From: Candidatus Latescibacterota bacterium
GTDB taxonomy: Bacteria; Latescibacterota; UBA2968
NCBI GenBank assembly: GCA_965204745.1
Contig: OZ242010.1
Coordinates: forward strand, 1,024,001-1,088,000
Direction: 5' to 3'
DNA: 64,000 nt
The stretch's first letter is position 1; each line of letters opens with the position of its first letter. The notes below the pieces were generated by a model that was not told the origin of the DNA, did no database searches, and saw only the letters and a program-made list of their open reading frames with translations. A program made the position numbers and the translations under genes. Positions 1 through 64,000 of this stretch are shown here, piece after piece.

Positions 1-1
1 C

Positions 2-538
2 CGCAAGGGTGCGAATTTGCACCAAGATGCCGAATACGATATTCGCGATCTGCATTTCGACATCCAAATTTCGTTCTTCCCAGAAGACACGCCGCTCGAA
101 AGCGGGGGTACGCTGTTTGTGCCCGGCACGCAATTTCGCAGGGTTCACGAAGCCGAGATCAAACGCTATCAAAATGTCGTCGGGCAGGTGCAGGCGGTCT
201 GCGAAGCCGGGACGATGTTTTTCTGGCACACCAATATTTGGCATTCGGCCCGCAGCAATTTTACCGAGAGGGACCGCTACATGTTTAAGCTGCGCCTCAA
301 TCCCACGGTTCGCCAACAACGCCTGTGGAATACCGATGACTTGGACAGCCCCGAAGTCGCCCAAGCCCTCAATCAGAAAATCCCGTGGCACGGACAACGC
401 CACCGCATCGAACTCATGAATCGCATCAAATTCTGGCGGTTCCTCACCGGGGATCCCACATTTGATATGGCACTTTGGTGGGGCCGCGTTGAAAATACGC
501 CGGATATCATTCACCCCGACCAGCGAGTCGGCGCCTAA
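2..538 (+). CDS. Phytanoyl-CoA dioxygenase (PhyH) family Fe(II)/2-oxoglutarate dioxygenase, 5' truncated by window edge
   Basis: HxD (LHQD), GGTLFVPG and distal His (IWHSAR) motifs; frame is open to the window start. Confidence 0.8.
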   Translation, partial: RKGANLHQDAEYDIRDLHFDIQISFFPEDTPLESGGTLFVPGTQFRRVHEAEIKRYQNVVGQVQAVCEAGTMFFWHTNIWHSARSNFTERDRYMFKLRLNPTVRQQRLWNTDDLDSPEVAQALNQKIPWHGQRHRIELMNRIKFWRFLTGDPTFDMALWWGRVENTPDIIHPDQRVGA

Positions 539-559
539 ACCGAGGCAGAGAGGTCAGTC

Positions 560-1447
560 ATGCACTTGTCTATGCACAACTGGATGCGCTCGGAACCCCT
601 TGAGGTCACGCTTGAGCGATTGGCAAAATTTGGGTATGAGAGCATCGAACTCAGCGGCGAACCCGAGCGTTGCGATACCGCAGAAGTCCGTGCGTTGTTG
701 AACAAATACGAGATCCGCTGCTGGGGGGCGGTCACGCTGATGATGGGCGACCGCAACATGCTCGCCAAAGACGAGGCGGTTCGCGCCCAATCCGTGCAGT
801 ACGTCAAAGACTGCGTCACGATGGTCAAAGAGCTCGAAGGGTGCGAACTGACGGTGGTGCCGGCCACAGTGGGCAAGATCGAACCGGAGTCCACGCCGGA
901 GAATGAATGGGAATGGGCGGTCGCCGGCATGCGGGAGGTTTATGAGCATTCAGAGCGAGAAGGCGTGCGCCTCGCCATTGAACCCATCAATCGCTTCGAG
1001 ACGTATTTTATCACGCGAGGCGCCCAAGCCCTCGCGCTCGCCGAAGCGACAGGGCCCCATTGCGGCGTGTGTTTAGACGCTTTTCACATCAATATCGAGG
1101 AGGCCGATCCCCATCGCGCCATTCGAGATGCGGGTGACCGGTTGGTGGATTTTCACGTGGCCGACAACAATCGCATGGCGTGTGGCTTGGGCAACTGGGA
1201 TTGGGCGAACTTGGTCGCAACCCTGAAAGAGGTGGGGTATGATGGCGCGCTCACGGTTGAATTTGTCGCGCCCATTGATCGAACGCCTGCCAATGAATAT
1301 CCCAATGCGGTCGAGACCGATCCGGTGGATATCACGCCCGAGGAGCTCAAGTTTATTCAGGATCACGGCAGCAGTCTTTTGAGCGAGGAATTTTACACGT
1401 TTCTCGTCAAAAAGACCGCCGAGACGTTGTTGCCGCTGATCGCGTAG
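560..1447 (+). CDS. Sugar phosphate isomerase/epimerase (xylose-isomerase-like TIM barrel, ketose 3-epimerase-like)
   Basis: EPINRFE, LDAFHINIEE, HVADNNR and distal Glu (TVEF) metal ligands. Confidence 0.85.
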   Translation: MHLSMHNWMRSEPLEVTLERLAKFGYESIELSGEPERCDTAEVRALLNKYEIRCWGAVTLMMGDRNMLAKDEAVRAQSVQYVKDCVTMVKELEGCELTVVPATVGKIEPESTPENEWEWAVAGMREVYEHSEREGVRLAIEPINRFETYFITRGAQALALAEATGPHCGVCLDAFHINIEEADPHRAIRDAGDRLVDFHVADNNRMACGLGNWDWANLVATLKEVGYDGALTVEFVAPIDRTPANEYPNAVETDPVDITPEELKFIQDHGSSLLSEEFYTFLVKKTAETLLPLIA

Positions 1448-1461
1448 ATGGAGGGCAAACC

Positions 1462-2454
1462 ATGGCACGAAAAATTCTCGTTATGAACAATCTCCAAAAT
1501 CCCGAGTTTGAATCCGAGGCGCGGGCAAAGGCGCTCGATAGGTTGCGCGAATACGCCGAGGTCGCGTTTTATTCCACATCCGAACTGGCAACCGAACACG
1601 CGGCGGGCGTGGTGGGCGTTTTGGCGGATTCCGTCGTTTTCACGCCGCAATTCTACGCCGCCGCACGCGATTTGCGGATCGTCGCTCGCTGGGGCGTTGG
1701 GTTTGAAAAAGTGGATGTGCCGCGTGCGACCGATTGCGGTGTCCTCGTCACGGTTGCACCGGTTCACATGGTCACGGTTGCCGAATACGCCATTGCCCAA
1801 TGGATGGCAACGCTCAAACGCGCTTATACGCTGAACCGAAACAGCCATGCGGGCGATTTTCGGATTATCAAGACGTATGAGGCGCAAGGCTCGACTTTGG
1901 GGATTTGGGGCCTCGGGCGAATCGGGCGGGCAATGGCCGAACGTGCGCGTCCGCTTCTCGGGGCTTCGGGCCGGTTGCTCGTTTGCGATATCCGTCCCGA
2001 TATTCACGACATTGCGGCGCAATATCATGCCGAGGTGGTGGATGATCCCCGCGACCTGTTTGAAGCGTGCGATGCCATTTCGCTCCATCTTTCCGGAGAT
2101 GAGACGGTCGTCACCTACGATTTGCTCTGCGCGATGCAACCCCATGCGTCGCTCATCAATCCCTCGCGCGGCAATTTGGTGGATGACGAAGCCGTGAACC
2201 GCGCGATCAGAGAAGAACGCCTGTATTATTACGTGGTGGATGATCCGGTCGATCAGACCCGTGCGATTCACAAAGACCACCCCCGCATTATCTGCACCAA
2301 TCACAACGCGGGGATTTCCGTCGAATCGGCCATTCGCCTCGACGAGTGTTGCGCGGAACAAATCATCGCCGCACTTGAAGGGCGCACGCCGGATCATGTG
2401 CTCAATCCCGAGGTGCTCGCTCACCCGCGCGTTCGGAGATTTCTCAATGCGTAA
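1462..2454 (+). CDS. D-isomer-specific 2-hydroxyacid dehydrogenase
   Basis: RWGVG, GLGRIG Rossmann motif, INPSRG, HNAG. Confidence 0.85.
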   Translation: MARKILVMNNLQNPEFESEARAKALDRLREYAEVAFYSTSELATEHAAGVVGVLADSVVFTPQFYAAARDLRIVARWGVGFEKVDVPRATDCGVLVTVAPVHMVTVAEYAIAQWMATLKRAYTLNRNSHAGDFRIIKTYEAQGSTLGIWGLGRIGRAMAERARPLLGASGRLLVCDIRPDIHDIAAQYHAEVVDDPRDLFEACDAISLHLSGDETVVTYDLLCAMQPHASLINPSRGNLVDDEAVNRAIREERLYYYVVDDPVDQTRAIHKDHPRIICTNHNAGISVESAIRLDECCAEQIIAALEGRTPDHVLNPEVLAHPRVRRFLNA

Positions 2455-2482
2455 GGCACTTCTGACAGGTGAGTAAAAAAAT

Positions 2483-2508
2483 AAAACGCGCTTTTCAGCG
2501 CGTTTTTT
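2483..2508. terminator. Bidirectional intrinsic terminator
   Basis: AAAACGCGCT-TTTC-AGCGCGTTTT hairpin with A/T tails between convergent genes. Confidence 0.75.
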
Positions 2509-2649
2509 GTTGTTCGAGACTTACTGCTCTGTAAATTTATTTTAGTTTTTAGAGTATTTATTTTTTATCACTTGATCTGCGTTTTCATTTGGTTGGTATG
2601 CTGTTTCCAATTCCTTAATCATGAGATCCATCTGCTCGGGCTTTTTTTT

Positions 2650-3594
2650 CTATTTGCTGAATGCGTCGATCGCTTTTGTTGCGATCTCTACCGACCTCTT
2701 TTCCTTGTCAATTCCGATATATCGCCTGCCTTCGCGCAAGGCTGCCAAAGCCGTCGTGCCGCTTCCCACAAAACAATCGAGTACAATGTCATCGGGTTCG
2801 GTAAATAGTTTAATGACGCGCCGAGGAAGCTCAATGGGAAACTTGGACTCGTGATCCGAATTGCTTCGCACAGAGGGGATTTCCCACACGCCTCGGGAAC
2901 CCCAGTTGCCCCATTCTCGCTTTGTAAGCCGCGATCTATCTACTTTTGTGATCCCCGGCTTCCAAAAAGCGTAGAGATATTCCGATTCATCGACAGAACG
3001 GTAGGATATGGTATGCCATCTCGAATTTTCCCATGCGGCGTCTTTTACCCAGATACGCCGGTCGTACAAGTAAAAACCCGCGTCTTTAGCGGCGCGTTCG
3101 ATTAACCCACCGACGAGATAAACTCGCGTTTGGGGTTGGTATTTTCCACCTCTGATATTGTTGCCGTTGAGCCGCCGATCAATGGTTTGCTCACTGCATC
3201 CAAAGTGTTCTGCGAGTTTGTACCTGTTCCAATTCGGATGCTGTTTTACAACCTTTAGGATGTCTTCTTTTTTCAGATCGATTTTTCTGCGTGAGATGTT
3301 TTCCGCCATGATTTTTGGCATCTTCTCATCCTTAAAACACAGTATATCCGCGATATTGATCACCAGAAACCCACCGGGTTTTAGGATGGGGAAATGTCGC
3401 TTAATCACCTCGCGCAAAAGATTTTTCCAATCTTCAAAAGACAAATTTTTCTCGTATTCCTTGCCGACATAATAGGGCGGCGACCATACGCTCAGGGCAA
3501 TGGATTCCCGTTCGATCCGCCTTAAAAGTTGCCGTGAATCCCCGTGATATATTTCGTTCGGCACAAGTGGGTTAGGTACAGTTACGGTTGCCAT
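2650..3594 (-). CDS. Beta-class DNA amino-methyltransferase (probably N4-cytosine), partner of the adjacent endonuclease
   Basis: SPPY catalytic motif N-terminal, DCFVGSGTT SAM-binding motif C-terminal; overlaps the endonuclease stop. Confidence 0.9.
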   Translation of the reverse strand: MATVTVPNPLVPNEIYHGDSRQLLRRIERESIALSVWSPPYYVGKEYEKNLSFEDWKNLLREVIKRHFPILKPGGFLVINIADILCFKDEKMPKIMAENISRRKIDLKKEDILKVVKQHPNWNRYKLAEHFGCSEQTIDRRLNGNNIRGGKYQPQTRVYLVGGLIERAAKDAGFYLYDRRIWVKDAAWENSRWHTISYRSVDESEYLYAFWKPGITKVDRSRLTKREWGNWGSRGVWEIPSVRSNSDHESKFPIELPRRVIKLFTEPDDIVLDCFVGSGTTALAALREGRRYIGIDKEKRSVEIATKAIDAFSK

Positions 3595-4301
3595 GACCCT
3601 CTACACTCCTGTTTTGTTCGATCATAAGTAAGCGTTTGTATCCGCCACGTAGCCTTGGATTTCAACCTTCTAAAGCCAACCCTTACCCTGAAATCTTCGT
3701 CCAATGTTGGGGCATTTCTACCAGCTAGCCAAATGCCATCGCCAGCCCTTGGATTGTACCTTCTTTGCAATTTTCCATTCGGAATTGCTACAACATTCAC
3801 TTCCCTCAGATGATGGGTACCCCTGCTATCATCGCAGTACATAAAATGCACAAGGCAAGTCGTTGTCAGATAATTTTTGTCGCCATATTCGGATATTTCT
3901 GGCAAAAACCCTTTTTCATTTACCTGGCGACCTGACCGCATTTGTCTTACCCACATGGAAGTTTGCGACATCTGAATGGTTGCAGAACGATTTTCCTTTT
4001 CGGCCTTTGAGTCAATAAACAATGCCTGTCTCACGGTTTGATCGGGAAGGATCACATATCTTGCTTTCTTGTAATCCACCGTTCCATAGACTCTTTGCTG
4101 GACATTAAATCCCGAAAGCCGATCAAGCAATTCTCTCGTGATGTCCTCGGCAATATCTTTAACGCTATCAGGCGAGTTGAGGAATATCTCATGTGCTTCC
4201 ATTCCAAAATCATAAACCGCTTGAAATATCCAGCGCAAAGTGAGTTTTTCAATTTCCTCAATTTCATTTAAGGACAGTGTGTTTGGGTCTTTCTCTGTCA
4301 T
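3582..4301 (-). CDS. SfiI-family type II restriction endonuclease
   Basis: Colinear similarity to SfiI as recalled (LSLxExExxEK, AEDIT, DYK, D-x-K, VHFxY, RYNP, WRxQ); AAGGA RBS before ATG 4301; lower GC than flanks. Confidence 0.75.
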   Translation of the reverse strand: MTEKDPNTLSLNEIEEIEKLTLRWIFQAVYDFGMEAHEIFLNSPDSVKDIAEDITRELLDRLSGFNVQQRVYGTVDYKKARYVILPDQTVRQALFIDSKAEKENRSATIQMSQTSMWVRQMRSGRQVNEKGFLPEISEYGDKNYLTTTCLVHFMYCDDSRGTHHLREVNVVAIPNGKLQRRYNPRAGDGIWLAGRNAPTLDEDFRVRVGFRRLKSKATWRIQTLTYDRTKQECRGSWQP

Positions 4302-4604
4302 GTCTTTACATCCTTTGAACGGTATGCCAATGGACGTAACCGTTCCTATCAATCGAAAACGGAGCCGTCTTTTTTCTTATGCACGTCATCGTGCGTTTCC
4401 CTCGTTCAAGATACACCGATCCACTTGTGCGTCAAGTTGTAGTTCCACTCTCCAAAATGGCGATGGAAAGTCGTTTTACAAAAAACGCCCCGGCAATACC
4501 CGTGCGTCTCCATTTCGCAACCATTGCGTTTGCGCGCCAAATCGCCTATTATGTTCACCCCTTGTCAACTCGAATGCGTCCAATTCACCACTCGGAGAAC
4601 CGCC

Positions 4605-5750
4605 ATGAAAATCGCCAAAATCGAACAGTTCTATCCCCGCCGGAGAATGCGCTTGATCAAAATAACCACCGATACCGGCATTGACGGATGGGGCGAGACC
4701 ACCCTTGAGGGCAAGCCCAAAAGCACCTGGGCCGCAGTGGAAGAACTCGCGGACTACCTCATCGGCAAAGACCCCCTGTGTGTCGAACACCACTGGCAAC
4801 ACATCTACCGATCCGCTTTTTACCGCGGCGGCAACGTGCTCATGACCGCCCTATCGGGCATCGACCAAGCCCTGTGGGACATCGCGGGCAAACACTACGG
4901 CGTGCCCACCTATCGACTGCTCGGCGGCCCGGTGCGCGACCGCATTCGCGTCTATGCCCACTGGGGAATCGGCAACACCTCGGAGGCAGGCTTGGCATCT
5001 GCGCGCGAGCGGCTCGACATGTTACAAACAAAGGGCGGATACACCGCGTTCAAAACCGGGCCGGGCGGCAAGTGGCGCGCCCACGAACCCCCTGCGGTGA
5101 TCGACGACTTTGTCAAACGCGCGTACACCATGCGCGAATGGGTCGGCGACGACTGCGAACTCTGCTTTGACTTTCACGGCAAAATGACGCCCGCGCTCGC
5201 CATTGAAATCTGCCATGAAATCAAGGGCATGCGCCCCATGTTTGTCGAAGAACCCGTGCCCCAAGAAAATGTTGACGCGCTCAAACTCGTCTCTGACCAT
5301 GTGCCCTTTCCCATAGCCACGGGCGAACGCCTGCTCTCGCGCTGGGAATTTCGCACTGTGTTCGAGAAAAACGCGGTCGCGTACATCCAACCCGACGCCT
5401 CCCATGCAGGCGGGATTTCCGAACTCAAGCGCATCGCCAACATGGCCGAAGTGTATTACATGCACATCATGCCCCACTGCGCCATCGGCCCGGTCGCGTT
5501 CTCCGCGTGTATGCAAGTCGATGCCGCCGTGCCCAATTTTCTCATTCAAGAACAAGTCGACGCGGGCTTGGGCGAGGGTCTCCTGAAAGATCCGTGGGTG
5601 GTCAAAAACGGCCACATCGAATCGCCCGCCAAACCCGGCCTGGGCTTTGACCTCATCCCCGAAGAAGCCGAACAAAACCTCGGCCTCTACGAAGAAGAAC
5701 TCGGCGGGGAATACTGTTATGAAACCGATGGTAGCGTCGCGGATTGGTGA
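4605..5750 (+). CDS. dgoD: Galactonate dehydratase-like enolase superfamily enzyme
   Basis: GWGE, SGIDQALWDI, DFHG, EEP, TGER motifs; GGAG RBS. Confidence 0.7.
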   Translation: MKIAKIEQFYPRRRMRLIKITTDTGIDGWGETTLEGKPKSTWAAVEELADYLIGKDPLCVEHHWQHIYRSAFYRGGNVLMTALSGIDQALWDIAGKHYGVPTYRLLGGPVRDRIRVYAHWGIGNTSEAGLASARERLDMLQTKGGYTAFKTGPGGKWRAHEPPAVIDDFVKRAYTMREWVGDDCELCFDFHGKMTPALAIEICHEIKGMRPMFVEEPVPQENVDALKLVSDHVPFPIATGERLLSRWEFRTVFEKNAVAYIQPDASHAGGISELKRIANMAEVYYMHIMPHCAIGPVAFSACMQVDAAVPNFLIQEQVDAGLGEGLLKDPWVVKNGHIESPAKPGLGFDLIPEEAEQNLGLYEEELGGEYCYETDGSVADW

Positions 5751-5751
5751 A

Positions 5752-5907
5752 AGGTGAGACGTAAGACGGGAGAGATAAGAGGCAAGATGAAAGGCGCAAG
5801 ACGGGAGAGGCAAGCGGTAAGAGGCAAGAGGCAAGAGGCGAGAAACAGGCTCCAAGCGGTCAGTGATCAGTAGTCAGTAGTCAGTGGTCAGTGGTCAGTG
5901 GTCAGTC
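5752..5907. repeat. Heptamer tandem arrays (GAGGCAA-like, then TCAGTGG)
   Basis: Degenerate 7-bp periodicity read directly. Confidence 0.85.
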
Positions 5908-5922
5908 CCCGCACACACCCCT

Positions 5923-5965
5923 GTCTGAATCGCGGATTAAACGGATTAGGGGATTGCGCGGATTA
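5923..5965. repeat. GGATT-periodic ~43-bp dispersed repeat (inverted copies at 46648-46690, 61287-61330, 61491-61532)
   Basis: gtctgaatcgcggattaaacggattaggggattgcgcggatta matches the three reverse copies. Confidence 0.8.
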
Positions 5966-6018
5966 AAACCCGTCCACCCATCTGCGTCGTTCCCAATCGG
6001 TCAGAGATCCGCAATCGC

Positions 6019-6044
6019 GTAGGGACAGGGCCCTGTGGCCGTCC
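6019..6044 (+). repeat. GTAG-type REP (other copies 10799-10824, 32038-32063, 61387-61412; variants ~19531-19556, ~30399-30426)
   Basis: GTAG foot followed by imperfect GGACAGG...CCTGTCC palindrome. Confidence 0.7.
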
Positions 6045-6149
6045 GAATAAGACGCGAATCCCGGCCCTCGTCATGCTGACGAAAATCGGCACGCGCAAGC
6101 ACAACGTAAGTAGTCCAGTGACTTTTGTTTTTTTTACAAGGAGTTTTTC

Positions 6150-7487
6150 ATGAACCGACCAAACATCGTTTTCGTCTTCGCCGATGACTGGGGTTGGGGC
6201 GATTTGAGTTGTTATGGGCATCCCCATGCCAGAACGCCAAATCTGGATCGCCTCGCCGCGCAGGGCACGCTGTTTTCCCAATTCTACGTCTGCTCGGGCG
6301 TGTGTTCCCCAAGCCGCGCCGCGGTGATGACCGGGCGTTTTCCCGCGCACTGGGGCATCCACGGGCATTTTGCCCAACACGAACAGAACGCGGCCCGCGG
6401 CATGCCCAACTTTCTCGATCCAGACGCGGTCACCGTCACCCGCTTGTTGCAACAAAGCGGGTACGCCGTGGGTCACTTTGGCAAATGGCATCTCGGCAGC
6501 GGCACGGGCGCGCCAGGGCCTTGTGATTACGGCATTGACGAGTGCAAAATCAATGTGGGCAACGGCCCGTTGCTCAACTTTACCGACGTGCAAACGGGCG
6601 AAGCACGCAGCCGCTCCACAGAAGTCATCATCGACGAAACCATTGGCTTTATTCAGCGCAACAAAAACGAATCCTTTTTCGTTCAGGCGTGGCTCAACGA
6701 CACCCATGCGATTCTCGATCCCACCGAGGAACAGATGGCGCCGTATCGGCAATTCACGTCCAATGGGCTAGAGGACAAACACAAGGGCGCGCTACGGATT
6801 TACTACTCGGTCGTCACCAATGCGGACCACCACATCGGCCGGCTGATGGACAAACTCGACGAACTGAATTTGACCGAGAACACCATCGTCATCTTCTCTG
6901 CGGACAATGGCCCGGAGGACATCCACATTCGCAATGCCTCGCACAGCGGCGTAGGCTCGGCCGGCCCTTTTCGCGGTCGCAAGCGTAGCCTGTACGAAGG
7001 CGGTGTGCGAACGCCCTTTATCATTCGCTGGCCCAATGGCGCGGCCTCCGCACGGATTGACAACCACACGCCGCTTTGCGCCGTGGACCTCCTGCCCACG
7101 TTCTGTTCCCTCGCGGGCATCGACATCGACGACCTGCACTTGAATGGCGAAGACATGACCGATGCCCTGCGCGGTCACAGTGTCGCGCGAAAAAAACCGC
7201 TCATGTGGGAATGGCGGTTCAATATCCACGGGCACTGTTTGCACAAAAGCCCCATGCTCTCCATCCGCGAAGGCGATTGGAAATTGCTCTTAAATCCGGA
7301 CCGTAGCCGCGTCGAACTCTTCGACATCCCGCAAGACCCCATGGAACTCAACAACCGCGCCGACCACCTGCCCGACCGCGTGGCCCAAATGGCGGACCGC
7401 GTGCTCGCCTGGCAAGACACATTGCCCGATGGCCCTGTGGATGACAACGCGGGATCGAATGCGTATCCGTGGCCGGGAACGTTTTAA
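6150..7487 (+). CDS. Formylglycine-dependent sulfatase
   Basis: PNIVFVFADD, CSPSR, GKWHLG, DNG. Confidence 0.93.
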   Translation: MNRPNIVFVFADDWGWGDLSCYGHPHARTPNLDRLAAQGTLFSQFYVCSGVCSPSRAAVMTGRFPAHWGIHGHFAQHEQNAARGMPNFLDPDAVTVTRLLQQSGYAVGHFGKWHLGSGTGAPGPCDYGIDECKINVGNGPLLNFTDVQTGEARSRSTEVIIDETIGFIQRNKNESFFVQAWLNDTHAILDPTEEQMAPYRQFTSNGLEDKHKGALRIYYSVVTNADHHIGRLMDKLDELNLTENTIVIFSADNGPEDIHIRNASHSGVGSAGPFRGRKRSLYEGGVRTPFIIRWPNGAASARIDNHTPLCAVDLLPTFCSLAGIDIDDLHLNGEDMTDALRGHSVARKKPLMWEWRFNIHGHCLHKSPMLSIREGDWKLLLNPDRSRVELFDIPQDPMELNNRADHLPDRVAQMADRVLAWQDTLPDGPVDDNAGSNAYPWPGTF

Positions 7488-7490
7488 GAC

Positions 7491-7595
7491 AGTTGTCAGT
7501 TGTCAGTTGTCAGTTGTCAGTCCATCTTTTTGTGCCTTTTGTGCCTTTTGTGGCATCTTGCCTTCGTTGTCAGTTGTCAGTTGTCAGTTGTCAGT
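7491..7595. repeat. (TGTCAGT)n arrays bracketing a (TTTGTGCCT)n nonamer array
   Basis: Read directly. Confidence 0.9.
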
Positions 7596-7649
7596 CCATC
7601 CTATCCCCGCCCCCTAATGGGGGGAGGGGAGTATAGATCGGAGAACTCC

Positions 7650-8873
7650 ATGGAACAACTCGCCATCAACGGCGGGCCAAAGGCCAAATCCGTGCCTTAC
7701 AACCAGCCCAACAAATACACCGGCGACGAACGCGCCTTGTTACTCGAAGTCCTCGACTCGGGCAAACTCATGGGGCCGGGGGGCAAAGTCGCGGCCTTTG
7801 AGGCTGACGTGTGCCGCGCATTTCAGGTCAACCACGCCATCATGGTCACCTCTGGCACCGCGGCCTTGCAAACGGCCTTGGTCGCGCTCGGGGTTGTCGA
7901 AGGCGATGAGGTCATCACCACGCCCATGACCGACTTTGGCACGACCTCGGCCATCCTCGCCCTGCACGCCATCCCGGTCTTTGCGGACATCGACCTGGCG
8001 ACCCGCCTGCTCGATCCGCAAAAAGTCCGGAAAAAAATCACGCCCAAAACCCGCGCCATCATCACCGTACACATGGCCGGTATGCCCTGCGACATGGCGG
8101 TATTCCAGCGCATTGCCGAGGAAACCGGGGTCAAACTCCTCGAGGATTGCGCGCAAGCCCACGGCGCGACCTATCGCGGACACTTCGTCGGTTCGCTAGG
8201 CCACGCGGCCGGATTTTCCATGAACGAATCCAAACAACTCTCCACGGGCGACGGCGGCTATGTCACCACCAACGACGACACCACCGCTGACATCGCCCGC
8301 CTCTTTCGGGACAAAACCTATTTGCGCGACGAAAAACGCGAACGCGGCGCACAACCCATTCCCTTTTTCGGCGCGAACCTGCGCCCCACCAATTTGCAAG
8401 CCGCCATTGCCATAGCCCAACTCCGCAAACTCGAGGGCCTCATGGCCCGCCGCGACCAAATCGCGCGCCGCTACATCGCCGAACTCGGGCACTTGCCCCA
8501 CCTCGACTTTCCCAAAATCGCGGCCAACGCCCAACCCTCGTGGTGGCCCCTCGCCATTCGCTACACCGGCACTGCACCGACCCGAGACGAACTCGTCGCC
8601 GTCCTCCGCGCCGAAGGCATTCCCATCAACACCAGCATGTCCGCGGTGAAAAACATCCTGCGCGCCGAGGTCATTCAAAAACGCAAGTACTACCCACTCA
8701 CAGACGCCATCCCGAGCTTCTGGCAAAACACCGCGTACAACCCCGACGACTGCCCCAACGTAGATGCCCTACAAGCCACCTGCCTCCGCCTGCCCATCGA
8801 TGAACGCCACGCGGACCGAGACATCGCCCAAACCATCGCAGGCGTGAAAAAAGTCTGGGCGCACTATTTTTGA
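7650..8873 (+). CDS. DegT/DnrJ/EryC1/StrS PLP-dependent aminotransferase
   Basis: SGTAAL, EDCAQAHG, SMNESKQLSTGDGG (PLP lysine); GGAG RBS before ATG 7650. Confidence 0.9.
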   Translation: MEQLAINGGPKAKSVPYNQPNKYTGDERALLLEVLDSGKLMGPGGKVAAFEADVCRAFQVNHAIMVTSGTAALQTALVALGVVEGDEVITTPMTDFGTTSAILALHAIPVFADIDLATRLLDPQKVRKKITPKTRAIITVHMAGMPCDMAVFQRIAEETGVKLLEDCAQAHGATYRGHFVGSLGHAAGFSMNESKQLSTGDGGYVTTNDDTTADIARLFRDKTYLRDEKRERGAQPIPFFGANLRPTNLQAAIAIAQLRKLEGLMARRDQIARRYIAELGHLPHLDFPKIAANAQPSWWPLAIRYTGTAPTRDELVAVLRAEGIPINTSMSAVKNILRAEVIQKRKYYPLTDAIPSFWQNTAYNPDDCPNVDALQATCLRLPIDERHADRDIAQTIAGVKKVWAHYF

Positions 8874-8896
8874 TCGCGGCTTCTGGAAAATTAACC

Positions 8897-10165
8897 ATGT
8901 TCAAATACCTCGCCATCCTTTGTCTGATTGCCGCGCCTGCGTGGGGGCAAATTGGGCATGAGATCGAAAATATCGAAGTGCGTGGGAATGAGAAAACTCG
9001 CGTTGAAATCATCCGGCAGGTCTTGCCCATCAAAATTGGGGACGACCTGCGCGAGGGAGATCTGGACCGCTGCCGCGTGGTGCTGGAGCGGTTGTCGCTG
9101 TTTCGCACGGTCTTTGTCAACGTGAAGCCCGGCACGCGACGAGGCCATGCCATTCTCGTGATCTACGTGCGGGAAAAACGCTTTGGCACGCTGGACGGCA
9201 GTCTCGAATATTCCGAGCTCGACGGCTTTGGCTTGGTCACCGATGCTCATTACGCCAATCTGCGCGGGGAGGGCAAGGTGATCGGCGCGGCGTATGGGTG
9301 GCGCGAGCGCCTGAAATACTGGGGGTTTCGGTACGCGGACCCGCTCTTTCTCCAAACCGACCATGCGTTTCATGTCCAAGTTACGGGGTCTTCTGCGGAC
9401 CGGGACATCTTTCGGCACTCAAACTCGGACATCCGCGGGCGATACGACCTCGAGCGCATTGGCTTTGCCGTAGGCGTCGGGCAACCCTCGCCGCTGCGCG
9501 CGTACCACTTCGTCTTGAACTACGCTTTTGAAGCCATCCAAATCGGCGCGTTTCAACGCCCTAGCATCGTCACAGGAGACGGGGTTTTCGCCGATGAAAT
9601 CGCAGACGCCGAGGGCAGGGAACAACTCTCCACGCTCTCATTGCACTTGTTCAAACAACCCACGGGCGCGACATGGGGGCACGGCACGGATTTCAACACC
9701 CGCCTCAGTTTGTCGTCCAAAGTGCTCGGCTCGGTTGCCAATTTTGCCAAACTCCGCGTGGAACTCCATCGGCAACAACACTTGGTTGCCGGGCACAGCT
9801 TCTCGGTGGGGGTCAAAGCAGGGGGCATTTTGGGGCATCCGCCGTTTTACGAACGCTTTTACATGGATGGGGACAACCAACTCCGGGGGGTTGAACGCCG
9901 CGTGATTGGGCCTGAAGGCGGCACCCTGTTTTTTGCTACCGAAGCCCTGTACGCCGTGGCTATCAAACCCCTAGGGCGGGTGTATGCCTTTGCCGAAAGC
10001 GGCGGGGTATTGCGCTTTGTGAACGCCAACAGTCGGCGCGATGCGGGCACGGCGTTTGGCGTGGGCTTGTTGCTCTTCAACCGCGTGGACATCAGCTTTG
10101 GGATCAACACGGGCACCCTGATCGTCAAATCGCATCGCTTTATCAAGGGCGGCATTGGTCTGTGA
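8897..10165 (+). CDS. Omp85/BamA-TamA family outer membrane protein with a single POTRA domain
   Basis: Signal peptide, IEVRGNEKT POTRA start, FYMDGDNQLRG loop motif. Confidence 0.75.
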   Translation: MFKYLAILCLIAAPAWGQIGHEIENIEVRGNEKTRVEIIRQVLPIKIGDDLREGDLDRCRVVLERLSLFRTVFVNVKPGTRRGHAILVIYVREKRFGTLDGSLEYSELDGFGLVTDAHYANLRGEGKVIGAAYGWRERLKYWGFRYADPLFLQTDHAFHVQVTGSSADRDIFRHSNSDIRGRYDLERIGFAVGVGQPSPLRAYHFVLNYAFEAIQIGAFQRPSIVTGDGVFADEIADAEGREQLSTLSLHLFKQPTGATWGHGTDFNTRLSLSSKVLGSVANFAKLRVELHRQQHLVAGHSFSVGVKAGGILGHPPFYERFYMDGDNQLRGVERRVIGPEGGTLFFATEALYAVAIKPLGRVYAFAESGGVLRFVNANSRRDAGTAFGVGLLLFNRVDISFGINTGTLIVKSHRFIKGGIGL

Positions 10166-10172
10166 GGCAAAG

Positions 10173-10781
10173 ATGGCGCGGTTCAATATTCCAATGCTCA
10201 TCGCATGTCTGCTCGCGACCTGTCAGCCCGCATTTGCACAGCACATCCCGCAAGACAGCCTGCATGTGTATGTGCAATCCGATACCTTGCGCGTGGATGC
10301 GACGATCGCGGCCCTGTTTTCCAAACGGGCCATCGACGCGATAGAATCGGGCATGACCACGTCGATCTCCGTGCAATTTCGCCTGCGAACCGGGCGCGGG
10401 GAACAAGTGGGGCAACGCGGCCTGATCTCGCGCTTGGAACACGATATTTGGGAAGGGGAATACCGCCTCATCCGACAAGCCGCGCGGGCAGACACGCTGA
10501 GAACCTCTGATTTTGAGGACATTCGCCGCGCATGCTCTGAACTTCAGGGGATAGACTTGGGCGCGTTCCCCCTGCCCAAGGTGCCCCTTACCCTGCAAGT
10601 GCGGCTAGACGTGAATCCGATTTCGCCAGAACAGCAAGCGCGCACGCGGCGGTGGCTCAAAATTTTGGAAAAGGGCAGTTATCTCGAATTTTTTTATTCG
10701 CTGGACAGAACCCCATCTGCGGACTGGATTGACGTGATACAATTCCGCCCGAGCGCGCTTCCGCATCTTTTAGAAAAATAA
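10173..10781 (+). CDS. DUF4390-like exported protein
   Basis: Signal peptide; typical position upstream of an ntrY/ntrX-like pair. Confidence 0.55.
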   Translation: MARFNIPMLIACLLATCQPAFAQHIPQDSLHVYVQSDTLRVDATIAALFSKRAIDAIESGMTTSISVQFRLRTGRGEQVGQRGLISRLEHDIWEGEYRLIRQAARADTLRTSDFEDIRRACSELQGIDLGAFPLPKVPLTLQVRLDVNPISPEQQARTRRWLKILEKGSYLEFFYSLDRTPSADWIDVIQFRPSALPHLLEK

Positions 10782-10960
10782 AAGTGACGAGGGAATGAGG
10801 ACAGGCATGAGGGCCTGGCCCTACGGGTGATGGTAGTCAGTGGTCAGCCCCCGCCTGACCCTACCAGTAGTCAGTCCCCGCCTGACCCTACCGCCCAAGT
10901 AGTCAGTAGTCAGCCCCCGCCCGCGCCCCACCGCTATGTTCGTTAGAATTAGTCAACTGC

Positions 10961-11295
10961 CAATGCGAATTAAGAGTAGAAAGCGAGTAGGAAGCAAGCC
11001 GAGACCAATCGCCCAAAGACATGGACGAGTCATCCGGCGCCTCTCCGCAACGAGAGATGTTCTTCCCCTTCCTCGTAGGACCTATCCCCCCGGCCCCCTT
11101 TCCTACAAGGAAAGGGGGAGCGCATGGCTTTTTGAAGGTTTGTCTCCCTGGCTGTTCTGATGGCTTTGAGCGAATAGATCACGCCCTGGAAACCCAAACC
11201 CCTCGCACAACCTCTCGCCATTCCCCCCTTCCTCACAGGAAGGGGGGCCAGGGGGGTAGGTCCCAATAAATGGATTCAACGCTTTATTCGCATTG
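10961..11295. mobile_element. Non-autonomous IS982 derivative (MITE) carrying a nested GC-hairpin element (11078-11264)
   Basis: Both ends (CAATGCGAAT... / ...ATTCGCATTG) and ~70 bp of the transposase 3' end match the IS at 30548-31535. Confidence 0.8.
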
Positions 11296-11348
11296 ACAAC
11301 TGACAACTGACAACTGACCCTCTCACGCCTTACTCATGGAGACACACC

Positions 11349-12785
11349 ATGAAAGCTCTCCCTTTGCGGTGGCGCATCATCGCCGCGCTGATCGGTCTGG
11401 CCTTGGGCACGACGCTCGCGCTTACCCTGCTCGCACGCTACTTCTTGGCATTGAGTCTTCAGACGAGCGTCAATGTCGAGATGGGCAGTGCGTTGACCAG
11501 CGCGCTCGCGTTGGCAAAAGAGAATTACGACTCGAAAAAGCGGCAACTTCAGGACGTTGGGCATCTCTTGTCCACGCCGCCTCATCGGGACCGAGACGCG
11601 CTGCATGCCGCATTTGCAAATGCCGGGTTGGAGGATCTGACCCTGCGGATCGTGCCCGTGGAACAGGTCGAAACCGATCTCACGCATGGCCCGGTGGTCT
11701 CCAAAGTGGCGGACGATCAACTCCGACTCGTCCTGGTGCTGCCGGACTCACAGCGGGCCTTGATCGCGCTGCATTCGCTCGCCGCGCTCACCGAGGTCAA
11801 AAATGCCGTGCATACTTACAAGCACATCGAAATGGCAGAGGGCGAGTTGCGGACGGCCTTTTTGCTCGCGTTTCTCGTCGCCGCGGCCGGCGTTGTGATT
11901 CTCGCATGCGTGATCGGCATTCGCATTGGCTTTGGGATCACGCGGCCCTTGCACGCCTTGTTGAAAGGCACGCGGGAAATGGCGCGCGACAACTTGCAAT
12001 ACCGCATCCCCAACAACCGGGATGACGAGATCGGGGTGCTGATCGAATCGTTTAACCAGATGGCGCAAGACCTCGTGGAAAACAGGCGCAAGCGCGTGGA
12101 AGCCGAGCAAATCGCAGCGTGGCGGGAAATCGCGCGGCGGTTGGCGCACGAAATCAAAAATCCCCTGACGCCCATTCAACTCGCGGTGCAACAGATGCGC
12201 GACAAGTACGCGGGCGACGACCCGGAGTATCAGCGCTTTGTGACCGACTGCACGGAAATCGTCACAGAAGAAGTCACGACGCTGCGCTCTTTGGTCGAGG
12301 AATTTGCCAATTTCGCGCGCATGCCGTCTCTGTCGCTCGCGCCGAGCGATCTCAACAAGAGCGTGCGCCGCGTTGTTCGCCTGTACCCGGATGCGCGCAT
12401 TCACCTCGACTTGGCGGACGACCAACCCCTGCTCGAACTCGACTCGGAGCAGATGCGCCGCGTGTTGATCAATTTGATAGAAAACGGCATTGACGCCTCG
12501 GGCAAAAACGGGCAGATCACCATTCGCACGCACGGGGATGGGGAGACATCGATCCTCTCGGTCATCGACAGCGGGCCGGGCGTGCCCATCGCGGATCGCG
12601 CGCGCATTTTTCAACCCTACATTTCCACCAAGGAAAGCGGGATGGGCTTGGGCCTTGCGGTCGTACGCAACATTGTGGAAGACCACGGCGGGCACATCTC
12701 GGTGACGGACGCGCCCACGGGTGGAGCGCAGTTCGACCTTCAACTTCCCATTCCGGACATCGCGCAAACAGAGGAACGACCATGA
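11349..12785 (+). CDS. NtrY-like HAMP sensor histidine kinase
   Basis: Two TM segments, HAMP, WREIARRLAHEIKNPLTPIQL H-box, N/G/F boxes. Confidence 0.9.
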   Translation: MKALPLRWRIIAALIGLALGTTLALTLLARYFLALSLQTSVNVEMGSALTSALALAKENYDSKKRQLQDVGHLLSTPPHRDRDALHAAFANAGLEDLTLRIVPVEQVETDLTHGPVVSKVADDQLRLVLVLPDSQRALIALHSLAALTEVKNAVHTYKHIEMAEGELRTAFLLAFLVAAAGVVILACVIGIRIGFGITRPLHALLKGTREMARDNLQYRIPNNRDDEIGVLIESFNQMAQDLVENRRKRVEAEQIAAWREIARRLAHEIKNPLTPIQLAVQQMRDKYAGDDPEYQRFVTDCTEIVTEEVTTLRSLVEEFANFARMPSLSLAPSDLNKSVRRVVRLYPDARIHLDLADDQPLLELDSEQMRRVLINLIENGIDASGKNGQITIRTHGDGETSILSVIDSGPGVPIADRARIFQPYISTKESGMGLGLAVVRNIVEDHGGHISVTDAPTGGAQFDLQLPIPDIAQTEERP

Positions 12786-14146
12786 GCCAGAATATCCTCA
12801 TCATCGACGACGAGAGAAATATCCGCCGCACCTTGGACATGATCTTATCCGGCGAGGGGTACCGGGTCTTTGCCTGCGCGTCCGGGCACGAAGGCTTGGG
12901 CGTGTTGCAAAAAGAACCCATCCACATGGTCTTGCTCGATATCGTGATGCCGGAAATCAACGGCCTCGACCTGTTGCCCAAACTCCTCGCGGCGCGCCCG
13001 GACCTGGCGGTTGTGGTGATTTCCGGCCACGGCAATGTGCAAAACGCAGTGCGCGCCATCAAATTGGGCGCGTACGATTTTTTGGAAAAACCCCTCTCGC
13101 GGGATAGGGTGCTCGTGGCGGTCTCGCGGGCCTTGCAAACGCAGGAACTCGCGGCGGAAAACCGCGACCTCAAACAACAAATCGAAAGCCGCTACGAGAT
13201 GGTGGGCAACAGCCGCGCGCTGACGGACATTCGCAGCCAGATTGCGCGCGTCGCGCCGACCAATGGGCGCGTGCTGATTTTGGGCGAGAGCGGCACGGGC
13301 AAGGAACTCATCGCACGCGCGGTTCACAAGATGAGCCGCAGGGCGGACGAGCCATTTATCAAAGTGAACTGCGCGGCCATTCCGGAAGACCTCATCGAAA
13401 GCGAGTTGTTTGGGAGCGACCGCGGCGCGTTTACCGGGGCCGTAAAAACGCGAGATGGGAAGTTTTTGCAAGCCGATGGGGGCACGTTATTCCTGGATGA
13501 GATCGGGGATATGAGCCTGTCCGTGCAGGCCAAGGTGTTGCGCGCGCTCGAGCAAGGGGAATTTGAGCGGGTGGGTGGAGAGAAAACGTTTCGCGTGGAT
13601 GTGCGCGTGATCGCGGCGACAAACAAGGAGTTGCACGCCGAAGTGGCGCGGGGCACGTTTCGGGAAGACCTGTATTTTCGCCTCAATGTGGTGCCTTTGA
13701 CCGCGCCGCCATTGCGAAAACGCCGCGAGGACATCCCGGAGTTGGCCGACCATTTCTTGACCACTTATGCAGAGGAAAACGGATTTTTGCCCAAGAAATT
13801 GGCAACAGATGCGCGGGAGATGCTGTTGCACTACGACTGGCCCGGCAACATCCGCGAATTGAAAAACCTGGTCGAACGCCTCTCGATCATGGTTTCAGGC
13901 GACGCGATCTACGCCCGGGATTTGCCCGCGCTAGAGGGGATGAACGCGCCGCGTCCGGACGACGCCATCCCCGGACTCGGCCCGGGGAAATCGCTCCGTC
14001 AGGTGCGCGAAGCCGTCGAGCGGCACTACATCGCCGCCGCACTCGATCAACACGACTGGAACATCACGCACGCAGCCCATGCCCTGGGCATTGAACGCAC
14101 CAACTTGCACAAGAAAATCAACTATTACGCGCTGGAGAGGCGATAG
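12782..14146 (+). CDS. NtrX/NtrC-family sigma-54-dependent response regulator
   Basis: Receiver domain, GESGTGKE, GAFTGA, C-terminal Fis-type HTH; ATGA overlap with the kinase. Confidence 0.92.
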   Translation: MSQNILIIDDERNIRRTLDMILSGEGYRVFACASGHEGLGVLQKEPIHMVLLDIVMPEINGLDLLPKLLAARPDLAVVVISGHGNVQNAVRAIKLGAYDFLEKPLSRDRVLVAVSRALQTQELAAENRDLKQQIESRYEMVGNSRALTDIRSQIARVAPTNGRVLILGESGTGKELIARAVHKMSRRADEPFIKVNCAAIPEDLIESELFGSDRGAFTGAVKTRDGKFLQADGGTLFLDEIGDMSLSVQAKVLRALEQGEFERVGGEKTFRVDVRVIAATNKELHAEVARGTFREDLYFRLNVVPLTAPPLRKRREDIPELADHFLTTYAEENGFLPKKLATDAREMLLHYDWPGNIRELKNLVERLSIMVSGDAIYARDLPALEGMNAPRPDDAIPGLGPGKSLRQVREAVERHYIAAALDQHDWNITHAAHALGIERTNLHKKINYYALERR

Positions 14147-14149
14147 CCA

Positions 14150-14343
14150 CAAGAGGCAAGAGGCAAGAGGTAAGAGGCAAGAGGCAAGAGGCAAGAGGCA
14201 AGACGTAAGAGGCAAGACGTAAGATGGGATTTTAGCCACGAGTGGGGTACAACTGGCGATAGCTAGTTCAAAGGCACGAGCGGGGATAGCCACAAAAGGC
14301 ACAAAAGGCACAAAAGGGGTACAACTGGCGATAGCTAGTTCAA
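14150..14343. repeat. (GAGGCAA)n array, (AGGCACAAA)n array and two copies of a 26-bp motif
   Basis: GGTACAACTGGCGATAGCTAGTTCAA at 14246-14271 and 14318-14343; further copies at 30360-30385 and inverted at 19572-19597. Confidence 0.85.
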
Positions 14344-14533
14344 GGGGGGCAATCGCACGACCTTTTCTGTACCCTTATTTGAAGGGGAAAAACTTCTGAC
14401 CTCGTAATCGCTAAATTTGGATCGTTCTTAAAAAGACGCGAAGGGGAGATGATCCAACGCCGGATGAAATTCAGTGCGCGATGAAGGAGTGACAGTTAGC
14501 GCGAGGCGGTTCATCGATGAGATGGAGGATGAG

Positions 14534-15508
14534 ATGGAGTATGTCAATTTTGGTTCTGCGGGTGTGAAGGTGAGTCGGTTGGCATTGGGCTTGGGGTTTC
14601 GCGGGCAGGCGGATGAGGCAGACGGTCAAGCGGTGATCGAGCGGGCGATTGATCTGGGCGTCAACCTGATCGATTGCGCCAATACGTATGGGCCCGGGGA
14701 TGACCGCACGCATGTCGGGCGTTCCGAAGTCGTGTTGGGCAAGGCTTTGAAGGGCAAGCGGGACGATGTGGTGGTCACGTCAAAAGTGTGCAGCCGGATC
14801 GGCGCGGGGCCAAATGACCATGGCCTGTCCCGGTATCACATCATGCGGGAAGTGGAGCGGTCTTTGCGCCGCTTGGACACCGATCATATCGACGTGTACC
14901 TCGTACATCATATCGACGACTCGACACCGATAGAAGAAACCGCACGGGCCTTGGACGATCTCGTACATCAAGGCAAGGTGCGATACATCGGGTGTTGCAA
15001 CCACGCGGCGTGGCAAGCGTGCAAGGCGTTGTGGGTTCAGCACGCCTTGAAGCTGACGCCGTATATGTGCATGCAAAACCCGTACAATTTGCTATACCGC
15101 GCACTGGAGCGAGAGGTTTTTCCATTTGTGCGGAGCGAGGGGTTGGGCATCATGGTCTATAGCCCGTTGGCCGTGGGAATGTTGAGCGGATTTTACAAAC
15201 CGGACGCGCGCCCACCCGAAGGCTCGCTGTGGGCAAAGCGCTGGAGGGGGCGATACGAAACCATGATGGCGGGCGCAGAGGGCAGGGCCATCGCCACCTT
15301 GTTCGAGGTGGCGGATGAACTGGGCAAAACACCCGCGCAGGTGGCCTTGGCCTGGGTCTTGTCGCATCCCGAAGTGACGGTGGCGATTACCGGGGGCGAT
15401 ACGGTTGCCCATTTGGAAGACAATATCGGGGGCGTGGGCTGGCGATTGGACGATGCGTTGCGCGCACGGTTGGATGCGGTTTCCGAAAACTTAGAGTCCG
15501 GGCGATAG
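14534..15508 (+). CDS. Aldo/keto reductase
   Basis: DCANTYG, SKV, LDTDHIDVY, GKVRYIG, YSPLA; GGAGG RBS. Confidence 0.92.
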   Translation: MEYVNFGSAGVKVSRLALGLGFRGQADEADGQAVIERAIDLGVNLIDCANTYGPGDDRTHVGRSEVVLGKALKGKRDDVVVTSKVCSRIGAGPNDHGLSRYHIMREVERSLRRLDTDHIDVYLVHHIDDSTPIEETARALDDLVHQGKVRYIGCCNHAAWQACKALWVQHALKLTPYMCMQNPYNLLYRALEREVFPFVRSEGLGIMVYSPLAVGMLSGFYKPDARPPEGSLWAKRWRGRYETMMAGAEGRAIATLFEVADELGKTPAQVALAWVLSHPEVTVAITGGDTVAHLEDNIGGVGWRLDDALRARLDAVSENLESGR

Positions 15509-15620
15509 GATTTAAGAATCGGGTAAGACGTAAGAGGCAAGATGTGCGTGTTGACCGAGCGAACACGGGCGATCAAAAAATTGGGCTTTCGGCTATGCCA
15601 GGTTAATTTTTCTGATCGGT

Positions 15621-16412
15621 ATGAGGATTGCTATGTGCCAGGATTTTTCGGGTATTTTGGAAGAAATGACGATTGACGACGTGCGTTCCCTCGCGCCCAA
15701 TGTCGCGGTGATCCCCATCGGCTCTACCGAACCCCACGGGCCTGCATTGCCCTACGGCACGGACAATTTTCAGGTGGAATACGTGGCGCACCGGGGCACG
15801 CGAAAAGCCAATGAATGGGGTGGGCGCGTTTTGTGTTTGCCCACGCAACGGGTGAGTTTGAACAACAATTTTCGCGCTTTTCCGTTTGCGTGCCGAATGC
15901 AGGTTCAGACGTTTATGAATTTGCTGACCGACCTAGTCTCGATGTGCCGCGCAGAAAATGTCCACCGCATCGCGTTCATCAATGGTCACGGCGGCAACCC
16001 CGACGTCATTCGCGCAGTGCAACGCGACTTGGCCGCCCGGGATGGCTTGTTCACCTGTATGATTGGCACGGGGTCTTGTGCGTCCGCAGAAGCGCGGGGA
16101 GTTTGGGAAAATCGCAGCGATCACGCGGGCGAAGAAGAAACTTCGCAGGTGATGTTCTTGCGCCCCGAACTCGTGCGCGAAGATCGGATCGCCGACAACC
16201 CGCCTCAGCATCCCAAGTTGAAGACCTTGCGGGAATTTCCCGTGGATTTCGTGCGCCCCTGGCACCTGTACTTGCCCACCTCTGCTGGCGGCGACGCACG
16301 AAAAGCCTCGGCCCAAAAAGGTGAAACGGTCCTCAATTCAGCGGTACAAGGCACGGCGCGGTTGTTGCTCGACCTGTCACAGGCGGAAGATTCAGAGACA
16401 TTTCCGTATTAG
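15621..16412 (+). CDS. Creatininase/creatinine amidohydrolase family protein
   Basis: GSTEPHGPALPYGTD, NGHGGN, DHAGEEETS. Confidence 0.9.
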   Translation: MRIAMCQDFSGILEEMTIDDVRSLAPNVAVIPIGSTEPHGPALPYGTDNFQVEYVAHRGTRKANEWGGRVLCLPTQRVSLNNNFRAFPFACRMQVQTFMNLLTDLVSMCRAENVHRIAFINGHGGNPDVIRAVQRDLAARDGLFTCMIGTGSCASAEARGVWENRSDHAGEEETSQVMFLRPELVREDRIADNPPQHPKLKTLREFPVDFVRPWHLYLPTSAGGDARKASAQKGETVLNSAVQGTARLLLDLSQAEDSETFPY

Positions 16413-16537
16413 CAGACAGCAGTCAGTGCGCTCAACTCCCCTTCGGTGAGACGTGAGACGGACGAGGTGAGGCACCCCCGCCACCGCCCAAGTTGTCAGT
16501 AGCCAAAGGAAGCATAGTATCAAGAGGTGTTCATCCC

Positions 16538-19492
16538 ATGCCAAACCTCGATCCCATCGCATTGAATGAACGGCAGCGCGAGGCCGTCACCGCGCCCATC
16601 GGGGCCGTGCTCATCCTCGCCGGGCCGGGCACGGGCAAGACGCGCGTGTTGACCGAGCGCGTTGCGTATTTGATCGCGCAGCGCGGTGTCGCGCCCGAGC
16701 GCATCTCGGCGCTCACCTTTACCAACAAAGCCGCCGCGGAAATGCAGAGTCGCTTGGCGCGCACCTTGGGCGAAGCCGTTGCCGAGTCCGTCACCGCGGG
16801 GACATTCCACCGGTTTTGCATCGACATGCTGCGCCAACACCGCGAAGCCGCGGGCCTGCCGCGGCATTTTGGCATTGCGGATGAAGACCTCCAGCGCACG
16901 CTCATCTACCGCGCATTCCCGCGCCTGAATCCCAACGAACGCAATTTGAACAATGTGATGCAAACCGTGAACCGCCTGAAATGGCAACGGCGGTACAAAC
17001 CGCACATCCCCATGAAAAAGGGAGACGCGGAGCTGCTCGACAAGTACGAGGCCGAACTGTCAAAAAACCGCTTGATCGACTTTGACGACCTCATCTTTCG
17101 CGCCCACGACTTGCTCGCTGCACACCGCGAGATCCTATCGGCGTACCGCGCGCGATTTCAACACATCCTCGTCGATGAATTTCAAGACACGGACCCGGTG
17201 CAATACGCGCTGGTCAGCCTCTTGGCCGCGGGGCATCGCAGCGTCTTTGTGGTGGCAGACGACGAGCAATCCATCTATGGCTGGCGGCACGCCACGCCCG
17301 AACACATCGCGCAATTTCAACGCGAGTTTCTCAAGGGCAACCCGCCGATTGTCTTGGAGGAAAACTACCGATCCTCTGCGGAAATTCTGCGCTTGGCGCG
17401 CCTGTTCATCGCCCACAACGACACCTTGTTTGACCGCGCCATCAGAACGCAAAAATCCGGCCGCCGAGTGCGCGGCATGGCATTTGACACCTTTTTGGAA
17501 GAGGGCGAATTTATTGCGGGCGACATCTGGGACCGCATCCGCGAAACCCCGGACCTGATGCACCGCGACATCGCCGTGCTCTATCCGCAACACGCCATCG
17601 GCAGCGAACTCGAGCGCATCTTCATGCGCGCCAACGTCCCCTGTCAGATGGCCCACCGCAGGGGCTTGTTCGACCAACCCGTCATCCGCCGCGCCCTGTC
17701 CGTGTTGCGCTACGCATTGGACGGGGCGAATGACGCGAGTCTCGAATTATTCCTGCGCCGCGAACTCGAAGCGGTCGATCCCAAACTCTATCCGGCCGTG
17801 CGGGGATTTCAAAAGCGCAACGCCATCGGCAGTTTCAAACAAGCGGCCTTCTCGTATCCGCGCACGGTCGAACCGGCAGAAGGCATCGAAGTGGAACGCG
17901 CCCTTGGGCTGGCCGGCGTGGTCCACAATGCCGTGCAAAAAGGCGCGGTCGCGTCCTTGCCCCATCTCGTGGATGACATCCTCGACCAACTGAACACCTC
18001 GGAATTGCCCTCGCTGAAAAACCACCTCTCCCACATCGCGGATCCCCTCGCATTGCCGGGCATCAAAGCCGCGCTCGACCGCGTACTGCCCCGCTGGCGC
18101 GCGGGGGGCACCTTGTATGTCGCGTGCAAAGACGAGGTGACGCGCCACTTGCTCACCACGCTGATCCGAGACGCACTCGCGCGCCCGGGCCTCATCATCC
18201 GCGAAGCCGCGCCCGGCAGCCGCTTGGAACTGTTGCCGGACACGCTCATCTTGTCGTTTGACGAAGACCCACCCAAAACCCCCGCCCATTTCTTGCACTT
18301 GGGCACATCGCACAACGCCATGCTTATCGGGCTCAAGTTGTGCCAAGCGATCCACTGCGCGGACCTGCCGCCCTATATGCCGGACTACACCGCCTGCGCG
18401 TTGGAAACCACGAGCGAGGATCCGGACCGCGCGCAAATCGCGGCGCTAGGCGCGGTGCGCGTACGCGATGGCCGGGTCGCGGAAACGTTTTATTCGCCCG
18501 TGCGATTGCGAGAACGCGAAGGCGATAGCCCCACATTTCAGGAAATTTACCTCGCGTTTCAATCCTTTGTCGGCATCGACATCCTGATCGCCCACAACGG
18601 CTATGCGTTTGCCTTTCAGGTCTTGCACCGCGAGGCCCGGCGCAATGCCCGCTCGCGCATGCCCAACCCCACGATTGACACGTTGCCCATGGCGCGAACT
18701 TATGGCGCGACCTCGGCCCGCGATCTGCGCGCCCTTTGCGATCAGTACGGCATCTCGCCCGACGCAAAGGCCCCGCCGGCCCTGGCGCGGGCCCTCGCGT
18801 TGCACCGCGCGTTTGAAGCGATGAAACGAGAACGCGCATCTCGCTATCGGCGCATGACAAATGAACACCTGTTGGATCGAGTCGCGTTGGGCATGCTCTT
18901 TTGCCAACGCCGCGCACGGGGTCAAAAATTCTCCCATGAAGAACACCTGCATTTTAATTTGGGGGCACAGCGTTTGATGGGGCCGGCCAATTTGTGCATT
19001 CGCGACCTCGTGCAACAATTTCCCCGGTTGGACGCGGACCGGCTGCGCGGTCAGGCGCGGATGTTGCTCGGCGAAGACCCGCGTCCCGAAGTCCTCGCCC
19101 TGCACGCGCCGGATCAGATCCAACGCTTTCGAGACCTGTGCGAACGCCACGGCACTGCCGCGCCCTCTCTGCAAGAAGGCATCCGCAACCTGCTCGATTT
19201 TGCGGACTTGTACAAAGTCGAACTCGAAGCACTCGACCGCAATGCCGTGCATTTGATCACCTTGCACGCGGCGAAGGGACTCGAATTTCGCGAGGTCTAT
19301 ATCTGCGGCTTGGAAGACCGCATCTTGCCCAATGCGCGTGCCCTCAACAGCGCGGACATGGCCGAGCAACGCAGGCTCTTGTACGTGGGCATCACCCGCG
19401 CAATGGACCGCCTCACCCTCTCTTGCGTGCGCCAACGCCCGGGCAGAAACATGACGCCATCCCGATTCTGGGACGAACTCGCCTTGGACTAG
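16538..19492 (+). CDS. UvrD/PcrA SF1 helicase with an inserted degenerate DnaQ-like exonuclease domain
   Basis: AGPGTGKT, TFTNKAA, DEFQD, QSIY, ENYRS, TLHAAKGLEF, RLLYVGITRA. Confidence 0.88.
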   Translation: MPNLDPIALNERQREAVTAPIGAVLILAGPGTGKTRVLTERVAYLIAQRGVAPERISALTFTNKAAAEMQSRLARTLGEAVAESVTAGTFHRFCIDMLRQHREAAGLPRHFGIADEDLQRTLIYRAFPRLNPNERNLNNVMQTVNRLKWQRRYKPHIPMKKGDAELLDKYEAELSKNRLIDFDDLIFRAHDLLAAHREILSAYRARFQHILVDEFQDTDPVQYALVSLLAAGHRSVFVVADDEQSIYGWRHATPEHIAQFQREFLKGNPPIVLEENYRSSAEILRLARLFIAHNDTLFDRAIRTQKSGRRVRGMAFDTFLEEGEFIAGDIWDRIRETPDLMHRDIAVLYPQHAIGSELERIFMRANVPCQMAHRRGLFDQPVIRRALSVLRYALDGANDASLELFLRRELEAVDPKLYPAVRGFQKRNAIGSFKQAAFSYPRTVEPAEGIEVERALGLAGVVHNAVQKGAVASLPHLVDDILDQLNTSELPSLKNHLSHIADPLALPGIKAALDRVLPRWRAGGTLYVACKDEVTRHLLTTLIRDALARPGLIIREAAPGSRLELLPDTLILSFDEDPPKTPAHFLHLGTSHNAMLIGLKLCQAIHCADLPPYMPDYTACALETTSEDPDRAQIAALGAVRVRDGRVAETFYSPVRLREREGDSPTFQEIYLAFQSFVGIDILIAHNGYAFAFQVLHREARRNARSRMPNPTIDTLPMARTYGATSARDLRALCDQYGISPDAKAPPALARALALHRAFEAMKRERASRYRRMTNEHLLDRVALGMLFCQRRARGQKFSHEEHLHFNLGAQRLMGPANLCIRDLVQQFPRLDADRLRGQARMLLGEDPRPEVLALHAPDQIQRFRDLCERHGTAAPSLQEGIRNLLDFADLYKVELEALDRNAVHLITLHAAKGLEFREVYICGLEDRILPNARALNSADMAEQRRLLYVGITRAMDRLTLSCVRQRPGRNMTPSRFWDELALD

Positions 19493-19630
19493 GACTCCTC
19501 CCCGAGAGATGTCGTCCCCTCTTGTATCTTTGGGCGAACACGGGGCATCGCCCTACACGCATCGCTCCCCTTTGAACTATCTGTCGCCAGTTGTACCTCG
19601 CTCGTGCTTTTCGTGCCTAATCATAGCGAC

Positions 19631-20389
19631 ATGTCGAAAAACAAAATCTACTTCATCTCGGACGCGCACATAGGCGCGACCAAATTCAACCGCCCATCGC
19701 GCGTTCGGGAAGACGCGCTCATCAACTTTTTGCGCGCCATCCGCAAAGACGCCGAGAGCCTGTACATCGTGGGCGACCTCTTTGATTTCTGGTTTGAATA
19801 TCGATCCGTCATTCCCGCGCATGGCGCGCGCGTAATTTTTGAACTCTACAACCTCGTCCAAAGCGGCACGCGCGTGGTCTATCTGCCCGGCAACCACGAC
19901 ATCTGGCTCGGCCCGTACTTGACCGATCAAGTCGGCGCGGAACTTCCCGGCCTCGCTTGCGACATCGTACACCAAAATCAGCGCATCCACGTCACGCACG
20001 GCGACGCGTTTGAGCGAGATTGGAAAATAACGCTCATCCGCCGCATCTTGCACAATCCCCTGTGCATCGCGCTGTTTGGCTGGCTGCATCCGGACATCGG
20101 CGCGTACCTAGTACGTCTCGCGTCTCGGTTTTCCGTATCGAAACTGAAAAACTGCAAAAAAACAACCGCGTCCTCATCTACGGGCGCGGCAACAAAAATG
20201 GCCGAGGGATTCGATCTGGTCATCTGCGGGCACTACCACACGCCCAGGGTACAACCCATTGCCGGAGGCACGCTCATCATCTTGGGCGACTGGATGCGCT
20301 ACGATACTTATGCCGTGCTCGAAAATGGCGCCATCGCGCTGAAGCAGTGGCATACGGCGGTACGAGCGGTTCGCAGTCAATGCGAATAA
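19631..20389 (+). CDS. UDP-2,3-diacylglucosamine diphosphatase (LpxH-like metallophosphoesterase)
   Basis: SDAHIG, GDLFDFWFE, GNHD, HGD, GHYH, LGDW. Confidence 0.8.
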   Translation: MSKNKIYFISDAHIGATKFNRPSRVREDALINFLRAIRKDAESLYIVGDLFDFWFEYRSVIPAHGARVIFELYNLVQSGTRVVYLPGNHDIWLGPYLTDQVGAELPGLACDIVHQNQRIHVTHGDAFERDWKITLIRRILHNPLCIALFGWLHPDIGAYLVRLASRFSVSKLKNCKKTTASSSTGAATKMAEGFDLVICGHYHTPRVQPIAGGTLIILGDWMRYDTYAVLENGAIALKQWHTAVRAVRSQCE

Positions 20390-20535
20390 AGAGTTGAATC
20401 CATCGCGTGCTTGTTCTTTCGCTACTCGGTGGATTCAATCCCTCTCGGTCACGTCTCAAGGGTCAACCAAGAGAGACTCGTTTTATTGGGACCTACCCCC
20501 CTAGCTCCCCTTCCTTCCAAGATACAAGGGGGGCG
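20378..20535. mobile_element. Solo IS982 end plus half GC-hairpin element
   Basis: CAATGCGAATAAAGAGTTGAATCCATCGCG matches the IS end at 31535; it supplies the TAA of the LpxH-like gene. Confidence 0.7.
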
Positions 20536-20577
20536 GCCCTCTCCCGTCTCCCGTCTTACCTCTCCCGTCTTACCTCC

Positions 20578-23502
20578 CTATATCCCCATCCAGCGATTTA
20601 AGTTGTCTAACAGCGGTGCGAAATCGCCATTGTCGGCCATTGTCTCGTGGGCTTTGGCGAGGGCTTTGGCGTCCATTCGCTCGTTGGCGCAGACGCGATT
20701 GTAGGCGCAATAATCGCATTCTTTGTCTTTTTGGATGTGAAAAAAGCCGCCATTGCTCACCAATTCGAGCAGGGGACGCAGCGCGTGGGCCAGGTCTTCG
20801 GGGGCGGGTGGCGCGGCTGAAAGCCGCCGTCCGTGTTCCCTGTCGCCGGGAAAAACATAGCCCGACATTTGCACATGGCCCGGTTCGTTTTGTCGTTTTA
20901 GGATCTCGTTCAGAGCATAAGCATACAAGGCCCATTGCAGATGTGTGCCGCGTTTGAGCAAGTCCCGTTCGTCGTATTGCGTTGCGGATCCGGTTTTGTA
21001 ATCCCAAATCGCAAAGCCATTTTCCACGCGATCCACGCGGTCAATGTACCCTCGGATGCGAAATTTCACGTCTTCGGACAATTCGAGCATGACGGGTTTT
21101 TCGCTGTTCAGACCGCCGGATTTGCCAAAGCCAAAACCGACTTCAAATCCGATGGGGTCGGCATTTTTTTGGTCGGATTCGACGGCCAAGAATACCTGCG
21201 CGGCTCGCGACAGGCGTTTCACGTCGGCGCGATACGCGGCTTGGTGTTCGACCGGGTGGATTTTTTCGTAGGTCTCGATTTCCTCTTCGAGGAGGGTTTG
21301 AATCAATGCGCCGTGCTGGTCGCGGTCGGGCCGTTCGCCGCGTGCTTTCAGGGTTTGCATAAATTTGTGAAATAAGCGGTGCAACAGCGCGCCATAAGAC
21401 AGGGGATCGAGCCAGCGCGTGGGATCGGCTTCGGGTTCTTCGAGGGGCCGAATGCCGAGGACGTAAGTCAAGAAGTACCGGTAGGGGCACCGCGCCAGGG
21501 TTTCCAATCTCGAGGCTGAAAAAACGCCCTGTTGTGCTGTGATCGCCAGTTCGGGCATGGGTTTGCCGAGCCAGCCATCGTGCGTTGTCAAGCCGGGCCA
21601 TTCGCGTGCCCGTCGCGCCTTTTGTCCGGAAACGAGGTGCGGATATGCGCGGTTGACAATGCCTGTGTATTCGGCAAAGGGGTAGTGCGACAGCAAGAGG
21701 TCCGTGTCGTCCAATGCCTGTGCGGCATCTTCGGGAAAAGCCCGAGCAAGGGGGATGGGGTCAATCGCCATCTGTTCGGCGGCGTGCTGAAAAAGCGCGG
21801 CCGGATAACGCTCTCGACTATCGGACAAACTGCGCTGACACGACAACAAGGTCACTTTGCCAGGGGCCATGCCCAACACGCGGCGCAGATGATACACTTG
21901 CTCGGCCGGGCGCGTGCGGCGCAATTCCAATTCAGTTGATACGCCGGAACGCTCGCTGTCTAACAGGATCGGGTCTTCTGTCGCGCCACCGGGGAAGGTG
22001 CCCTCGTCCATGCCCACCACGTAAATGTGCGGGCGATGGGTATAGCCGGCTCGGTGGAGTGGCGCGATAGCGAGGTGCCCGGGTTTGGCTGCTTCGGCTC
22101 TGAAAGACAGGTTGGCGGTGCATTCGGCCAAGCGATTCGCCAATCGGCGCGCGGGTGCTTTGCGGCGCACGGATTGGGCCACATGGCGCAGGCGATCCGA
22201 AAGCGCGGCGAGAACATCATCATCTTCGGCTTTTGCAAAATGTGCGAGAAATTGCAGTCCCGCATCCACCAACGCGCCGAGGGATACGTTTGACCCGCGC
22301 CGGGGGAGCAGGTCGAATAAGCGTGTCAATTCGTCGATAACGGCTTCGATTTCGTCGACTTGTGTCGAGGAGTCCGCATCTTTTCGCGCTTGGAGATCGG
22401 CCCTCATTTTGTTTAGGGCGCGGAGGTAATTCGGATACTCTCCGCTCAGGTGTGCTCGGTGAATGACGGCTGCCATTGGATTTTCAGACGCGATGAGGCC
22501 CGCGCGGTACAGTGCGATCAGGTCATCCGCAGGACATCCCGCGCCTAGCCAGCGATAAAAACTCACCAATGCCCGACCCGTTTGGGTTGTCGCAACCGGG
22601 ATGCCCTCGGCGAATGTGGCGCGCAGTCCGAATTGCTGAACCGCATCGCACAACAGGCTCAAGTACGGGGTTTCCGAGGTATAGACGATTTCGACAGCGT
22701 CCAGCGGTATGGCCTTTGACCGTATCTCGCGCAACGCGGTGCGAATTTCCGTTTCTGTGCCCACGGTCTCGCACAATCGAGTCTGATCGGCGTCTTCGGG
22801 GCGCAATTCCGCACCAATATCGCCTTTGACATTGGGGAGGGGCACGGCGGCAAAACGCACGGCGGCACTGTGCGGCGGAGCATCTGTTTGCTTTCGTCCG
22901 ATGCGCCAGATACGGCCCTGTGATCGCTCGCGCACGTACAAAAACGCCAACTTCGGCAAGGGGGTTTCGTCCATGATCGCGTGGTGGGTACGGTGGGTAT
23001 CAGGGGTCAAATGAGCCAAGGCGCGTTGATACAACACCGCGTTGTCGTAGATGTGATCGCGCTCAAAAGCCGCGCAATACGTTCGATACAGGTGTTGCAA
23101 CAAGTGATGCCGCCCGCCTTTGCCAGAGACCGAATCGGGTTCTAATCCCGCGGCGCGCAAGACGTGCAGGGTTCGCAAAAACGGCCGCGTGAGCGCGGCG
23201 GCCTGTTGGGCAAAATAGTCATCATCGACTTCGCGCACGACGCGGGGAATCATTTGGTCCAGCCAGAACAAATCCGCATCTTGGGCGAGGCGCGCTCGTC
23301 CCTCTGCGACGAGCAACGCGCCCGCGTCCTTTTCGGCCAGACTGCGCGGCGTCTCGATTTGCAAGTTCATCCATGAGTACCCCGTCGCCGCAAGCCCCAT
23401 CCCCAGGTTGTGCCCGATGCTCATCGCGGGGACGATCAAGACTTTCGACTCAATCGGATGCGCGTCGCAAAATGCCTTCAGTTGTGCGAGGTGATAGTGC
23501 AT
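20578..23502 (-). CDS. AddB-like PD-(D/E)XK nuclease with inactive helicase-like N-terminus and Fe-S cysteines
   Basis: SASRLE-CPY, GYIDRVD, DYKTG, QxxxY, CDYCAYNRVC. Confidence 0.82.
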   Translation of the reverse strand: MHYHLAQLKAFCDAHPIESKVLIVPAMSIGHNLGMGLAATGYSWMNLQIETPRSLAEKDAGALLVAEGRARLAQDADLFWLDQMIPRVVREVDDDYFAQQAAALTRPFLRTLHVLRAAGLEPDSVSGKGGRHHLLQHLYRTYCAAFERDHIYDNAVLYQRALAHLTPDTHRTHHAIMDETPLPKLAFLYVRERSQGRIWRIGRKQTDAPPHSAAVRFAAVPLPNVKGDIGAELRPEDADQTRLCETVGTETEIRTALREIRSKAIPLDAVEIVYTSETPYLSLLCDAVQQFGLRATFAEGIPVATTQTGRALVSFYRWLGAGCPADDLIALYRAGLIASENPMAAVIHRAHLSGEYPNYLRALNKMRADLQARKDADSSTQVDEIEAVIDELTRLFDLLPRRGSNVSLGALVDAGLQFLAHFAKAEDDDVLAALSDRLRHVAQSVRRKAPARRLANRLAECTANLSFRAEAAKPGHLAIAPLHRAGYTHRPHIYVVGMDEGTFPGGATEDPILLDSERSGVSTELELRRTRPAEQVYHLRRVLGMAPGKVTLLSCQRSLSDSRERYPAALFQHAAEQMAIDPIPLARAFPEDAAQALDDTDLLLSHYPFAEYTGIVNRAYPHLVSGQKARRAREWPGLTTHDGWLGKPMPELAITAQQGVFSASRLETLARCPYRYFLTYVLGIRPLEEPEADPTRWLDPLSYGALLHRLFHKFMQTLKARGERPDRDQHGALIQTLLEEEIETYEKIHPVEHQAAYRADVKRLSRAAQVFLAVESDQKNADPIGFEVGFGFGKSGGLNSEKPVMLELSEDVKFRIRGYIDRVDRVENGFAIWDYKTGSATQYDERDLLKRGTHLQWALYAYALNEILKRQNEPGHVQMSGYVFPGDREHGRRLSAAPPAPEDLAHALRPLLELVSNGGFFHIQKDKECDYCAYNRVCANERMDAKALAKAHETMADNGDFAPLLDNLNRWMGI

Positions 23503-23537
23503 GAAAGTTCCTCAATTCACAGGAATAGCCCGTGAAG

Positions 23538-23558
23538 CCCCGTCCGTTCACGGCGGGG
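23538..23558. mobile_element. IS200/IS605-type subterminal hairpin
   Basis: CCCCG-t-CCGT-tc-ACGG-CGGGG stem-loop ~95 bp upstream of the tnpB fragment. Confidence 0.55.
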
Positions 23559-23651
23559 AGGTAAGGGCTTTGAAGTTGGTGTTGCTTCAGCACATAAATC
23601 GTTTGACCTGTTCCTCTTTTGTGACTATGCTATTCACAAGGAGGGTGTGCT

Positions 23652-23945
23652 ATGAAAATGGTACTTCAGATACGGCTGTTGCCTGACGCGGTTAGCGCGG
23701 ACAAAATGCGCGAGACGATGCAACGCTTCAATGCGGCTTGCAACTATGTCTCTCCGCTTGCTTTTGAACGCCGATTGACCGACAATTTTGCACTTCAGAA
23801 GTTGTATTACTACGACATTCGCAAACGCTTTGGCTTGTCGGCACAACATGCGGTCAAGGTGTTTGGTCTCGTCGTTGTTGCGGTGAAATCTGTGCTTAAG
23901 AAGAAGCACAAAACCGCGCCGACGTTCCGTCCGTTTTCGCGGTAA
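23652..23945 (+). pseudogene. tnpB: Truncated TnpB (IS200/IS605 family), N-terminal portion only
   Basis: TMQRFNAACN, LQKLYYYDIR, FGLSAQ, PTFRP; no RuvC domain. Confidence 0.75.
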
Positions 23946-24001
23946 AAAGCCACGTCGCTTTCTGCGATGCGTGCGGTGGCTTCTTTGAGAACGCTTGCCA
24001 T
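23930..24001 (-). pseudogene. 5' stub of a probable PhyH-family gene
   Basis: AGGAG RBS then MASVLKEATARIAESDVAFYRENG, resembling the FYRENG(Y) start of PhyH proteins. Confidence 0.45.
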
Positions 24002-24100
24002 TGCAGACTCCTGAAATCATGAAGTGGGTAACAAGGTTGCACAATAATCGCTCAGGCAGGCGTTGGGGTCAAGGGAAATAGCATATCGCATCACATGAGA

Positions 24101-24300
24101 TGCGAATTAAAAGTAGAAAGCGAGTGGGAAGCAAGCCGCGGCCTATCGCCCAAAGCCATGAACGACTCATCCATTATCGGCGCCCCTTAGAATTTGTCTA
24201 AAAACAAACGATGGATGCTCCTCCGGCTCCTCTCCGCAACGGAGAGATGTTCTTCCCCCCTTCCTGTGAGGAAGGGGGGCCAGGGGGGTAGGTCCCAATA
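24101..24300. mobile_element. Degenerate copy of the IS982 MITE / GC-hairpin composite
   Basis: Matches 10964-11030 and 11035-11270 with internal deletion. Confidence 0.7.
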
Positions 24301-24326
24301 AATCGCTCATTTTCACAGAGGTTCGC

Positions 24327-26171
24327 ATGTGTGGCATTATCGGTTATGTGGGGCGCGAGGTGGCCTCGGATGTGCTCATCCGCGGGCTTCGGCGTTTGGA
24401 ATATCGGGGCTATGATTCGGCGGGGGTGGCGGTGATCGATAATGCACCCGATCAAAATCGCATTGACGTGTGCAAGACCTTGGGGCGCGTCGCGGATTTG
24501 ACGGGCAAATTGGCGGAGGATGCCGTGGCTGGGGCAGTGGGCATAGCCCATACCCGATGGGCAACGCACGGCAAACCGAGCGACGAGAATGCACACCCGC
24601 ATTTGGACGCGACCGGGCGCGTTGCCCTCGTACACAATGGCATTGTGGAAAATCACGCGGCCATTCGCAGATTTTTGGAAAACCAGGGAATCGCATTTCA
24701 AAGCGAGACCGATACGGAAGCCCTCGTGCAACTGATCGGTTTTTTTTATGCCGAGACAGGTGATTTGCTCGCCTCGGTGCGGCACGCCTTGCGCGACGTG
24801 CAGGGCACTTATGGCATCGCATTGCTCTGCTCAGACGCGCCCCATACCCTGATTGCAGCGCGGCGCGGCAGCCCGCTTTTGGTGGGCGTGGGAGATGGCG
24901 AGTTGCTCGTCGCATCGGATGGCAGCGCGATAGTGGCGCATACGCAACGGGTGATCTATCTCGACGACAACGAAATGGTCACCCTGGGGCCCGATGGCGT
25001 GCAGGCGAGCACGATTGACGCCGAACCCCTAAGAAAAGAAGTGGATATCCTCGATATTTCACTGGAAGAAATCGAGCTAGACGGCTTTGATCACCACATG
25101 CTCAAAGAGATTTACGAGCAACCCGAGAGTTTGCAAAACGCGATGCGCGGGCGCATCAATTTGCAGACTGGCGAAGTCACGCTGGGCGGGTTGGCAAATA
25201 TCAGCCGCGAGTTGGCGCGCTTCCAAAAAGTGCTCTTGACCGCGTGTGGCACGGCTTGGCATGCGGGGCTGGTCGCCGAATACTTGTTCGAGGAATTGGC
25301 GCGCGTGCCCACCGATGTGGAATACGCCAGCGAGTTGCGGTATCGCAATCCCATTGTGGAAGATGGCACCATGGCCATCGTGATCAGCCAGTCGGGCGAA
25401 ACCGCGGATACGCTGGCCGCGCTTCGAGAGGTCAAGATGAAGGGGGCAACCGCCTTTGGGGTGGTCAATACGGTCGGCTCGACGATTGCGCGCGAGACCG
25501 ATGCGGGCGTTTATTTGCACGCGGGGCCAGAGATTGGCGTGGCGAGTACCAAAGCATTTACGTCGCAAGTGGCGGTTTTGGCGATGATCGCCACCGATAT
25601 GGGGCGGCGCAGACACCTATCGCCCGAGCGCACGTTTGAAGTCCTCGAAGGGCTTGCGGCAATCCCAGATCAAGTGGCGGAAGTCCTCGCGCTGGACGAT
25701 CAGATCAAAGCGGTGACACTGAAGTACGCGGATCGCGACAACTGGTTGTATCTGGGGCGCGGCGTGAATTATCCGGTGGCGCTAGAAGGCGCCTTAAAAT
25801 TGAAAGAGATCAGCTACATCCACGCCGAGGGCATGCCCGCCGCCGAGATCAAACACGGCCCCATCGCGCTGATCGACGCGGGGATGCCCGTGGTGGTGGT
25901 CGCGCCGTGCGATCACGTGTACGACAAGGTGCTGGCCAATATCGCAGAGGTGAAAGGGCGCGGCGGCCGGGTGATCGCCATCGCCAATCGGGCAGATGGC
26001 GAATTGCGCGAATTGGCCGACGCCGTGCTGCAAGTGCCCGAAACCCCGGCCATTTTGTCGCCCCTCGTCACGGCGATTCCCCTCCAGTTGATCGCCTATC
26101 ACGCGGCGGTTGTGCGTGGGTGCGATGTCGATAAACCGAGGAATTTGGCAAAGAGTGTCACGGTTGAATAA
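24327..26171 (+). CDS. glmS: Glutamine--fructose-6-phosphate transaminase (isomerizing)
   Basis: MCGIIG, EYRGYDSAG, HTRWATHG, SQSGETADT, PRNLAKSVTVE. Confidence 0.98.
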   Translation: MCGIIGYVGREVASDVLIRGLRRLEYRGYDSAGVAVIDNAPDQNRIDVCKTLGRVADLTGKLAEDAVAGAVGIAHTRWATHGKPSDENAHPHLDATGRVALVHNGIVENHAAIRRFLENQGIAFQSETDTEALVQLIGFFYAETGDLLASVRHALRDVQGTYGIALLCSDAPHTLIAARRGSPLLVGVGDGELLVASDGSAIVAHTQRVIYLDDNEMVTLGPDGVQASTIDAEPLRKEVDILDISLEEIELDGFDHHMLKEIYEQPESLQNAMRGRINLQTGEVTLGGLANISRELARFQKVLLTACGTAWHAGLVAEYLFEELARVPTDVEYASELRYRNPIVEDGTMAIVISQSGETADTLAALREVKMKGATAFGVVNTVGSTIARETDAGVYLHAGPEIGVASTKAFTSQVAVLAMIATDMGRRRHLSPERTFEVLEGLAAIPDQVAEVLALDDQIKAVTLKYADRDNWLYLGRGVNYPVALEGALKLKEISYIHAEGMPAAEIKHGPIALIDAGMPVVVVAPCDHVYDKVLANIAEVKGRGGRVIAIANRADGELRELADAVLQVPETPAILSPLVTAIPLQLIAYHAAVVRGCDVDKPRNLAKSVTVE

Positions 26172-27438
26172 TGTCGTTTTATACGAAGACCCCGGCTGGC
26201 AACGCCTGCTGCCGTTGGTTTATTTGCGCGCCGCGTTTCAACTGCGCTGTGGGATGCGCGATTTGTTGGGCCGAGTGCGGGATTTGGCCGGGGCATCGCC
26301 GATGCTCTGGTGCAGAAGCGAATTGGCGCGGGTTGTGGCCGAGCAAACCGGGTTGCCCACCAATGGCGCGATAGCCGCGAATACCCTGTTGCTCAATGGC
26401 CGCGGGATATGGCGTTCCCTACCGCGGGCAACCCCGGGCGACGGGGCATGGGTGGGCGTGGTCAAGGGGCAAATCGCGTGCGTGTTTGCCGATGCCGCGC
26501 TGGTCGCAAAACTGAGTCCCGACGTCTTGCGAGACGAAGCGCGAACGCACGCTGTGCTCGCGGGTGTGCCGCAGCGTGAGGTGGGCGCCAGGGTGCAACT
26601 CATCTCCTATCCGTGGGAACTCGTGCAGGCCAACGAAGCGGCGCTGCGAGACGATTGGAACCGGGTCGCGCAGTCGGGCGTCTTTGGACGGGTTGACCGC
26701 GGCAGCTATTTGTTGAATGCGTCGGCGATTTTTGTCGGCGAAGGCTCGCGCATCAAGCCCTGTGTGGTCATCGACGCCGAAGAGGGGCCCGTGTGGATTG
26801 GCGAACAGGTGCAAATTATGCCGCATGTGTCCATCCAGGGGCCGGCCTGTATTGGCGATGGCAGTTTGATACAAGCCGGCGCGGTTGTACACGAGGGCAC
26901 GACGATTGGGCCGGTGTGCAAGGTGGGCGGCGAGATTGAGGCGAGCATTCTCCACGGGTATTCCAACAAGCAACACGATGGCTTTTTGGGCCATAGCTAC
27001 GTGGGGCAATGGGTCAATATTGCGGCGGATTGCATCAACAGCGATTTGAAAAACACGTATGGCAACGTGCGCGTGCCGATCAATGGGTACGAGGTGGATA
27101 CGGGCGAACAATTTGTGGGCATGTTTGTGGGCGATCACAGCAAAGCCGGGATCAATGTGAGTTTTCCCACGGGCGCCGTGGTGGGCTTTTGCAGCAGCGT
27201 ATTCGCGCCTGTGAGTCCCAAATTTGTACCGAGTTTTACTTGGATCGACGGCCACCGCGTTGAACGCTACGACGAACAGCGGGGCATTGCCATCGGCAAA
27301 AAAGTGATGGCGCGGCGCAATCGGACGATGGGCACGGCAGAAGAACGCGCCTTCTTGTCAGCCGTGCGCCAAGCCCTCGCGATTGAATGCCAGCCATTGG
27401 ATTCGGAGTTGCTGGCGCAGGGTGAACGCCGCGGATAA
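26164..27438 (+). CDS. GlmU-related sugar nucleotidyl/acetyltransferase with hexapeptide repeats
   Basis: LLPL..LR N-terminus, hexapeptide repeats, NKQHDGFLGHSYVGQWVN, SDLKNTY; start uncertain (TTG 26164). Confidence 0.75.
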   Translation: MNNVVLYEDPGWQRLLPLVYLRAAFQLRCGMRDLLGRVRDLAGASPMLWCRSELARVVAEQTGLPTNGAIAANTLLLNGRGIWRSLPRATPGDGAWVGVVKGQIACVFADAALVAKLSPDVLRDEARTHAVLAGVPQREVGARVQLISYPWELVQANEAALRDDWNRVAQSGVFGRVDRGSYLLNASAIFVGEGSRIKPCVVIDAEEGPVWIGEQVQIMPHVSIQGPACIGDGSLIQAGAVVHEGTTIGPVCKVGGEIEASILHGYSNKQHDGFLGHSYVGQWVNIAADCINSDLKNTYGNVRVPINGYEVDTGEQFVGMFVGDHSKAGINVSFPTGAVVGFCSSVFAPVSPKFVPSFTWIDGHRVERYDEQRGIAIGKKVMARRNRTMGTAEERAFLSAVRQALAIECQPLDSELLAQGERRG

Positions 27439-27468
27439 ACGCAGATCAACGAGAAGAGAGGAAGTCAA

Positions 27469-29295
27469 ATGCGCCGATCAACCCCTCAACCCCTCCGTGA
27501 CCTGTATCTCCTCGCGTTGCTCCTCCTTGCCCCCCCGGCAATGGCGCAACTCTCGCCTGTGCAGATCGACGAGGAACTCAATCGCGCAATGGTGCTCGAA
27601 GCCAAAAAGGACTGGGCCGGCGCCATCGGCATTTACCAACGCCTGTGCGATCAACTGCCCCATCGCGGCGATTTGGTTTCGCGCCTCGAATCCGCGCTGT
27701 CTCGGGCCGGGAGATATGCCGAGGCTGCGGCCTTGATGCGCCAACGCTTGGCGGTCGATCCAAACGATGTGGATGCACGCTTGCGCCTTGGGCAGGCCCT
27801 GCTCGCATTGGGCGAAGTGGATTCCGCGGGCGCGCATTGGGATCGCTTGCTTCAACGTGCGACCACCCTGACCCCGTTTGCCATCGTTGCGGATCACTAC
27901 CGCAGGCGCAACCTGGACGCCCGCGCCGAACAGGCGTACCGGCGTGCGCGAGTCGTTTTCAAAAACCCCGCGCTTTTTGCCCGCGAACTCGCCGAACTCG
28001 CCGAACGCCAAGTGCGCTATCCGGATGCAGTGCGCGAGTACCTGATCTACGCTGCGGACAATCCCCAATACCTCCCGCTGGTCGAGGACCGGTTGCGCGA
28101 TTTTGCCCGCAATGGCGATCAACACGCCGAGGTTTTCGCGTTGTTGGCAACACCTGTCGCGCTTGCAGATCAATACCAACGCCGCCTGCTCATCGAATAC
28201 GCCCTGCCCGCCGGATTTGCCGCGCAAACGCTCGCCCTGTTGCAATCGTCCGACATGCAGGACGGGACGCACTTGTTCCGCATTGCGCGTTATAGCCTCG
28301 ATCACGACGACCCCGCAACCGCCATTGCCGCGTATCAAACCGTTCTCGACCACACGGACATCGCGGACCTCCGCGCCCGAGCACAACTGGGCCTGGGCAA
28401 GGCGTACGAACGCGCCAATCGCGCCGAGGATGCACGCGCCCAATACGCGGCCCTCATCGCGCAATACCCCGACCACGCAGACGCAGACGAAGCCCGATTC
28501 CGCCTGGGCATCATTTTGCGCGACTATCGCAATGACGCGCCCGGCGCCCAACAGGCATTTCAAACCGCGATAGCCACCAACCGCCGCAACACCTGGCGAT
28601 ACAAAGCCCTGTTCGCGCTCGCCGAAGGCCATCTTCAAGCCGACAACGCGGATGCGGCCCGGCGCGTCTATCATCAAATCATCGCGGAAAGAACAAACGC
28701 CCCGGAAGAAACCGAAGCGCGTTTTCACTTGGCCGAATTGCACTTTTTGTACTCGGAGATCAGCGACGCACAAACCGCGCTCGACCATGTGCTCAAAGCC
28801 GAGGCCAACCGCGACATCATCAACGACGCCATCGCCCTGTCCGCCCTGCTGCAAGAAGGCATGCGCGCCGATTCGACCCTCATCCGCACGTACTCCCGCA
28901 CTTGTCTCAAATCGCGCCAAAAGGATCACGCAGGTGCATTGCGCGATTTTGAAGCCCTGTACCGCGCCCATCCGCAGTCCTTTCTCGCGGATCGCTTGCT
29001 CGATCATCAGGCCAAAATACTCGCGGATCAAAAACGCTATTCGCAGGCCCTTCAGACCTATCGCCAACTCGTCGCAACGCACCCCCACAGCCCGCTCTGC
29101 CCTGCGGCCCACATCGCCCAAGGCGCGATTTACGACCGCCACTTGGGACAATATTACGACGCGCAACAGGTGTACGAAACCCTGCTCATCACCTATCCCC
29201 TCAGCCTCGAAGCCGACCTCGCCCGCGAACACCTGCGGATGCTGGAGCGGAAAATCCAGAACATCAAAAAAACAACCACAGATGAACGCGGATGA
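27469..29295 (+). CDS. Exported tetratricopeptide repeat protein
   Basis: Signal peptide and multiple TPR-like helical repeats. Confidence 0.8.
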   Translation: MRRSTPQPLRDLYLLALLLLAPPAMAQLSPVQIDEELNRAMVLEAKKDWAGAIGIYQRLCDQLPHRGDLVSRLESALSRAGRYAEAAALMRQRLAVDPNDVDARLRLGQALLALGEVDSAGAHWDRLLQRATTLTPFAIVADHYRRRNLDARAEQAYRRARVVFKNPALFARELAELAERQVRYPDAVREYLIYAADNPQYLPLVEDRLRDFARNGDQHAEVFALLATPVALADQYQRRLLIEYALPAGFAAQTLALLQSSDMQDGTHLFRIARYSLDHDDPATAIAAYQTVLDHTDIADLRARAQLGLGKAYERANRAEDARAQYAALIAQYPDHADADEARFRLGIILRDYRNDAPGAQQAFQTAIATNRRNTWRYKALFALAEGHLQADNADAARRVYHQIIAERTNAPEETEARFHLAELHFLYSEISDAQTALDHVLKAEANRDIINDAIALSALLQEGMRADSTLIRTYSRTCLKSRQKDHAGALRDFEALYRAHPQSFLADRLLDHQAKILADQKRYSQALQTYRQLVATHPHSPLCPAAHIAQGAIYDRHLGQYYDAQQVYETLLITYPLSLEADLAREHLRMLERKIQNIKKTTTDERG

Positions 29296-29516
29296 AACGG
29301 ATGACGCGGATGAACGCGGATTGGGTTGGCAGATAGGGCGCGGGGAGCAGGTGACACAGACGCCGTAAGTGGGGTAAAGGACGCGGATTGGGGAGCGCAG
29401 GTGGTGCGGAGGGTATGGGTAATTGTCTGGGATCGCGGATGACGCGGATGGCGCGGATTAGGTTGGCAGGTAGAGCGCGGGGAGTAGGTGACACAGACGC
29501 CGTAAGTGGGGCAAAG
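29281..29516. repeat. (GGATGACGC)-type array with a duplicated ~65-bp unit (29315-29379, 29452-29516)
   Basis: Read directly; 137-bp offset. Confidence 0.8.
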
Positions 29517-29598
29517 AACTTGGTATTAGATTTGCCTTGTCGCGTAAGTTGTTCAAGAAATCGTCATTTTGGGTTAAACACTTTTGAGGGGAAATGGT

Positions 29599-30330
29599 GT
29601 GAAAAAAAAGAGGGTGTTGATTACGGGTGCTGCTGGACGCATTGGCAAAGTGCTCACAGATGGTTTGCACGAGCGGTATCGGTTGCGGGTGTTGTATCAC
29701 CGCACGGTTTTGGAGCAGAAGTACGCCGAGGAAGTGATGGTCGCAAACATCGCGGATTTGGACAAAATGGAAGCGGCTGTGGCTGGGATGGATGCCGTGG
29801 TCCACATGGCGGGCAATCCGTCTGGTGGCGCGACATTTGAAGAAACCGTCACGGCAAATATCATCGGCACGCACAATATCTACGAGGCGTGCAAGCGCGA
29901 GGGGGTGAAGCGGGTGATTTTTGCCAGCACCAACCACGTCACCGGCATGTACGAAAAGAAAGGGCCCATTTACACAACTTGGGACATGCCCGTGCGCCCG
30001 GACAGTTACTACGGCGCGAGCAAGGCTTATGGCGAAGCACTCGGGCGATATTACGTGGATGAATACGGCCTGTCCGTGATCTGCCACCGCATTGGGTCCT
30101 TTCAACCGGTGTCCTCGGTCATCAACCGAAAAGGGGATCGCATTTTATCGACCTGGCTGAGTTACAAAGACACCGTGCAACTGACGTGGCGCAGCATTGA
30201 CGCGCCCGAGCACATTGATTTTGCGATCTACTACGGCATCTCGGGCAACACGCGCGCGTATTTTGATATTCAAAACGCCCGCGACGAGATAGGGTATGAG
30301 CCGGTGGATAATGCGGAGGATTATGTGTAG
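29599..30330 (+). CDS. NAD-dependent epimerase/dehydratase (uronate dehydrogenase-like)
   Basis: TGAAGRIG, FASTNH, YGASK, RIGSF, STWLS. Confidence 0.8.
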   Translation: MKKKRVLITGAAGRIGKVLTDGLHERYRLRVLYHRTVLEQKYAEEVMVANIADLDKMEAAVAGMDAVVHMAGNPSGGATFEETVTANIIGTHNIYEACKREGVKRVIFASTNHVTGMYEKKGPIYTTWDMPVRPDSYYGASKAYGEALGRYYVDEYGLSVICHRIGSFQPVSSVINRKGDRILSTWLSYKDTVQLTWRSIDAPEHIDFAIYYGISGNTRAYFDIQNARDEIGYEPVDNAEDYV

Positions 30331-30547
30331 AGTGGAAGGGCCACAAAAAACACGTACAGGGTACAACTGGCGATAGCCCGTTCAAAGGCGAGCAACGTGT
30401 ATAGGGGCTATGCCCCGCGCTCGCCCAAAGATACAAGAAGTAGTCAGTGGTCAGTCCCCACCCGACCCTACCGCCCAAGTAGTCAGTGGTCAGTCCCCGC
30501 CCAACCCCCACCGCTATATTCGTTAGAATTAGACAACTGACAACTGA

Positions 30548-31535
30548 CAATGCGAATCAAGAGTAGAAAGCGAGTAAGAAGCAAGCCGCGGTCAATCGCC
30601 CAAAGACATGAACGAGTAAGCCCTCATAGGATCGTACCCGAGACGCCATCGAGATGTTTGTCTTTCGTTCAATCCAACTAAACAAGGCCTCAATCGGCTG
30701 TCGTATGCTCGAAACCGCCCGAGAAAAGTCTTTTTCGGCCTCGGTCAGGCTTTCTTGCCCCTTCTTGCGCTTCACCGGCGTCTCGAAGATCAGGTTCTGT
30801 TGCTTGCTAAGCGTATCTTTTAAGGGCTGATCGGCGTAGATTTTATCGCCGTAGAGGTGTCCATCCCGCAAAACGGGTAAGACTTGTCGCAAAGCGGTCA
30901 GGTCATGCTCTGCTGCGCCTGTCAAGCCGAAGTACTCTGCTTTGGGCAGGCCATTCTCGCGGTCTTGTGCGACAATGTGAAGTTTGGTGCCGTAATACCA
31001 CATCTTTTTGGAAGCGCAACGGCCTTTGTTGGCTAGTTGTTCTTCGGCCACACATGCCTTTCCGCTACGTGCCGATTGTGCCATGACAATCGGCATGGAA
31101 TCCACCAAGTAGGTGTGTTCAGAGACATCGGTTGCGGGACTATCCTTTTGGATTTGTTCAATCAATGGGGCGAAGACCACACACAAACGGTTCAACCGCT
31201 GGATATAGCCTGCATAAGTGGGCAGATGGGGAAACCAGTCGGAAAGATGATCCTTGGTATAGGTATAAATCGCCTTGATCTGCGTGTGTTGTTGCATGAT
31301 CCCAAACAGATAGATCGTCAGCACTTCTTCATCTGTGAAGGTCGGCGTGTCGTTATTGCTCATGCGTTCCGTATAAAACCACAGATGCTTTTGGTCATAC
31401 TGCTGACAAATATAGACATACAAGTGAATGAGTTTATCTTGCCAATCCATCGCGTGCTCCTTCCTTTGAGGGTGAAATGATTGAGCCCGCAAGAAAAGAC
31501 AAGTACGCGATGGATTCAACTCTTAATTCGCATTG
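30548..31535 (-). mobile_element. IS982-family insertion sequence, 988 bp, apparently intact
   Basis: Terminal inverted repeats CAATGCGAATyAAGAGTwGAA; ACAACTGA directly repeated on both flanks. Confidence 0.85.
30557..31450 (-). CDS. IS982-family DDE transposase
   Basis: FTDEEVLT, VDSMP, YYGTKLH, GDKIY, RQPIE; AAGGAG RBS; stop codon lies in the inverted repeat. Confidence 0.88.
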   Translation of the reverse strand: MDWQDKLIHLYVYICQQYDQKHLWFYTERMSNNDTPTFTDEEVLTIYLFGIMQQHTQIKAIYTYTKDHLSDWFPHLPTYAGYIQRLNRLCVVFAPLIEQIQKDSPATDVSEHTYLVDSMPIVMAQSARSGKACVAEEQLANKGRCASKKMWYYGTKLHIVAQDRENGLPKAEYFGLTGAAEHDLTALRQVLPVLRDGHLYGDKIYADQPLKDTLSKQQNLIFETPVKRKKGQESLTEAEKDFSRAVSSIRQPIEALFSWIERKTNISMASRVRSYEGLLVHVFGRLTAACFLLAFYS

Positions 31536-31554
31536 ACAACTGACAACTGACAAC

Positions 31555-31984
31555 GGCGTTGTTGCATAAATGTTGTCGTGGCGAAGTTCGTCCCTTTCCC
31601 GCTTGACGCAGGGGCAAGGCATAGACCAAGCGCAACATCAACGCCGTTTGAATAGCCAAATCAAAAAAGGTGTATGGCCTCTCCCGTTGCGTTGGCCCTT
31701 GATGGTACCACCCCCGAAGGGCTTGCGGTGTAATCCAAAACGTCAGACTGCCCCGCTGCTTGAGACCGGCCTCGTAGGCCGCCCAGTTCCGAACCCGATA
31801 GACAGGCGCACAGCGAGGGCGACGCGGGGACTTGACGGCGGTCTTGGAAGCGGTTATCTTGGGCATGACAGGTTCCTGGTGAGAAAGGGTGAGTGGTTTC
31901 GGTGATCTATATGCCCAATCTACGAAGGAGCCTGTCTTTTTGCAATCCCAACTCGCAGGCAATAGCGATTTATGCAACAACGCC
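31555..31984 (-). mobile_element. Internally deleted IS5-family (IS903 group) element
   Basis: Perfect 17-bp inverted repeats GGCGTTGTTGCATAAAT; transposase N-terminus from 31866 (YRVRNWAAYEAGLKQRGSLTFW...LPLRQ). Confidence 0.85.
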
Positions 31985-32100
31985 GTTGTCAGTTGTCAAT
32001 CCACCCTGCCCCAAGCGATCAGCAAAACAAGTTGCTCGTAGGGACAGGCTCCTGTGCCTGTTCTCGCACTCGGCGTAGGCAGTCAAACTGGAGAACACCC

Positions 32101-33564
32101 ATGAACCAACCCAATGTCATTGTCATCATGAGCGATCAGATGAAGGCCACGGCCAGTCATTTGTACGGTAGCGCGTTTTGCCAAACGCCATCTTTGGAGC
32201 GGATGGCGAATGAGGGCGTGTTGTTTGAGCACGCGGTGACGCCCCATCCCCTGTGCGTGCCGTGCCGCGTGTCGTTTTGGACCTCGCAGTTTCCACACTC
32301 GCACGGTGGGCGGCGCAACCAGACCTTGATGCCGGGAGATGCGTGCCATGCGTTTAAGCTGTGGAAAGCCGCGGGCTATCGGTGCGGCCTGATCGGAAAA
32401 AACCACTGTTTTGAGCAACAAAGCGATCTCGACTTGTTCGACGTGTGGTGCGAGATTTCCCATGGGGGCTTGCCCCGCGATGCCGCGACAAAGGGGATGG
32501 ACTGGTTTCGACCCATTGAATCGATCCGCGCGGCGCACGCGGTGCGGAGAAATATGCCGGAGATCAGCCCGCAGTTTTCTCATGCGGTCAGCGATTTCCC
32601 GCTCGAGGATTATTCGACTGGGCTTGTCGCGGGCCAAACCGTGCGGTTTTTGGAGCAATTTGGCGATGCGCCATTCGCGCTGTGGGTGTCCATTCCGGAT
32701 CCGCACACGCCTTACGAATGCCCCGAACGCTATGCCATTGCCCCAGGTGACGTGGTGATGCCGCCGTGGCGCGCAGATGAATACACCGATGGCACGGCGC
32801 CCGAGCGCAATCGCGTGTTGCACGCCATGCTCGGCATCGAGGGCGATCCCATCGAACACGTCAAGGGTTGCGTGGGCGTGTACCACGGGATGGTGCGGTT
32901 TTTGGACGATGGCGTGGGGCAGATTTTAGACGCGCTGGACCGCCTGCACCTGCGCGACAATACGATTGTGATTTTCTGCTCTGATCACGGCGATTTTTCG
33001 GGCGAACACGCGCAAATTTCCAAAGGGGGCGCGTTTTACGATTGCCTGACGCGCGTGCCCCTCATCGCGTCATGGCCAGGGCACATCCCGCAGGGCGCGG
33101 TGGATGCGAGTTGCGTCAATTTGATCGATATCGTGCCGACTGTGTTGCAGTTGCAGGGCCTCGACATCCCGCGTTCCATGCACGGGAAGGGCTTGCCCAC
33201 AGTGACGGACGCGGCGCCGAGGGACGCGGCATTTTCCGAATACGGCGCGGGCGGCCCGGAATTTACGATGGCTGATTTGGAACGGATCGAGAAGCCCTGG
33301 GGGCGCAGGGCTATCGGGCGATCCCTGCAATGGCGCGAGGCCGAGGGCCGCCGCAAGATGGTGCGGACAACCGCGTGGAAATACGTACACGACCCGATGG
33401 GGGATCGGGATGAATTGTACGATTTGGTGAACGACCCATGGGAATTGCACAATGTCGCAACAAACCCCGATCACCGCGACGTGATCGCCGACTTGCAACG
33501 CAGACTCGCGGACTGGAGCATCGAGACAGAGGATGCGAGACCCGTTCCAATGCCGACGGCATAA
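32101..33564 (+). CDS. Formylglycine-dependent sulfatase
   Basis: PNVIVIMSDQ, CVPCR, GKNH, DPH, SDHG. Confidence 0.9.
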   Translation: MNQPNVIVIMSDQMKATASHLYGSAFCQTPSLERMANEGVLFEHAVTPHPLCVPCRVSFWTSQFPHSHGGRRNQTLMPGDACHAFKLWKAAGYRCGLIGKNHCFEQQSDLDLFDVWCEISHGGLPRDAATKGMDWFRPIESIRAAHAVRRNMPEISPQFSHAVSDFPLEDYSTGLVAGQTVRFLEQFGDAPFALWVSIPDPHTPYECPERYAIAPGDVVMPPWRADEYTDGTAPERNRVLHAMLGIEGDPIEHVKGCVGVYHGMVRFLDDGVGQILDALDRLHLRDNTIVIFCSDHGDFSGEHAQISKGGAFYDCLTRVPLIASWPGHIPQGAVDASCVNLIDIVPTVLQLQGLDIPRSMHGKGLPTVTDAAPRDAAFSEYGAGGPEFTMADLERIEKPWGRRAIGRSLQWREAEGRRKMVRTTAWKYVHDPMGDRDELYDLVNDPWELHNVATNPDHRDVIADLQRRLADWSIETEDARPVPMPTA

Positions 33565-33586
33565 GGCGATCAACGAGGAATATAGC

Positions 33587-35623
33587 ATGGCGAAACGGAA
33601 AAGGACGCGCCGCGGAATACCGCTTGCGGCTAGAAGCGGTCAACGACATGTCTCTCGGCGTGACCGCAGGCGGGCGATTTTGAGAGACGCGAAGATTCAA
33701 CGCCGTTCACACAGCGTTGAATCGCGCACATCGAGGCGGCAGATGACGCGGTGGGACATCCTGGGCGTTCTCGCGCTCGGCCTGTTGGTAATCGTCAGCT
33801 ACTTTCCCGCCTTCCGCGCCGGTTTCGTCTGGGACGATATCGTATTCACCGGGTCCGCGGCGGTTCGCGATGTGGCTGGCCTCTCGCAAATCTGGTTCTC
33901 TCCGAGCTCGATTGAGGGCGAGGGCCACTACTGGCCGTTGATCTATTCGACTTTCTGGTTAGAGCACAAACTATGGGGATACGACCCGGTCGGCTATCAC
34001 ATTGTCAATGTGGTCTTGCACTTGGTCAATACGCTGTTGCTGTGGTGCTTGTTGGCCCGGCTAACGGTGCCCGGTGCCTGGGTCGTCGCGGCAGTGTTCG
34101 CGGTGCATCCGTTGCATGTCGAGTCCGTGGCTTGGGTTATGGGGCGCAAAGACCTGCTCTCCGCCCTGTTTTATCTCGCCGCGTTCTATGCCTATACGCG
34201 CTTTGTGGAAGAAAGGTCGGGCTGGGGCCCCTACGTTCTCGCTCTGTCGCTGTTCGCGCTGGGCATGTTGTGCAAATCCATTGTCGTCACGCTACCGGTG
34301 GCGTTGTTGCTAGGGCACTATTGGAAGCGGGGCCGAATAACAGGTGCAGACGTGCTCGGGCTGATGCCCTTCTTTGCGGTGGGATTGGGCATGGCGGTTG
34401 CAGACGTGTCCTACTCCAAAGAGGCGATCTCCATTGGGTATTCGATGCTCGAACGGGTGCTCATCGCGGCGCACGCGCTGTGGTTCTATCTCGGCAAGCT
34501 CTTGTGGCCGGGCGGCCTGATCGTCATCTATCCCCATTGGGAGGTGAGCGTCACAGATCCATGGGCATGGGGCTATGTCGTCGCCGGTTTCGCGGTGGTT
34601 GCGGCACTCTACCGCTTTCGGCATCGGATCGGGCGCGGGCCACTGGTGGGCGCGCTGTTCTTTGCGGTGACGTTGTCGCCCGTGCTCGGCTTCGTGGACT
34701 ATGGCTACATGCAGTTCTCCTTTGTCGCGGACCGCTACCAGTATCTGGCCGGCATCGGGGTGATGGCGGTGCTCGTCGGCGCAGTTGCCCATGGTGCAGG
34801 CACGGTGCCGGGCACGGTGAAGCTGGGCGTAGGGGCGGCCGCCCTCATCGTCTTGGGAACGCTGACGTGGCAACAGGCCGCCATCTACCGGAATGAAGAG
34901 ACCTTTTTTCGCTACATCATCGCGCACAATCCGACCGCGCGAAATGCCCATCTGAATCTGGGCAAAGCCCTGTTCGAATCCGGGCGCGAAGAAGAAGGGC
35001 TCGCCGCGACCCAAATCGCCGTGGAACTGCGCCCGGATGCCTTTAAGGCGCATTACAATGTGGGCGTCATGCTCATGCACTTGAACCGGTTCGACGAGGC
35101 GGAACACCACTTGCGCCGCACCTTGGCGCTCAATCCAGACTACCTCGACGCGCACTTCAATGCCGGTATGTTGCTCTCGTGGATGGATCGCAGCGACGAG
35201 GCCGAGCAACACTACCTCCGCACATTGGAACTCGATCCGACTTATTTTCAAGCGCATACCAACCTCGGCGCGATGCTCGTAGGGATCGGTCGATTCACAG
35301 ACGCCGCGCGACATCTGCGCCGCGCCTTGGCCCTCAATCCGCACGATGGAAAAGCCCTCCAAAACTTGGCGGTGGCGCAACTGCGGCAGGGGCGTTACGC
35401 CGAGGCACTCGCCCTCTATAAGCGCGTCGTCGAGCGCATGCCCAATGCGCGGGTCTATGCCGATATGGCCACGGCGTTCTACTATTTGGGCCGCATTGAG
35501 GAAGCATTAGAGAGCCTTGACCGTGCGCTGTCTCTCGATCCGACGCTCGAAGACGCACGGGCCAACCGAGAAGCCTTGCGGCAGGCCAAAGCAACCGCAA
35601 CACAGGCGCCTACAACGGAGTGA
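33587..35623 (+). CDS. TMTC-like GT-C membrane glycosyltransferase with C-terminal TPRs
   Basis: FVWDD, YWPL, HPLHVESVAWVMGRKD, ADRYQY, multiple TM helices, TPRs. Confidence 0.8.
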   Translation: MAKRKRTRRGIPLAARSGQRHVSRRDRRRAILRDAKIQRRSHSVESRTSRRQMTRWDILGVLALGLLVIVSYFPAFRAGFVWDDIVFTGSAAVRDVAGLSQIWFSPSSIEGEGHYWPLIYSTFWLEHKLWGYDPVGYHIVNVVLHLVNTLLLWCLLARLTVPGAWVVAAVFAVHPLHVESVAWVMGRKDLLSALFYLAAFYAYTRFVEERSGWGPYVLALSLFALGMLCKSIVVTLPVALLLGHYWKRGRITGADVLGLMPFFAVGLGMAVADVSYSKEAISIGYSMLERVLIAAHALWFYLGKLLWPGGLIVIYPHWEVSVTDPWAWGYVVAGFAVVAALYRFRHRIGRGPLVGALFFAVTLSPVLGFVDYGYMQFSFVADRYQYLAGIGVMAVLVGAVAHGAGTVPGTVKLGVGAAALIVLGTLTWQQAAIYRNEETFFRYIIAHNPTARNAHLNLGKALFESGREEEGLAATQIAVELRPDAFKAHYNVGVMLMHLNRFDEAEHHLRRTLALNPDYLDAHFNAGMLLSWMDRSDEAEQHYLRTLELDPTYFQAHTNLGAMLVGIGRFTDAARHLRRALALNPHDGKALQNLAVAQLRQGRYAEALALYKRVVERMPNARVYADMATAFYYLGRIEEALESLDRALSLDPTLEDARANREALRQAKATATQAPTTE

Positions 35624-35668
35624 AGCGAGGATGATCGTGCAATCATTTAACAAAGCAGGCAATGGGAA

Positions 35669-37300
35669 ATGGCAAAAGGGAAACGGACAAACAGGACGCG
35701 CCGCAGGTCGCGCTCGGTGTGGGAGGTCGCGCTGCATTTGCAGACGCCAACTGAACCGGTGTGGAAATACCTGTGGCTCGCGCTCGCATTGGCATTTGTG
35801 GCGCGGGCGGGCATCGCGTTGTCGGGCGATTTCATGTTGCATCCCGACGAGATCATGCAATACCTCGAGCCGGCGCACCGCTTGGTCTTTGGCAATGGCG
35901 TTATCTACTGGGAGTTTTTCTACGGCGCCCGTTCATGGCTGGTGCCCGGCTCGGTCGCCGGCGTGCTCGCGCTGTTCGATGGGGTCGGCCTCGGGGAACC
36001 GGGCTGGTACGTCGGCGGGGTTAAACTGATGTTTTGCGCGGTTTCTCTGCTGATTCCGGCGGGGATGTACTTTTTTGCTCGGCAACACTTTGGCGAAACC
36101 GCGGCGCGGGTCGCGTTGATCGCAGGGGCGTTCTGGTACGAGTTGGTCGGGTTTGCCCACAAGCCGATGACCGAGTTCGTCGCGACTGCCGTGGCGATGG
36201 CGTTGCTCGCCTTGTGTGTGCGTCCATTGCGACCGAGGACCGCGTGGCTGGTGGCTCTGCTCGCAGTGCTGGCCGCGGCGATCCGCCTCCAGTACGCGCC
36301 CCTCGCGCTCGCATTGCTCGGCCTCGCTTTTTTTCGTTCTGAAAAGCGTGCGAAAATACACCTCGCGGTCGCTGCGGTCGCGTTCTTTCTCGCGGTCGGG
36401 GTGTTCGACGCGGTGACGTGGAATGCGGGATTGTTTCACTCGTACCTCACCAACATCCATTTCAACCTCGCGCTCGAGGACATGCGATCCGGCAGTAGCC
36501 CGGCGTATCAGTTCTTATCGTGGCTCTTGTTCGCCAGCGGGGGATCGATCCTGCTCTGCGTCGCGGTGGCCCTGCGCGATTGGCGCCGCTATGGGTTCAC
36601 GCTCGCGCTCATCGCCTTGATCCTGCTCATCCATTCCGCAGAGGCGCATAAGGAATACCGCTTCGTCTTTGTCGTCATCCCGCTCTATTTGCTCGTCGGG
36701 GCCGACCTTGTGGCGCGATTCGCCGGGCGTGCGGGCAAGCCGCGTTGGGGATATGGCTTGGTCTGCATCGCGTTCGCGGCGATTTCCCTGGCCGGGATTT
36801 TGAACGCCTTGCCCAAGCAAGACGACGCGTATCGGCTGATTTACGCGCCCGAGAAAGTGCCCGTGCGGTTCCTCCGCGACCAAGATCCGGTGTTCGCCGC
36901 GTATCGCTACCTCGCCAGCACGCCCGATGTCGTCGCAGTCTGGCAGGTGGATCAGGCGTATCACAACTTGCCCGGGTATTACCACTTGCACCGCGAGATA
37001 CCGTTTTACGACGCCATCACAGGACGCAACGCCGGCATCCAAAAGGATGTGACAACGCTGCGCGCATCCGTCAGCCATATCTTGTCCGCAGACCCAAACC
37101 TCGCCGTGCCCGGCTACGTAGTGGCGAAAACGTTTGGCACGCTCCGCATCTTGCGCCGCGAAGATAACGCATCGCCAATTCGACAATGGCAGACCTACAC
37201 CCCGATTATGCCCGACAAGTTTAGCGATCAGATCATGCAACGGATGAATCCCGACATACCACTTCCGCCGGCCAATCACAACATCCGCTTTCGGGAGTGA
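35669..37300 (+). CDS. PIG-B/Alg9-like (GT22) mannosyltransferase, copy 1
   Basis: HPDEIMQYLEPAHRLVFGNGVIYWEF..GARSW and HKEYRF resemble PIG-B motifs; multi-TM. Confidence 0.72.
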   Translation: MAKGKRTNRTRRRSRSVWEVALHLQTPTEPVWKYLWLALALAFVARAGIALSGDFMLHPDEIMQYLEPAHRLVFGNGVIYWEFFYGARSWLVPGSVAGVLALFDGVGLGEPGWYVGGVKLMFCAVSLLIPAGMYFFARQHFGETAARVALIAGAFWYELVGFAHKPMTEFVATAVAMALLALCVRPLRPRTAWLVALLAVLAAAIRLQYAPLALALLGLAFFRSEKRAKIHLAVAAVAFFLAVGVFDAVTWNAGLFHSYLTNIHFNLALEDMRSGSSPAYQFLSWLLFASGGSILLCVAVALRDWRRYGFTLALIALILLIHSAEAHKEYRFVFVVIPLYLLVGADLVARFAGRAGKPRWGYGLVCIAFAAISLAGILNALPKQDDAYRLIYAPEKVPVRFLRDQDPVFAAYRYLASTPDVVAVWQVDQAYHNLPGYYHLHREIPFYDAITGRNAGIQKDVTTLRASVSHILSADPNLAVPGYVVAKTFGTLRILRREDNASPIRQWQTYTPIMPDKFSDQIMQRMNPDIPLPPANHNIRFRE

Positions 37301-37384
37301 TTTGCCACAACAGCAGGCCCCTGATTTACACCAAGGGCGCAAATGTCGATATGGTTTAAGTCAGTATCATACAAGGGATGCGGT

Positions 37385-38998
37385 GTGGAGATCGACATCA
37401 AAGTGCAACCCAAAGCGCGGCGCAGGCAACAATCTCGACCACGTTCCGCGTGGGATGTTCTGCTACACCCACAGACGCCGGTTGAACCGGTGTGGAAATA
37501 CCTGTGGCTCGCGCTCGCATTGGCGTTTGTGGCGCGGGCGTGCATCGCGTTGGCGGGCGATTTTAAGTTGCATGCCGACGAGATCATGCAATACCTCGAG
37601 CAAGCGCATCGCTTGGTCTTTGGCAATGGCGTTATCCACTGGGAGTTTTTCTACGGCGCCCGCTCATGGCTGGTTCCCGGCTTGGTCGCCGGCGTGCTCG
37701 CGCTGTTCGATGGGGTCGGCCTCGGGGAACCGGGCTGGTACGTCGGCGGGGTTAAACTGATGTTTTGCGCGGTTTCTCTGCTGATTCCGGGGGGGATGTA
37801 CTTTTTTGCTCGGCAACACTTTGGCGAAACCGCGGCGCGGGTCGCGTTGATCGCCGGGGCGTTCTGGTACGAGTTGGTCGGGTTCGCCCACAAGCCGATG
37901 ACCGAGTTCGTCGCGACTGCCGTGGCGATGGCGTTGCTCGCCCTGTGTGTGCGTCCATTGCGACCGAGGACCGCGTGGCTGGTGGCTCTGCTCGCAGTGA
38001 TGGTTGCGGCGATCCGCCTCCAGTACGCGCCCTTCGCGCTCGCATTGCTCGGCCTCGTTTTTTTTCGTTCTGACAAGCGTGCGAAAATACACCTCGTGGT
38101 CGCTGCGGTCGCGTTCTTTCTCGCGGTCGGGGTGTTCGACGCGGTGACGTGGAATGCGGGATTGTTTCACTCGTACCTCACCTACATTCATTACAACCTC
38201 ACGATTGAGGACCATGCGCGCCGGGGTAGTCCGGCGTATCAGTTCTTATTGTGGCTCTTGTTCGCCAGCAGGGGATTGATTCTGCTCTGCGTCGCATTGG
38301 CCCTGCGCGATTTGCGCCGCTATGGGTTCACGCTCGCGCTCATCGCCTTGATCCTGCTCATTCACTCCGCAGAGACGTATAAGGTATACCGCTTTGTCTT
38401 TATCGTCATCCCACTCTATTTGCTCGTCGGGGCCGACCTCGTGGCGCGACTCGCCGCCCACATTGGCAAATCGGTTTGGATATACGGCGTGACCGGTGCC
38501 ATTTTCTTGACGGTTGCCCTCTCCGGACTCGTGGCGGGGCCCGTCCGTCACATCCGCAAACAGGCTCCGGTCTTTGCCGTGCATCGGTATCTGGCTACCG
38601 CGTCCGACGTCGCAGCGGTGTGGTATGCGGATTGGTATCACTCCTCCCTTCCCGGCTATTACTACCTGCACCGAAAGATACCGTTTTACGACTTGAGCAC
38701 AGAACCTGTACGCAGAAGCGACATCGCTACGGACGCGGCAACACTCCTCGCCTCGGTCAGCCATATTGTGTCTAAAAAACCAAACTTCGTTGTACCCGGC
38801 TATGAGGTGGAACAGACATTTGGCGATCTCCGCATTTTGCGCCGCAAGGAAAACGCACTGCCAGTCCGGCAATGGCAAAACTTCACCCCGATCGTAATCT
38901 CCGATTATACCGATTCGATCATGCAACGGATGGGGCCCGATGTCCCATCGAGGCCGGTCAATCACAACATCCGCTTTGTCGTGCAGGAAAAGGAGTGA
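37385..38998 (+). CDS. PIG-B/Alg9-like (GT22) mannosyltransferase, copy 2 (chimeric N-terminus)
   Basis: 5' half nearly identical to copy 1; first 13 codons copied from the DUF167 gene; start uncertain. Confidence 0.7.
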   Translation: MEIDIKVQPKARRRQQSRPRSAWDVLLHPQTPVEPVWKYLWLALALAFVARACIALAGDFKLHADEIMQYLEQAHRLVFGNGVIHWEFFYGARSWLVPGLVAGVLALFDGVGLGEPGWYVGGVKLMFCAVSLLIPGGMYFFARQHFGETAARVALIAGAFWYELVGFAHKPMTEFVATAVAMALLALCVRPLRPRTAWLVALLAVMVAAIRLQYAPFALALLGLVFFRSDKRAKIHLVVAAVAFFLAVGVFDAVTWNAGLFHSYLTYIHYNLTIEDHARRGSPAYQFLLWLLFASRGLILLCVALALRDLRRYGFTLALIALILLIHSAETYKVYRFVFIVIPLYLLVGADLVARLAAHIGKSVWIYGVTGAIFLTVALSGLVAGPVRHIRKQAPVFAVHRYLATASDVAAVWYADWYHSSLPGYYYLHRKIPFYDLSTEPVRRSDIATDAATLLASVSHIVSKKPNFVVPGYEVEQTFGDLRILRRKENALPVRQWQNFTPIVISDYTDSIMQRMGPDVPSRPVNHNIRFVVQEKE

Positions 38999-39008
38999 GG
39001 GATGCGGT

Positions 39009-39260
39009 ATGGAGATCGACATCAAAGTGCAACCCAAAGCGCGGCGCAACAGCATTGAGATAGATGGCGTGCGCGTGACCGTGCGCGTGACCGCCGCGCC
39101 GGAGAAGGGCAAGGCCAATGAGGCTGTGGTCGCGCTGATGGCGAAACAACTCGAGATTGCCAAGGGCAGGGTGAAAGTGGTGCGGGGGCACAAGGCGCGG
39201 AACAAGCGGCTTTGCATTGATGGCCTGACTGCGGCACAGGTTTTCGCGCACCTCGTTTGA
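39009..39260 (+). CDS. DUF167 (YggU/UPF0235) protein
   Basis: VQPKARR, VTAAPEKGKANEA, GHKARNK. Confidence 0.88.
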   Translation: MEIDIKVQPKARRNSIEIDGVRVTVRVTAAPEKGKANEAVVALMAKQLEIAKGRVKVVRGHKARNKRLCIDGLTAAQVFAHLV

Positions 39261-39376
39261 CGATTCGCGGGCGAGGGTGTATCATGTAATGTGACCCCTC
39301 CGCGAGGCGAGGAGGGGAGATGTTCTCCTACCCTCCTCGTAGGCACAGACGCAACGAGTAACGCAGGAGCAGGATT

Positions 39377-40783
39377 ATGGATCAATTTATCGACGCGACG
39401 ATGAAGCCCATCGCCAATTTTGTGTCGGCGTTTATCTTTGCCAGCGTCCCTGTATTCGGCACGGAGGTGCCGCTCATCGTCTTTTGGCTGGTCGCGGGTG
39501 GGGTGTTCTTCACCGGCTATTCGCGCTTTATCAATGTCCGCGGCTTTGCCCAAGCGGTCCGCATCGTGTCGGGCCGGTACAAGGATCCAGATGATCCGGG
39601 GGAAATCTCGCAATTTCAGGCCCTCACCACTGCGGTGTCCGGCACTGTGGGCGTGGGCAACATCGCCAATGTCGCGGTGGCGATCTCGTTGGGCGGGCCG
39701 GGCGCGACGTTTTGGATGATCGTCGCGGGCCTGCTCGGCATGTCCACCAAATTTGCCGAATGCACGCTCGGCGTGCGCTACCGCAGGGACAACCCGGATG
39801 GATCGGTCTCCGGCGGGCCGATGTACTACTTGGAACGCGGGTTGGCGGACCTGCACTGCCCAAGGCTCGGCAAAGGGCTTGGGATTTTCTACGCGGGGAG
39901 CATCGTCATCGGCTGCATTGGCATCGGCAACATGTTCCAGTCCAACCAAGCCACCGCGATCTTTCTCACCGTGGCAAACATCGGCTTCTTGTCCGACAAT
40001 GCGTGGCTGGTCGGCGTTGCGTTGGCAATTCTCGTGGGCGTGGTCATCGTCGGCGGGATCAAGTCTATCGCCAATACCACGTCGAAGTTGGTGCCGGCGA
40101 TGGCATTGCTCTACATCGCAATGGCACTGCTGGTCATCGGCCTCAACGCGGACCGCTTGCCCGGCGCACTGGTGGCGATTTGGAACGGCGCGTTCTCTCC
40201 CGAGGGCATAGCGGGCGGCGCGTTAGGCGTGCTCATCCACGGGTTTCGGCGCGCGGTGTTTTCCAACGAAGCCGGGCTGGGCAGCGCGGCTATCGCGCAT
40301 GCGACCGCACGCACGCCAAAGCCGGTAAGCGAGGGATTCGTGGCCTTGCTGGAGCCGTTTATCGACACCGTCGTGATCTGCACCATGACCGGGTTGGTCA
40401 TCGTGACCACCGTGTACGAACCCGCACTCGCCGGTAGCACCGTGAGCGGCATCGAACTGACCACGCGGGCGTTCGCCTCAACGCTCTCCTGGTCGCCCAT
40501 TCCCCTGGCCCTCGCGGCCTTGCTGTTCGCGTATTCCACCATGATCGCGTGGGCGTATTACGGCTTGAAGGCGTTCACCTATCTCGCAGGCGAGGGCCGC
40601 GCAGCGGACTTGGGCTTCAAGGTCTTTTTTTGCGCGTTCGTGGTGATCGGCTCCAGCGTCAACCTCGGCGCGCTGATCGACCTGTCAGACGCGCTGATCT
40701 TCACAGTCGCCATCCCCAACCTGCTGGGCCTGTACTTCCTCGCACCCGTCGTAAAACGCGAACTCGACAACTACGCGCCCTAA
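39377..40783 (+). CDS. Alanine/glycine:cation symporter (AGCS family)
   Basis: ISQFQAL, GTVGVGNI, GGPGATFWM, GGPMYY, FSNEAGLGSA. Confidence 0.93.
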   Translation: MDQFIDATMKPIANFVSAFIFASVPVFGTEVPLIVFWLVAGGVFFTGYSRFINVRGFAQAVRIVSGRYKDPDDPGEISQFQALTTAVSGTVGVGNIANVAVAISLGGPGATFWMIVAGLLGMSTKFAECTLGVRYRRDNPDGSVSGGPMYYLERGLADLHCPRLGKGLGIFYAGSIVIGCIGIGNMFQSNQATAIFLTVANIGFLSDNAWLVGVALAILVGVVIVGGIKSIANTTSKLVPAMALLYIAMALLVIGLNADRLPGALVAIWNGAFSPEGIAGGALGVLIHGFRRAVFSNEAGLGSAAIAHATARTPKPVSEGFVALLEPFIDTVVICTMTGLVIVTTVYEPALAGSTVSGIELTTRAFASTLSWSPIPLALAALLFAYSTMIAWAYYGLKAFTYLAGEGRAADLGFKVFFCAFVVIGSSVNLGALIDLSDALIFTVAIPNLLGLYFLAPVVKRELDNYAP

Positions 40784-40810
40784 ACCTGGTCGCTGGAGGG
40801 GCAAAAAATC

Positions 40811-42309
40811 ATGGGCAATCGGGCTTCACTTTTCGTCGATGGCGGGCTTTCGCCCCAGTTGATCGCGGACTTGCGGCGGCTGAATCCTTGGTGGGAGGGC
40901 GATCCCATGCCCCTGCAACCGAAGACGCGCCGCCACTTGGTCGCACAGATGCGCCGCCGGTTGGACGCGGAGATCGCGCCGATAGTCGCAGTGCGAGGGC
41001 CACGGCAGGTAGGAAAGACGACCGCGCAGTTTCAAATCATTGCGGATTTGCTCGACGAAGGCGTGCCTTCGATGAACATCCTCCGGGTTCAATGCGATGA
41101 ATTGCCCTTGCTTCAAAAAATGGAGGAACCCATTCTCGCCATCTCCGACTGGTTCGAGCAACAGATCGCAAAAAAGCACTTCAACGCACTGGCGCGGGAC
41201 GGACAGAAGGCATATCTCTTTTTTGACGAGGTGCAGAATCTCCAGAACTGGGCAGCGCAACTCAAGTTTCTCGTGGACAATGCCTCGGTCAAGGTCATCG
41301 TCACGGGAAGTTCCGCGTTGCGAATGGGGCGGGACAGCTTGGCCGGGCGCGTCAGCACGGTTGAAGCCGGGGTGCTTTCACTGACCGAAATCGGCGCGTT
41401 GCGCGAGCTGGACGCGCCAAAGCCATTTCTGCCGGACAACGGCCTGAGTTTTCTGATCGACAAGGATTTTTGGCGGGAACTGCGTGCTTATGGGCAGGAG
41501 AATGCGGGATTTGTGCGAGAAGCGTTTCGGCATTTTTCAGATCGAGGCGGGTACCCGATTGTTCACAAACAGCGAGATGTCGAATGGGCTTTGCTCGCGG
41601 ATCAGTTGAACGAAACCGTGATCAAGCGCGTTATCCAACACGACTTGCGCGTGGGCAGTCGCGGGCGTAAACGAGATGCCCAACTGCTCGAAGAACTTTT
41701 CCGCTTGGCGTGTCGCTACGCCGGGCAGACGCCAAGGGTTTCAACGCTCGCAGACGAGGTGCGCCAGGCCCTCGGCGCGAATATCGGCAGCCAGCGCGTG
41801 ACGCATTATTTGAAATTTCTCAGCGAGACGCTTTTGCTCCGCCTGATTCCGCCGCTCGAGATCCGGCTGAAAAGAAAGCGCGGGAGTGCCAAGCTCTGTC
41901 TGGTCGATCACGGCTTGCGCGCCAGTTGGCTACAAGAGCAAATTCCCTTAACAGCCGAAGCACTCGCAAAACGCCCGGAACTCACCCCTTGGCCGGGCAC
42001 CTCGCGGAGAGCATTTTCGGCTCGGTCGCCTCGACCATTCACGGCTTGGACATCGCCCACTTTCCCGGACGCGGAATGGATCGCGAAGTGGATTTTGTTT
42101 TGACCGTTGGGGCGCGACGCTTGCCGGTGGAAATCAAATATCAGCGCAGAATAGACCCCCTTCGGGATACGCTGGGCATTCGGTCATTTCTCGAAAAATC
42201 AGTGAACAACGCCGCTTTTGGCTTGTTGATCGCGCAGGACAATGCCGGGGAGGTAGATGACCCGCGCATCGTGAGCCTGCCGCTTTCAACCTTCATGCTT
42301 CTCAGATGA
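40811..42309 (+). pseudogene. AAA-ATPase with DUF4143-like C-terminus, frameshifted near 41985
   Basis: GPRQVGKT, FDEVQ, TGSS in the first frame; GHLAES...REVDFV...PVEIKY continues in another frame. Confidence 0.75.
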
Positions 42310-42380
42310 GATATAAGAGGGAAGACAGAAGAGGGGAGAGGCAAGAGGCAAGAGGCAAGAGGGGAGACAGCCACCGCTCC

Positions 42381-42426
42381 AAAAAGTAAAGCCCGAGTTC
42401 ACTGTGAACCCGGGCTTTACTTTTTT
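42381..42426. terminator. Intrinsic terminator of surface-protein locus A
   Basis: AAAAAGTAAAGCCCGAGTTC...GAACCCGGGCTTTACTTTTTT hairpin. Confidence 0.85.
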
Positions 42427-42438
42427 GTCTTTCGTCGT

Positions 42439-42633
42439 TCAGCCTGTCGAGCCAAAGTCGGCGACGAAGATGAGGAAATCGGAGAATCCAATCTCGCCAT
42501 CGCCATCGCACCGGGGGTCATATCGCTCCTGGCCGAGCCGCGAGCCGAACTTATCCGCAAAGGTCAAGAAGTCGGCGAAATTCACATCGCCATCGCCATC
42601 GCTGTCTGTGGCGGTCAGAGAACAGGCTTTCAT
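42439..42633 (-). CDS. Stand-alone EF-hand/dockerin-like module (copy A)
   Basis: DSDGDGDVNFADFLTFADKFG...DGDGEIGFSDFLIFVADFG; ATGA overlap; conserved at 60744. Confidence 0.55.
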   Translation of the reverse strand: MKACSLTATDSDGDGDVNFADFLTFADKFGSRLGQERYDPRCDGDGEIGFSDFLIFVADFGSTG

Positions 42634-45600
42634 TGGAAGTGGGAGTCGGGATAGAGGCTTCGGATGTAGGGTTCAATGGCTTGAGCGGTCGTGCGCGTAG
42701 CATTTTGCTCGATGACGTTCCCTCTGAGGAGGGCCTCGTTCCGGAAGAAGAGGACATATCGAATGACCAGGATTATATCCGAGAACAGCCTCACATCGCC
42801 ATCGCCATCGCCATCCACATCGAGAACGTTCTGATTGACCAACGTGTCGAGGTAGGGTTCAATTTCTTGAGCGGTCGTGCGCGTGGCAGTTTGCTCGATG
42901 ACGTTCCCTCTGAGGAGGGCCTCGTTCCGGAAGAAGAGGACGTATCGAATGACCAGGATTATATCCGAGAACAATCTCACCCGGCCATCGCCATCCACAT
43001 CCAAGTTGGCACTCGGGGTTTCGTCATCGATAATCGTCCCTGTGCCTTGCGCCGTGCTTATGGTCGCATTGGTCGCACTGCTCAACTCGACGATCACGGT
43101 CTCGTTCTGCTCATCATCCGAGTCGTCGGTCACAGAAACAGCGATAGTCTGGATGGTATCGGTCGCCGCGAAGGTCAGGGTCCCTGCGGTGAGCGCGGTG
43201 TAATCGGTCCCCGAAGTCGCGCTGCCCGTGCCCGCGTCTGCATACGCCACTGTCACCTGTGCCGTGTGCGCCGGGCGTAGGTACACCCGAAAGGTCAGGG
43301 TCGCGCCGGTCGCGCCTTCAATCACGCTTGGCGAACCGATACTCAGCGCAGGCATGCCATCGTCATCGATAATCGTCCCTGTGCCTTGCGCCGTGCCTAT
43401 GGTCGCATTGGTCGCACTGCTCAGCGTCACGATCACGGTCTCGTTCGGCTCATCATCCGTGTCGCCGGTCACAGAAACAGCGATGGTCTGGCTGGTCGTG
43501 GTCGTGCCCGCCGCGAAGGTCAGGGTCCCTGCGGTGAGCGCGGTGTAGTCCGTCCCCGAAGTCGCGGTGCCCGTGCCCGCGTCTGCATACGCCACCGTCA
43601 CCTCCTTGCCGCTCGCCGCATTCAATCTAACGGTGAACGTCAGGGCAGTGCCCTCAACCGCACTCGGCGAACTAATCGAGAACCTCGGTTGCGGGTCATC
43701 ATCGGTGATCGTTATCTCGGTCGGGAGGACCACACTGCCCTGGGCGTTGTCTGCCACAACGGTCACGGTCACGTCGCGATTAAGCTCGTCTTGGGTATTG
43801 TCCACCGCTGTGATGATCACCGTGTCCGACGCGTTCGCCGTGTTCCCGGACGCGATGGTGATCGTCGAATCCGCCGGCACCGTGTAAGCACCCGCCACCG
43901 GGCGCACCGTGATCGTCGTCGCCGCGCTCGATGGACGCGACAGGGTCGCGCTCACCGTTGAAACCTCGCCGTTTTCCGAGATGGACGAGGGCATCAGCAC
44001 CAGCGTCACGTCCGGCGCGGCGTCATCGTCCTCCAGCGTCAATGCCGCCCCGGTCACACTACCCACGCCTTGGGCGTTGCCCGCCACAACGGTCACGGTC
44101 ACGTCGCGATTAGGCGCGTCTTGGGTATTGTCCACCGCTGTGATGACCACCGTGTCCGTCGCGTTCGCGGTTTGCCCGGCTGCGATGGTGATCGTCGAAT
44201 CCGACCCCACGGTATAAGCATCCGCCACCGGGCGCACCGTGATCGTTGTCGCCGCGCTCGACGGACGCGATAGCGACGCCGTGATCGTCGAAACCGCGCC
44301 GTTCTCCGAAATCGTTGCGGGCATCAGCGTCAGTGTCACGTCCGGCGCGGCGTCATCGTCTGTGATCGTCAAAGCCCCGGTCACACTACCCGCGCCTTGG
44401 GCGTTGCTCATCACACCGGACACGGTCACGTTGCGATTAGGCGCGTCTTGGGGATTGTTCACCGCTGTGATGACCACCGTGTCCGTCGCGTTCGCCGTGC
44501 TCCCGGCCGCGATGGTGATCGTCGAATCCGAACCCACCGAGTAAGCATCAGGCACCGGGCGCACTGTGATCGTCGTTGCCGCGCTCGATGAATGCGACAG
44601 CGTCGCCGTGATCGTCGAAACCGCGCCGTTCTCCGAAATCGACGACGGTGACGCCGCCAACGTCGCTGTCGGTGCAGGCTCGTCGTCCTCCAGCGTCAAA
44701 GTTGCCCCGGTCACACTGCCCACGCCTTGGGCGTTGCCCGCCACAAAGGTCACGGTCACGTCGCGATTAGGCGCGTCTTGGGTATTGTTCACCGCTGTGA
44801 TGACCACCGTATCCGACGCGTTCGCGGTTTGCCCGGCCGGTATGGTGATCGTCGAATCCGCCGGCACCGTGTAAGCACCCGCCACCGGGCGCACCGTGAT
44901 CGTCGTGATCGCGCTCGACGGGTGTACCAGCGTCGCGGTCACGGTGCTCATCCCACCGCTTTCCGAGATCGACGAGGGCGTCAGTGCCAACGTCACTCTC
45001 GCGGGTTGAAGCTGAAATTGCACGGTGGTGTCCATGCCTGCATACTTCAAGACCGGATACTGATCCATCGCGCCAAAGGTCCACGGATCGTCGTTGCCGG
45101 CTTGTCCGTCGAGGTTGGCGTTCCAGCCGTAGTAAGTGTCGTTGGTGGTGGCACCGTAGGTGGTCGGACTTTGGAGTTGGGCGGTGGTTCTGCCTGTGCC
45201 GGCGGCGCTGGAGGGCCGATTGCTGGTTGAGGTGTTCCAGTAGCTGTTGGCAACGGTGATATTGCTACGGCCTATTAGCCCGCCGACGCGGGTTGCGGTT
45301 GTCCCGCTGACGTTGCCGATGGAGTATGAGTTTCTAATAGCACCATTGTTAGCACCACGCCCCACAAGCCCTCCGAGGTCTCTGTTCCCGCTGACGGAAG
45401 CGGTGGAGTAGCTAGAGTGGATAAGTGATGCGGAGAGAATGCCCGTGAAGCCTACTAACCCGCCAACAAATTGGCCGCCACTTACCGAGCCGGTGGTGTA
45501 ACAGGCGACGACTTTGCCGTAATTGGTGCCTACTAGAATGCCTGTTTGGTCGCCTCCCGTGACATTGGCGTTGGTTACGCCGAGGGTTTCGATGCGGGAG

Positions 45601-46082
45601 GTACTGTGAATAGCACCGAACAGCCCTTGTCGGCCACTGCGGTTGATGAACAGGTTGTTGATCGTGTAGCCGTTGCCTTTGAAATTGCCTTGGTATCTGT
45701 TTGATTCAGTGCCGATGGGCATCCAGCCTGCGCCGCTGTTCCAGTAGGTGGCGTCTGCTGAGGTGATTCGGCCGTCGCTGTTCTCGTCAAAGTTTAGGCT
45801 CGCCGTTAGTTCGTAGCCGGTGCAGGTAGAGGCGCAACCCATGCCAGTGGCTCGGTTGGGGAATGCGGCGTTGTAGGCAGTCGTATCGGTGGATGTGGCA
45901 CTTGCGTCTATGGCACCATCGCCGTTAACGTCCCAGCGAATGGCGTTGAGCTGGGCGAGGTTGGCGACATCAATGTAGTTGTCGTTGTCGTTGTCGTAGT
46001 CGGTTTGGGCAAACGCCGGCCCCGATGCCATCAGCATGCCCAGCGCGACCAGGGCCAACAAGTGAGCGGATCGGGAGGTCAT
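42630..46082 (-). CDS. Large secreted modular surface protein A: signal peptide, 1 GLUG-like module, 4 Ig/cadherin-like repeats, 2 Calx-beta, 2 dockerin-like repeats
   Basis: AFA-Q signal site, VGGLVG repeats, ~110-aa PSSISE...DDD repeats, GTATSGTDY/EPNET/GTIIDDD; GGAGGAG RBS. Confidence 0.85.
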   Translation of the reverse strand: MTSRSAHLLALVALGMLMASGPAFAQTDYDNDNDNYIDVANLAQLNAIRWDVNGDGAIDASATSTDTTAYNAAFPNRATGMGCASTCTGYELTASLNFDENSDGRITSADATYWNSGAGWMPIGTESNRYQGNFKGNGYTINNLFINRSGRQGLFGAIHSTSRIETLGVTNANVTGGDQTGILVGTNYGKVVACYTTGSVSGGQFVGGLVGFTGILSASLIHSSYSTASVSGNRDLGGLVGRGANNGAIRNSYSIGNVSGTTATRVGGLIGRSNITVANSYWNTSTSNRPSSAAGTGRTTAQLQSPTTYGATTNDTYYGWNANLDGQAGNDDPWTFGAMDQYPVLKYAGMDTTVQFQLQPARVTLALTPSSISESGGMSTVTATLVHPSSAITTITVRPVAGAYTVPADSTITIPAGQTANASDTVVITAVNNTQDAPNRDVTVTFVAGNAQGVGSVTGATLTLEDDEPAPTATLAASPSSISENGAVSTITATLSHSSSAATTITVRPVPDAYSVGSDSTITIAAGSTANATDTVVITAVNNPQDAPNRNVTVSGVMSNAQGAGSVTGALTITDDDAAPDVTLTLMPATISENGAVSTITASLSRPSSAATTITVRPVADAYTVGSDSTITIAAGQTANATDTVVITAVDNTQDAPNRDVTVTVVAGNAQGVGSVTGAALTLEDDDAAPDVTLVLMPSSISENGEVSTVSATLSRPSSAATTITVRPVAGAYTVPADSTITIASGNTANASDTVIITAVDNTQDELNRDVTVTVVADNAQGSVVLPTEITITDDDPQPRFSISSPSAVEGTALTFTVRLNAASGKEVTVAYADAGTGTATSGTDYTALTAGTLTFAAGTTTTSQTIAVSVTGDTDDEPNETVIVTLSSATNATIGTAQGTGTIIDDDGMPALSIGSPSVIEGATGATLTFRVYLRPAHTAQVTVAYADAGTGSATSGTDYTALTAGTLTFAATDTIQTIAVSVTDDSDDEQNETVIVELSSATNATISTAQGTGTIIDDETPSANLDVDGDGRVRLFSDIILVIRYVLFFRNEALLRGNVIEQTATRTTAQEIEPYLDTLVNQNVLDVDGDGDGDVRLFSDIILVIRYVLFFRNEALLRGNVIEQNATRTTAQAIEPYIRSLYPDSHFQ

Positions 46083-46099
46083 TTTGTCGCTCCTCCCGA

Positions 46100-46119
46100 G
46101 GGGGGGGGGGGGGGGGGGG
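46100..46119 (-). repeat. C20 homopolymer (coding strand) just upstream of the RBS of protein A
   Basis: 20 consecutive G on the + strand; the paralog has only TTCCC. Confidence 0.9.
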
Positions 46120-46353
46120 AGGTACACTGTACTGATCATCCTAACAGATTGTTTTGCAATGAAATAGAACCACACGCCAAGACGAGAATCGGCGACATGA
46201 ACCCCTCTTTTCTCAGGAGAACGGTGGCCTCCAAACAGGTTTGAACAACGTTGAAAAATGGCGGTCAACATACAAAACCTCCTGAAAAAATATAACGAGT
46301 TGTGCAGGCATGGCTTTTGCCTGCGGGAAAATAAATAACGATGGTGGAGGACA

Positions 46354-46383
46354 AGTTTAAGGTACCACGCCGTTGCTTGTCAA
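46354..46383 (-). promoter_or_regulatory. Sigma70-like promoter of locus A
   Basis: TTGACA-18 bp-TAAACT; conserved at the paralog. Confidence 0.6.
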
Positions 46384-46392
46384 GGGAATTTT

Positions 46393-46622
46393 GGACCTAC
46401 CCCCCTAGCCCCCCTTCCTGCGAGGAAGGGGGGAACTGTGAGTGGTTTTGCGAGGGGAATGGCGAGAGGTTTTTTTGGGTTCATGGCATTATCCATTCGC
46501 GCAAAGCCATCAAAGCAGCTAGGGATACAAACCTTCAAGAAAGCCATGTGCTCCCCCTTTCCTCGTAGGCACAGGCGTAGCTTACAATGAGCGAAGCGAA
46601 TAACGGGGGCCGGGGGGATAGG
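46393..46622. mobile_element. GC-hairpin MITE-like element (copies 11078-11264, 55780-55981, 61007-61262; halves at ~20488, ~24255, ~52030)
   Basis: CCTA(C/T)CCCCC..GCCCCC terminal inverted hairpins around a conserved ~110-bp core. Confidence 0.75.
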
Positions 46623-46720
46623 GCTATGGCGGTAGGGTGGTGTGGGGTAATCCGCGCAATCCTCTAATCCGTTTAATCCGTGATTCAGACACGGTTGGGT
46701 GGCGAGGTGAGGCCGCACGG

Positions 46721-46881
46721 TCAGATTTGGCTATTCAAACGGCGTTGATGCTACGCTTGGTCTATGCCTTGCCCCTGCGTCAAACCGAGGGGTTTCTCAC
46801 GTCCATCCTGGCGTTGATGGGGGTGGATTTGCGCGTGCCCGATCACACGACCCTCTGCGACAACATTTATGCAACAACGCC
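46721..46881 (+). mobile_element. IS903-group remnant with one inverted repeat
   Basis: SDLAIQTALMLRLVYALPLRQTEGF...PDHTTL then ATTTATGCAACAACGCC. Confidence 0.8.
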
Positions 46882-46940
46882 ACTGATAACTGACAACTGA
46901 CTACTTGGGGTTGGGTCTTAGGGGCCGGGCGGCCTATACC

Positions 46941-47027
46941 TCGCCTCTCGCCTCTCGCCTCTTGCCTCTTGCCTCTTGCCTCTTGCCTCTTGCCTCTTGC
47001 CTCTTGCCTCTCGCCTCTCACCTCTCA
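46941..47027. repeat. (TTGCCTC)n heptamer array
   Basis: About 12 units read directly; related arrays at 42331-42362 and 55753-55780. Confidence 0.92.
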
Positions 47028-47034
47028 CCGGGTC

Positions 47035-48846
47035 TTAGGGGCCAGGCGGCGGCAAATACTTCAAAAACCACGCCAGCGTCCGCCGCGCACTGTCGCGCCG
47101 GGTATTGGCATTGCGAAAGCCGTGCCCCTCGCCCGGATAGACCACCAGCCCCACCGGCACGCCCAACGCCTCCAATACGCGGTACGTGACTTTGGATTCC
47201 GACAGGGGACAGATTGGATCGCGGTCCCCGTGTAGCAACAAAAGCGGTGCGCGAATCGCGCCCAAGTGCGGAAACACATCGCTGATGCGCGTGCGTTCTG
47301 TAATCGGCCATGAGATCGGTTGCAGGTATTCGGTCTCATAGGTAAAATCGCCCGTCTCGAGCGTCATGCGGCGGATGTCGATAAAGCCGTACAGCGCGAC
47401 CCCTGCGCGAAAGCGATCCGTTGTCGCCAGGGCCTGCAAGGTCAGATATCCTCCGTAAGACCCCCCGAAAATGCCCACCTGATTCGGCGTTGCAATGCCT
47501 TCATCGATCAAAAAATCCACGCCCGAAATGATGTCGTGGAGATCGGCCCGGCCTTGGCAACCGATATTGCCCCGCGCAAAATCGTCGCCAAATCCCAACG
47601 AGCCGCGAAATGCCGGGCGAAAAACCCGGTACCCGGCGCGGAGCAGGTGGCGATAGCGCGCCGCCTCACTCCGCACATTTTCCACGGGCGCGGCCGGGCC
47701 TCCGTGCGCGGAAACGAGCAGGGGCGCGGGCCTTGGCGTATCATCGGCTTCGTAGAGCACGCCTGCGATAGGCCAGGCATCTGGGGCTTTCCACGCGAGT
47801 TGCGACACGCGCAAGCCCTCGCAATTTTCCGGCTGGGGCAAGGGGATGCGGCGAGTCCCCGTCCAAATTGCGGGAAAACGCTCGCGGTCTTCGGTTTCAA
47901 AAACGGCCCGCCCATCGCGCATCCAAACGATGTCTGATACCGCGTCCAATTCGCCGACTGGGGCACCGTCTAAGTCCAGCACTTTTGTGTGGATTTCCAA
48001 GCCCTGCACAACGGACACCCACGCGGTTTTTTCCCGATGCCCCCAGCCGAATCGCGCCACGCATTGCCCGCCTTTGGTGAGGTTCGTCCGCTCGTTGCCA
48101 TCCCATGACGCCCACCACACGTCCGCGTGCGTAGTGATGGGATACTCGGCTTCATAATTGGCTTCGTAGAGATAGCCCGATCCGTCTGTTGCCATGGTTA
48201 TGCGACCCGCTTTGCCCGCGCCCTCGGTCAGGCGGCGCGCTTCGCCCGCGTCCAAATCGAAGCCGCAAAACTCTGCGCGTTGCGCTTCTTCGGGCACCAC
48301 ATTGAGGGGTTCGCGCCACGCGATTCTGCGGCCGTTCCGGCACATGCTCAACCCGTTGCATCCCGCTACCACTTGGGCGAGATCGCGCCATCCCTCGGTT
48401 GACGCATATCGACACAGGGTTATCTCGCCTCGCGGTGCCGGATAACAATAGGGCGCGTCCGGATCGACGCTCGGGCGTCTGTCCACCAACGCGACCACGA
48501 TCAGCCCTTGCGCGTGCCATCTGACATCGCAGGAAACCGCGCCCTTGGGCAGGTCGAGCAACCGCGCCTTGTCGCCCGCCAAATCGACCCGCCAAATCGC
48601 GCCTTCGGATTCGACCAACGCGCAGTGTTCATCCCCCGGTCTTATGCTAGCCACAGACTCGAATCCCTCTATCGGCGCGAGCGCGTCACTGTTTGCCGTC
48701 AACTTGAACAGCTGAGCTTGCGCCCGCCCACTCAATGCGACGAACACGACCTCGTCCCCCACGCGCACCATACCTTGAACGCGCCTGAGATCCAAATCCG
48801 GATCGGTCAGCCGATCCAAATGCGATGGCAACTTGACTTTATCCAT
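47035..48846 (-). CDS. S9 family peptidase (acylaminoacyl/dipeptidyl peptidase)
   Basis: HGGP, GGSYGG, HGDRD, YPGEGH catalytic motifs; propeller N-terminus. Confidence 0.9.
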   Translation of the reverse strand: MDKVKLPSHLDRLTDPDLDLRRVQGMVRVGDEVVFVALSGRAQAQLFKLTANSDALAPIEGFESVASIRPGDEHCALVESEGAIWRVDLAGDKARLLDLPKGAVSCDVRWHAQGLIVVALVDRRPSVDPDAPYCYPAPRGEITLCRYASTEGWRDLAQVVAGCNGLSMCRNGRRIAWREPLNVVPEEAQRAEFCGFDLDAGEARRLTEGAGKAGRITMATDGSGYLYEANYEAEYPITTHADVWWASWDGNERTNLTKGGQCVARFGWGHREKTAWVSVVQGLEIHTKVLDLDGAPVGELDAVSDIVWMRDGRAVFETEDRERFPAIWTGTRRIPLPQPENCEGLRVSQLAWKAPDAWPIAGVLYEADDTPRPAPLLVSAHGGPAAPVENVRSEAARYRHLLRAGYRVFRPAFRGSLGFGDDFARGNIGCQGRADLHDIISGVDFLIDEGIATPNQVGIFGGSYGGYLTLQALATTDRFRAGVALYGFIDIRRMTLETGDFTYETEYLQPISWPITERTRISDVFPHLGAIRAPLLLLHGDRDPICPLSESKVTYRVLEALGVPVGLVVYPGEGHGFRNANTRRDSARRTLAWFLKYLPPPGP

Positions 48847-48895
48847 AACGACGACCTTTTATTTTTCTACACGAAGGGACGACTGCGACAGCGGT

Positions 48896-49477
48896 TCAGT
48901 GGTTCTGTTCATTGCGAATTGAACACTTATTTTGTCTAGCCAAACTCCGTGCCCCATCGTAGAAATTTTGAAACGAATCTGATCCCGCAATCCATGCTTT
49001 CAATGATGCTCGTGCGACATAATCCCGGACACGCGCTTTTGCGTCCTGTTTCTGATCTCGGTTGGTCAACCCGAAACCCTGTTTGACAAAACGAGAAGGG
49101 TTATCACTTGGAATATCCTCCACACGACACTCGAATTCACGCGCGAGCGCGCCTCGGTCAATTGCCAGCCAGCATTCGATGTTTCGAGCCGCCACGCCAA
49201 ATAGGGTCAAATGCTCATAGTCTGTGGGAATTTTAGCTGATTCGCGCTTTTTGACATCCTGCCACTTGTTTGTGTCTGCATCTGTTAAAACAACCAAAAT
49301 ATCACACCCTTCGTATTTCAGAGCCCGTAATGATTTGGAAATCTCCCGTTTGAAAGATTCACCCGAAGTACCGCGAAACTTCCCCGGTGCCAATTCTGCA
49401 TCGGGGCACCAGCGTTGTGCCAATCCCCAAATAACGGCTTCATCAGCATCGCCCTGCACATAATACCCGATCTTCAT
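48896..49477 (-). CDS. DUF4276/TOPRIM-like protein coupled to the ATPase
   Basis: VQGDADE, TDAD, NIECWL; ATGA overlap with the ATPase. Confidence 0.5.
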   Translation of the reverse strand: MKIGYYVQGDADEAVIWGLAQRWCPDAELAPGKFRGTSGESFKREISKSLRALKYEGCDILVVLTDADTNKWQDVKKRESAKIPTDYEHLTLFGVAARNIECWLAIDRGALAREFECRVEDIPSDNPSRFVKQGFGLTNRDQKQDAKARVRDYVARASLKAWIAGSDSFQNFYDGARSLARQNKCSIRNEQNH

Positions 49478-50610
49478 CTCAACAGCTCCCGGAAATGCTG
49501 CTCACCCAAGGGAAAATGTTCAAGGCGCGCCTTCACATCATCGACATTCGGTTGCGTAATTGACGTGTGCTGTTCGCCTTGATGGAGCACAAAAATGCCG
49601 TCCAAATACTCGTCGAAAAGGTCAAGAAAATAAGGCGCGTGCGATGTAAAAACGAGTTGAGCGCGAACAGGAGGCTGGCTCGCCATCTCGAGTAGTGTTT
49701 TTAGAACATCGACATAGATGCCATTTTCAGGCTCTTCGATCATGAGCAAAGGACGCGAATCCGGTGTCGGTTGAATCAGCAAAATATACGCGAGGGCCAA
49801 AAAACGCAGGGTACCACTCGAGGCATTCCCCGCGGTCAAAGAATGTCCATCAGAATCTACAAAAAACATAGAATCGGGTTTGGGTTCGATCTCCCGGACG
49901 ACCTCTAGCAACGTGCGATATTTTCGCTCATCGCTGGTCTCCAACCGATACAGCACCGAGACGAGGTTGCTGCCATCTCTCTTCAGCAAAATTTCATCGG
50001 GCTTGAAGTCCGCACCTCTCATTGCCGTTGGCGAAAGGTCGTAACAGATCCAGTTGTTCAGATAGCGTTTGAAGCAATGGGCGCGTGCATGGTTTTTGAA
50101 ACCGTAGAGACATTGCACCAGCGTCGTTTCTCTGGGCACAGTTGTTTCAACATAACTCTCCGTTCCGGCCATAAATTTTTTTTCATCCAAAATTCGACTC
50201 TGGCCAGAGATATTTTCGAGCAAGATGGTTTTGTCAAATTTTCCACCCGTAACCGTCAACCGTTCAACCTCAACCCTGACATGGGCTTCGCCAACCGGGT
50301 TCTGCGGCGGCGAAATGGTCAGTTCATATTCAAAAACCAAATTTTCTCGTTCGCAAGGCACCTGTGCTCGGACGTAAAAATCAATGGTGGATTTATCAAA
50401 TGCGAAATTGGTCATCCCAAACAACCCGCCCGCAATCCATTCTGCACACGCATTGAGCGGGGAAAGGGAACTGCTCCCCACAAATTGCAACGCCTGGCAG
50501 AGATTGGTCTTGCCGGAATTGTTCCTGCCGAGCAGCAGATTGATTTCCTGCGGCTGAAATACAATGTTGATCAAAGACTTAAAATTATCGACTCGAAATT
50601 CCCGCAACAT
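49474..50610 (-). CDS. ABC-type (AAA_21/AbiEii-like) ATPase
   Basis: NFKS, GRNNSGKT, SSGTLRF, IEEPENG, TSHAP, C-terminal LGE. Confidence 0.85.
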   Translation of the reverse strand: MLREFRVDNFKSLINIVFQPQEINLLLGRNNSGKTNLCQALQFVGSSSLSPLNACAEWIAGGLFGMTNFAFDKSTIDFYVRAQVPCERENLVFEYELTISPPQNPVGEAHVRVEVERLTVTGGKFDKTILLENISGQSRILDEKKFMAGTESYVETTVPRETTLVQCLYGFKNHARAHCFKRYLNNWICYDLSPTAMRGADFKPDEILLKRDGSNLVSVLYRLETSDERKYRTLLEVVREIEPKPDSMFFVDSDGHSLTAGNASSGTLRFLALAYILLIQPTPDSRPLLMIEEPENGIYVDVLKTLLEMASQPPVRAQLVFTSHAPYFLDLFDEYLDGIFVLHQGEQHTSITQPNVDDVKARLEHFPLGEQHFRELLR

Positions 50611-50846
50611 CGCAAGCCTCCTCAATTCGCCGATGAACTGCTACGCTACGCTCAGAATGACAGGGCAATCGCCCTCCAAGATACCGCGAGACCTCGATAT
50701 ATGCAACCGCACAATGCACGGGTCGCGGCACAATCCCTTTCTTCTTGTGTTCAGAGACGAAATTTTGTTATCCTCTCTCACAAAGCCGAGAGGAGATCGC
50801 TGGGGGTCGGAGCGGTGGCCTTTTCTTTTTATGAAAGGAGTTTCCC

Positions 50847-51980
50847 TTGAAAATTACCGATGTTGAGACCATTCGCTTTGCGTACGTCGCCAATACCGAG
50901 CGCGACAGCGATGGGCATGGGCATCCGGGGCCGGAACGCGAAGCCGTTCAGACCTTGCTCAAAATTTCGACCGACGAGGATGTGTGCGGCTACTGGTTTG
51001 GCGCGCAGGCAGACGTGATCCACCGCGTGGTCAAGCCCGCATTGCTCGGCGAAGACCCGTTTATGCGCGAAAAGATCTGGCGCGACCTCAACCACCGCCA
51101 ACGCCTCAACTTGGGCACATTGTCAGACAAGGTGATCATGGCGGTTGACCTCGCGTTGTGGGACTTGGCCGGGCGTGCGGTCGGTCAGCCGGTTTACAAA
51201 TTGCTCGGCGGGTACCGGGACAAAGTGCCCGCGTACGCATCGACCATGTGCGGCGACGACCTCGAAGGCGGGTTGGGCACGCCCGAGGATTATGCGCGAT
51301 TCGCCGAATGGTGCATGAAGCGCGGCTATCCCGCGTTCAAACTCCACACATGGCAGCCGCCCTACAAAGGCGCGCCGAGTGTCGAGCGCGATCTCGAAGC
51401 CTGCGCTGCGGTGCGCGACGCGGTCGGCCCTGACGTGCCGCTCATGCTCGACCCGTATCACTATTACGATCGAGAAGCCGCGCTCGCCTTGGCCAAAGGG
51501 CTTGAAAAACTCGACTACTACTGGATGGAAGAACCGATGGACGAACACAGCATGTCGTCTTATGTGTGGCTGTGCGAGCAAACGCATCTGCCGATCTGCG
51601 GCCCGGAAACGTGCGAGGGCAAAATGTATGTGCGCGCCGAGTGGATCAAAGCCGGCGCGTGCGATATTTCTCGTTGCGGCGTGGGCGATGTGGGCGGGTT
51701 GACGCCCTTGATGAAAACCGTTCACCTGTGCGAATCCTTTGGCATGCGCTGCGAAATCCACGGCGGCGGACCCGGGAATTTGCACGCCTTGTGCGCCATG
51801 TCCAACGGCGAATTTTACGAGCGCGGCCTCCTCCATCCCTTCATCGACTTTGACAAACCCGCGCCGTGGCTGAATGAACACGGAGAGCCGATGGATGACA
51901 AGGGCTTTGTTCGCGTTCCCCAAAGGCCGGGGTTGGGCATGAATATCAACTGGGCGTATATCGAAAAAAACAAAGTGTGA
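50847..51980 (+). CDS. Mandelate racemase/muconate lactonizing family enzyme
   Basis: DLALWDLAG, FKLH, LMLD, WMEEP, EIHG; TTG start with AAGGAG RBS. Confidence 0.88.
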   Translation: MKITDVETIRFAYVANTERDSDGHGHPGPEREAVQTLLKISTDEDVCGYWFGAQADVIHRVVKPALLGEDPFMREKIWRDLNHRQRLNLGTLSDKVIMAVDLALWDLAGRAVGQPVYKLLGGYRDKVPAYASTMCGDDLEGGLGTPEDYARFAEWCMKRGYPAFKLHTWQPPYKGAPSVERDLEACAAVRDAVGPDVPLMLDPYHYYDREAALALAKGLEKLDYYWMEEPMDEHSMSSYVWLCEQTHLPICGPETCEGKMYVRAEWIKAGACDISRCGVGDVGGLTPLMKTVHLCESFGMRCEIHGGGPGNLHALCAMSNGEFYERGLLHPFIDFDKPAPWLNEHGEPMDDKGFVRVPQRPGLGMNINWAYIEKNKV

Positions 51981-52146
51981 GAGGCAGTCGGCAGCGGTCA
52001 GTGGCGCGGCGCGAGGGCATGTGGCATGGGGACCTATCTCCCGGCCCCTTTCCTACGAGGAAGGAAGAGGGAAGACGTAAGAGGGTCGCCCCGCCCGACA
52101 ACTCCAAAACTCGATGCACTTCGTTGGACTTGAACAGGAGCGTTTT

Positions 52147-52977
52147 ATGGCTTACGCATTTCAGCGCGGTAAAATGTATCGGATGCCCACGCACTTCGGC
52201 CCGTTGATGGGGCCACGACAGGGGCCGGATGGTCGGCGGTTTGAATGCGAGGACAATCCCAAAAACACCTCGATCTCGGTGTCGTTTCTCTCGAATGCGG
52301 CGCAACTCGAGGCCCTGTTGCCGGATTGTTTTGAACTCAACGGCAGGCCCATTGTCACGGTGTACGCCACTTATATGAAGGAGATCGAATGGTTGGCCGG
52401 GCGCGGTTACAATATTTTGGGGGTGACGTTTCCCGCGGTTTTTAAGGGGAAGGAGGATCAGGTGCGCGGGCCTTTTCTTTGTGTGTTGTGGGAAAATCTG
52501 TGTGACCCCATCATCACGGGCCGCGAGGAGTTGGGGTTCTCGAAAATCTATTGCGAACTGCCCGAACCCCGCATTACGCGCAACGAGGCGCAAGGCGTGG
52601 CCGGTTGGTTGGGGTTCAATTTTTTGGATATTTCAGTGGCGAATCTCGCGCCGCCATCCGGGAATCAGACCCCGGTAAAGGGGGCGAAAGTGGATGGCAC
52701 GCTGCACTACAAGTACATGCCCCGGACGGGCGAATGGGGCACGGCGGACATCGCGTATCCGGTGCTTACGCCGGCCGCGGGGGGATATCGGAAAGTGGAA
52801 GAACATTTGATCGGGGATGGGTGCGTCACCTGGAAGCGCGCACGATGGGAAGACTTGCCCACGATGTACAATATCGTCAACGCGCTCGCGGATTTGGAAG
52901 TGGTCGAGTATTTGGGCGGGTCGCTCACGCGCACGATAGGGGGCAAGGATTTGAGCGATCAGCGCATTCTGCGCTGA
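52147..52977 (+). CDS. Acetoacetate decarboxylase family protein
   Basis: WLAGRGYN, PIITGREELGFSK. Confidence 0.75.
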   Translation: MAYAFQRGKMYRMPTHFGPLMGPRQGPDGRRFECEDNPKNTSISVSFLSNAAQLEALLPDCFELNGRPIVTVYATYMKEIEWLAGRGYNILGVTFPAVFKGKEDQVRGPFLCVLWENLCDPIITGREELGFSKIYCELPEPRITRNEAQGVAGWLGFNFLDISVANLAPPSGNQTPVKGAKVDGTLHYKYMPRTGEWGTADIAYPVLTPAAGGYRKVEEHLIGDGCVTWKRARWEDLPTMYNIVNALADLEVVEYLGGSLTRTIGGKDLSDQRILR

Positions 52978-53009
52978 CCACGCCCGTGCGAGGAGGGGTC
53001 ATACTCGCG

Positions 53010-53837
53010 CTAATGCACCATGATCGATCCGCCGGACGCGCTGATGGCTTGGCCGGTGATGTAGTCGCCATCCGGGGAGGCTAAGAATGCCGCCACATTT
53101 GCCACGTCTTCGGGTTGCCCGATGCGGCCGAGGGGCGTGTTTTGCACGGATCGCGCGATCATCTGCGCGCTGTATTCCTCGGTGGATGTGCCTTCGGGTT
53201 TCAAGCCGCTGGCAATGCCGTGCAGGCGTTCGGTTTCGGTTAGGCCCGGGCAGATCGCGTTGACTTGTATCCCGTAAGAGCCCATTTCCTGCGCGAGGCT
53301 TTGCGTGAATCCCACGACTGCGAATTTGGACGCGCAATAGGCCGCGAATCGGGGGATGCCGCGCAAGCCCGCGGTTGAGGCGATGTTGATGATTTTGCCG
53401 CCGTTACCCCGTTTGATCAGATGCCGCACCACAGCGCGGGAACACAAAAACGTGCCTTTGACATTCACGCCTTGAACCCGATCAAAAACGTCTTCGTCCA
53501 ATTCGGCGACTGGCACGCGGTCAGGGCCGGCGGCCGCGCCTGCGTTGTTGACCAGAATATCGACTTTGCCAAAATGCCGGATCGCGTCTCGCACCATGTG
53601 ATCGACTTGAGCCGCACAGGTCACGTCGGCTTCTGCGATGAGAACGCGCTGACCCAGTGCGCGGATTTCCGCAGCAACCGCGGGCAACCCTGCCCAATCG
53701 CCTCGGGCATTGGTGGTCAAATCGCTGATGGCGATATCCGCGCCCTCGCGGGCAAAGCGCGTCGCTATTGCGCGACCGATGCCGCGTTCCCCGCCCGCGC
53801 CGGTGACGAGGGCGACTTTGTTTTTGAGATTGGACAT
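53010..53837 (-). CDS. SDR family oxidoreductase
   Basis: TGAGGERGIG, NNAG, YCASK, NAICPG. Confidence 0.92.
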   Translation of the reverse strand: MSNLKNKVALVTGAGGERGIGRAIATRFAREGADIAISDLTTNARGDWAGLPAVAAEIRALGQRVLIAEADVTCAAQVDHMVRDAIRHFGKVDILVNNAGAAAGPDRVPVAELDEDVFDRVQGVNVKGTFLCSRAVVRHLIKRGNGGKIINIASTAGLRGIPRFAAYCASKFAVVGFTQSLAQEMGSYGIQVNAICPGLTETERLHGIASGLKPEGTSTEEYSAQMIARSVQNTPLGRIGQPEDVANVAAFLASPDGDYITGQAISASGGSIMVH

Positions 53838-53914
53838 TCCGATCCCTTTCAAGTGAAACAATTTGGACTTTGGGACGCCTATTATATCGGGCGTAACTCG
53901 AAACGCAACAGCCG

Positions 53915-54781
53915 CTAGTCGCGGAGGACGGAGAGGAGAAATTGGCCGTAGCTGTTTTGCGACATGGTTTGCGCGAGTTGTTCGAGTTGCGCCGCGTCGA
54001 TGTAGCCCTTGCGATAGGCGATTTCCTCGAGGCACGCGATTTTGAGGCCCTGGCGTTCCTGGATGGCTTGGACAAAGCCCGTTGCTTGGTGGAGCGATTC
54101 AAAGGTGCCCGTGTCGAGCCAGCAATAGCCGCGACCGAGCAATTCGACTTTGAGCTGTCCGCGGTCAAGGTATTCGCGGTTCACGTCTGTGATTTCGTAC
54201 TCGCCGCGTGCCGATGGCGTGAGGTTCATCGCGATATCGACCACATGGCGGTCGTAGAAATACAGGCCGGGAACCGCGTATCTCGATTTGGGATGTTCGG
54301 GTTTTTCCTCGATGCCGACGACATTGCCCTCGTCGTCAAATTCGATGACGCCGTATCGCTGCGGGTCCGTGACAGCATAGCCAAAGATGAGGCCGCCCTC
54401 GGCGAGTTGGACCGCGCGTTGCAACACTTTGCCCAAGCCGTGCCCGTAAAAGATGTTGTCGCCAAAGATGAGGCACACCGGGTCCATGCCGATAAATTCG
54501 CGGCCGATGACAAAGGACTGGGCAATGCCTTCGGGACGGGGTTGTTCGGCGTAGGTGATGTTGAGGCCGACCCATGACCCGTCTTTGAGCAGGCGGCGGT
54601 ACAAGGGCAAGTCTTGCGGGGTTGAGATGAGCAGGATGTCGCGGATGCCGGCCAGCATGAGGACGGACAGGGGATAGTAGATCATGGGTTTGTCATAGAC
54701 GGGTTGGAGTTGCTTGCTGACCACGCGCGTGATGGGATAGAGGCGCGTGCCAGACCCGCCCGCGAGTAAGATGCCTTTCAT
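53915..54781 (-). CDS. rfbA: Glucose-1-phosphate thymidylyltransferase
   Basis: [32 protein letters not shown]; AAGGAG RBS. Confidence 0.96.
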
Positions 54782-54922
54782 GGATTTCTCCTTTGGACGA
54801 AGAGACGAATCAGCGAATCGCAGAGGCGGTGCCTCCGTGCCCGCCCATGGATGAACCGTTTGTTCTTGCGTTTCACAATATAACACCTGAATCGGGCTTT
54901 GGTTCGGATTTTGGAGGTGGCA

Positions 54923-55765
54923 ATGAGCGATAAAGGGTATGCGAATCCCGAGTTGTTGATTTCGCCGGAGGATCTGCATGCGTGCGATGCGGACATGTGC
55001 ATCGTGGATACGCGCCCGACCCATGCGTACGTTGCCGGGCATATTCCGGGGGCGATTCCTCTGGATCTGTACGGGATCAGTTTGAACGATACCCGAGCGC
55101 AGGCGTTTGAGGCGTTTATGTGGATGCTCGGTTATTTGTTCGGCAGCCGGGGGATTGGCACGGATAAGCCGGTGGTGTGGTGCGAAGAGGATTCCGGGAT
55201 GCGGGCCGCGCGTGGATTTTGGATCTGCGACTATCTGGGCCATCCGGACGTGCGCGTGCTCGACGGGGGATGCCGGGCATGGCGGGCTTTGGGATATGAC
55301 TGGACAACGGATTGCGCGGAGGTGGAACAGGCGGCGTTTGTCCCCGCTCCGGTGCCTGCACGTCACATGGGGGCAGATGCGCTCTATGGCCTTTTGGGAC
55401 GCGATGACGTGGTGCCGCTGGATACGCGGAGCAGCGATGAGTATTTCGGACGCAATGTGCGGGCCGCACGCGGGGGCGCGATTCCGGGCGCGGTGCATAT
55501 CGAATATGTGAACAATTTGGACGAGACGGGCGCGTTCAAGCCGGCAGATGAATTGCGCGCGATGTACGAGGCCGCGGGGATTTCGGCGGAGAAGGAAATC
55601 GTGCCTTACTGACAGGGCGGCTACCGCTCTTCCCACACGTACCTGGCATTGCGCTTGCTCGGTTACGAGAAGGTGCGAAATTATATCGGGTCGTGGAAAG
55701 AGTGGGGAGACCGGCTGGATTTGCCGGTCGAGATGCCGGAGGCAGTGGATAGTGGCAAGAGGTGA
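54923..55765 (+). CDS. Tandem-domain rhodanese/sulfurtransferase (SseA-like), probable selenoprotein (TGA 55610-55612)
   Basis: GHIPGA, LDGG, GGAIPGA; after the TGA the frame continues [29 protein letters not shown]. Confidence 0.85.
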
Positions 55766-55990
55766 GAGGCAAGAGGTGAGGGAGCGCATGGCTTTCTTAA
55801 AGGTTTGCATCCATGGCTGTTTTGATGGCTTTGGGCGAATGGATCACGCCATGAAAAACCAACCCCACCTCGCGCAATCCCCTCGCAAAACCGCTCACAG
55901 TTCCCCCTTGTATCTTCCTCGCAGGCACAGGCGTAGCCTACAACGAAGCGTAGCGAGTAACGGGGCTAGGGGGGTAGGTCCAAAATTTCC

Positions 55991-56020
55991 TTGACAAGAA
56001 ACGACGTGGTACCTTAGCTT
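55991..56020 (+). promoter_or_regulatory. Sigma70-like promoter of locus B
   Basis: TTGACA-18 bp-TAGCTT; homologous to 46354-46383. Confidence 0.55.
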
Positions 56021-56098
56021 GTCTCCACCCTCGTTATTTATTCCCCGCAGACAAAATCCATGCCTGCACAACTCATTCTATTTTTCAGGCGGGATCAC

Positions 56099-56206
56099 AT
56101 GTTGACTGCCATTTTTCGACGTTGTTCAAACCTGTTTGGAGGCCACCGTTCCCCTGCGAAAAGTGGGGTTCATGGCTCCCATTTTCGTCACAGTCTGTTA
56201 GGCTGA
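56099..56206 (+). CDS. Putative 35-aa leader peptide
   Basis: MLTAIFRRCSNLFGGHRSPAKSGVH..., homologous to the ORF starting at 46271 (-), which has an AGGAGG RBS. Confidence 0.35.
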   Translation: MLTAIFRRCSNLFGGHRSPAKSGVHGSHFRHSLLG

Positions 56207-56241
56207 TCAGTACAGTGTACTTCCCTCGAGAGGAGTCTGAT

Positions 56242-59200
56242 ATGACGCCCCGCTACACTCATTTGTTGGCCCTGGTCGCGCTGGGCATGCTGATGGCATC
56301 AGGGCCGGCTTTTGCCCAAACCGACTACGATACGGACAACGACAACCTGATTGACATCACCTCCTTGTTGCAACTCAACGCCATTCGCTATGACCTCAAC
56401 GGCGATGGTGCCGTAGCCAATACGGATACCATGAACTACAACGCCGCCTTTCCCAACGCCATGGCGAGCATGGGTTGCGCCGCTACCTGCACCGGCTACG
56501 AACTGATGAGCAACTTAGACTTCGACACGAACGGTGACGATACCATCACTGTCGCCGACGACTACCCCAACTGGGATCCCATCGTCGACCCCGGCAACGA
56601 CAACAGCGGCTACACCGCCATCTTTGAAGGCAACGGCCACACCATCTCCCGCCTGACCATTACCGACCGGAACAGCCGGGACGTAGGGCTGTTCGATGAG
56701 CTGGAGCCCACCGGCATTATCCGCAATGTAGGGATCATCGACGCCAATATCCGAAGCGGCGGCGCGCTCGACGGATACGCCCCCCTGGTAGGCTACAACG
56801 CACGCGGCACCATAATCGCCAGCTACGCCCGGGGCGGCTCGGTCACCGCCACCATGCAAAGCTCCAGCATCGGCGGACTGACCGGCCGCAATTCAGGCAG
56901 CATCATCGCCAGCTACTCCACCGTCACGGTCATCGGCGGCAACCATACCAGGGTCAACGCCGGCGGGCTGACCGGCACCCTGGAAACCTTTCTCAGCAAC
57001 ATCGGCCGGATCACCGCCAGCTATGCCACCGGCGCCGTGTCCGCCACCGGCAATAACGCCACCCGCGGCGGTTTGGTGGGAAATTCCCCCAGCAGTGCCA
57101 GCGTAATTGCCAGCAGCTATTGCACCTCCGGGAGCTGTATCGGCTCCAACGTCGGCGGCAGCCTTGACGCCACCACCCAAACCGCCACCGCTTTGCAAAC
57201 CCCCACCGCCTACACCGGCATCTACGCCAACTGGAACATCGACCTGAACGATGATCGCGTCCCCGACAACCCGTGGAACTTTGGCACTGCCAGCCAGCAC
57301 CCAACCCTGAACACGCCCAGCCAGCGGGTAGCTGACCACGACAGCGACAACGACGGCCTAATTGACGTGACTTCCCTGTTGCAGTTGAACGCCATCCGCT
57401 ACGACTTGAACGGCGATGGCTTGCCCACCGGCACCAACGCCGACACCATCGCCTATGCCAGTGCCTTTCCCGGCGGCGACATAACCGCCAGTAGCGGCCG
57501 GATGGGTTGCCCGTCCGCCGGCTGTAATGGCTACGAACTGCTCAACAACTTGGACTTTGACGAGAACAACGATGGCGCAATCACCTCAGCAGACGCCACC
57601 TACTGGAACAGCGGCGCAGGCTGGCTGCCCATCGGCACAAACGCCAACCGATACGCAGGCAATTTCAAGGGCAACGGCTATACCATCAACAACCTGTTCA
57701 TCAACCGCGGCTCCACCCACCTAAACGCGCTGTTCTCCGCAATCACCGGCCGCGTCGAAACCCTCGGCGTAACCAACGCCACTGTAACGGGGAATCAATA
57801 TACCGGCATTCTGGTAGCCGTCAATGCCGGCACAATCGTCGCCTGTTACACCAGCGGCGCGGTAAGCGGCAGTGCCGCTTTTAGCGGCGGACTGATCGCC
57901 TACCTGGATGGAACTCTCACCACAAGCTACTCCACTGCATCCGTCAGCGGCGCCAACCGAGTCGGCGGCCTGGTAGGTGCCATAAACAGCGGCTCTCTAG
58001 CAAACTCATACTCCACCGGCAACGTCAGTGCCACTTTTAGCGGCGTCGGTGGGCTATTAGGCCATCTTATCGCGGGCACCGTATCCAACAACTTCTGGGA
58101 CACCTCAACCAGCAACCAGGCCACCAGTGTCGGCGGTAGCGGTGTTGTTGGCAAGACGACTAGCGATCTCCAGAGCCCCACTACCTACGGTGCCACCACC
58201 AGCGACACCTACTACGGCTGGAACGCCAACCTCGACGGACAAGCCGGCAATGACGATCCGTGGACCTTTGGCACGGCGTATCAGTATCCCGTATTGAAAT
58301 ATGACGGCATGGACACCGCGGTACAGTTCGCTGCACAGCCCGTGCGTTATGACACGGATAGCGATGGCCTCATCGAGGTTTCGAGCTTGGCACAACTCAA
58401 TGCCATGCGCTGGGATCTCAATGGCGATGGTGCCATAGACGCAAGTGCCTCAACCAGCGATACGACCGCCTACAACACCGCATTCCCCCGCCGCGACTCG
58501 CGCTCTGGTAGCCGGATGGGTTGCCCTTCCGCCTGCACCGGCTACGAACTGCTCAACGACCTGGACTTTGACGAGAACAACGATGGCGCAATCACCTCAG
58601 CAGACGCCACCTACTGGAACAGCGGCAACGGCTGGCAACCAATCGGCACACAAAGCTCCGCATACGCCACCACTTTCAAGGGCAACGGCCACATTATCAA
58701 CAACCTGTTCATCAGCCGAGGCTCCATAAGCTACGTCGGGCTGTTCGGCAACAATGGCACCGGCGGCCGCATCGAAACGCTCGGCGTAACCAACGCCAAA
58801 GTCACGGGATCGCACGGTAGCGGCATCCTAGCCGGAGGCAACGAGGGCGGCACAGTCGTCGTCTGTTTCAGCACCGGATCCGTCTCCGGCAACCAATACA
58901 CCGGCGGATTAGTAGGCTACTCCACCACCGGCACCATCTCCACGAGCTACTCCACTGCATCCGTCAGCGGATCTTCAAGCGTCGGCGGGCTGGTGGGTTA
59001 TCACGCTGGCTCCGTAACAGACACCTATTCCATCGGCAGGGTCTCCGGTAGCGGAGCCAATGTAAGCGGGCTAGTAGGATCCAAACTTAACGCGGCCAGC
59101 ACCTCCCGAAGCTTTTGGGACACCCAAACCAGCAACCGGAGCAACAGCAACGGCGGCGGCACGGGCAAGACCACCAGCGAGCTCCAGAGCCAGACCACCT

Positions 59201-60747
59201 ACGGTGCCACCAGTAGCGATCCTTACTTCAACTGGAACGTCAACCTCGACGGACAACCCGGCAACGACGATCCGTGGACCTTCGGCGCGATGGATCAGTA
59301 TCCGGTCTTGAAGTATGCCGGCTTTGACACCACCGCGCAATTTAAGCTCCAACCCGCGGTAGTGACGTTGGCACTGACACCCTCGTCGATCTCGGAAAAT
59401 GGCGGGATGAGCACCGTGACCGCGACGCTGGCACACCCATTGAGCGCGGCGACGACAATCACGGTGCGTCCTGTGGCGGGTGCTTACACGGTGGCGGCGG
59501 ATTCGACGATCACCATCGCGGCCGGGAGCACGGCGAACGCGTCGGACACGGTGGTCATCACAGCGGTGGACAATACCCAAGACGCGCCTAATCGCGACGT
59601 GGACATGTCCGTTGTGGCAGACAACGCCCAGGGCAGTGTGGTCCGCCCGACCGAGATAACGATCACAGATGATGACGCGCCGCCGAGGCTCTCGATTAGT
59701 TCGCCGAGTGCGGTTGAGGGCACTGCCCTGACGTTCACCGTTAGATTGAATGCGGTGAGCGGCAAGGAGGTGACGGTGGCGTATGCAGACGCGGGCACAG
59801 GTAGCGCGACTTCGGGGACGGACTACACCGCGCTTACCGCAGGGACCCTGACCTTCGCGGCGGGCACGACCACGACCAGCCAGACTATCGCTGTTTCTGT
59901 GACCGGCGACTCGGATGATGAGCCGAACGAGACCGTGATCGTGACTTTGAGCAACGCGGTCAATGCCACCTTTGATGGCGGGGCGACGAGCCTCACCGGC
60001 ACCGGTACGATTATCGATGACGATGGCATGCCTGCGCTGAGTATCGGTTCGCCAAGCGTGATTGAAGGCGCGACCGGCGCGACCCTAACCTTTCGGGTGT
60101 ACCTACGCCCGATGCACACGGCACCAGTGACGGTGGCGTATGCAGACGCGGGCACGGGCACCGCGACTTCGGGGACCGATTACACCGCGCTCACCGCAGG
60201 GACCCTGACCTTCGCGATGGGCGATACCATCCAGACCATCCCTGTTTCTGTGACCGACGACTCGAATGATGAGCAGAACGAGACCGTGATCGTCGAGTTG
60301 AGCAGTGCGACCAATGCGACCATAAGCACGGCGCAAGGCACAGGGACGATTATCGATGACGAAACCCCGAGTGCCAACTTGGATGTGGATGGCGATGGCC
60401 GGGTGAGATTGTTCTCGGATATAATCCTGGTCATTCGATACGTCCTCTTCTTCCGGGAAGAGGCCCTCCTCAGAGGGAACGTCATCGAGCCAACTGCCAC
60501 GCGCAAGACCGCTCAAGAAATTGAACCCTACCTCGACACGTTGGTCAATCAGAACATTCTCGATGTGGATGGCGATGGCGATGTGAGGCTGTTCTCGGAT
60601 ATAATCCTGATCATTCGATATGTCCTCTTCTTCCGGAACGAGGCCCTCGTCAGAGGGAACGTCATCGAGCAAAATGCTACGCGCACGACCGCTCAAGCCA
60701 TTGAACCCTACATCCGAAGCCTCTATCCCGCCTCCCACTTCCAATGA
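56242..60747 (+). CDS. Large secreted modular surface protein B: signal peptide, 3 GLUG-like modules, 1 Ig/cadherin-like repeat, 2 Calx-beta, 2 dockerin-like repeats
   Basis: Paralog of 42630-46082; GAGGAG RBS before ATG 56242. Confidence 0.85.
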   Translation: MTPRYTHLLALVALGMLMASGPAFAQTDYDTDNDNLIDITSLLQLNAIRYDLNGDGAVANTDTMNYNAAFPNAMASMGCAATCTGYELMSNLDFDTNGDDTITVADDYPNWDPIVDPGNDNSGYTAIFEGNGHTISRLTITDRNSRDVGLFDELEPTGIIRNVGIIDANIRSGGALDGYAPLVGYNARGTIIASYARGGSVTATMQSSSIGGLTGRNSGSIIASYSTVTVIGGNHTRVNAGGLTGTLETFLSNIGRITASYATGAVSATGNNATRGGLVGNSPSSASVIASSYCTSGSCIGSNVGGSLDATTQTATALQTPTAYTGIYANWNIDLNDDRVPDNPWNFGTASQHPTLNTPSQRVADHDSDNDGLIDVTSLLQLNAIRYDLNGDGLPTGTNADTIAYASAFPGGDITASSGRMGCPSAGCNGYELLNNLDFDENNDGAITSADATYWNSGAGWLPIGTNANRYAGNFKGNGYTINNLFINRGSTHLNALFSAITGRVETLGVTNATVTGNQYTGILVAVNAGTIVACYTSGAVSGSAAFSGGLIAYLDGTLTTSYSTASVSGANRVGGLVGAINSGSLANSYSTGNVSATFSGVGGLLGHLIAGTVSNNFWDTSTSNQATSVGGSGVVGKTTSDLQSPTTYGATTSDTYYGWNANLDGQAGNDDPWTFGTAYQYPVLKYDGMDTAVQFAAQPVRYDTDSDGLIEVSSLAQLNAMRWDLNGDGAIDASASTSDTTAYNTAFPRRDSRSGSRMGCPSACTGYELLNDLDFDENNDGAITSADATYWNSGNGWQPIGTQSSAYATTFKGNGHIINNLFISRGSISYVGLFGNNGTGGRIETLGVTNAKVTGSHGSGILAGGNEGGTVVVCFSTGSVSGNQYTGGLVGYSTTGTISTSYSTASVSGSSSVGGLVGYHAGSVTDTYSIGRVSGSGANVSGLVGSKLNAASTSRSFWDTQTSNRSNSNGGGTGKTTSELQSQTTYGATSSDPYFNWNVNLDGQPGNDDPWTFGAMDQYPVLKYAGFDTTAQFKLQPAVVTLALTPSSISENGGMSTVTATLAHPLSAATTITVRPVAGAYTVAADSTITIAAGSTANASDTVVITAVDNTQDAPNRDVDMSVVADNAQGSVVRPTEITITDDDAPPRLSISSPSAVEGTALTFTVRLNAVSGKEVTVAYADAGTGSATSGTDYTALTAGTLTFAAGTTTTSQTIAVSVTGDSDDEPNETVIVTLSNAVNATFDGGATSLTGTGTIIDDDGMPALSIGSPSVIEGATGATLTFRVYLRPMHTAPVTVAYADAGTGTATSGTDYTALTAGTLTFAMGDTIQTIPVSVTDDSNDEQNETVIVELSSATNATISTAQGTGTIIDDETPSANLDVDGDGRVRLFSDIILVIRYVLFFREEALLRGNVIEPTATRKTAQEIEPYLDTLVNQNILDVDGDGDVRLFSDIILIIRYVLFFRNEALVRGNVIEQNATRTTAQAIEPYIRSLYPASHFQ

Positions 60748-60938
60748 AAGCCTGTTCCCTGACCGCCACAGATGAAGATGGCGATGGCGATGTGAATTTC
60801 GCCGACTTCTTGACCTTTGCGGATAAGTTTGGATCGCGGCTCGGTCAGGAGCGATATGACCCCCGATGCGATGGCGATGGTCAAATTGACTCTGCCGATT
60901 TCTTCATCTTCGCCGATAACTTTGGTTCGACAGGCTGA
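60744..60938 (+). CDS. Stand-alone EF-hand/dockerin-like module (copy B)
   Basis: Near-identical to 42439-42633, same ATGA overlap. Confidence 0.55.
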   Translation: MKACSLTATDEDGDGDVNFADFLTFADKFGSRLGQERYDPRCDGDGQIDSADFFIFADNFGSTG

Positions 60939-60961
60939 CAAATGCGAAAGACGTGAAAGGG

Positions 60962-61005
60962 AAAAGTAAAGCCCGGGTTCCCAGTGAACTCGGGCTTTAC
61001 TTTTT
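60962..61005. terminator. Intrinsic terminator of locus B
   Basis: AAAAGTAAAGCCCGGGTTC...GAACTCGGGCTTTACTTTTT hairpin. Confidence 0.85.
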
Positions 61006-61609
61006 GGGACCTACCCCCTGGCCCCCGTTACTCGCTACGCTCCGTTGTAGGCTACGCCTGTGCCTGCGAGGAAGGGGGGAACGGTGAGCGGTTTTGCGAG
61101 GGGAATGGCGATGGGTCTTGCGAGGGATTTGCGCGGGGGGAGAGTTGGATTTCTATGGCGTGATCCATTCGCCCAAAGCCATCAGAATAGCCAGGGATGC
61201 AACCCTTCAAGAAAGCCATGCGCTCCCCCTTTCCTTGTAGGAAAGGGGGCCGGGGGGATAGGGCTATGGCGGTAGGGCGGAGGGAGTAATCCGCGTAATC
61301 CCCTAATCCGTTTAATCCGCGATTCAGACACGGATGGGCAGATGGACAGGGTTGCGGACTAACCGCTGAGAACTTATTATATACAAGGACAGACACAGGG
61401 GCCTGTCCCTACGGGTGATGGTGATAGGGCGGGGGATGCGAAAGACACTGCGGAGTGGGAACGATGAAGCGGTGGTGGGGATGTGTGGGGTAATCCGCGT
61501 AATCCCCTAATCCGTTTAATCCGCGATTCAGACACGGATGGGCGGAGCGGCCGGGCACGCACGGGTTATCCGTATTTCGTATTATTCACCCCACGCGAAA
61601 GGTCGTGCG

Positions 61610-63064
61610 GTGTTGCCAAAGCAATTTTACATCGCAATTTTGATCTTGCTGATCCCGATTCCAGCACTGGCTTATGACCGCGGCGATTGGGAGAGTTTTC
61701 CCAGTATGAATTACGTCACGTCCATTGCCGAAAGTCCGACGGTTATTTTTTTGGGGACTACCGGGGGCATTCGTCGGTATGATCGATTTTCCAGAACTTG
61801 GATGGCGCCGATTACGACGCTCGATGGTCTTCCCGACAACCGGGTGCAACGCGTTATTTTCGATGGGGACACGGGCGATTTGTGGTTTGAAACGCCGTCG
61901 GGTGCGGGCCGATGGCTCACGGGGGTGCAAAGTGTGATGCGAGGTGGCAACCCGCCTGGTCGTCTCAATAGGCCGCGGGCGGTTGTCAATATTCCACCTG
62001 TTTTTCCGCCTTTTGGGTACTATCTCGACGACCGCCAGGTTTTGGGGCCTCGGCGCAATTACGCCATTACCGACGTGCTGATCGATTCTTGGCAACACCT
62101 GTGGATCGCCACATGGGGCCTGGGCGTGGGCCAGGCCGAACTCCTGAATGGTCAACTTTCGTTTCTCACATTTGGGCCGTTGGAGGAAAATGTCACGGCG
62201 ATAGTGCGCGATGGCGATGCGATATGGCTCGGAGGGGCAGACACGTATCGCGCACCTGCACGCGGGATCACGCGGTACTGGCCGGGCACGAATACGTGGG
62301 AATATTTTGAAGCCAATCGCATCATCGGCCTCGACGATCCACAAGTCGTCACCATCTTGCCCGGCAACGACAAGGTGTGGTTTGGCACGCACAATGGCTT
62401 GATGCGGTATGACAAGCGCGCCGATCAGTGGTTCACGTACCGCGAGACCCGGCGGTGGGGACGTGTGCAGGCACTGGCGCGGGACAGCAATACCCTTTGG
62501 ATCGGGTCGGAACGCGGTTTGGCAATGCTGGACATCAAAGCCGATTCGCTCGACCGCGTGTCCGGAAGCGAATACGCGAGTATCCACGCTTTGGTCGCGG
62601 GGCCGAATTATATATGGGCCGGCACGCACGCCGGGCTTTTTCAATGTGCGCGAGGGGATCGCACTTGGCGGCCCGTGCGCGATGCGAATAATATTGCCAA
62701 ACGCAGGGTGCGCTCGCTAGCGGTGCATGACGATGATCTGTGGATCGCCACAGCAGCTCCGCCCGCTGTGGTGCGCTATGGCCCGACGGATGACACCTGG
62801 CGCGAGTATCGCCTCGCGGAAATCGGATGGCGAGAAGACCGCGTCTCTATCGCGGCTGATGACGAGTGGGTGTGGGTTGGGACGAGTGCAGGGGCTTTTC
62901 TCCTCGATGTGCCGCGCCACCTTTGGACGCATTACACGATGTTCGACGGGCTTATTCACACGCGGGTGCAGGCGGTTCTCCGCGATGGCGAATACGTCTG
63001 GTTTGGCACGGCGGAGGGATTGAGCCGGTTTCACTGGGCGCGTATCTCGTTTGACGGCCGTTGA
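61610..63064 (+). CDS. Exported beta-propeller protein (two-component-regulator propeller-like repeats)
   Basis: Signal peptide; repeated (V/L/I)W(F/I)GT..GL blades; start uncertain. Confidence 0.7.
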   Translation: MLPKQFYIAILILLIPIPALAYDRGDWESFPSMNYVTSIAESPTVIFLGTTGGIRRYDRFSRTWMAPITTLDGLPDNRVQRVIFDGDTGDLWFETPSGAGRWLTGVQSVMRGGNPPGRLNRPRAVVNIPPVFPPFGYYLDDRQVLGPRRNYAITDVLIDSWQHLWIATWGLGVGQAELLNGQLSFLTFGPLEENVTAIVRDGDAIWLGGADTYRAPARGITRYWPGTNTWEYFEANRIIGLDDPQVVTILPGNDKVWFGTHNGLMRYDKRADQWFTYRETRRWGRVQALARDSNTLWIGSERGLAMLDIKADSLDRVSGSEYASIHALVAGPNYIWAGTHAGLFQCARGDRTWRPVRDANNIAKRRVRSLAVHDDDLWIATAAPPAVVRYGPTDDTWREYRLAEIGWREDRVSIAADDEWVWVGTSAGAFLLDVPRHLWTHYTMFDGLIHTRVQAVLRDGEYVWFGTAEGLSRFHWARISFDGR

Positions 63065-63363
63065 AAGGTAGCTTTGAGGGGTTCTTTATTAGTTTCGCAA
63101 CTCTATTACAACACAGAATATTAGAACTACTTTATACCCAAAAAAAGTGCGTGACATAGGACTTCAAATTTGTTACTTTTGGGTTTCACGGCATCCAACA
63201 AACAACACCTTGGCATTGGAAAATTGCATGGGCTTTCCATCGGTTCAAACCATGATTTTCGTTTCCCCTGCTAACAACACTCCCCGTTGAATTGTCCGGC
63301 GGCTGTTCCACGCGCATACCTGGCGTTTGGGTAGCCGCTTTTCTCTTTTTGGAATGAGCGACT

Positions 63364-63807
63364 ATGAAACCCGCCCTTGGCCTCATTGAAATGTTGGGTT
63401 TTGTCGGCGTTGCCGAAGCAGCAGATGCAGCGACCAAAGCCGCGGCGATTGAGTTGTCCGCAGTTGAAAAAATAGAAGGCGGTATGATTTCCATTCGCTT
63501 TTTGGGCGATGTCGGCGCGGTGCAGGCCGCGGTTGAAGCGGGGGTGCAGGCCGCGCAACAGGTGGGCACGTTGGTGGCCCATCGCGTTATCCCCAACCCA
63601 CACGAAGACCTCGTGCGCGTTTTTGGGCTGGCGGAAGAAACAGACGAGGAAGAAGAGGATCTCGAAAGTCTATCCGTGCATCGCCTGCGCCAACGCGCTC
63701 GAGAGACCCCGGGCGTCACCATTCAAGGCCGTGAAATTTCACGCGCAAATCGGGCACAACTGCTGTCCGAACTCCGCCGGGCAAAAAGCAATCAAACGGA
63801 CATTTAA
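63364..63807 (+). CDS. BMC (microcompartment shell) domain protein with C-terminal extension
   Basis: ALGLIE, AADAATKAA, GDVGAVQAAVEAG, HRVIPNPH. Confidence 0.9.
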   Translation: MKPALGLIEMLGFVGVAEAADAATKAAAIELSAVEKIEGGMISIRFLGDVGAVQAAVEAGVQAAQQVGTLVAHRVIPNPHEDLVRVFGLAEETDEEEEDLESLSVHRLRQRARETPGVTIQGREISRANRAQLLSELRRAKSNQTDI

Positions 63808-63822
63808 CTCGGAGCTACCGAC

Positions 63823-64000
63823 ATGAACACGGACTCACTTTGGACAAAAATCAAACAAGGTCTGCGCGATAGCGCGACCACCGCAGCGGAAAGAGCCGAA
63901 TACCTGGGCAAGCTGGGGCGGGCACGCCTCGACATGGCGCGCACGCGCCACGCCATTCACGATGCGTTCACCGACCTCGGCGGGCATGTGTACGACCAGC
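63823..64000 (+). CDS. Hypothetical helical protein, 3' truncated by window edge
   Basis: GGAG RBS; MNTDSLWTKIKQGLRD... open to the end. Confidence 0.6.
   Translation, partial: MNTDSLWTKIKQGLRDSATTAAERAEYLGKLGRARLDMARTRHAIHDAFTDLGGHVYDQ

Follow-up and report, generated by a model that had tools for sequence, protein, structure and literature searches.

The locus described here raises two questions: is a TGA codon within a rhodanese gene a stop or a codon for selenocysteine (Sec) and, if it specifies Sec, which part of the mRNA serves as the recoding signal? The gene lies in a 64,000-nucleotide stretch of the genome of Candidatus Latescibacterota bacterium (contig OZ242010.1), referred to below as the window; all features described are on its forward (+) strand unless otherwise stated. 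The table-11 open reading frame terminates in ...EIVPY-TGA, the TGA occupying positions 55610-55612. When this codon is translated as U (Sec), the frame extends for 50 further codons to a second TGA at 55763-55765. Both features had been noted in the initial annotation, which proposed a 280-residue Sec enzyme in a Sec-decoding organism, and both are seen in the sequence.

A two-domain rhodanese with an internal UGA

The coding sequence (54923..55765), translated with TGA as U, comprises 280 codons and a stop, with Sec as codon 230. ATG 54923 is the likely start codon; a Shine-Dalgarno-like GGAGG (54913..54917), as read from the sequence, would lie 5 nt 5′ to it and homologs share the N-terminal MSDKGY in the alignment. 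The true stop codon (55763..55765) is TGA in this gene; relatives use TAA, TAG or TGA. PF00581 matches the product twice (E 1.3e-32), the best Pfam stretch being residues 151-262. The N-terminal rhodanese domain (54980..55288; contig positions 1078980-1079288) is without catalytic Cys or Sec, and the C-terminal catalytic domain (55373..55708; contig positions 1079373-1079708) includes one TGA. This is the arrangement of a tandem rhodanese, with two PF00581 domains and the catalytic residue in the C-terminal one. The protein aligns over its full length with Cys homologs and end to end with the two-domain RhdA of A. vinelandii (1e0c; E 2.7e-39, residues 6-271 against 4-271). The UGA (55610..55612) falls in the catalytic-Cys column, at the same place in the catalytic loop in both proteins, but RhdA has Cys in a CQTHHRS loop and the window's protein has U in UQGGYRS. 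It scores below the cut-offs of the 3-mercaptopyruvate sulfurtransferase equivalog NF008557 (93.5 bits vs 250) and of the selenoprotein rhodanese NF041203 (31.4 bits vs 115); judged by its sequence, the protein is a rhodanese, yet one outside both equivalogs.

The enzyme family itself is an already known selenoprotein family. Passages of the respective papers report it from the Sargasso Sea in 2005, as 'Sulfurtransferase COG2897' or 'rhodanese-related sulfurtransferase' (PMC1088965), from Olavius symbionts in 2007 (PMC1976440) and from GOS in 2008 (PMC2398784), and parts of a 2026 review list Sec rhodanese forms 2 and 4 with a UxxG motif (PMC13188914). Published representatives are MCY3690685.1 and MBM9537886.1. 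Like the window's protein, members of the COG2897 Sec family, which was predicted by Sec/Cys homology, are rhodanese-fold sulfurtransferases with Sec at the catalytic Cys, and the U-Q-G-G of the window's protein fits UxxG. Going by its motif, its two domains and the COG2897 label, the window's protein would correspond to 'form 4' as described. The terms 'Latescibacter' and 'Poribacteria' have 0 occurrences each in the main text of the review (PMC13188914), and the passages of these four sources concerned with the family (PMC1088965, PMC1976440, PMC2398784, PMC13188914) give no description of its RNA signal.

The TGA is conserved in 20 of 20 genomes of the same genus. It is found in 35 of 38 relatives' loci (38 parsed out of 40), the remaining three having TGT or TGC, in 77 of the best 80 loci from genome contigs, which belong to Latescibacterota and Poribacteria MAGs, and in 27 of 80 metagenome loci. 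Among more distant homologs, the codon in this column is TGC or TGT in 75 of the 76 loci that carry the motif. The assignment of the TGA to the catalytic Cys of a tandem rhodanese, made in the initial annotation, is borne out by this pairing and by the alignment to the Cys of 1e0c. Contigs from runs X3, X5 and X8, which belong to three other studies, carry the same TGA (run X10 is without coverage of it), and a base-call error is therefore excluded. Downstream of the TGA the protein is conserved to the end of the fold (YLALRLLGY...), with synonymous sites varying freely over codons 244-255. Across 78 Sec forms, synonymous-site variability is 0.7-0.9 except in precisely two stretches, codons 229-240 and 261-270, where it falls to about 0.35.

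Sec machinery and the reading of the UGA

The Sec system that the initial annotation took to be implied is present. The genome searched, a single contig that is 97.65% complete, contains tRNA-Sec (70.1 bits vs a cut-off of 47; called SeC with anticodon tca by ARAGORN), selA (585.4 bits), selB (377.6 bits) and selD (372.8 bits), each above its curated cut-off. The selD gene itself contains one TGA and would encode a Sec-containing SelD, and SelB is of the bacterial type, its TIGR00475 match spanning positions 1-580 of 581. SECIS hairpins of the other selenoprotein genes of this genome begin at +11..+18 and four of five of these genes have a hairpin with its loop at +17..+24 in the hairpin scan that was also applied to the Sec rhodaneses (see below). 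Family searches of the genome did not find formate dehydrogenase alpha (best match 18 bits), and the sole CMD-family match is without TGA. These searches replaced a de novo selenoprotein scan of the genome combining codon score and hairpin, which missed selD and an ArsC-like gene and returned mostly antisense frames.

A 280-residue Sec enzyme is thus supported by the column pairing, the Sec machinery, the conservation and the contigs from other studies. With a conserved in-frame UGA, Sec/Cys pairing and Sec machinery demonstrated, we consider it very probable that the gene encodes an RhdA/thiosulfate-sulfurtransferase-like two-domain rhodanese whose catalytic residue is Sec from UGA 55610-55612; in other words, an internal UGA is almost certainly read as Sec at the catalytic site of a sulfur-transfer enzyme. 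The organism's own SelA, SelB, SelD and tRNA-Sec would place Sec at this codon. As judged from the chemistry of Cys rhodaneses, the selenolate would then hold the transferred sulfur (or selenium) as an Se-S or Se-Se adduct.

A C directly after UGA makes for weak termination, which could favour read-through by near-cognate decoding or a changed genetic code, with Cys, Trp or Gly and not Sec inserted. We regard this as highly improbable, since TGA serves as an ordinary stop at the end of this gene and of relatives, the genome encodes a complete Sec system, and a Sec-form-specific RNA structure (see below) accompanies the UGA and decays when it changes to TGC. That the TGA is a true stop, in a gene that is cut off, a pseudogene or an assembly error and whose downstream frame is untranslated, is scarcely credible: public gene calls do end there and 22 of the best 120 database matches are shortened proteins of 229 or 231 aa with 81% query coverage, one of them named 'sulfurtransferase', but the 44-50 codons beyond it show protein-level conservation and, at codons 244-255, synonymous sites that change freely, the shortened product would have neither the active-site loop nor the final part of the fold, more than 100 genomes retain the TGA where homologs have Cys, and the contigs of other studies show it too.

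The Sec rhodanese gene is widespread in sponge-associated Latescibacterota and Poribacteria MAGs. Its neighbours in the window are NTP-transferase and SDR genes on the other strand and a 1541-aa Calx-beta/GLUG open reading frame downstream; in Poribacteria they are MatE, amidohydrolase and MoeA. No neighbour is common to more than 30 of 67 loci, in a comparison whose ORF clusters include antisense shadows, and the gene neighbours offer no clue to the function of the enzyme. A promoter scan found no promoter-like site within 54700-56200, and the one terminator-like site (56165-56179) is no more than shuffles give.

RNA structures downstream of the UGA

Rfam has no family at 55500-55850, where the only match, at 14.1 bits vs a cut-off of 39, is attributable to chance. 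According to passages of PMC13188914, the bacterial SECIS (bSECIS) model comprises an apical loop of 3-9 nt, an upper stem of 4-16 bp, a distance of 16-37 nt between UGA and loop, an MFE of -7.5 kcal/mol or lower, and a G at either the first or the second position of the loop, in most cases with G or U after it. The initial annotation had drawn attention to a hairpin just after the TGA within a weaker outer stem. Both stems are present: hairpin A (55614..55630) has 7 bp between arms 55614-55620 and 55624-55630 and a 3-nt loop (55621-55623), and the outer stem pairs 55610-55616 with 55642-55648. The hairpin is, however, probably not the recoding signal, because its loop lies only 8 nt from the UGA, the first base of this loop is variable, compensatory changes are missing, and a long-range helix with better support, H1, competes with it for bases that both need.

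The possibility that Sec is inserted by a local signal, be it hairpin A or another structure just after the UGA, would agree with the textbook rule, as expressed in parts of PMC13188914, that a bacterial SECIS lies immediately downstream of the UGA; H1 and a distal hairpin B would then serve mRNA stability, pausing or the like. Hairpin A does adjoin the UGA, strong synonymous constraint begins directly after this codon, and 92.9% of hairpin A cells are paired in Sec forms vs 69% in Cys forms. Even so, we think a local signal unlikely. The loop of hairpin A begins at +9, outside the 16-37 nt of the published model, and SECIS hairpins elsewhere in the genome begin at +11..+18. Its first loop base varies freely and the window's loop, CTA, has no G. 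Among the Sec forms there are no changes on both sides and 38 unpaired cells, third positions of the 5′ arm show no constraint beyond that of Cys forms, and hairpin A appears in the MFE structure of only 10 of 76 Sec forms. H1 accounts equally well for the constraint on the shared bases 55624-55630. By itself, the 71-nt stretch around the TGA folds no more stably than its shuffled versions do (z = -0.52, with 53 of 200 shuffles equalling or surpassing it), and RNAalifold found no structure on 90-nt and 60-nt pieces, which are too short to include both arms of H1. Rather than the SelB site, hairpin A probably represents an alternative fold.

In the RNAalifold consensus, H1 is an 8-bp helix between a 5′ arm (CCGCTCTT; 55624..55631, +12..+19 after the UGA) and a 3′ arm (AAGAGTGG; 55698..55705, +86..+93) in the K-E-W codons of GSWKEWG. 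Its cells are 99.7% paired in 76 Sec forms vs 64% in 78 Cys forms, and it occurs in the single-sequence MFE structure of 64 of the 76 and of none of the 78. The amino acids Y-R-S-S and K-E-W dictate six of the eight pairs, which leaves only two free to vary; two pairs show changes on both sides in the 76 Sec forms. Covariation rests mainly on the central pair, 33/108, which among 99 distinct Sec forms is CG in 80, UA in 16, UG in 2 and CA in 1. This pair has undergone at least three separate switches on the tree and ranks 2 of 79 by mutual information, contrary to the GC3 trend. Pair 36/105 comes no higher than 4th-5th among the 79 columns, where simple clade markers equal it, and tracks local GC3 (0.64 against 0.76-0.82), so that clade or base composition could explain it; it also has four uncompensated C.A cells among the 99 forms. 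In a longer fold of the window's own sequence that includes its unusual C-terminal tail, the MFE structure pairs the 5′ arm with the tail and not in H1, and hairpin B is retained.

Hairpin B (55709..55729) has a G+C-rich 7-bp stem (55709-55715 with 55723-55729) and a 7-nt loop, TGGATTT (55716-55722), and is the candidate SelB-binding part of the SECIS. Its cells are 96.4% paired in 76 Sec forms vs 59% in 78 Cys forms, and the MFE structure contains it in 71 of 76 and 4 of 78 respectively. Two of its pairs have compensatory changes (6 + 6 cells), each true partner ranking 1 of 79 by mutual information. At -14.5 kcal/mol it is below the bSECIS energy threshold, and stem and loop are within the size ranges of the model. 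The loop begins with TGGA, invariant in 76 of 76 rows of alignment A2, and so has the G among its first two positions, although it departs in part from the published pattern, since its own N1 and N2 would both be U. Hairpin B satisfies the loop, stem and energy requirements of the model in 99 of 99 Sec forms, as no other hairpin does; in the canonical window of 16-37 nt any qualifying hairpin is found in just 2 of 99, by a scan that accepts only perfect stems and could miss a bulged local SECIS. The linear distance from UGA to its loop, 103 nt, is outside this range, and only with the H1 domain looped out does the distance fall within it (11 + 3 + 7 = 21 nt).

A candidate bipartite recoding signal

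We favour, with modest confidence, the reading that the recoding signal is bipartite and consists of H1 and the distal hairpin B. H1 would loop out 82 nt of coding sequence, its own two arms included, and in this way bring hairpin B to an effective +15 from the UGA, with an 11-nt spacer before H1 and 3 nt after it; this is where the SECIS hairpins of the genome's other selenoprotein genes start. On this reading H1 would act as a bridge and hairpin B would be the site of SelB binding. More generally, we lean slightly towards the view that bacteria can use a split SECIS, in which the SelB hairpin lies about 100 nt downstream and an 8-bp helix folds out 82 nt so that the canonical distance is kept. 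Literature searches, which included passages of PMC13188914, found no description of such an architecture.

Conservation and covariation of H1 and hairpin B are confined to Sec forms. The trees built indicate a single origin of Sec in the family and several later replacements by Cys, with the RNA elements decaying each time. In seven Cys forms nested within the Sec clade, H1 and hairpin B have decayed in all, hairpin B having two to three mismatches. One 'Sec' tip of the family tree (L185) proved to be a regex match in another frame and was set aside. In a pattern scan, Sec rhodaneses make up 112 of the 120 matches listed, out of a larger total, and among these listed matches H1 is fully paired in 108 of the 112 and hairpin B has at least 6 of its 7 pairs in 109 of the 112. 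The listed matches include MAGs labelled Nitrospinota and Pseudomonadota.

A different arrangement of the same elements would make H1 no bridge at all: hairpin B could act alone at a distance, like an archaeal or eukaryotic 3′-UTR SECIS, or the domain closed by H1 could be one large SECIS with the SelB site inside. The strongest covariation is indeed that of hairpin B, it is thinner in H1, and the looped-out part shows some synonymous constraint at codons +11..+13. We consider both variants quite improbable, given that H1 is 99.7% paired, is peculiar to Sec forms and has broken down in the Cys forms nested among them, that the 45 nt inside are free to vary (entropy 0.8-0.88 at codons 244-255), and that 14 of 99 is the largest number of forms in which any inner hairpin satisfies the criteria. 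Bacterial SelB, moreover, contacts ribosome and hairpin together, with about 13 nt joining the A site to the loop, according to parts of PMC4605307.

The bipartite signal that we favour can be set beside known systems. The window's signal resembles archaeal and eukaryotic 3′-UTR SECIS elements in being far from the UGA in linear sequence, but differs from them in its position in the coding region, its bacterial-type hairpin features and its bacterial-type SelB; it would imply no SBP2-type factor, the distance being spanned by RNA pairing. For E. coli fdhF, Liu et al. reportedly placed the minimal SECIS element at 11 nt in 1998. Hairpin B shares with the canonical bacterial SECIS its location within the coding region, its 7-bp stem, 7-nt loop and energy, a G in the first two loop positions followed by G, and the effective start at +15. 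It differs in lying 103 nt away in linear sequence against the 16-37 nt of the model, as passages of PMC13188914 give it, and the window has an 8-bp long-range helix where the hairpin normally starts.

The first consequence concerns annotation: public protein sets hold this enzyme ending at 229 or 231 aa, without its active site, and gene finders that look first for a SECIS in the 16-37 nt window would miss such genes. If the bipartite signal is true, it would be a natural exception, achieved by RNA folding alone, to the rule that a bacterial SECIS directly follows the UGA, and a split SECIS would free the constrained active-site codons from encoding a hairpin. Production of recombinant selenoproteins in bacteria is known to be hampered by the requirement that the codons following the UGA also form a hairpin, and a distal hairpin brought near by a bridge would offer a natural model for circumventing this.

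Rhodanese gene and its in-frame UGA

The rhodanese gene occupies window positions 54923–55765 on the forward strand (280 codons plus stop). The ORF table ends the reading frame with EIVPY at a TGA (55610–55612, codon 230). If this codon is read as U, the frame stays open for another 50 codons, up to a second TGA (55763–55765). The probable start is the ATG at 54923, which has a GGAGG ahead of it (54913–54917) and from which homologs begin with the same residues. The 280-aa frame proposed in the initial annotation was confirmed: the product carries two rhodanese domains (PF00581, E 1.3e-32, both matches placed), and its alignment with Azotobacter vinelandii RhdA (1e0c; E 2.7e-39) is full-length. 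This alignment matches the U to the Cys in the CQTHHRS loop of RhdA, the catalytic position at which the U had been placed. The product did not reach the NCBIfam cut-offs of the 3-mercaptopyruvate sulfurtransferase equivalog (93.5 bits against 250) or of the rhodanese-related selenoprotein model (31.4 bits against 115), and the gene neighbours gave no functional lead. A 1541-aa ORF located 356 nt downstream (56122–60747, +), which contains internal repeat blocks along with Calx-beta domains and a GLUG motif, probably encodes a large surface or adhesion protein.

Of 41 related genomes, the source genome included, 40 have a rhodanese ortholog. TGA stands at this column in 35 of the 38 loci parsed, every one of the 20 from the genus among them, and TGT or TGC in the other three. 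The two loci left out of the count are L061, which is the same locus as L084 of our collection of contigs from other genomes (genome_contigs) and carries TGA, and L062, which is broken into two pieces, the second with one TGA. The best 80 loci in genome_contigs, from MAGs labelled Candidatus Latescibacterota and Candidatus Poribacteria, include 77 with TGA and 3 with TGC (the third, L103, was missed by the pattern and found to be TGC on later inspection). A scan seeded with a Cys homolog reached more distant members: among the 76 motif-bearing loci of its best 80, 75 have a Cys codon (59 TGC and 16 TGT) and one has TGA. Both the conservation of the TGA and its pairing with Cys codons, proposed as checks, are therefore borne out.

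A general change in the genetic code is ruled out since the gene and its relatives terminate at ordinary TAA, TAG or TGA codons. A base-call error is likewise ruled out by contigs of sequencing runs X3, X5 and X8, from three other studies, which span the TGA codon without difference; those of run X10 stop short of it. We are almost certain that the gene encodes a genuine selenoprotein, and that its family is one already known. COG2897, "Rhodanese-related sulfurtransferase", was one of the selenoprotein families newly described from the Sargasso Sea (PMC1088965), and "Sulfurtransferase COG2897" is included in the Olavius symbiont (PMC1976440) and GOS (PMC2398784) surveys. In a 2026 review (PMC13188914), five forms of rhodanese selenoprotein are described; the UxxG motif that two of them have is to be compared with U-Q-G-G here. 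Despite the published family, Sec forms (those with TGA at the catalytic column) are shortened in public protein sets: 22 of the best 120 matches end at 229 or 231 aa, with 81% query coverage.

Selenocysteine decoding in the genome

The initial annotation implied a Sec system, and all its components were found in the genome (a single contig of 5.48 Mb, 97.65% complete). These include a tRNA-Sec (70.1 bits, cut-off 47; called SeC, anticodon tca, by ARAGORN), selA (585.4 bits) and selB (377.6 bits) side by side, and selD (372.8 bits), which adjoins the tRNA-Sec gene. The genome is thus able to decode Sec. selD (2158634–2159765 of the genome contig, −, outside the window) itself encodes a selenoprotein, with one in-frame TGA at 2159735 and a SECIS hairpin whose stem has 6 bp and whose GGU loop lies at +21 (offsets are counted in nt after the UGA). 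Three AhpC-TSA (peroxiredoxin-like) matches outside the window, at 5439109–5439480 (−), 2439543–2440034 (+) and 764867–765217 (−), each read through one in-frame TGA, are candidates for further selenoprotein genes; the TGA lies at the expected place of the redox Cys and a hairpin starts at +11 to +16 in each. An ArsC/Spx-like selenoprotein gene was also recognized from its TGA and hairpin. At 708758–719459 (+), also outside the window, an identical 7-bp hairpin follows an in-frame TGA by 18 nt in each of four near-identical stretches. These resemble repeats, possibly the antisense frame of a repetitive gene, and do not resemble selenoprotein genes.

Conserved RNA structures downstream of the UGA

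The hairpin originally noted after the TGA, hairpin A (55614–55630), does exist but makes an unconvincing SECIS. Its loop is 8 nt away from the UGA and opens with the third position of a Gly codon, which varies freely. In the 76 distinct Sec forms, 92.9% of the hairpin A cells are paired, 38 are unpaired and none of the pairs shows two-sided change. It appears in the MFE structure of only 10 of the 76 folded singly.

Synonymous-site variation in 78 Sec forms, with a baseline of 0.7–0.9, falls to two minima near 0.35, at codons 229–240 and 261–270. RNAalifold on the 76-row Sec-form alignment identified two elements: a long-range helix, H1 (55624–55631 with 55698–55705; alignment columns 30–37 with 104–111), and a distal hairpin, hairpin B (55709–55729), both on the forward strand. 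In H1, 99.7% of cells are paired, as are 96.4% of those in hairpin B; two pairs in each element show two-sided change. None of 500 shuffles reached this level of pairing or this covariation score, and pairing falls to 34–55% when the 3′ partners are slid. Folded singly, 64 of the 76 Sec forms include H1 in their MFE structure and 71 include hairpin B, compared with 0 and 4 of 78 Cys forms (TGC or TGT at the column), whose cells are 64% and 59% paired. Cys forms sharing the amino acids RSS, WKEW and DRLDLP still lack the complementarity.

On a tree of 99 distinct Sec forms built only from the upstream part of the gene, H1 pair 33/108 (CG 80, UA 16, UG 2, CA 1) switched at least three separate times. 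It ranks second of 79 by mutual information, and its changes run counter to the GC3 trend. First rank goes to the pairs of hairpin B, 117/133 (CG 84, UA 14, UG 1) and 118/132 (CG 86, AU 10, AA 3). In the three AA cases the register is shifted by a few bases, giving an AGUUA or AGUUG loop. Amino acids fix six of the eight H1 pairs, leaving only two free to vary. The pair 36/105, fourth to fifth of 79 columns by mutual information and level with clade markers, adds little since it follows local GC3 (0.64 vs 0.76–0.82). It shows a two-sided change (T-A in one, C-G in the other) between two Sec-rhodanese paralogs, L333 and L352, of one MAG labelled uncultured Pseudomonadota; in one of the two paralogs hairpin B is retained although two amino acids within it have changed. 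In the window's own 159-nt fold (z = −2.61) hairpin B is retained and H1 is absent, its 5′ arm pairing with the C-terminal tail. This tail (55730–55765) is longer than in most relatives and its RNA pairs with 55617–55633, in competition with H1, an arrangement specific to the window and not conserved.

When 228 distinct forms (127 Cys; 101 labelled Sec, including L185, a spurious match) were placed on a protein tree, the Sec forms grouped as a single clade that lies among the Cys forms. This clade in turn contains seven Cys forms, all with 1–2 mismatches in H1 and 2–3 in hairpin B. A pattern scan of genome_contigs gave at least 112 Sec rhodaneses among the 120 matches listed, some from MAGs labelled Nitrospinota and Pseudomonadota. 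Among these 112, H1 is fully paired in 108 and hairpin B retains at least 6 of 7 pairs in 109; the 8 chance matches listed have neither.

A candidate SelB site and a proposed bridging helix

The bSECIS model, as summarized in the 2026 review, specifies a loop of 3–9 nt, a stem of at least 4 bp, a G in the first two loop positions and at most −7.5 kcal/mol; the review also mentions putative bacterial SECIS elements which fail it (PMC13188914). Scanned from the UGA to +120, hairpin B is the only qualifying hairpin in all 99 Sec forms, with its loop at +104 in 96 and +107 in 3; a qualifying hairpin lies within the canonical 16–37 nt in only 2 of the 99. In the five other genes scanned (selD, the ArsC/Spx-like gene and the three AhpC-TSA candidates) the loop lies at +17 to +24 in four, and hairpin starts judged by eye are at +11 to +18 in all five. 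We therefore take hairpin B as the probable site of SelB binding.

The H1 5′ arm starts at +12. If the 82-nt H1 domain were looped out, the path would run through 11 nt, the base of H1 and 3 nt to hairpin B, giving the latter an effective start of +15. In a structural model of ribosome-bound SelB (PMC4605307), the distance from the UGA to the conserved G of the loop is about 20 nt, with about 13 nt connecting. A search of the main text of papers found no published account of a long-range or distal bacterial SECIS. We suggest that H1 bridges the UGA and hairpin B, and we lean modestly towards an unusual, bipartite recoding signal in this rhodanese gene.
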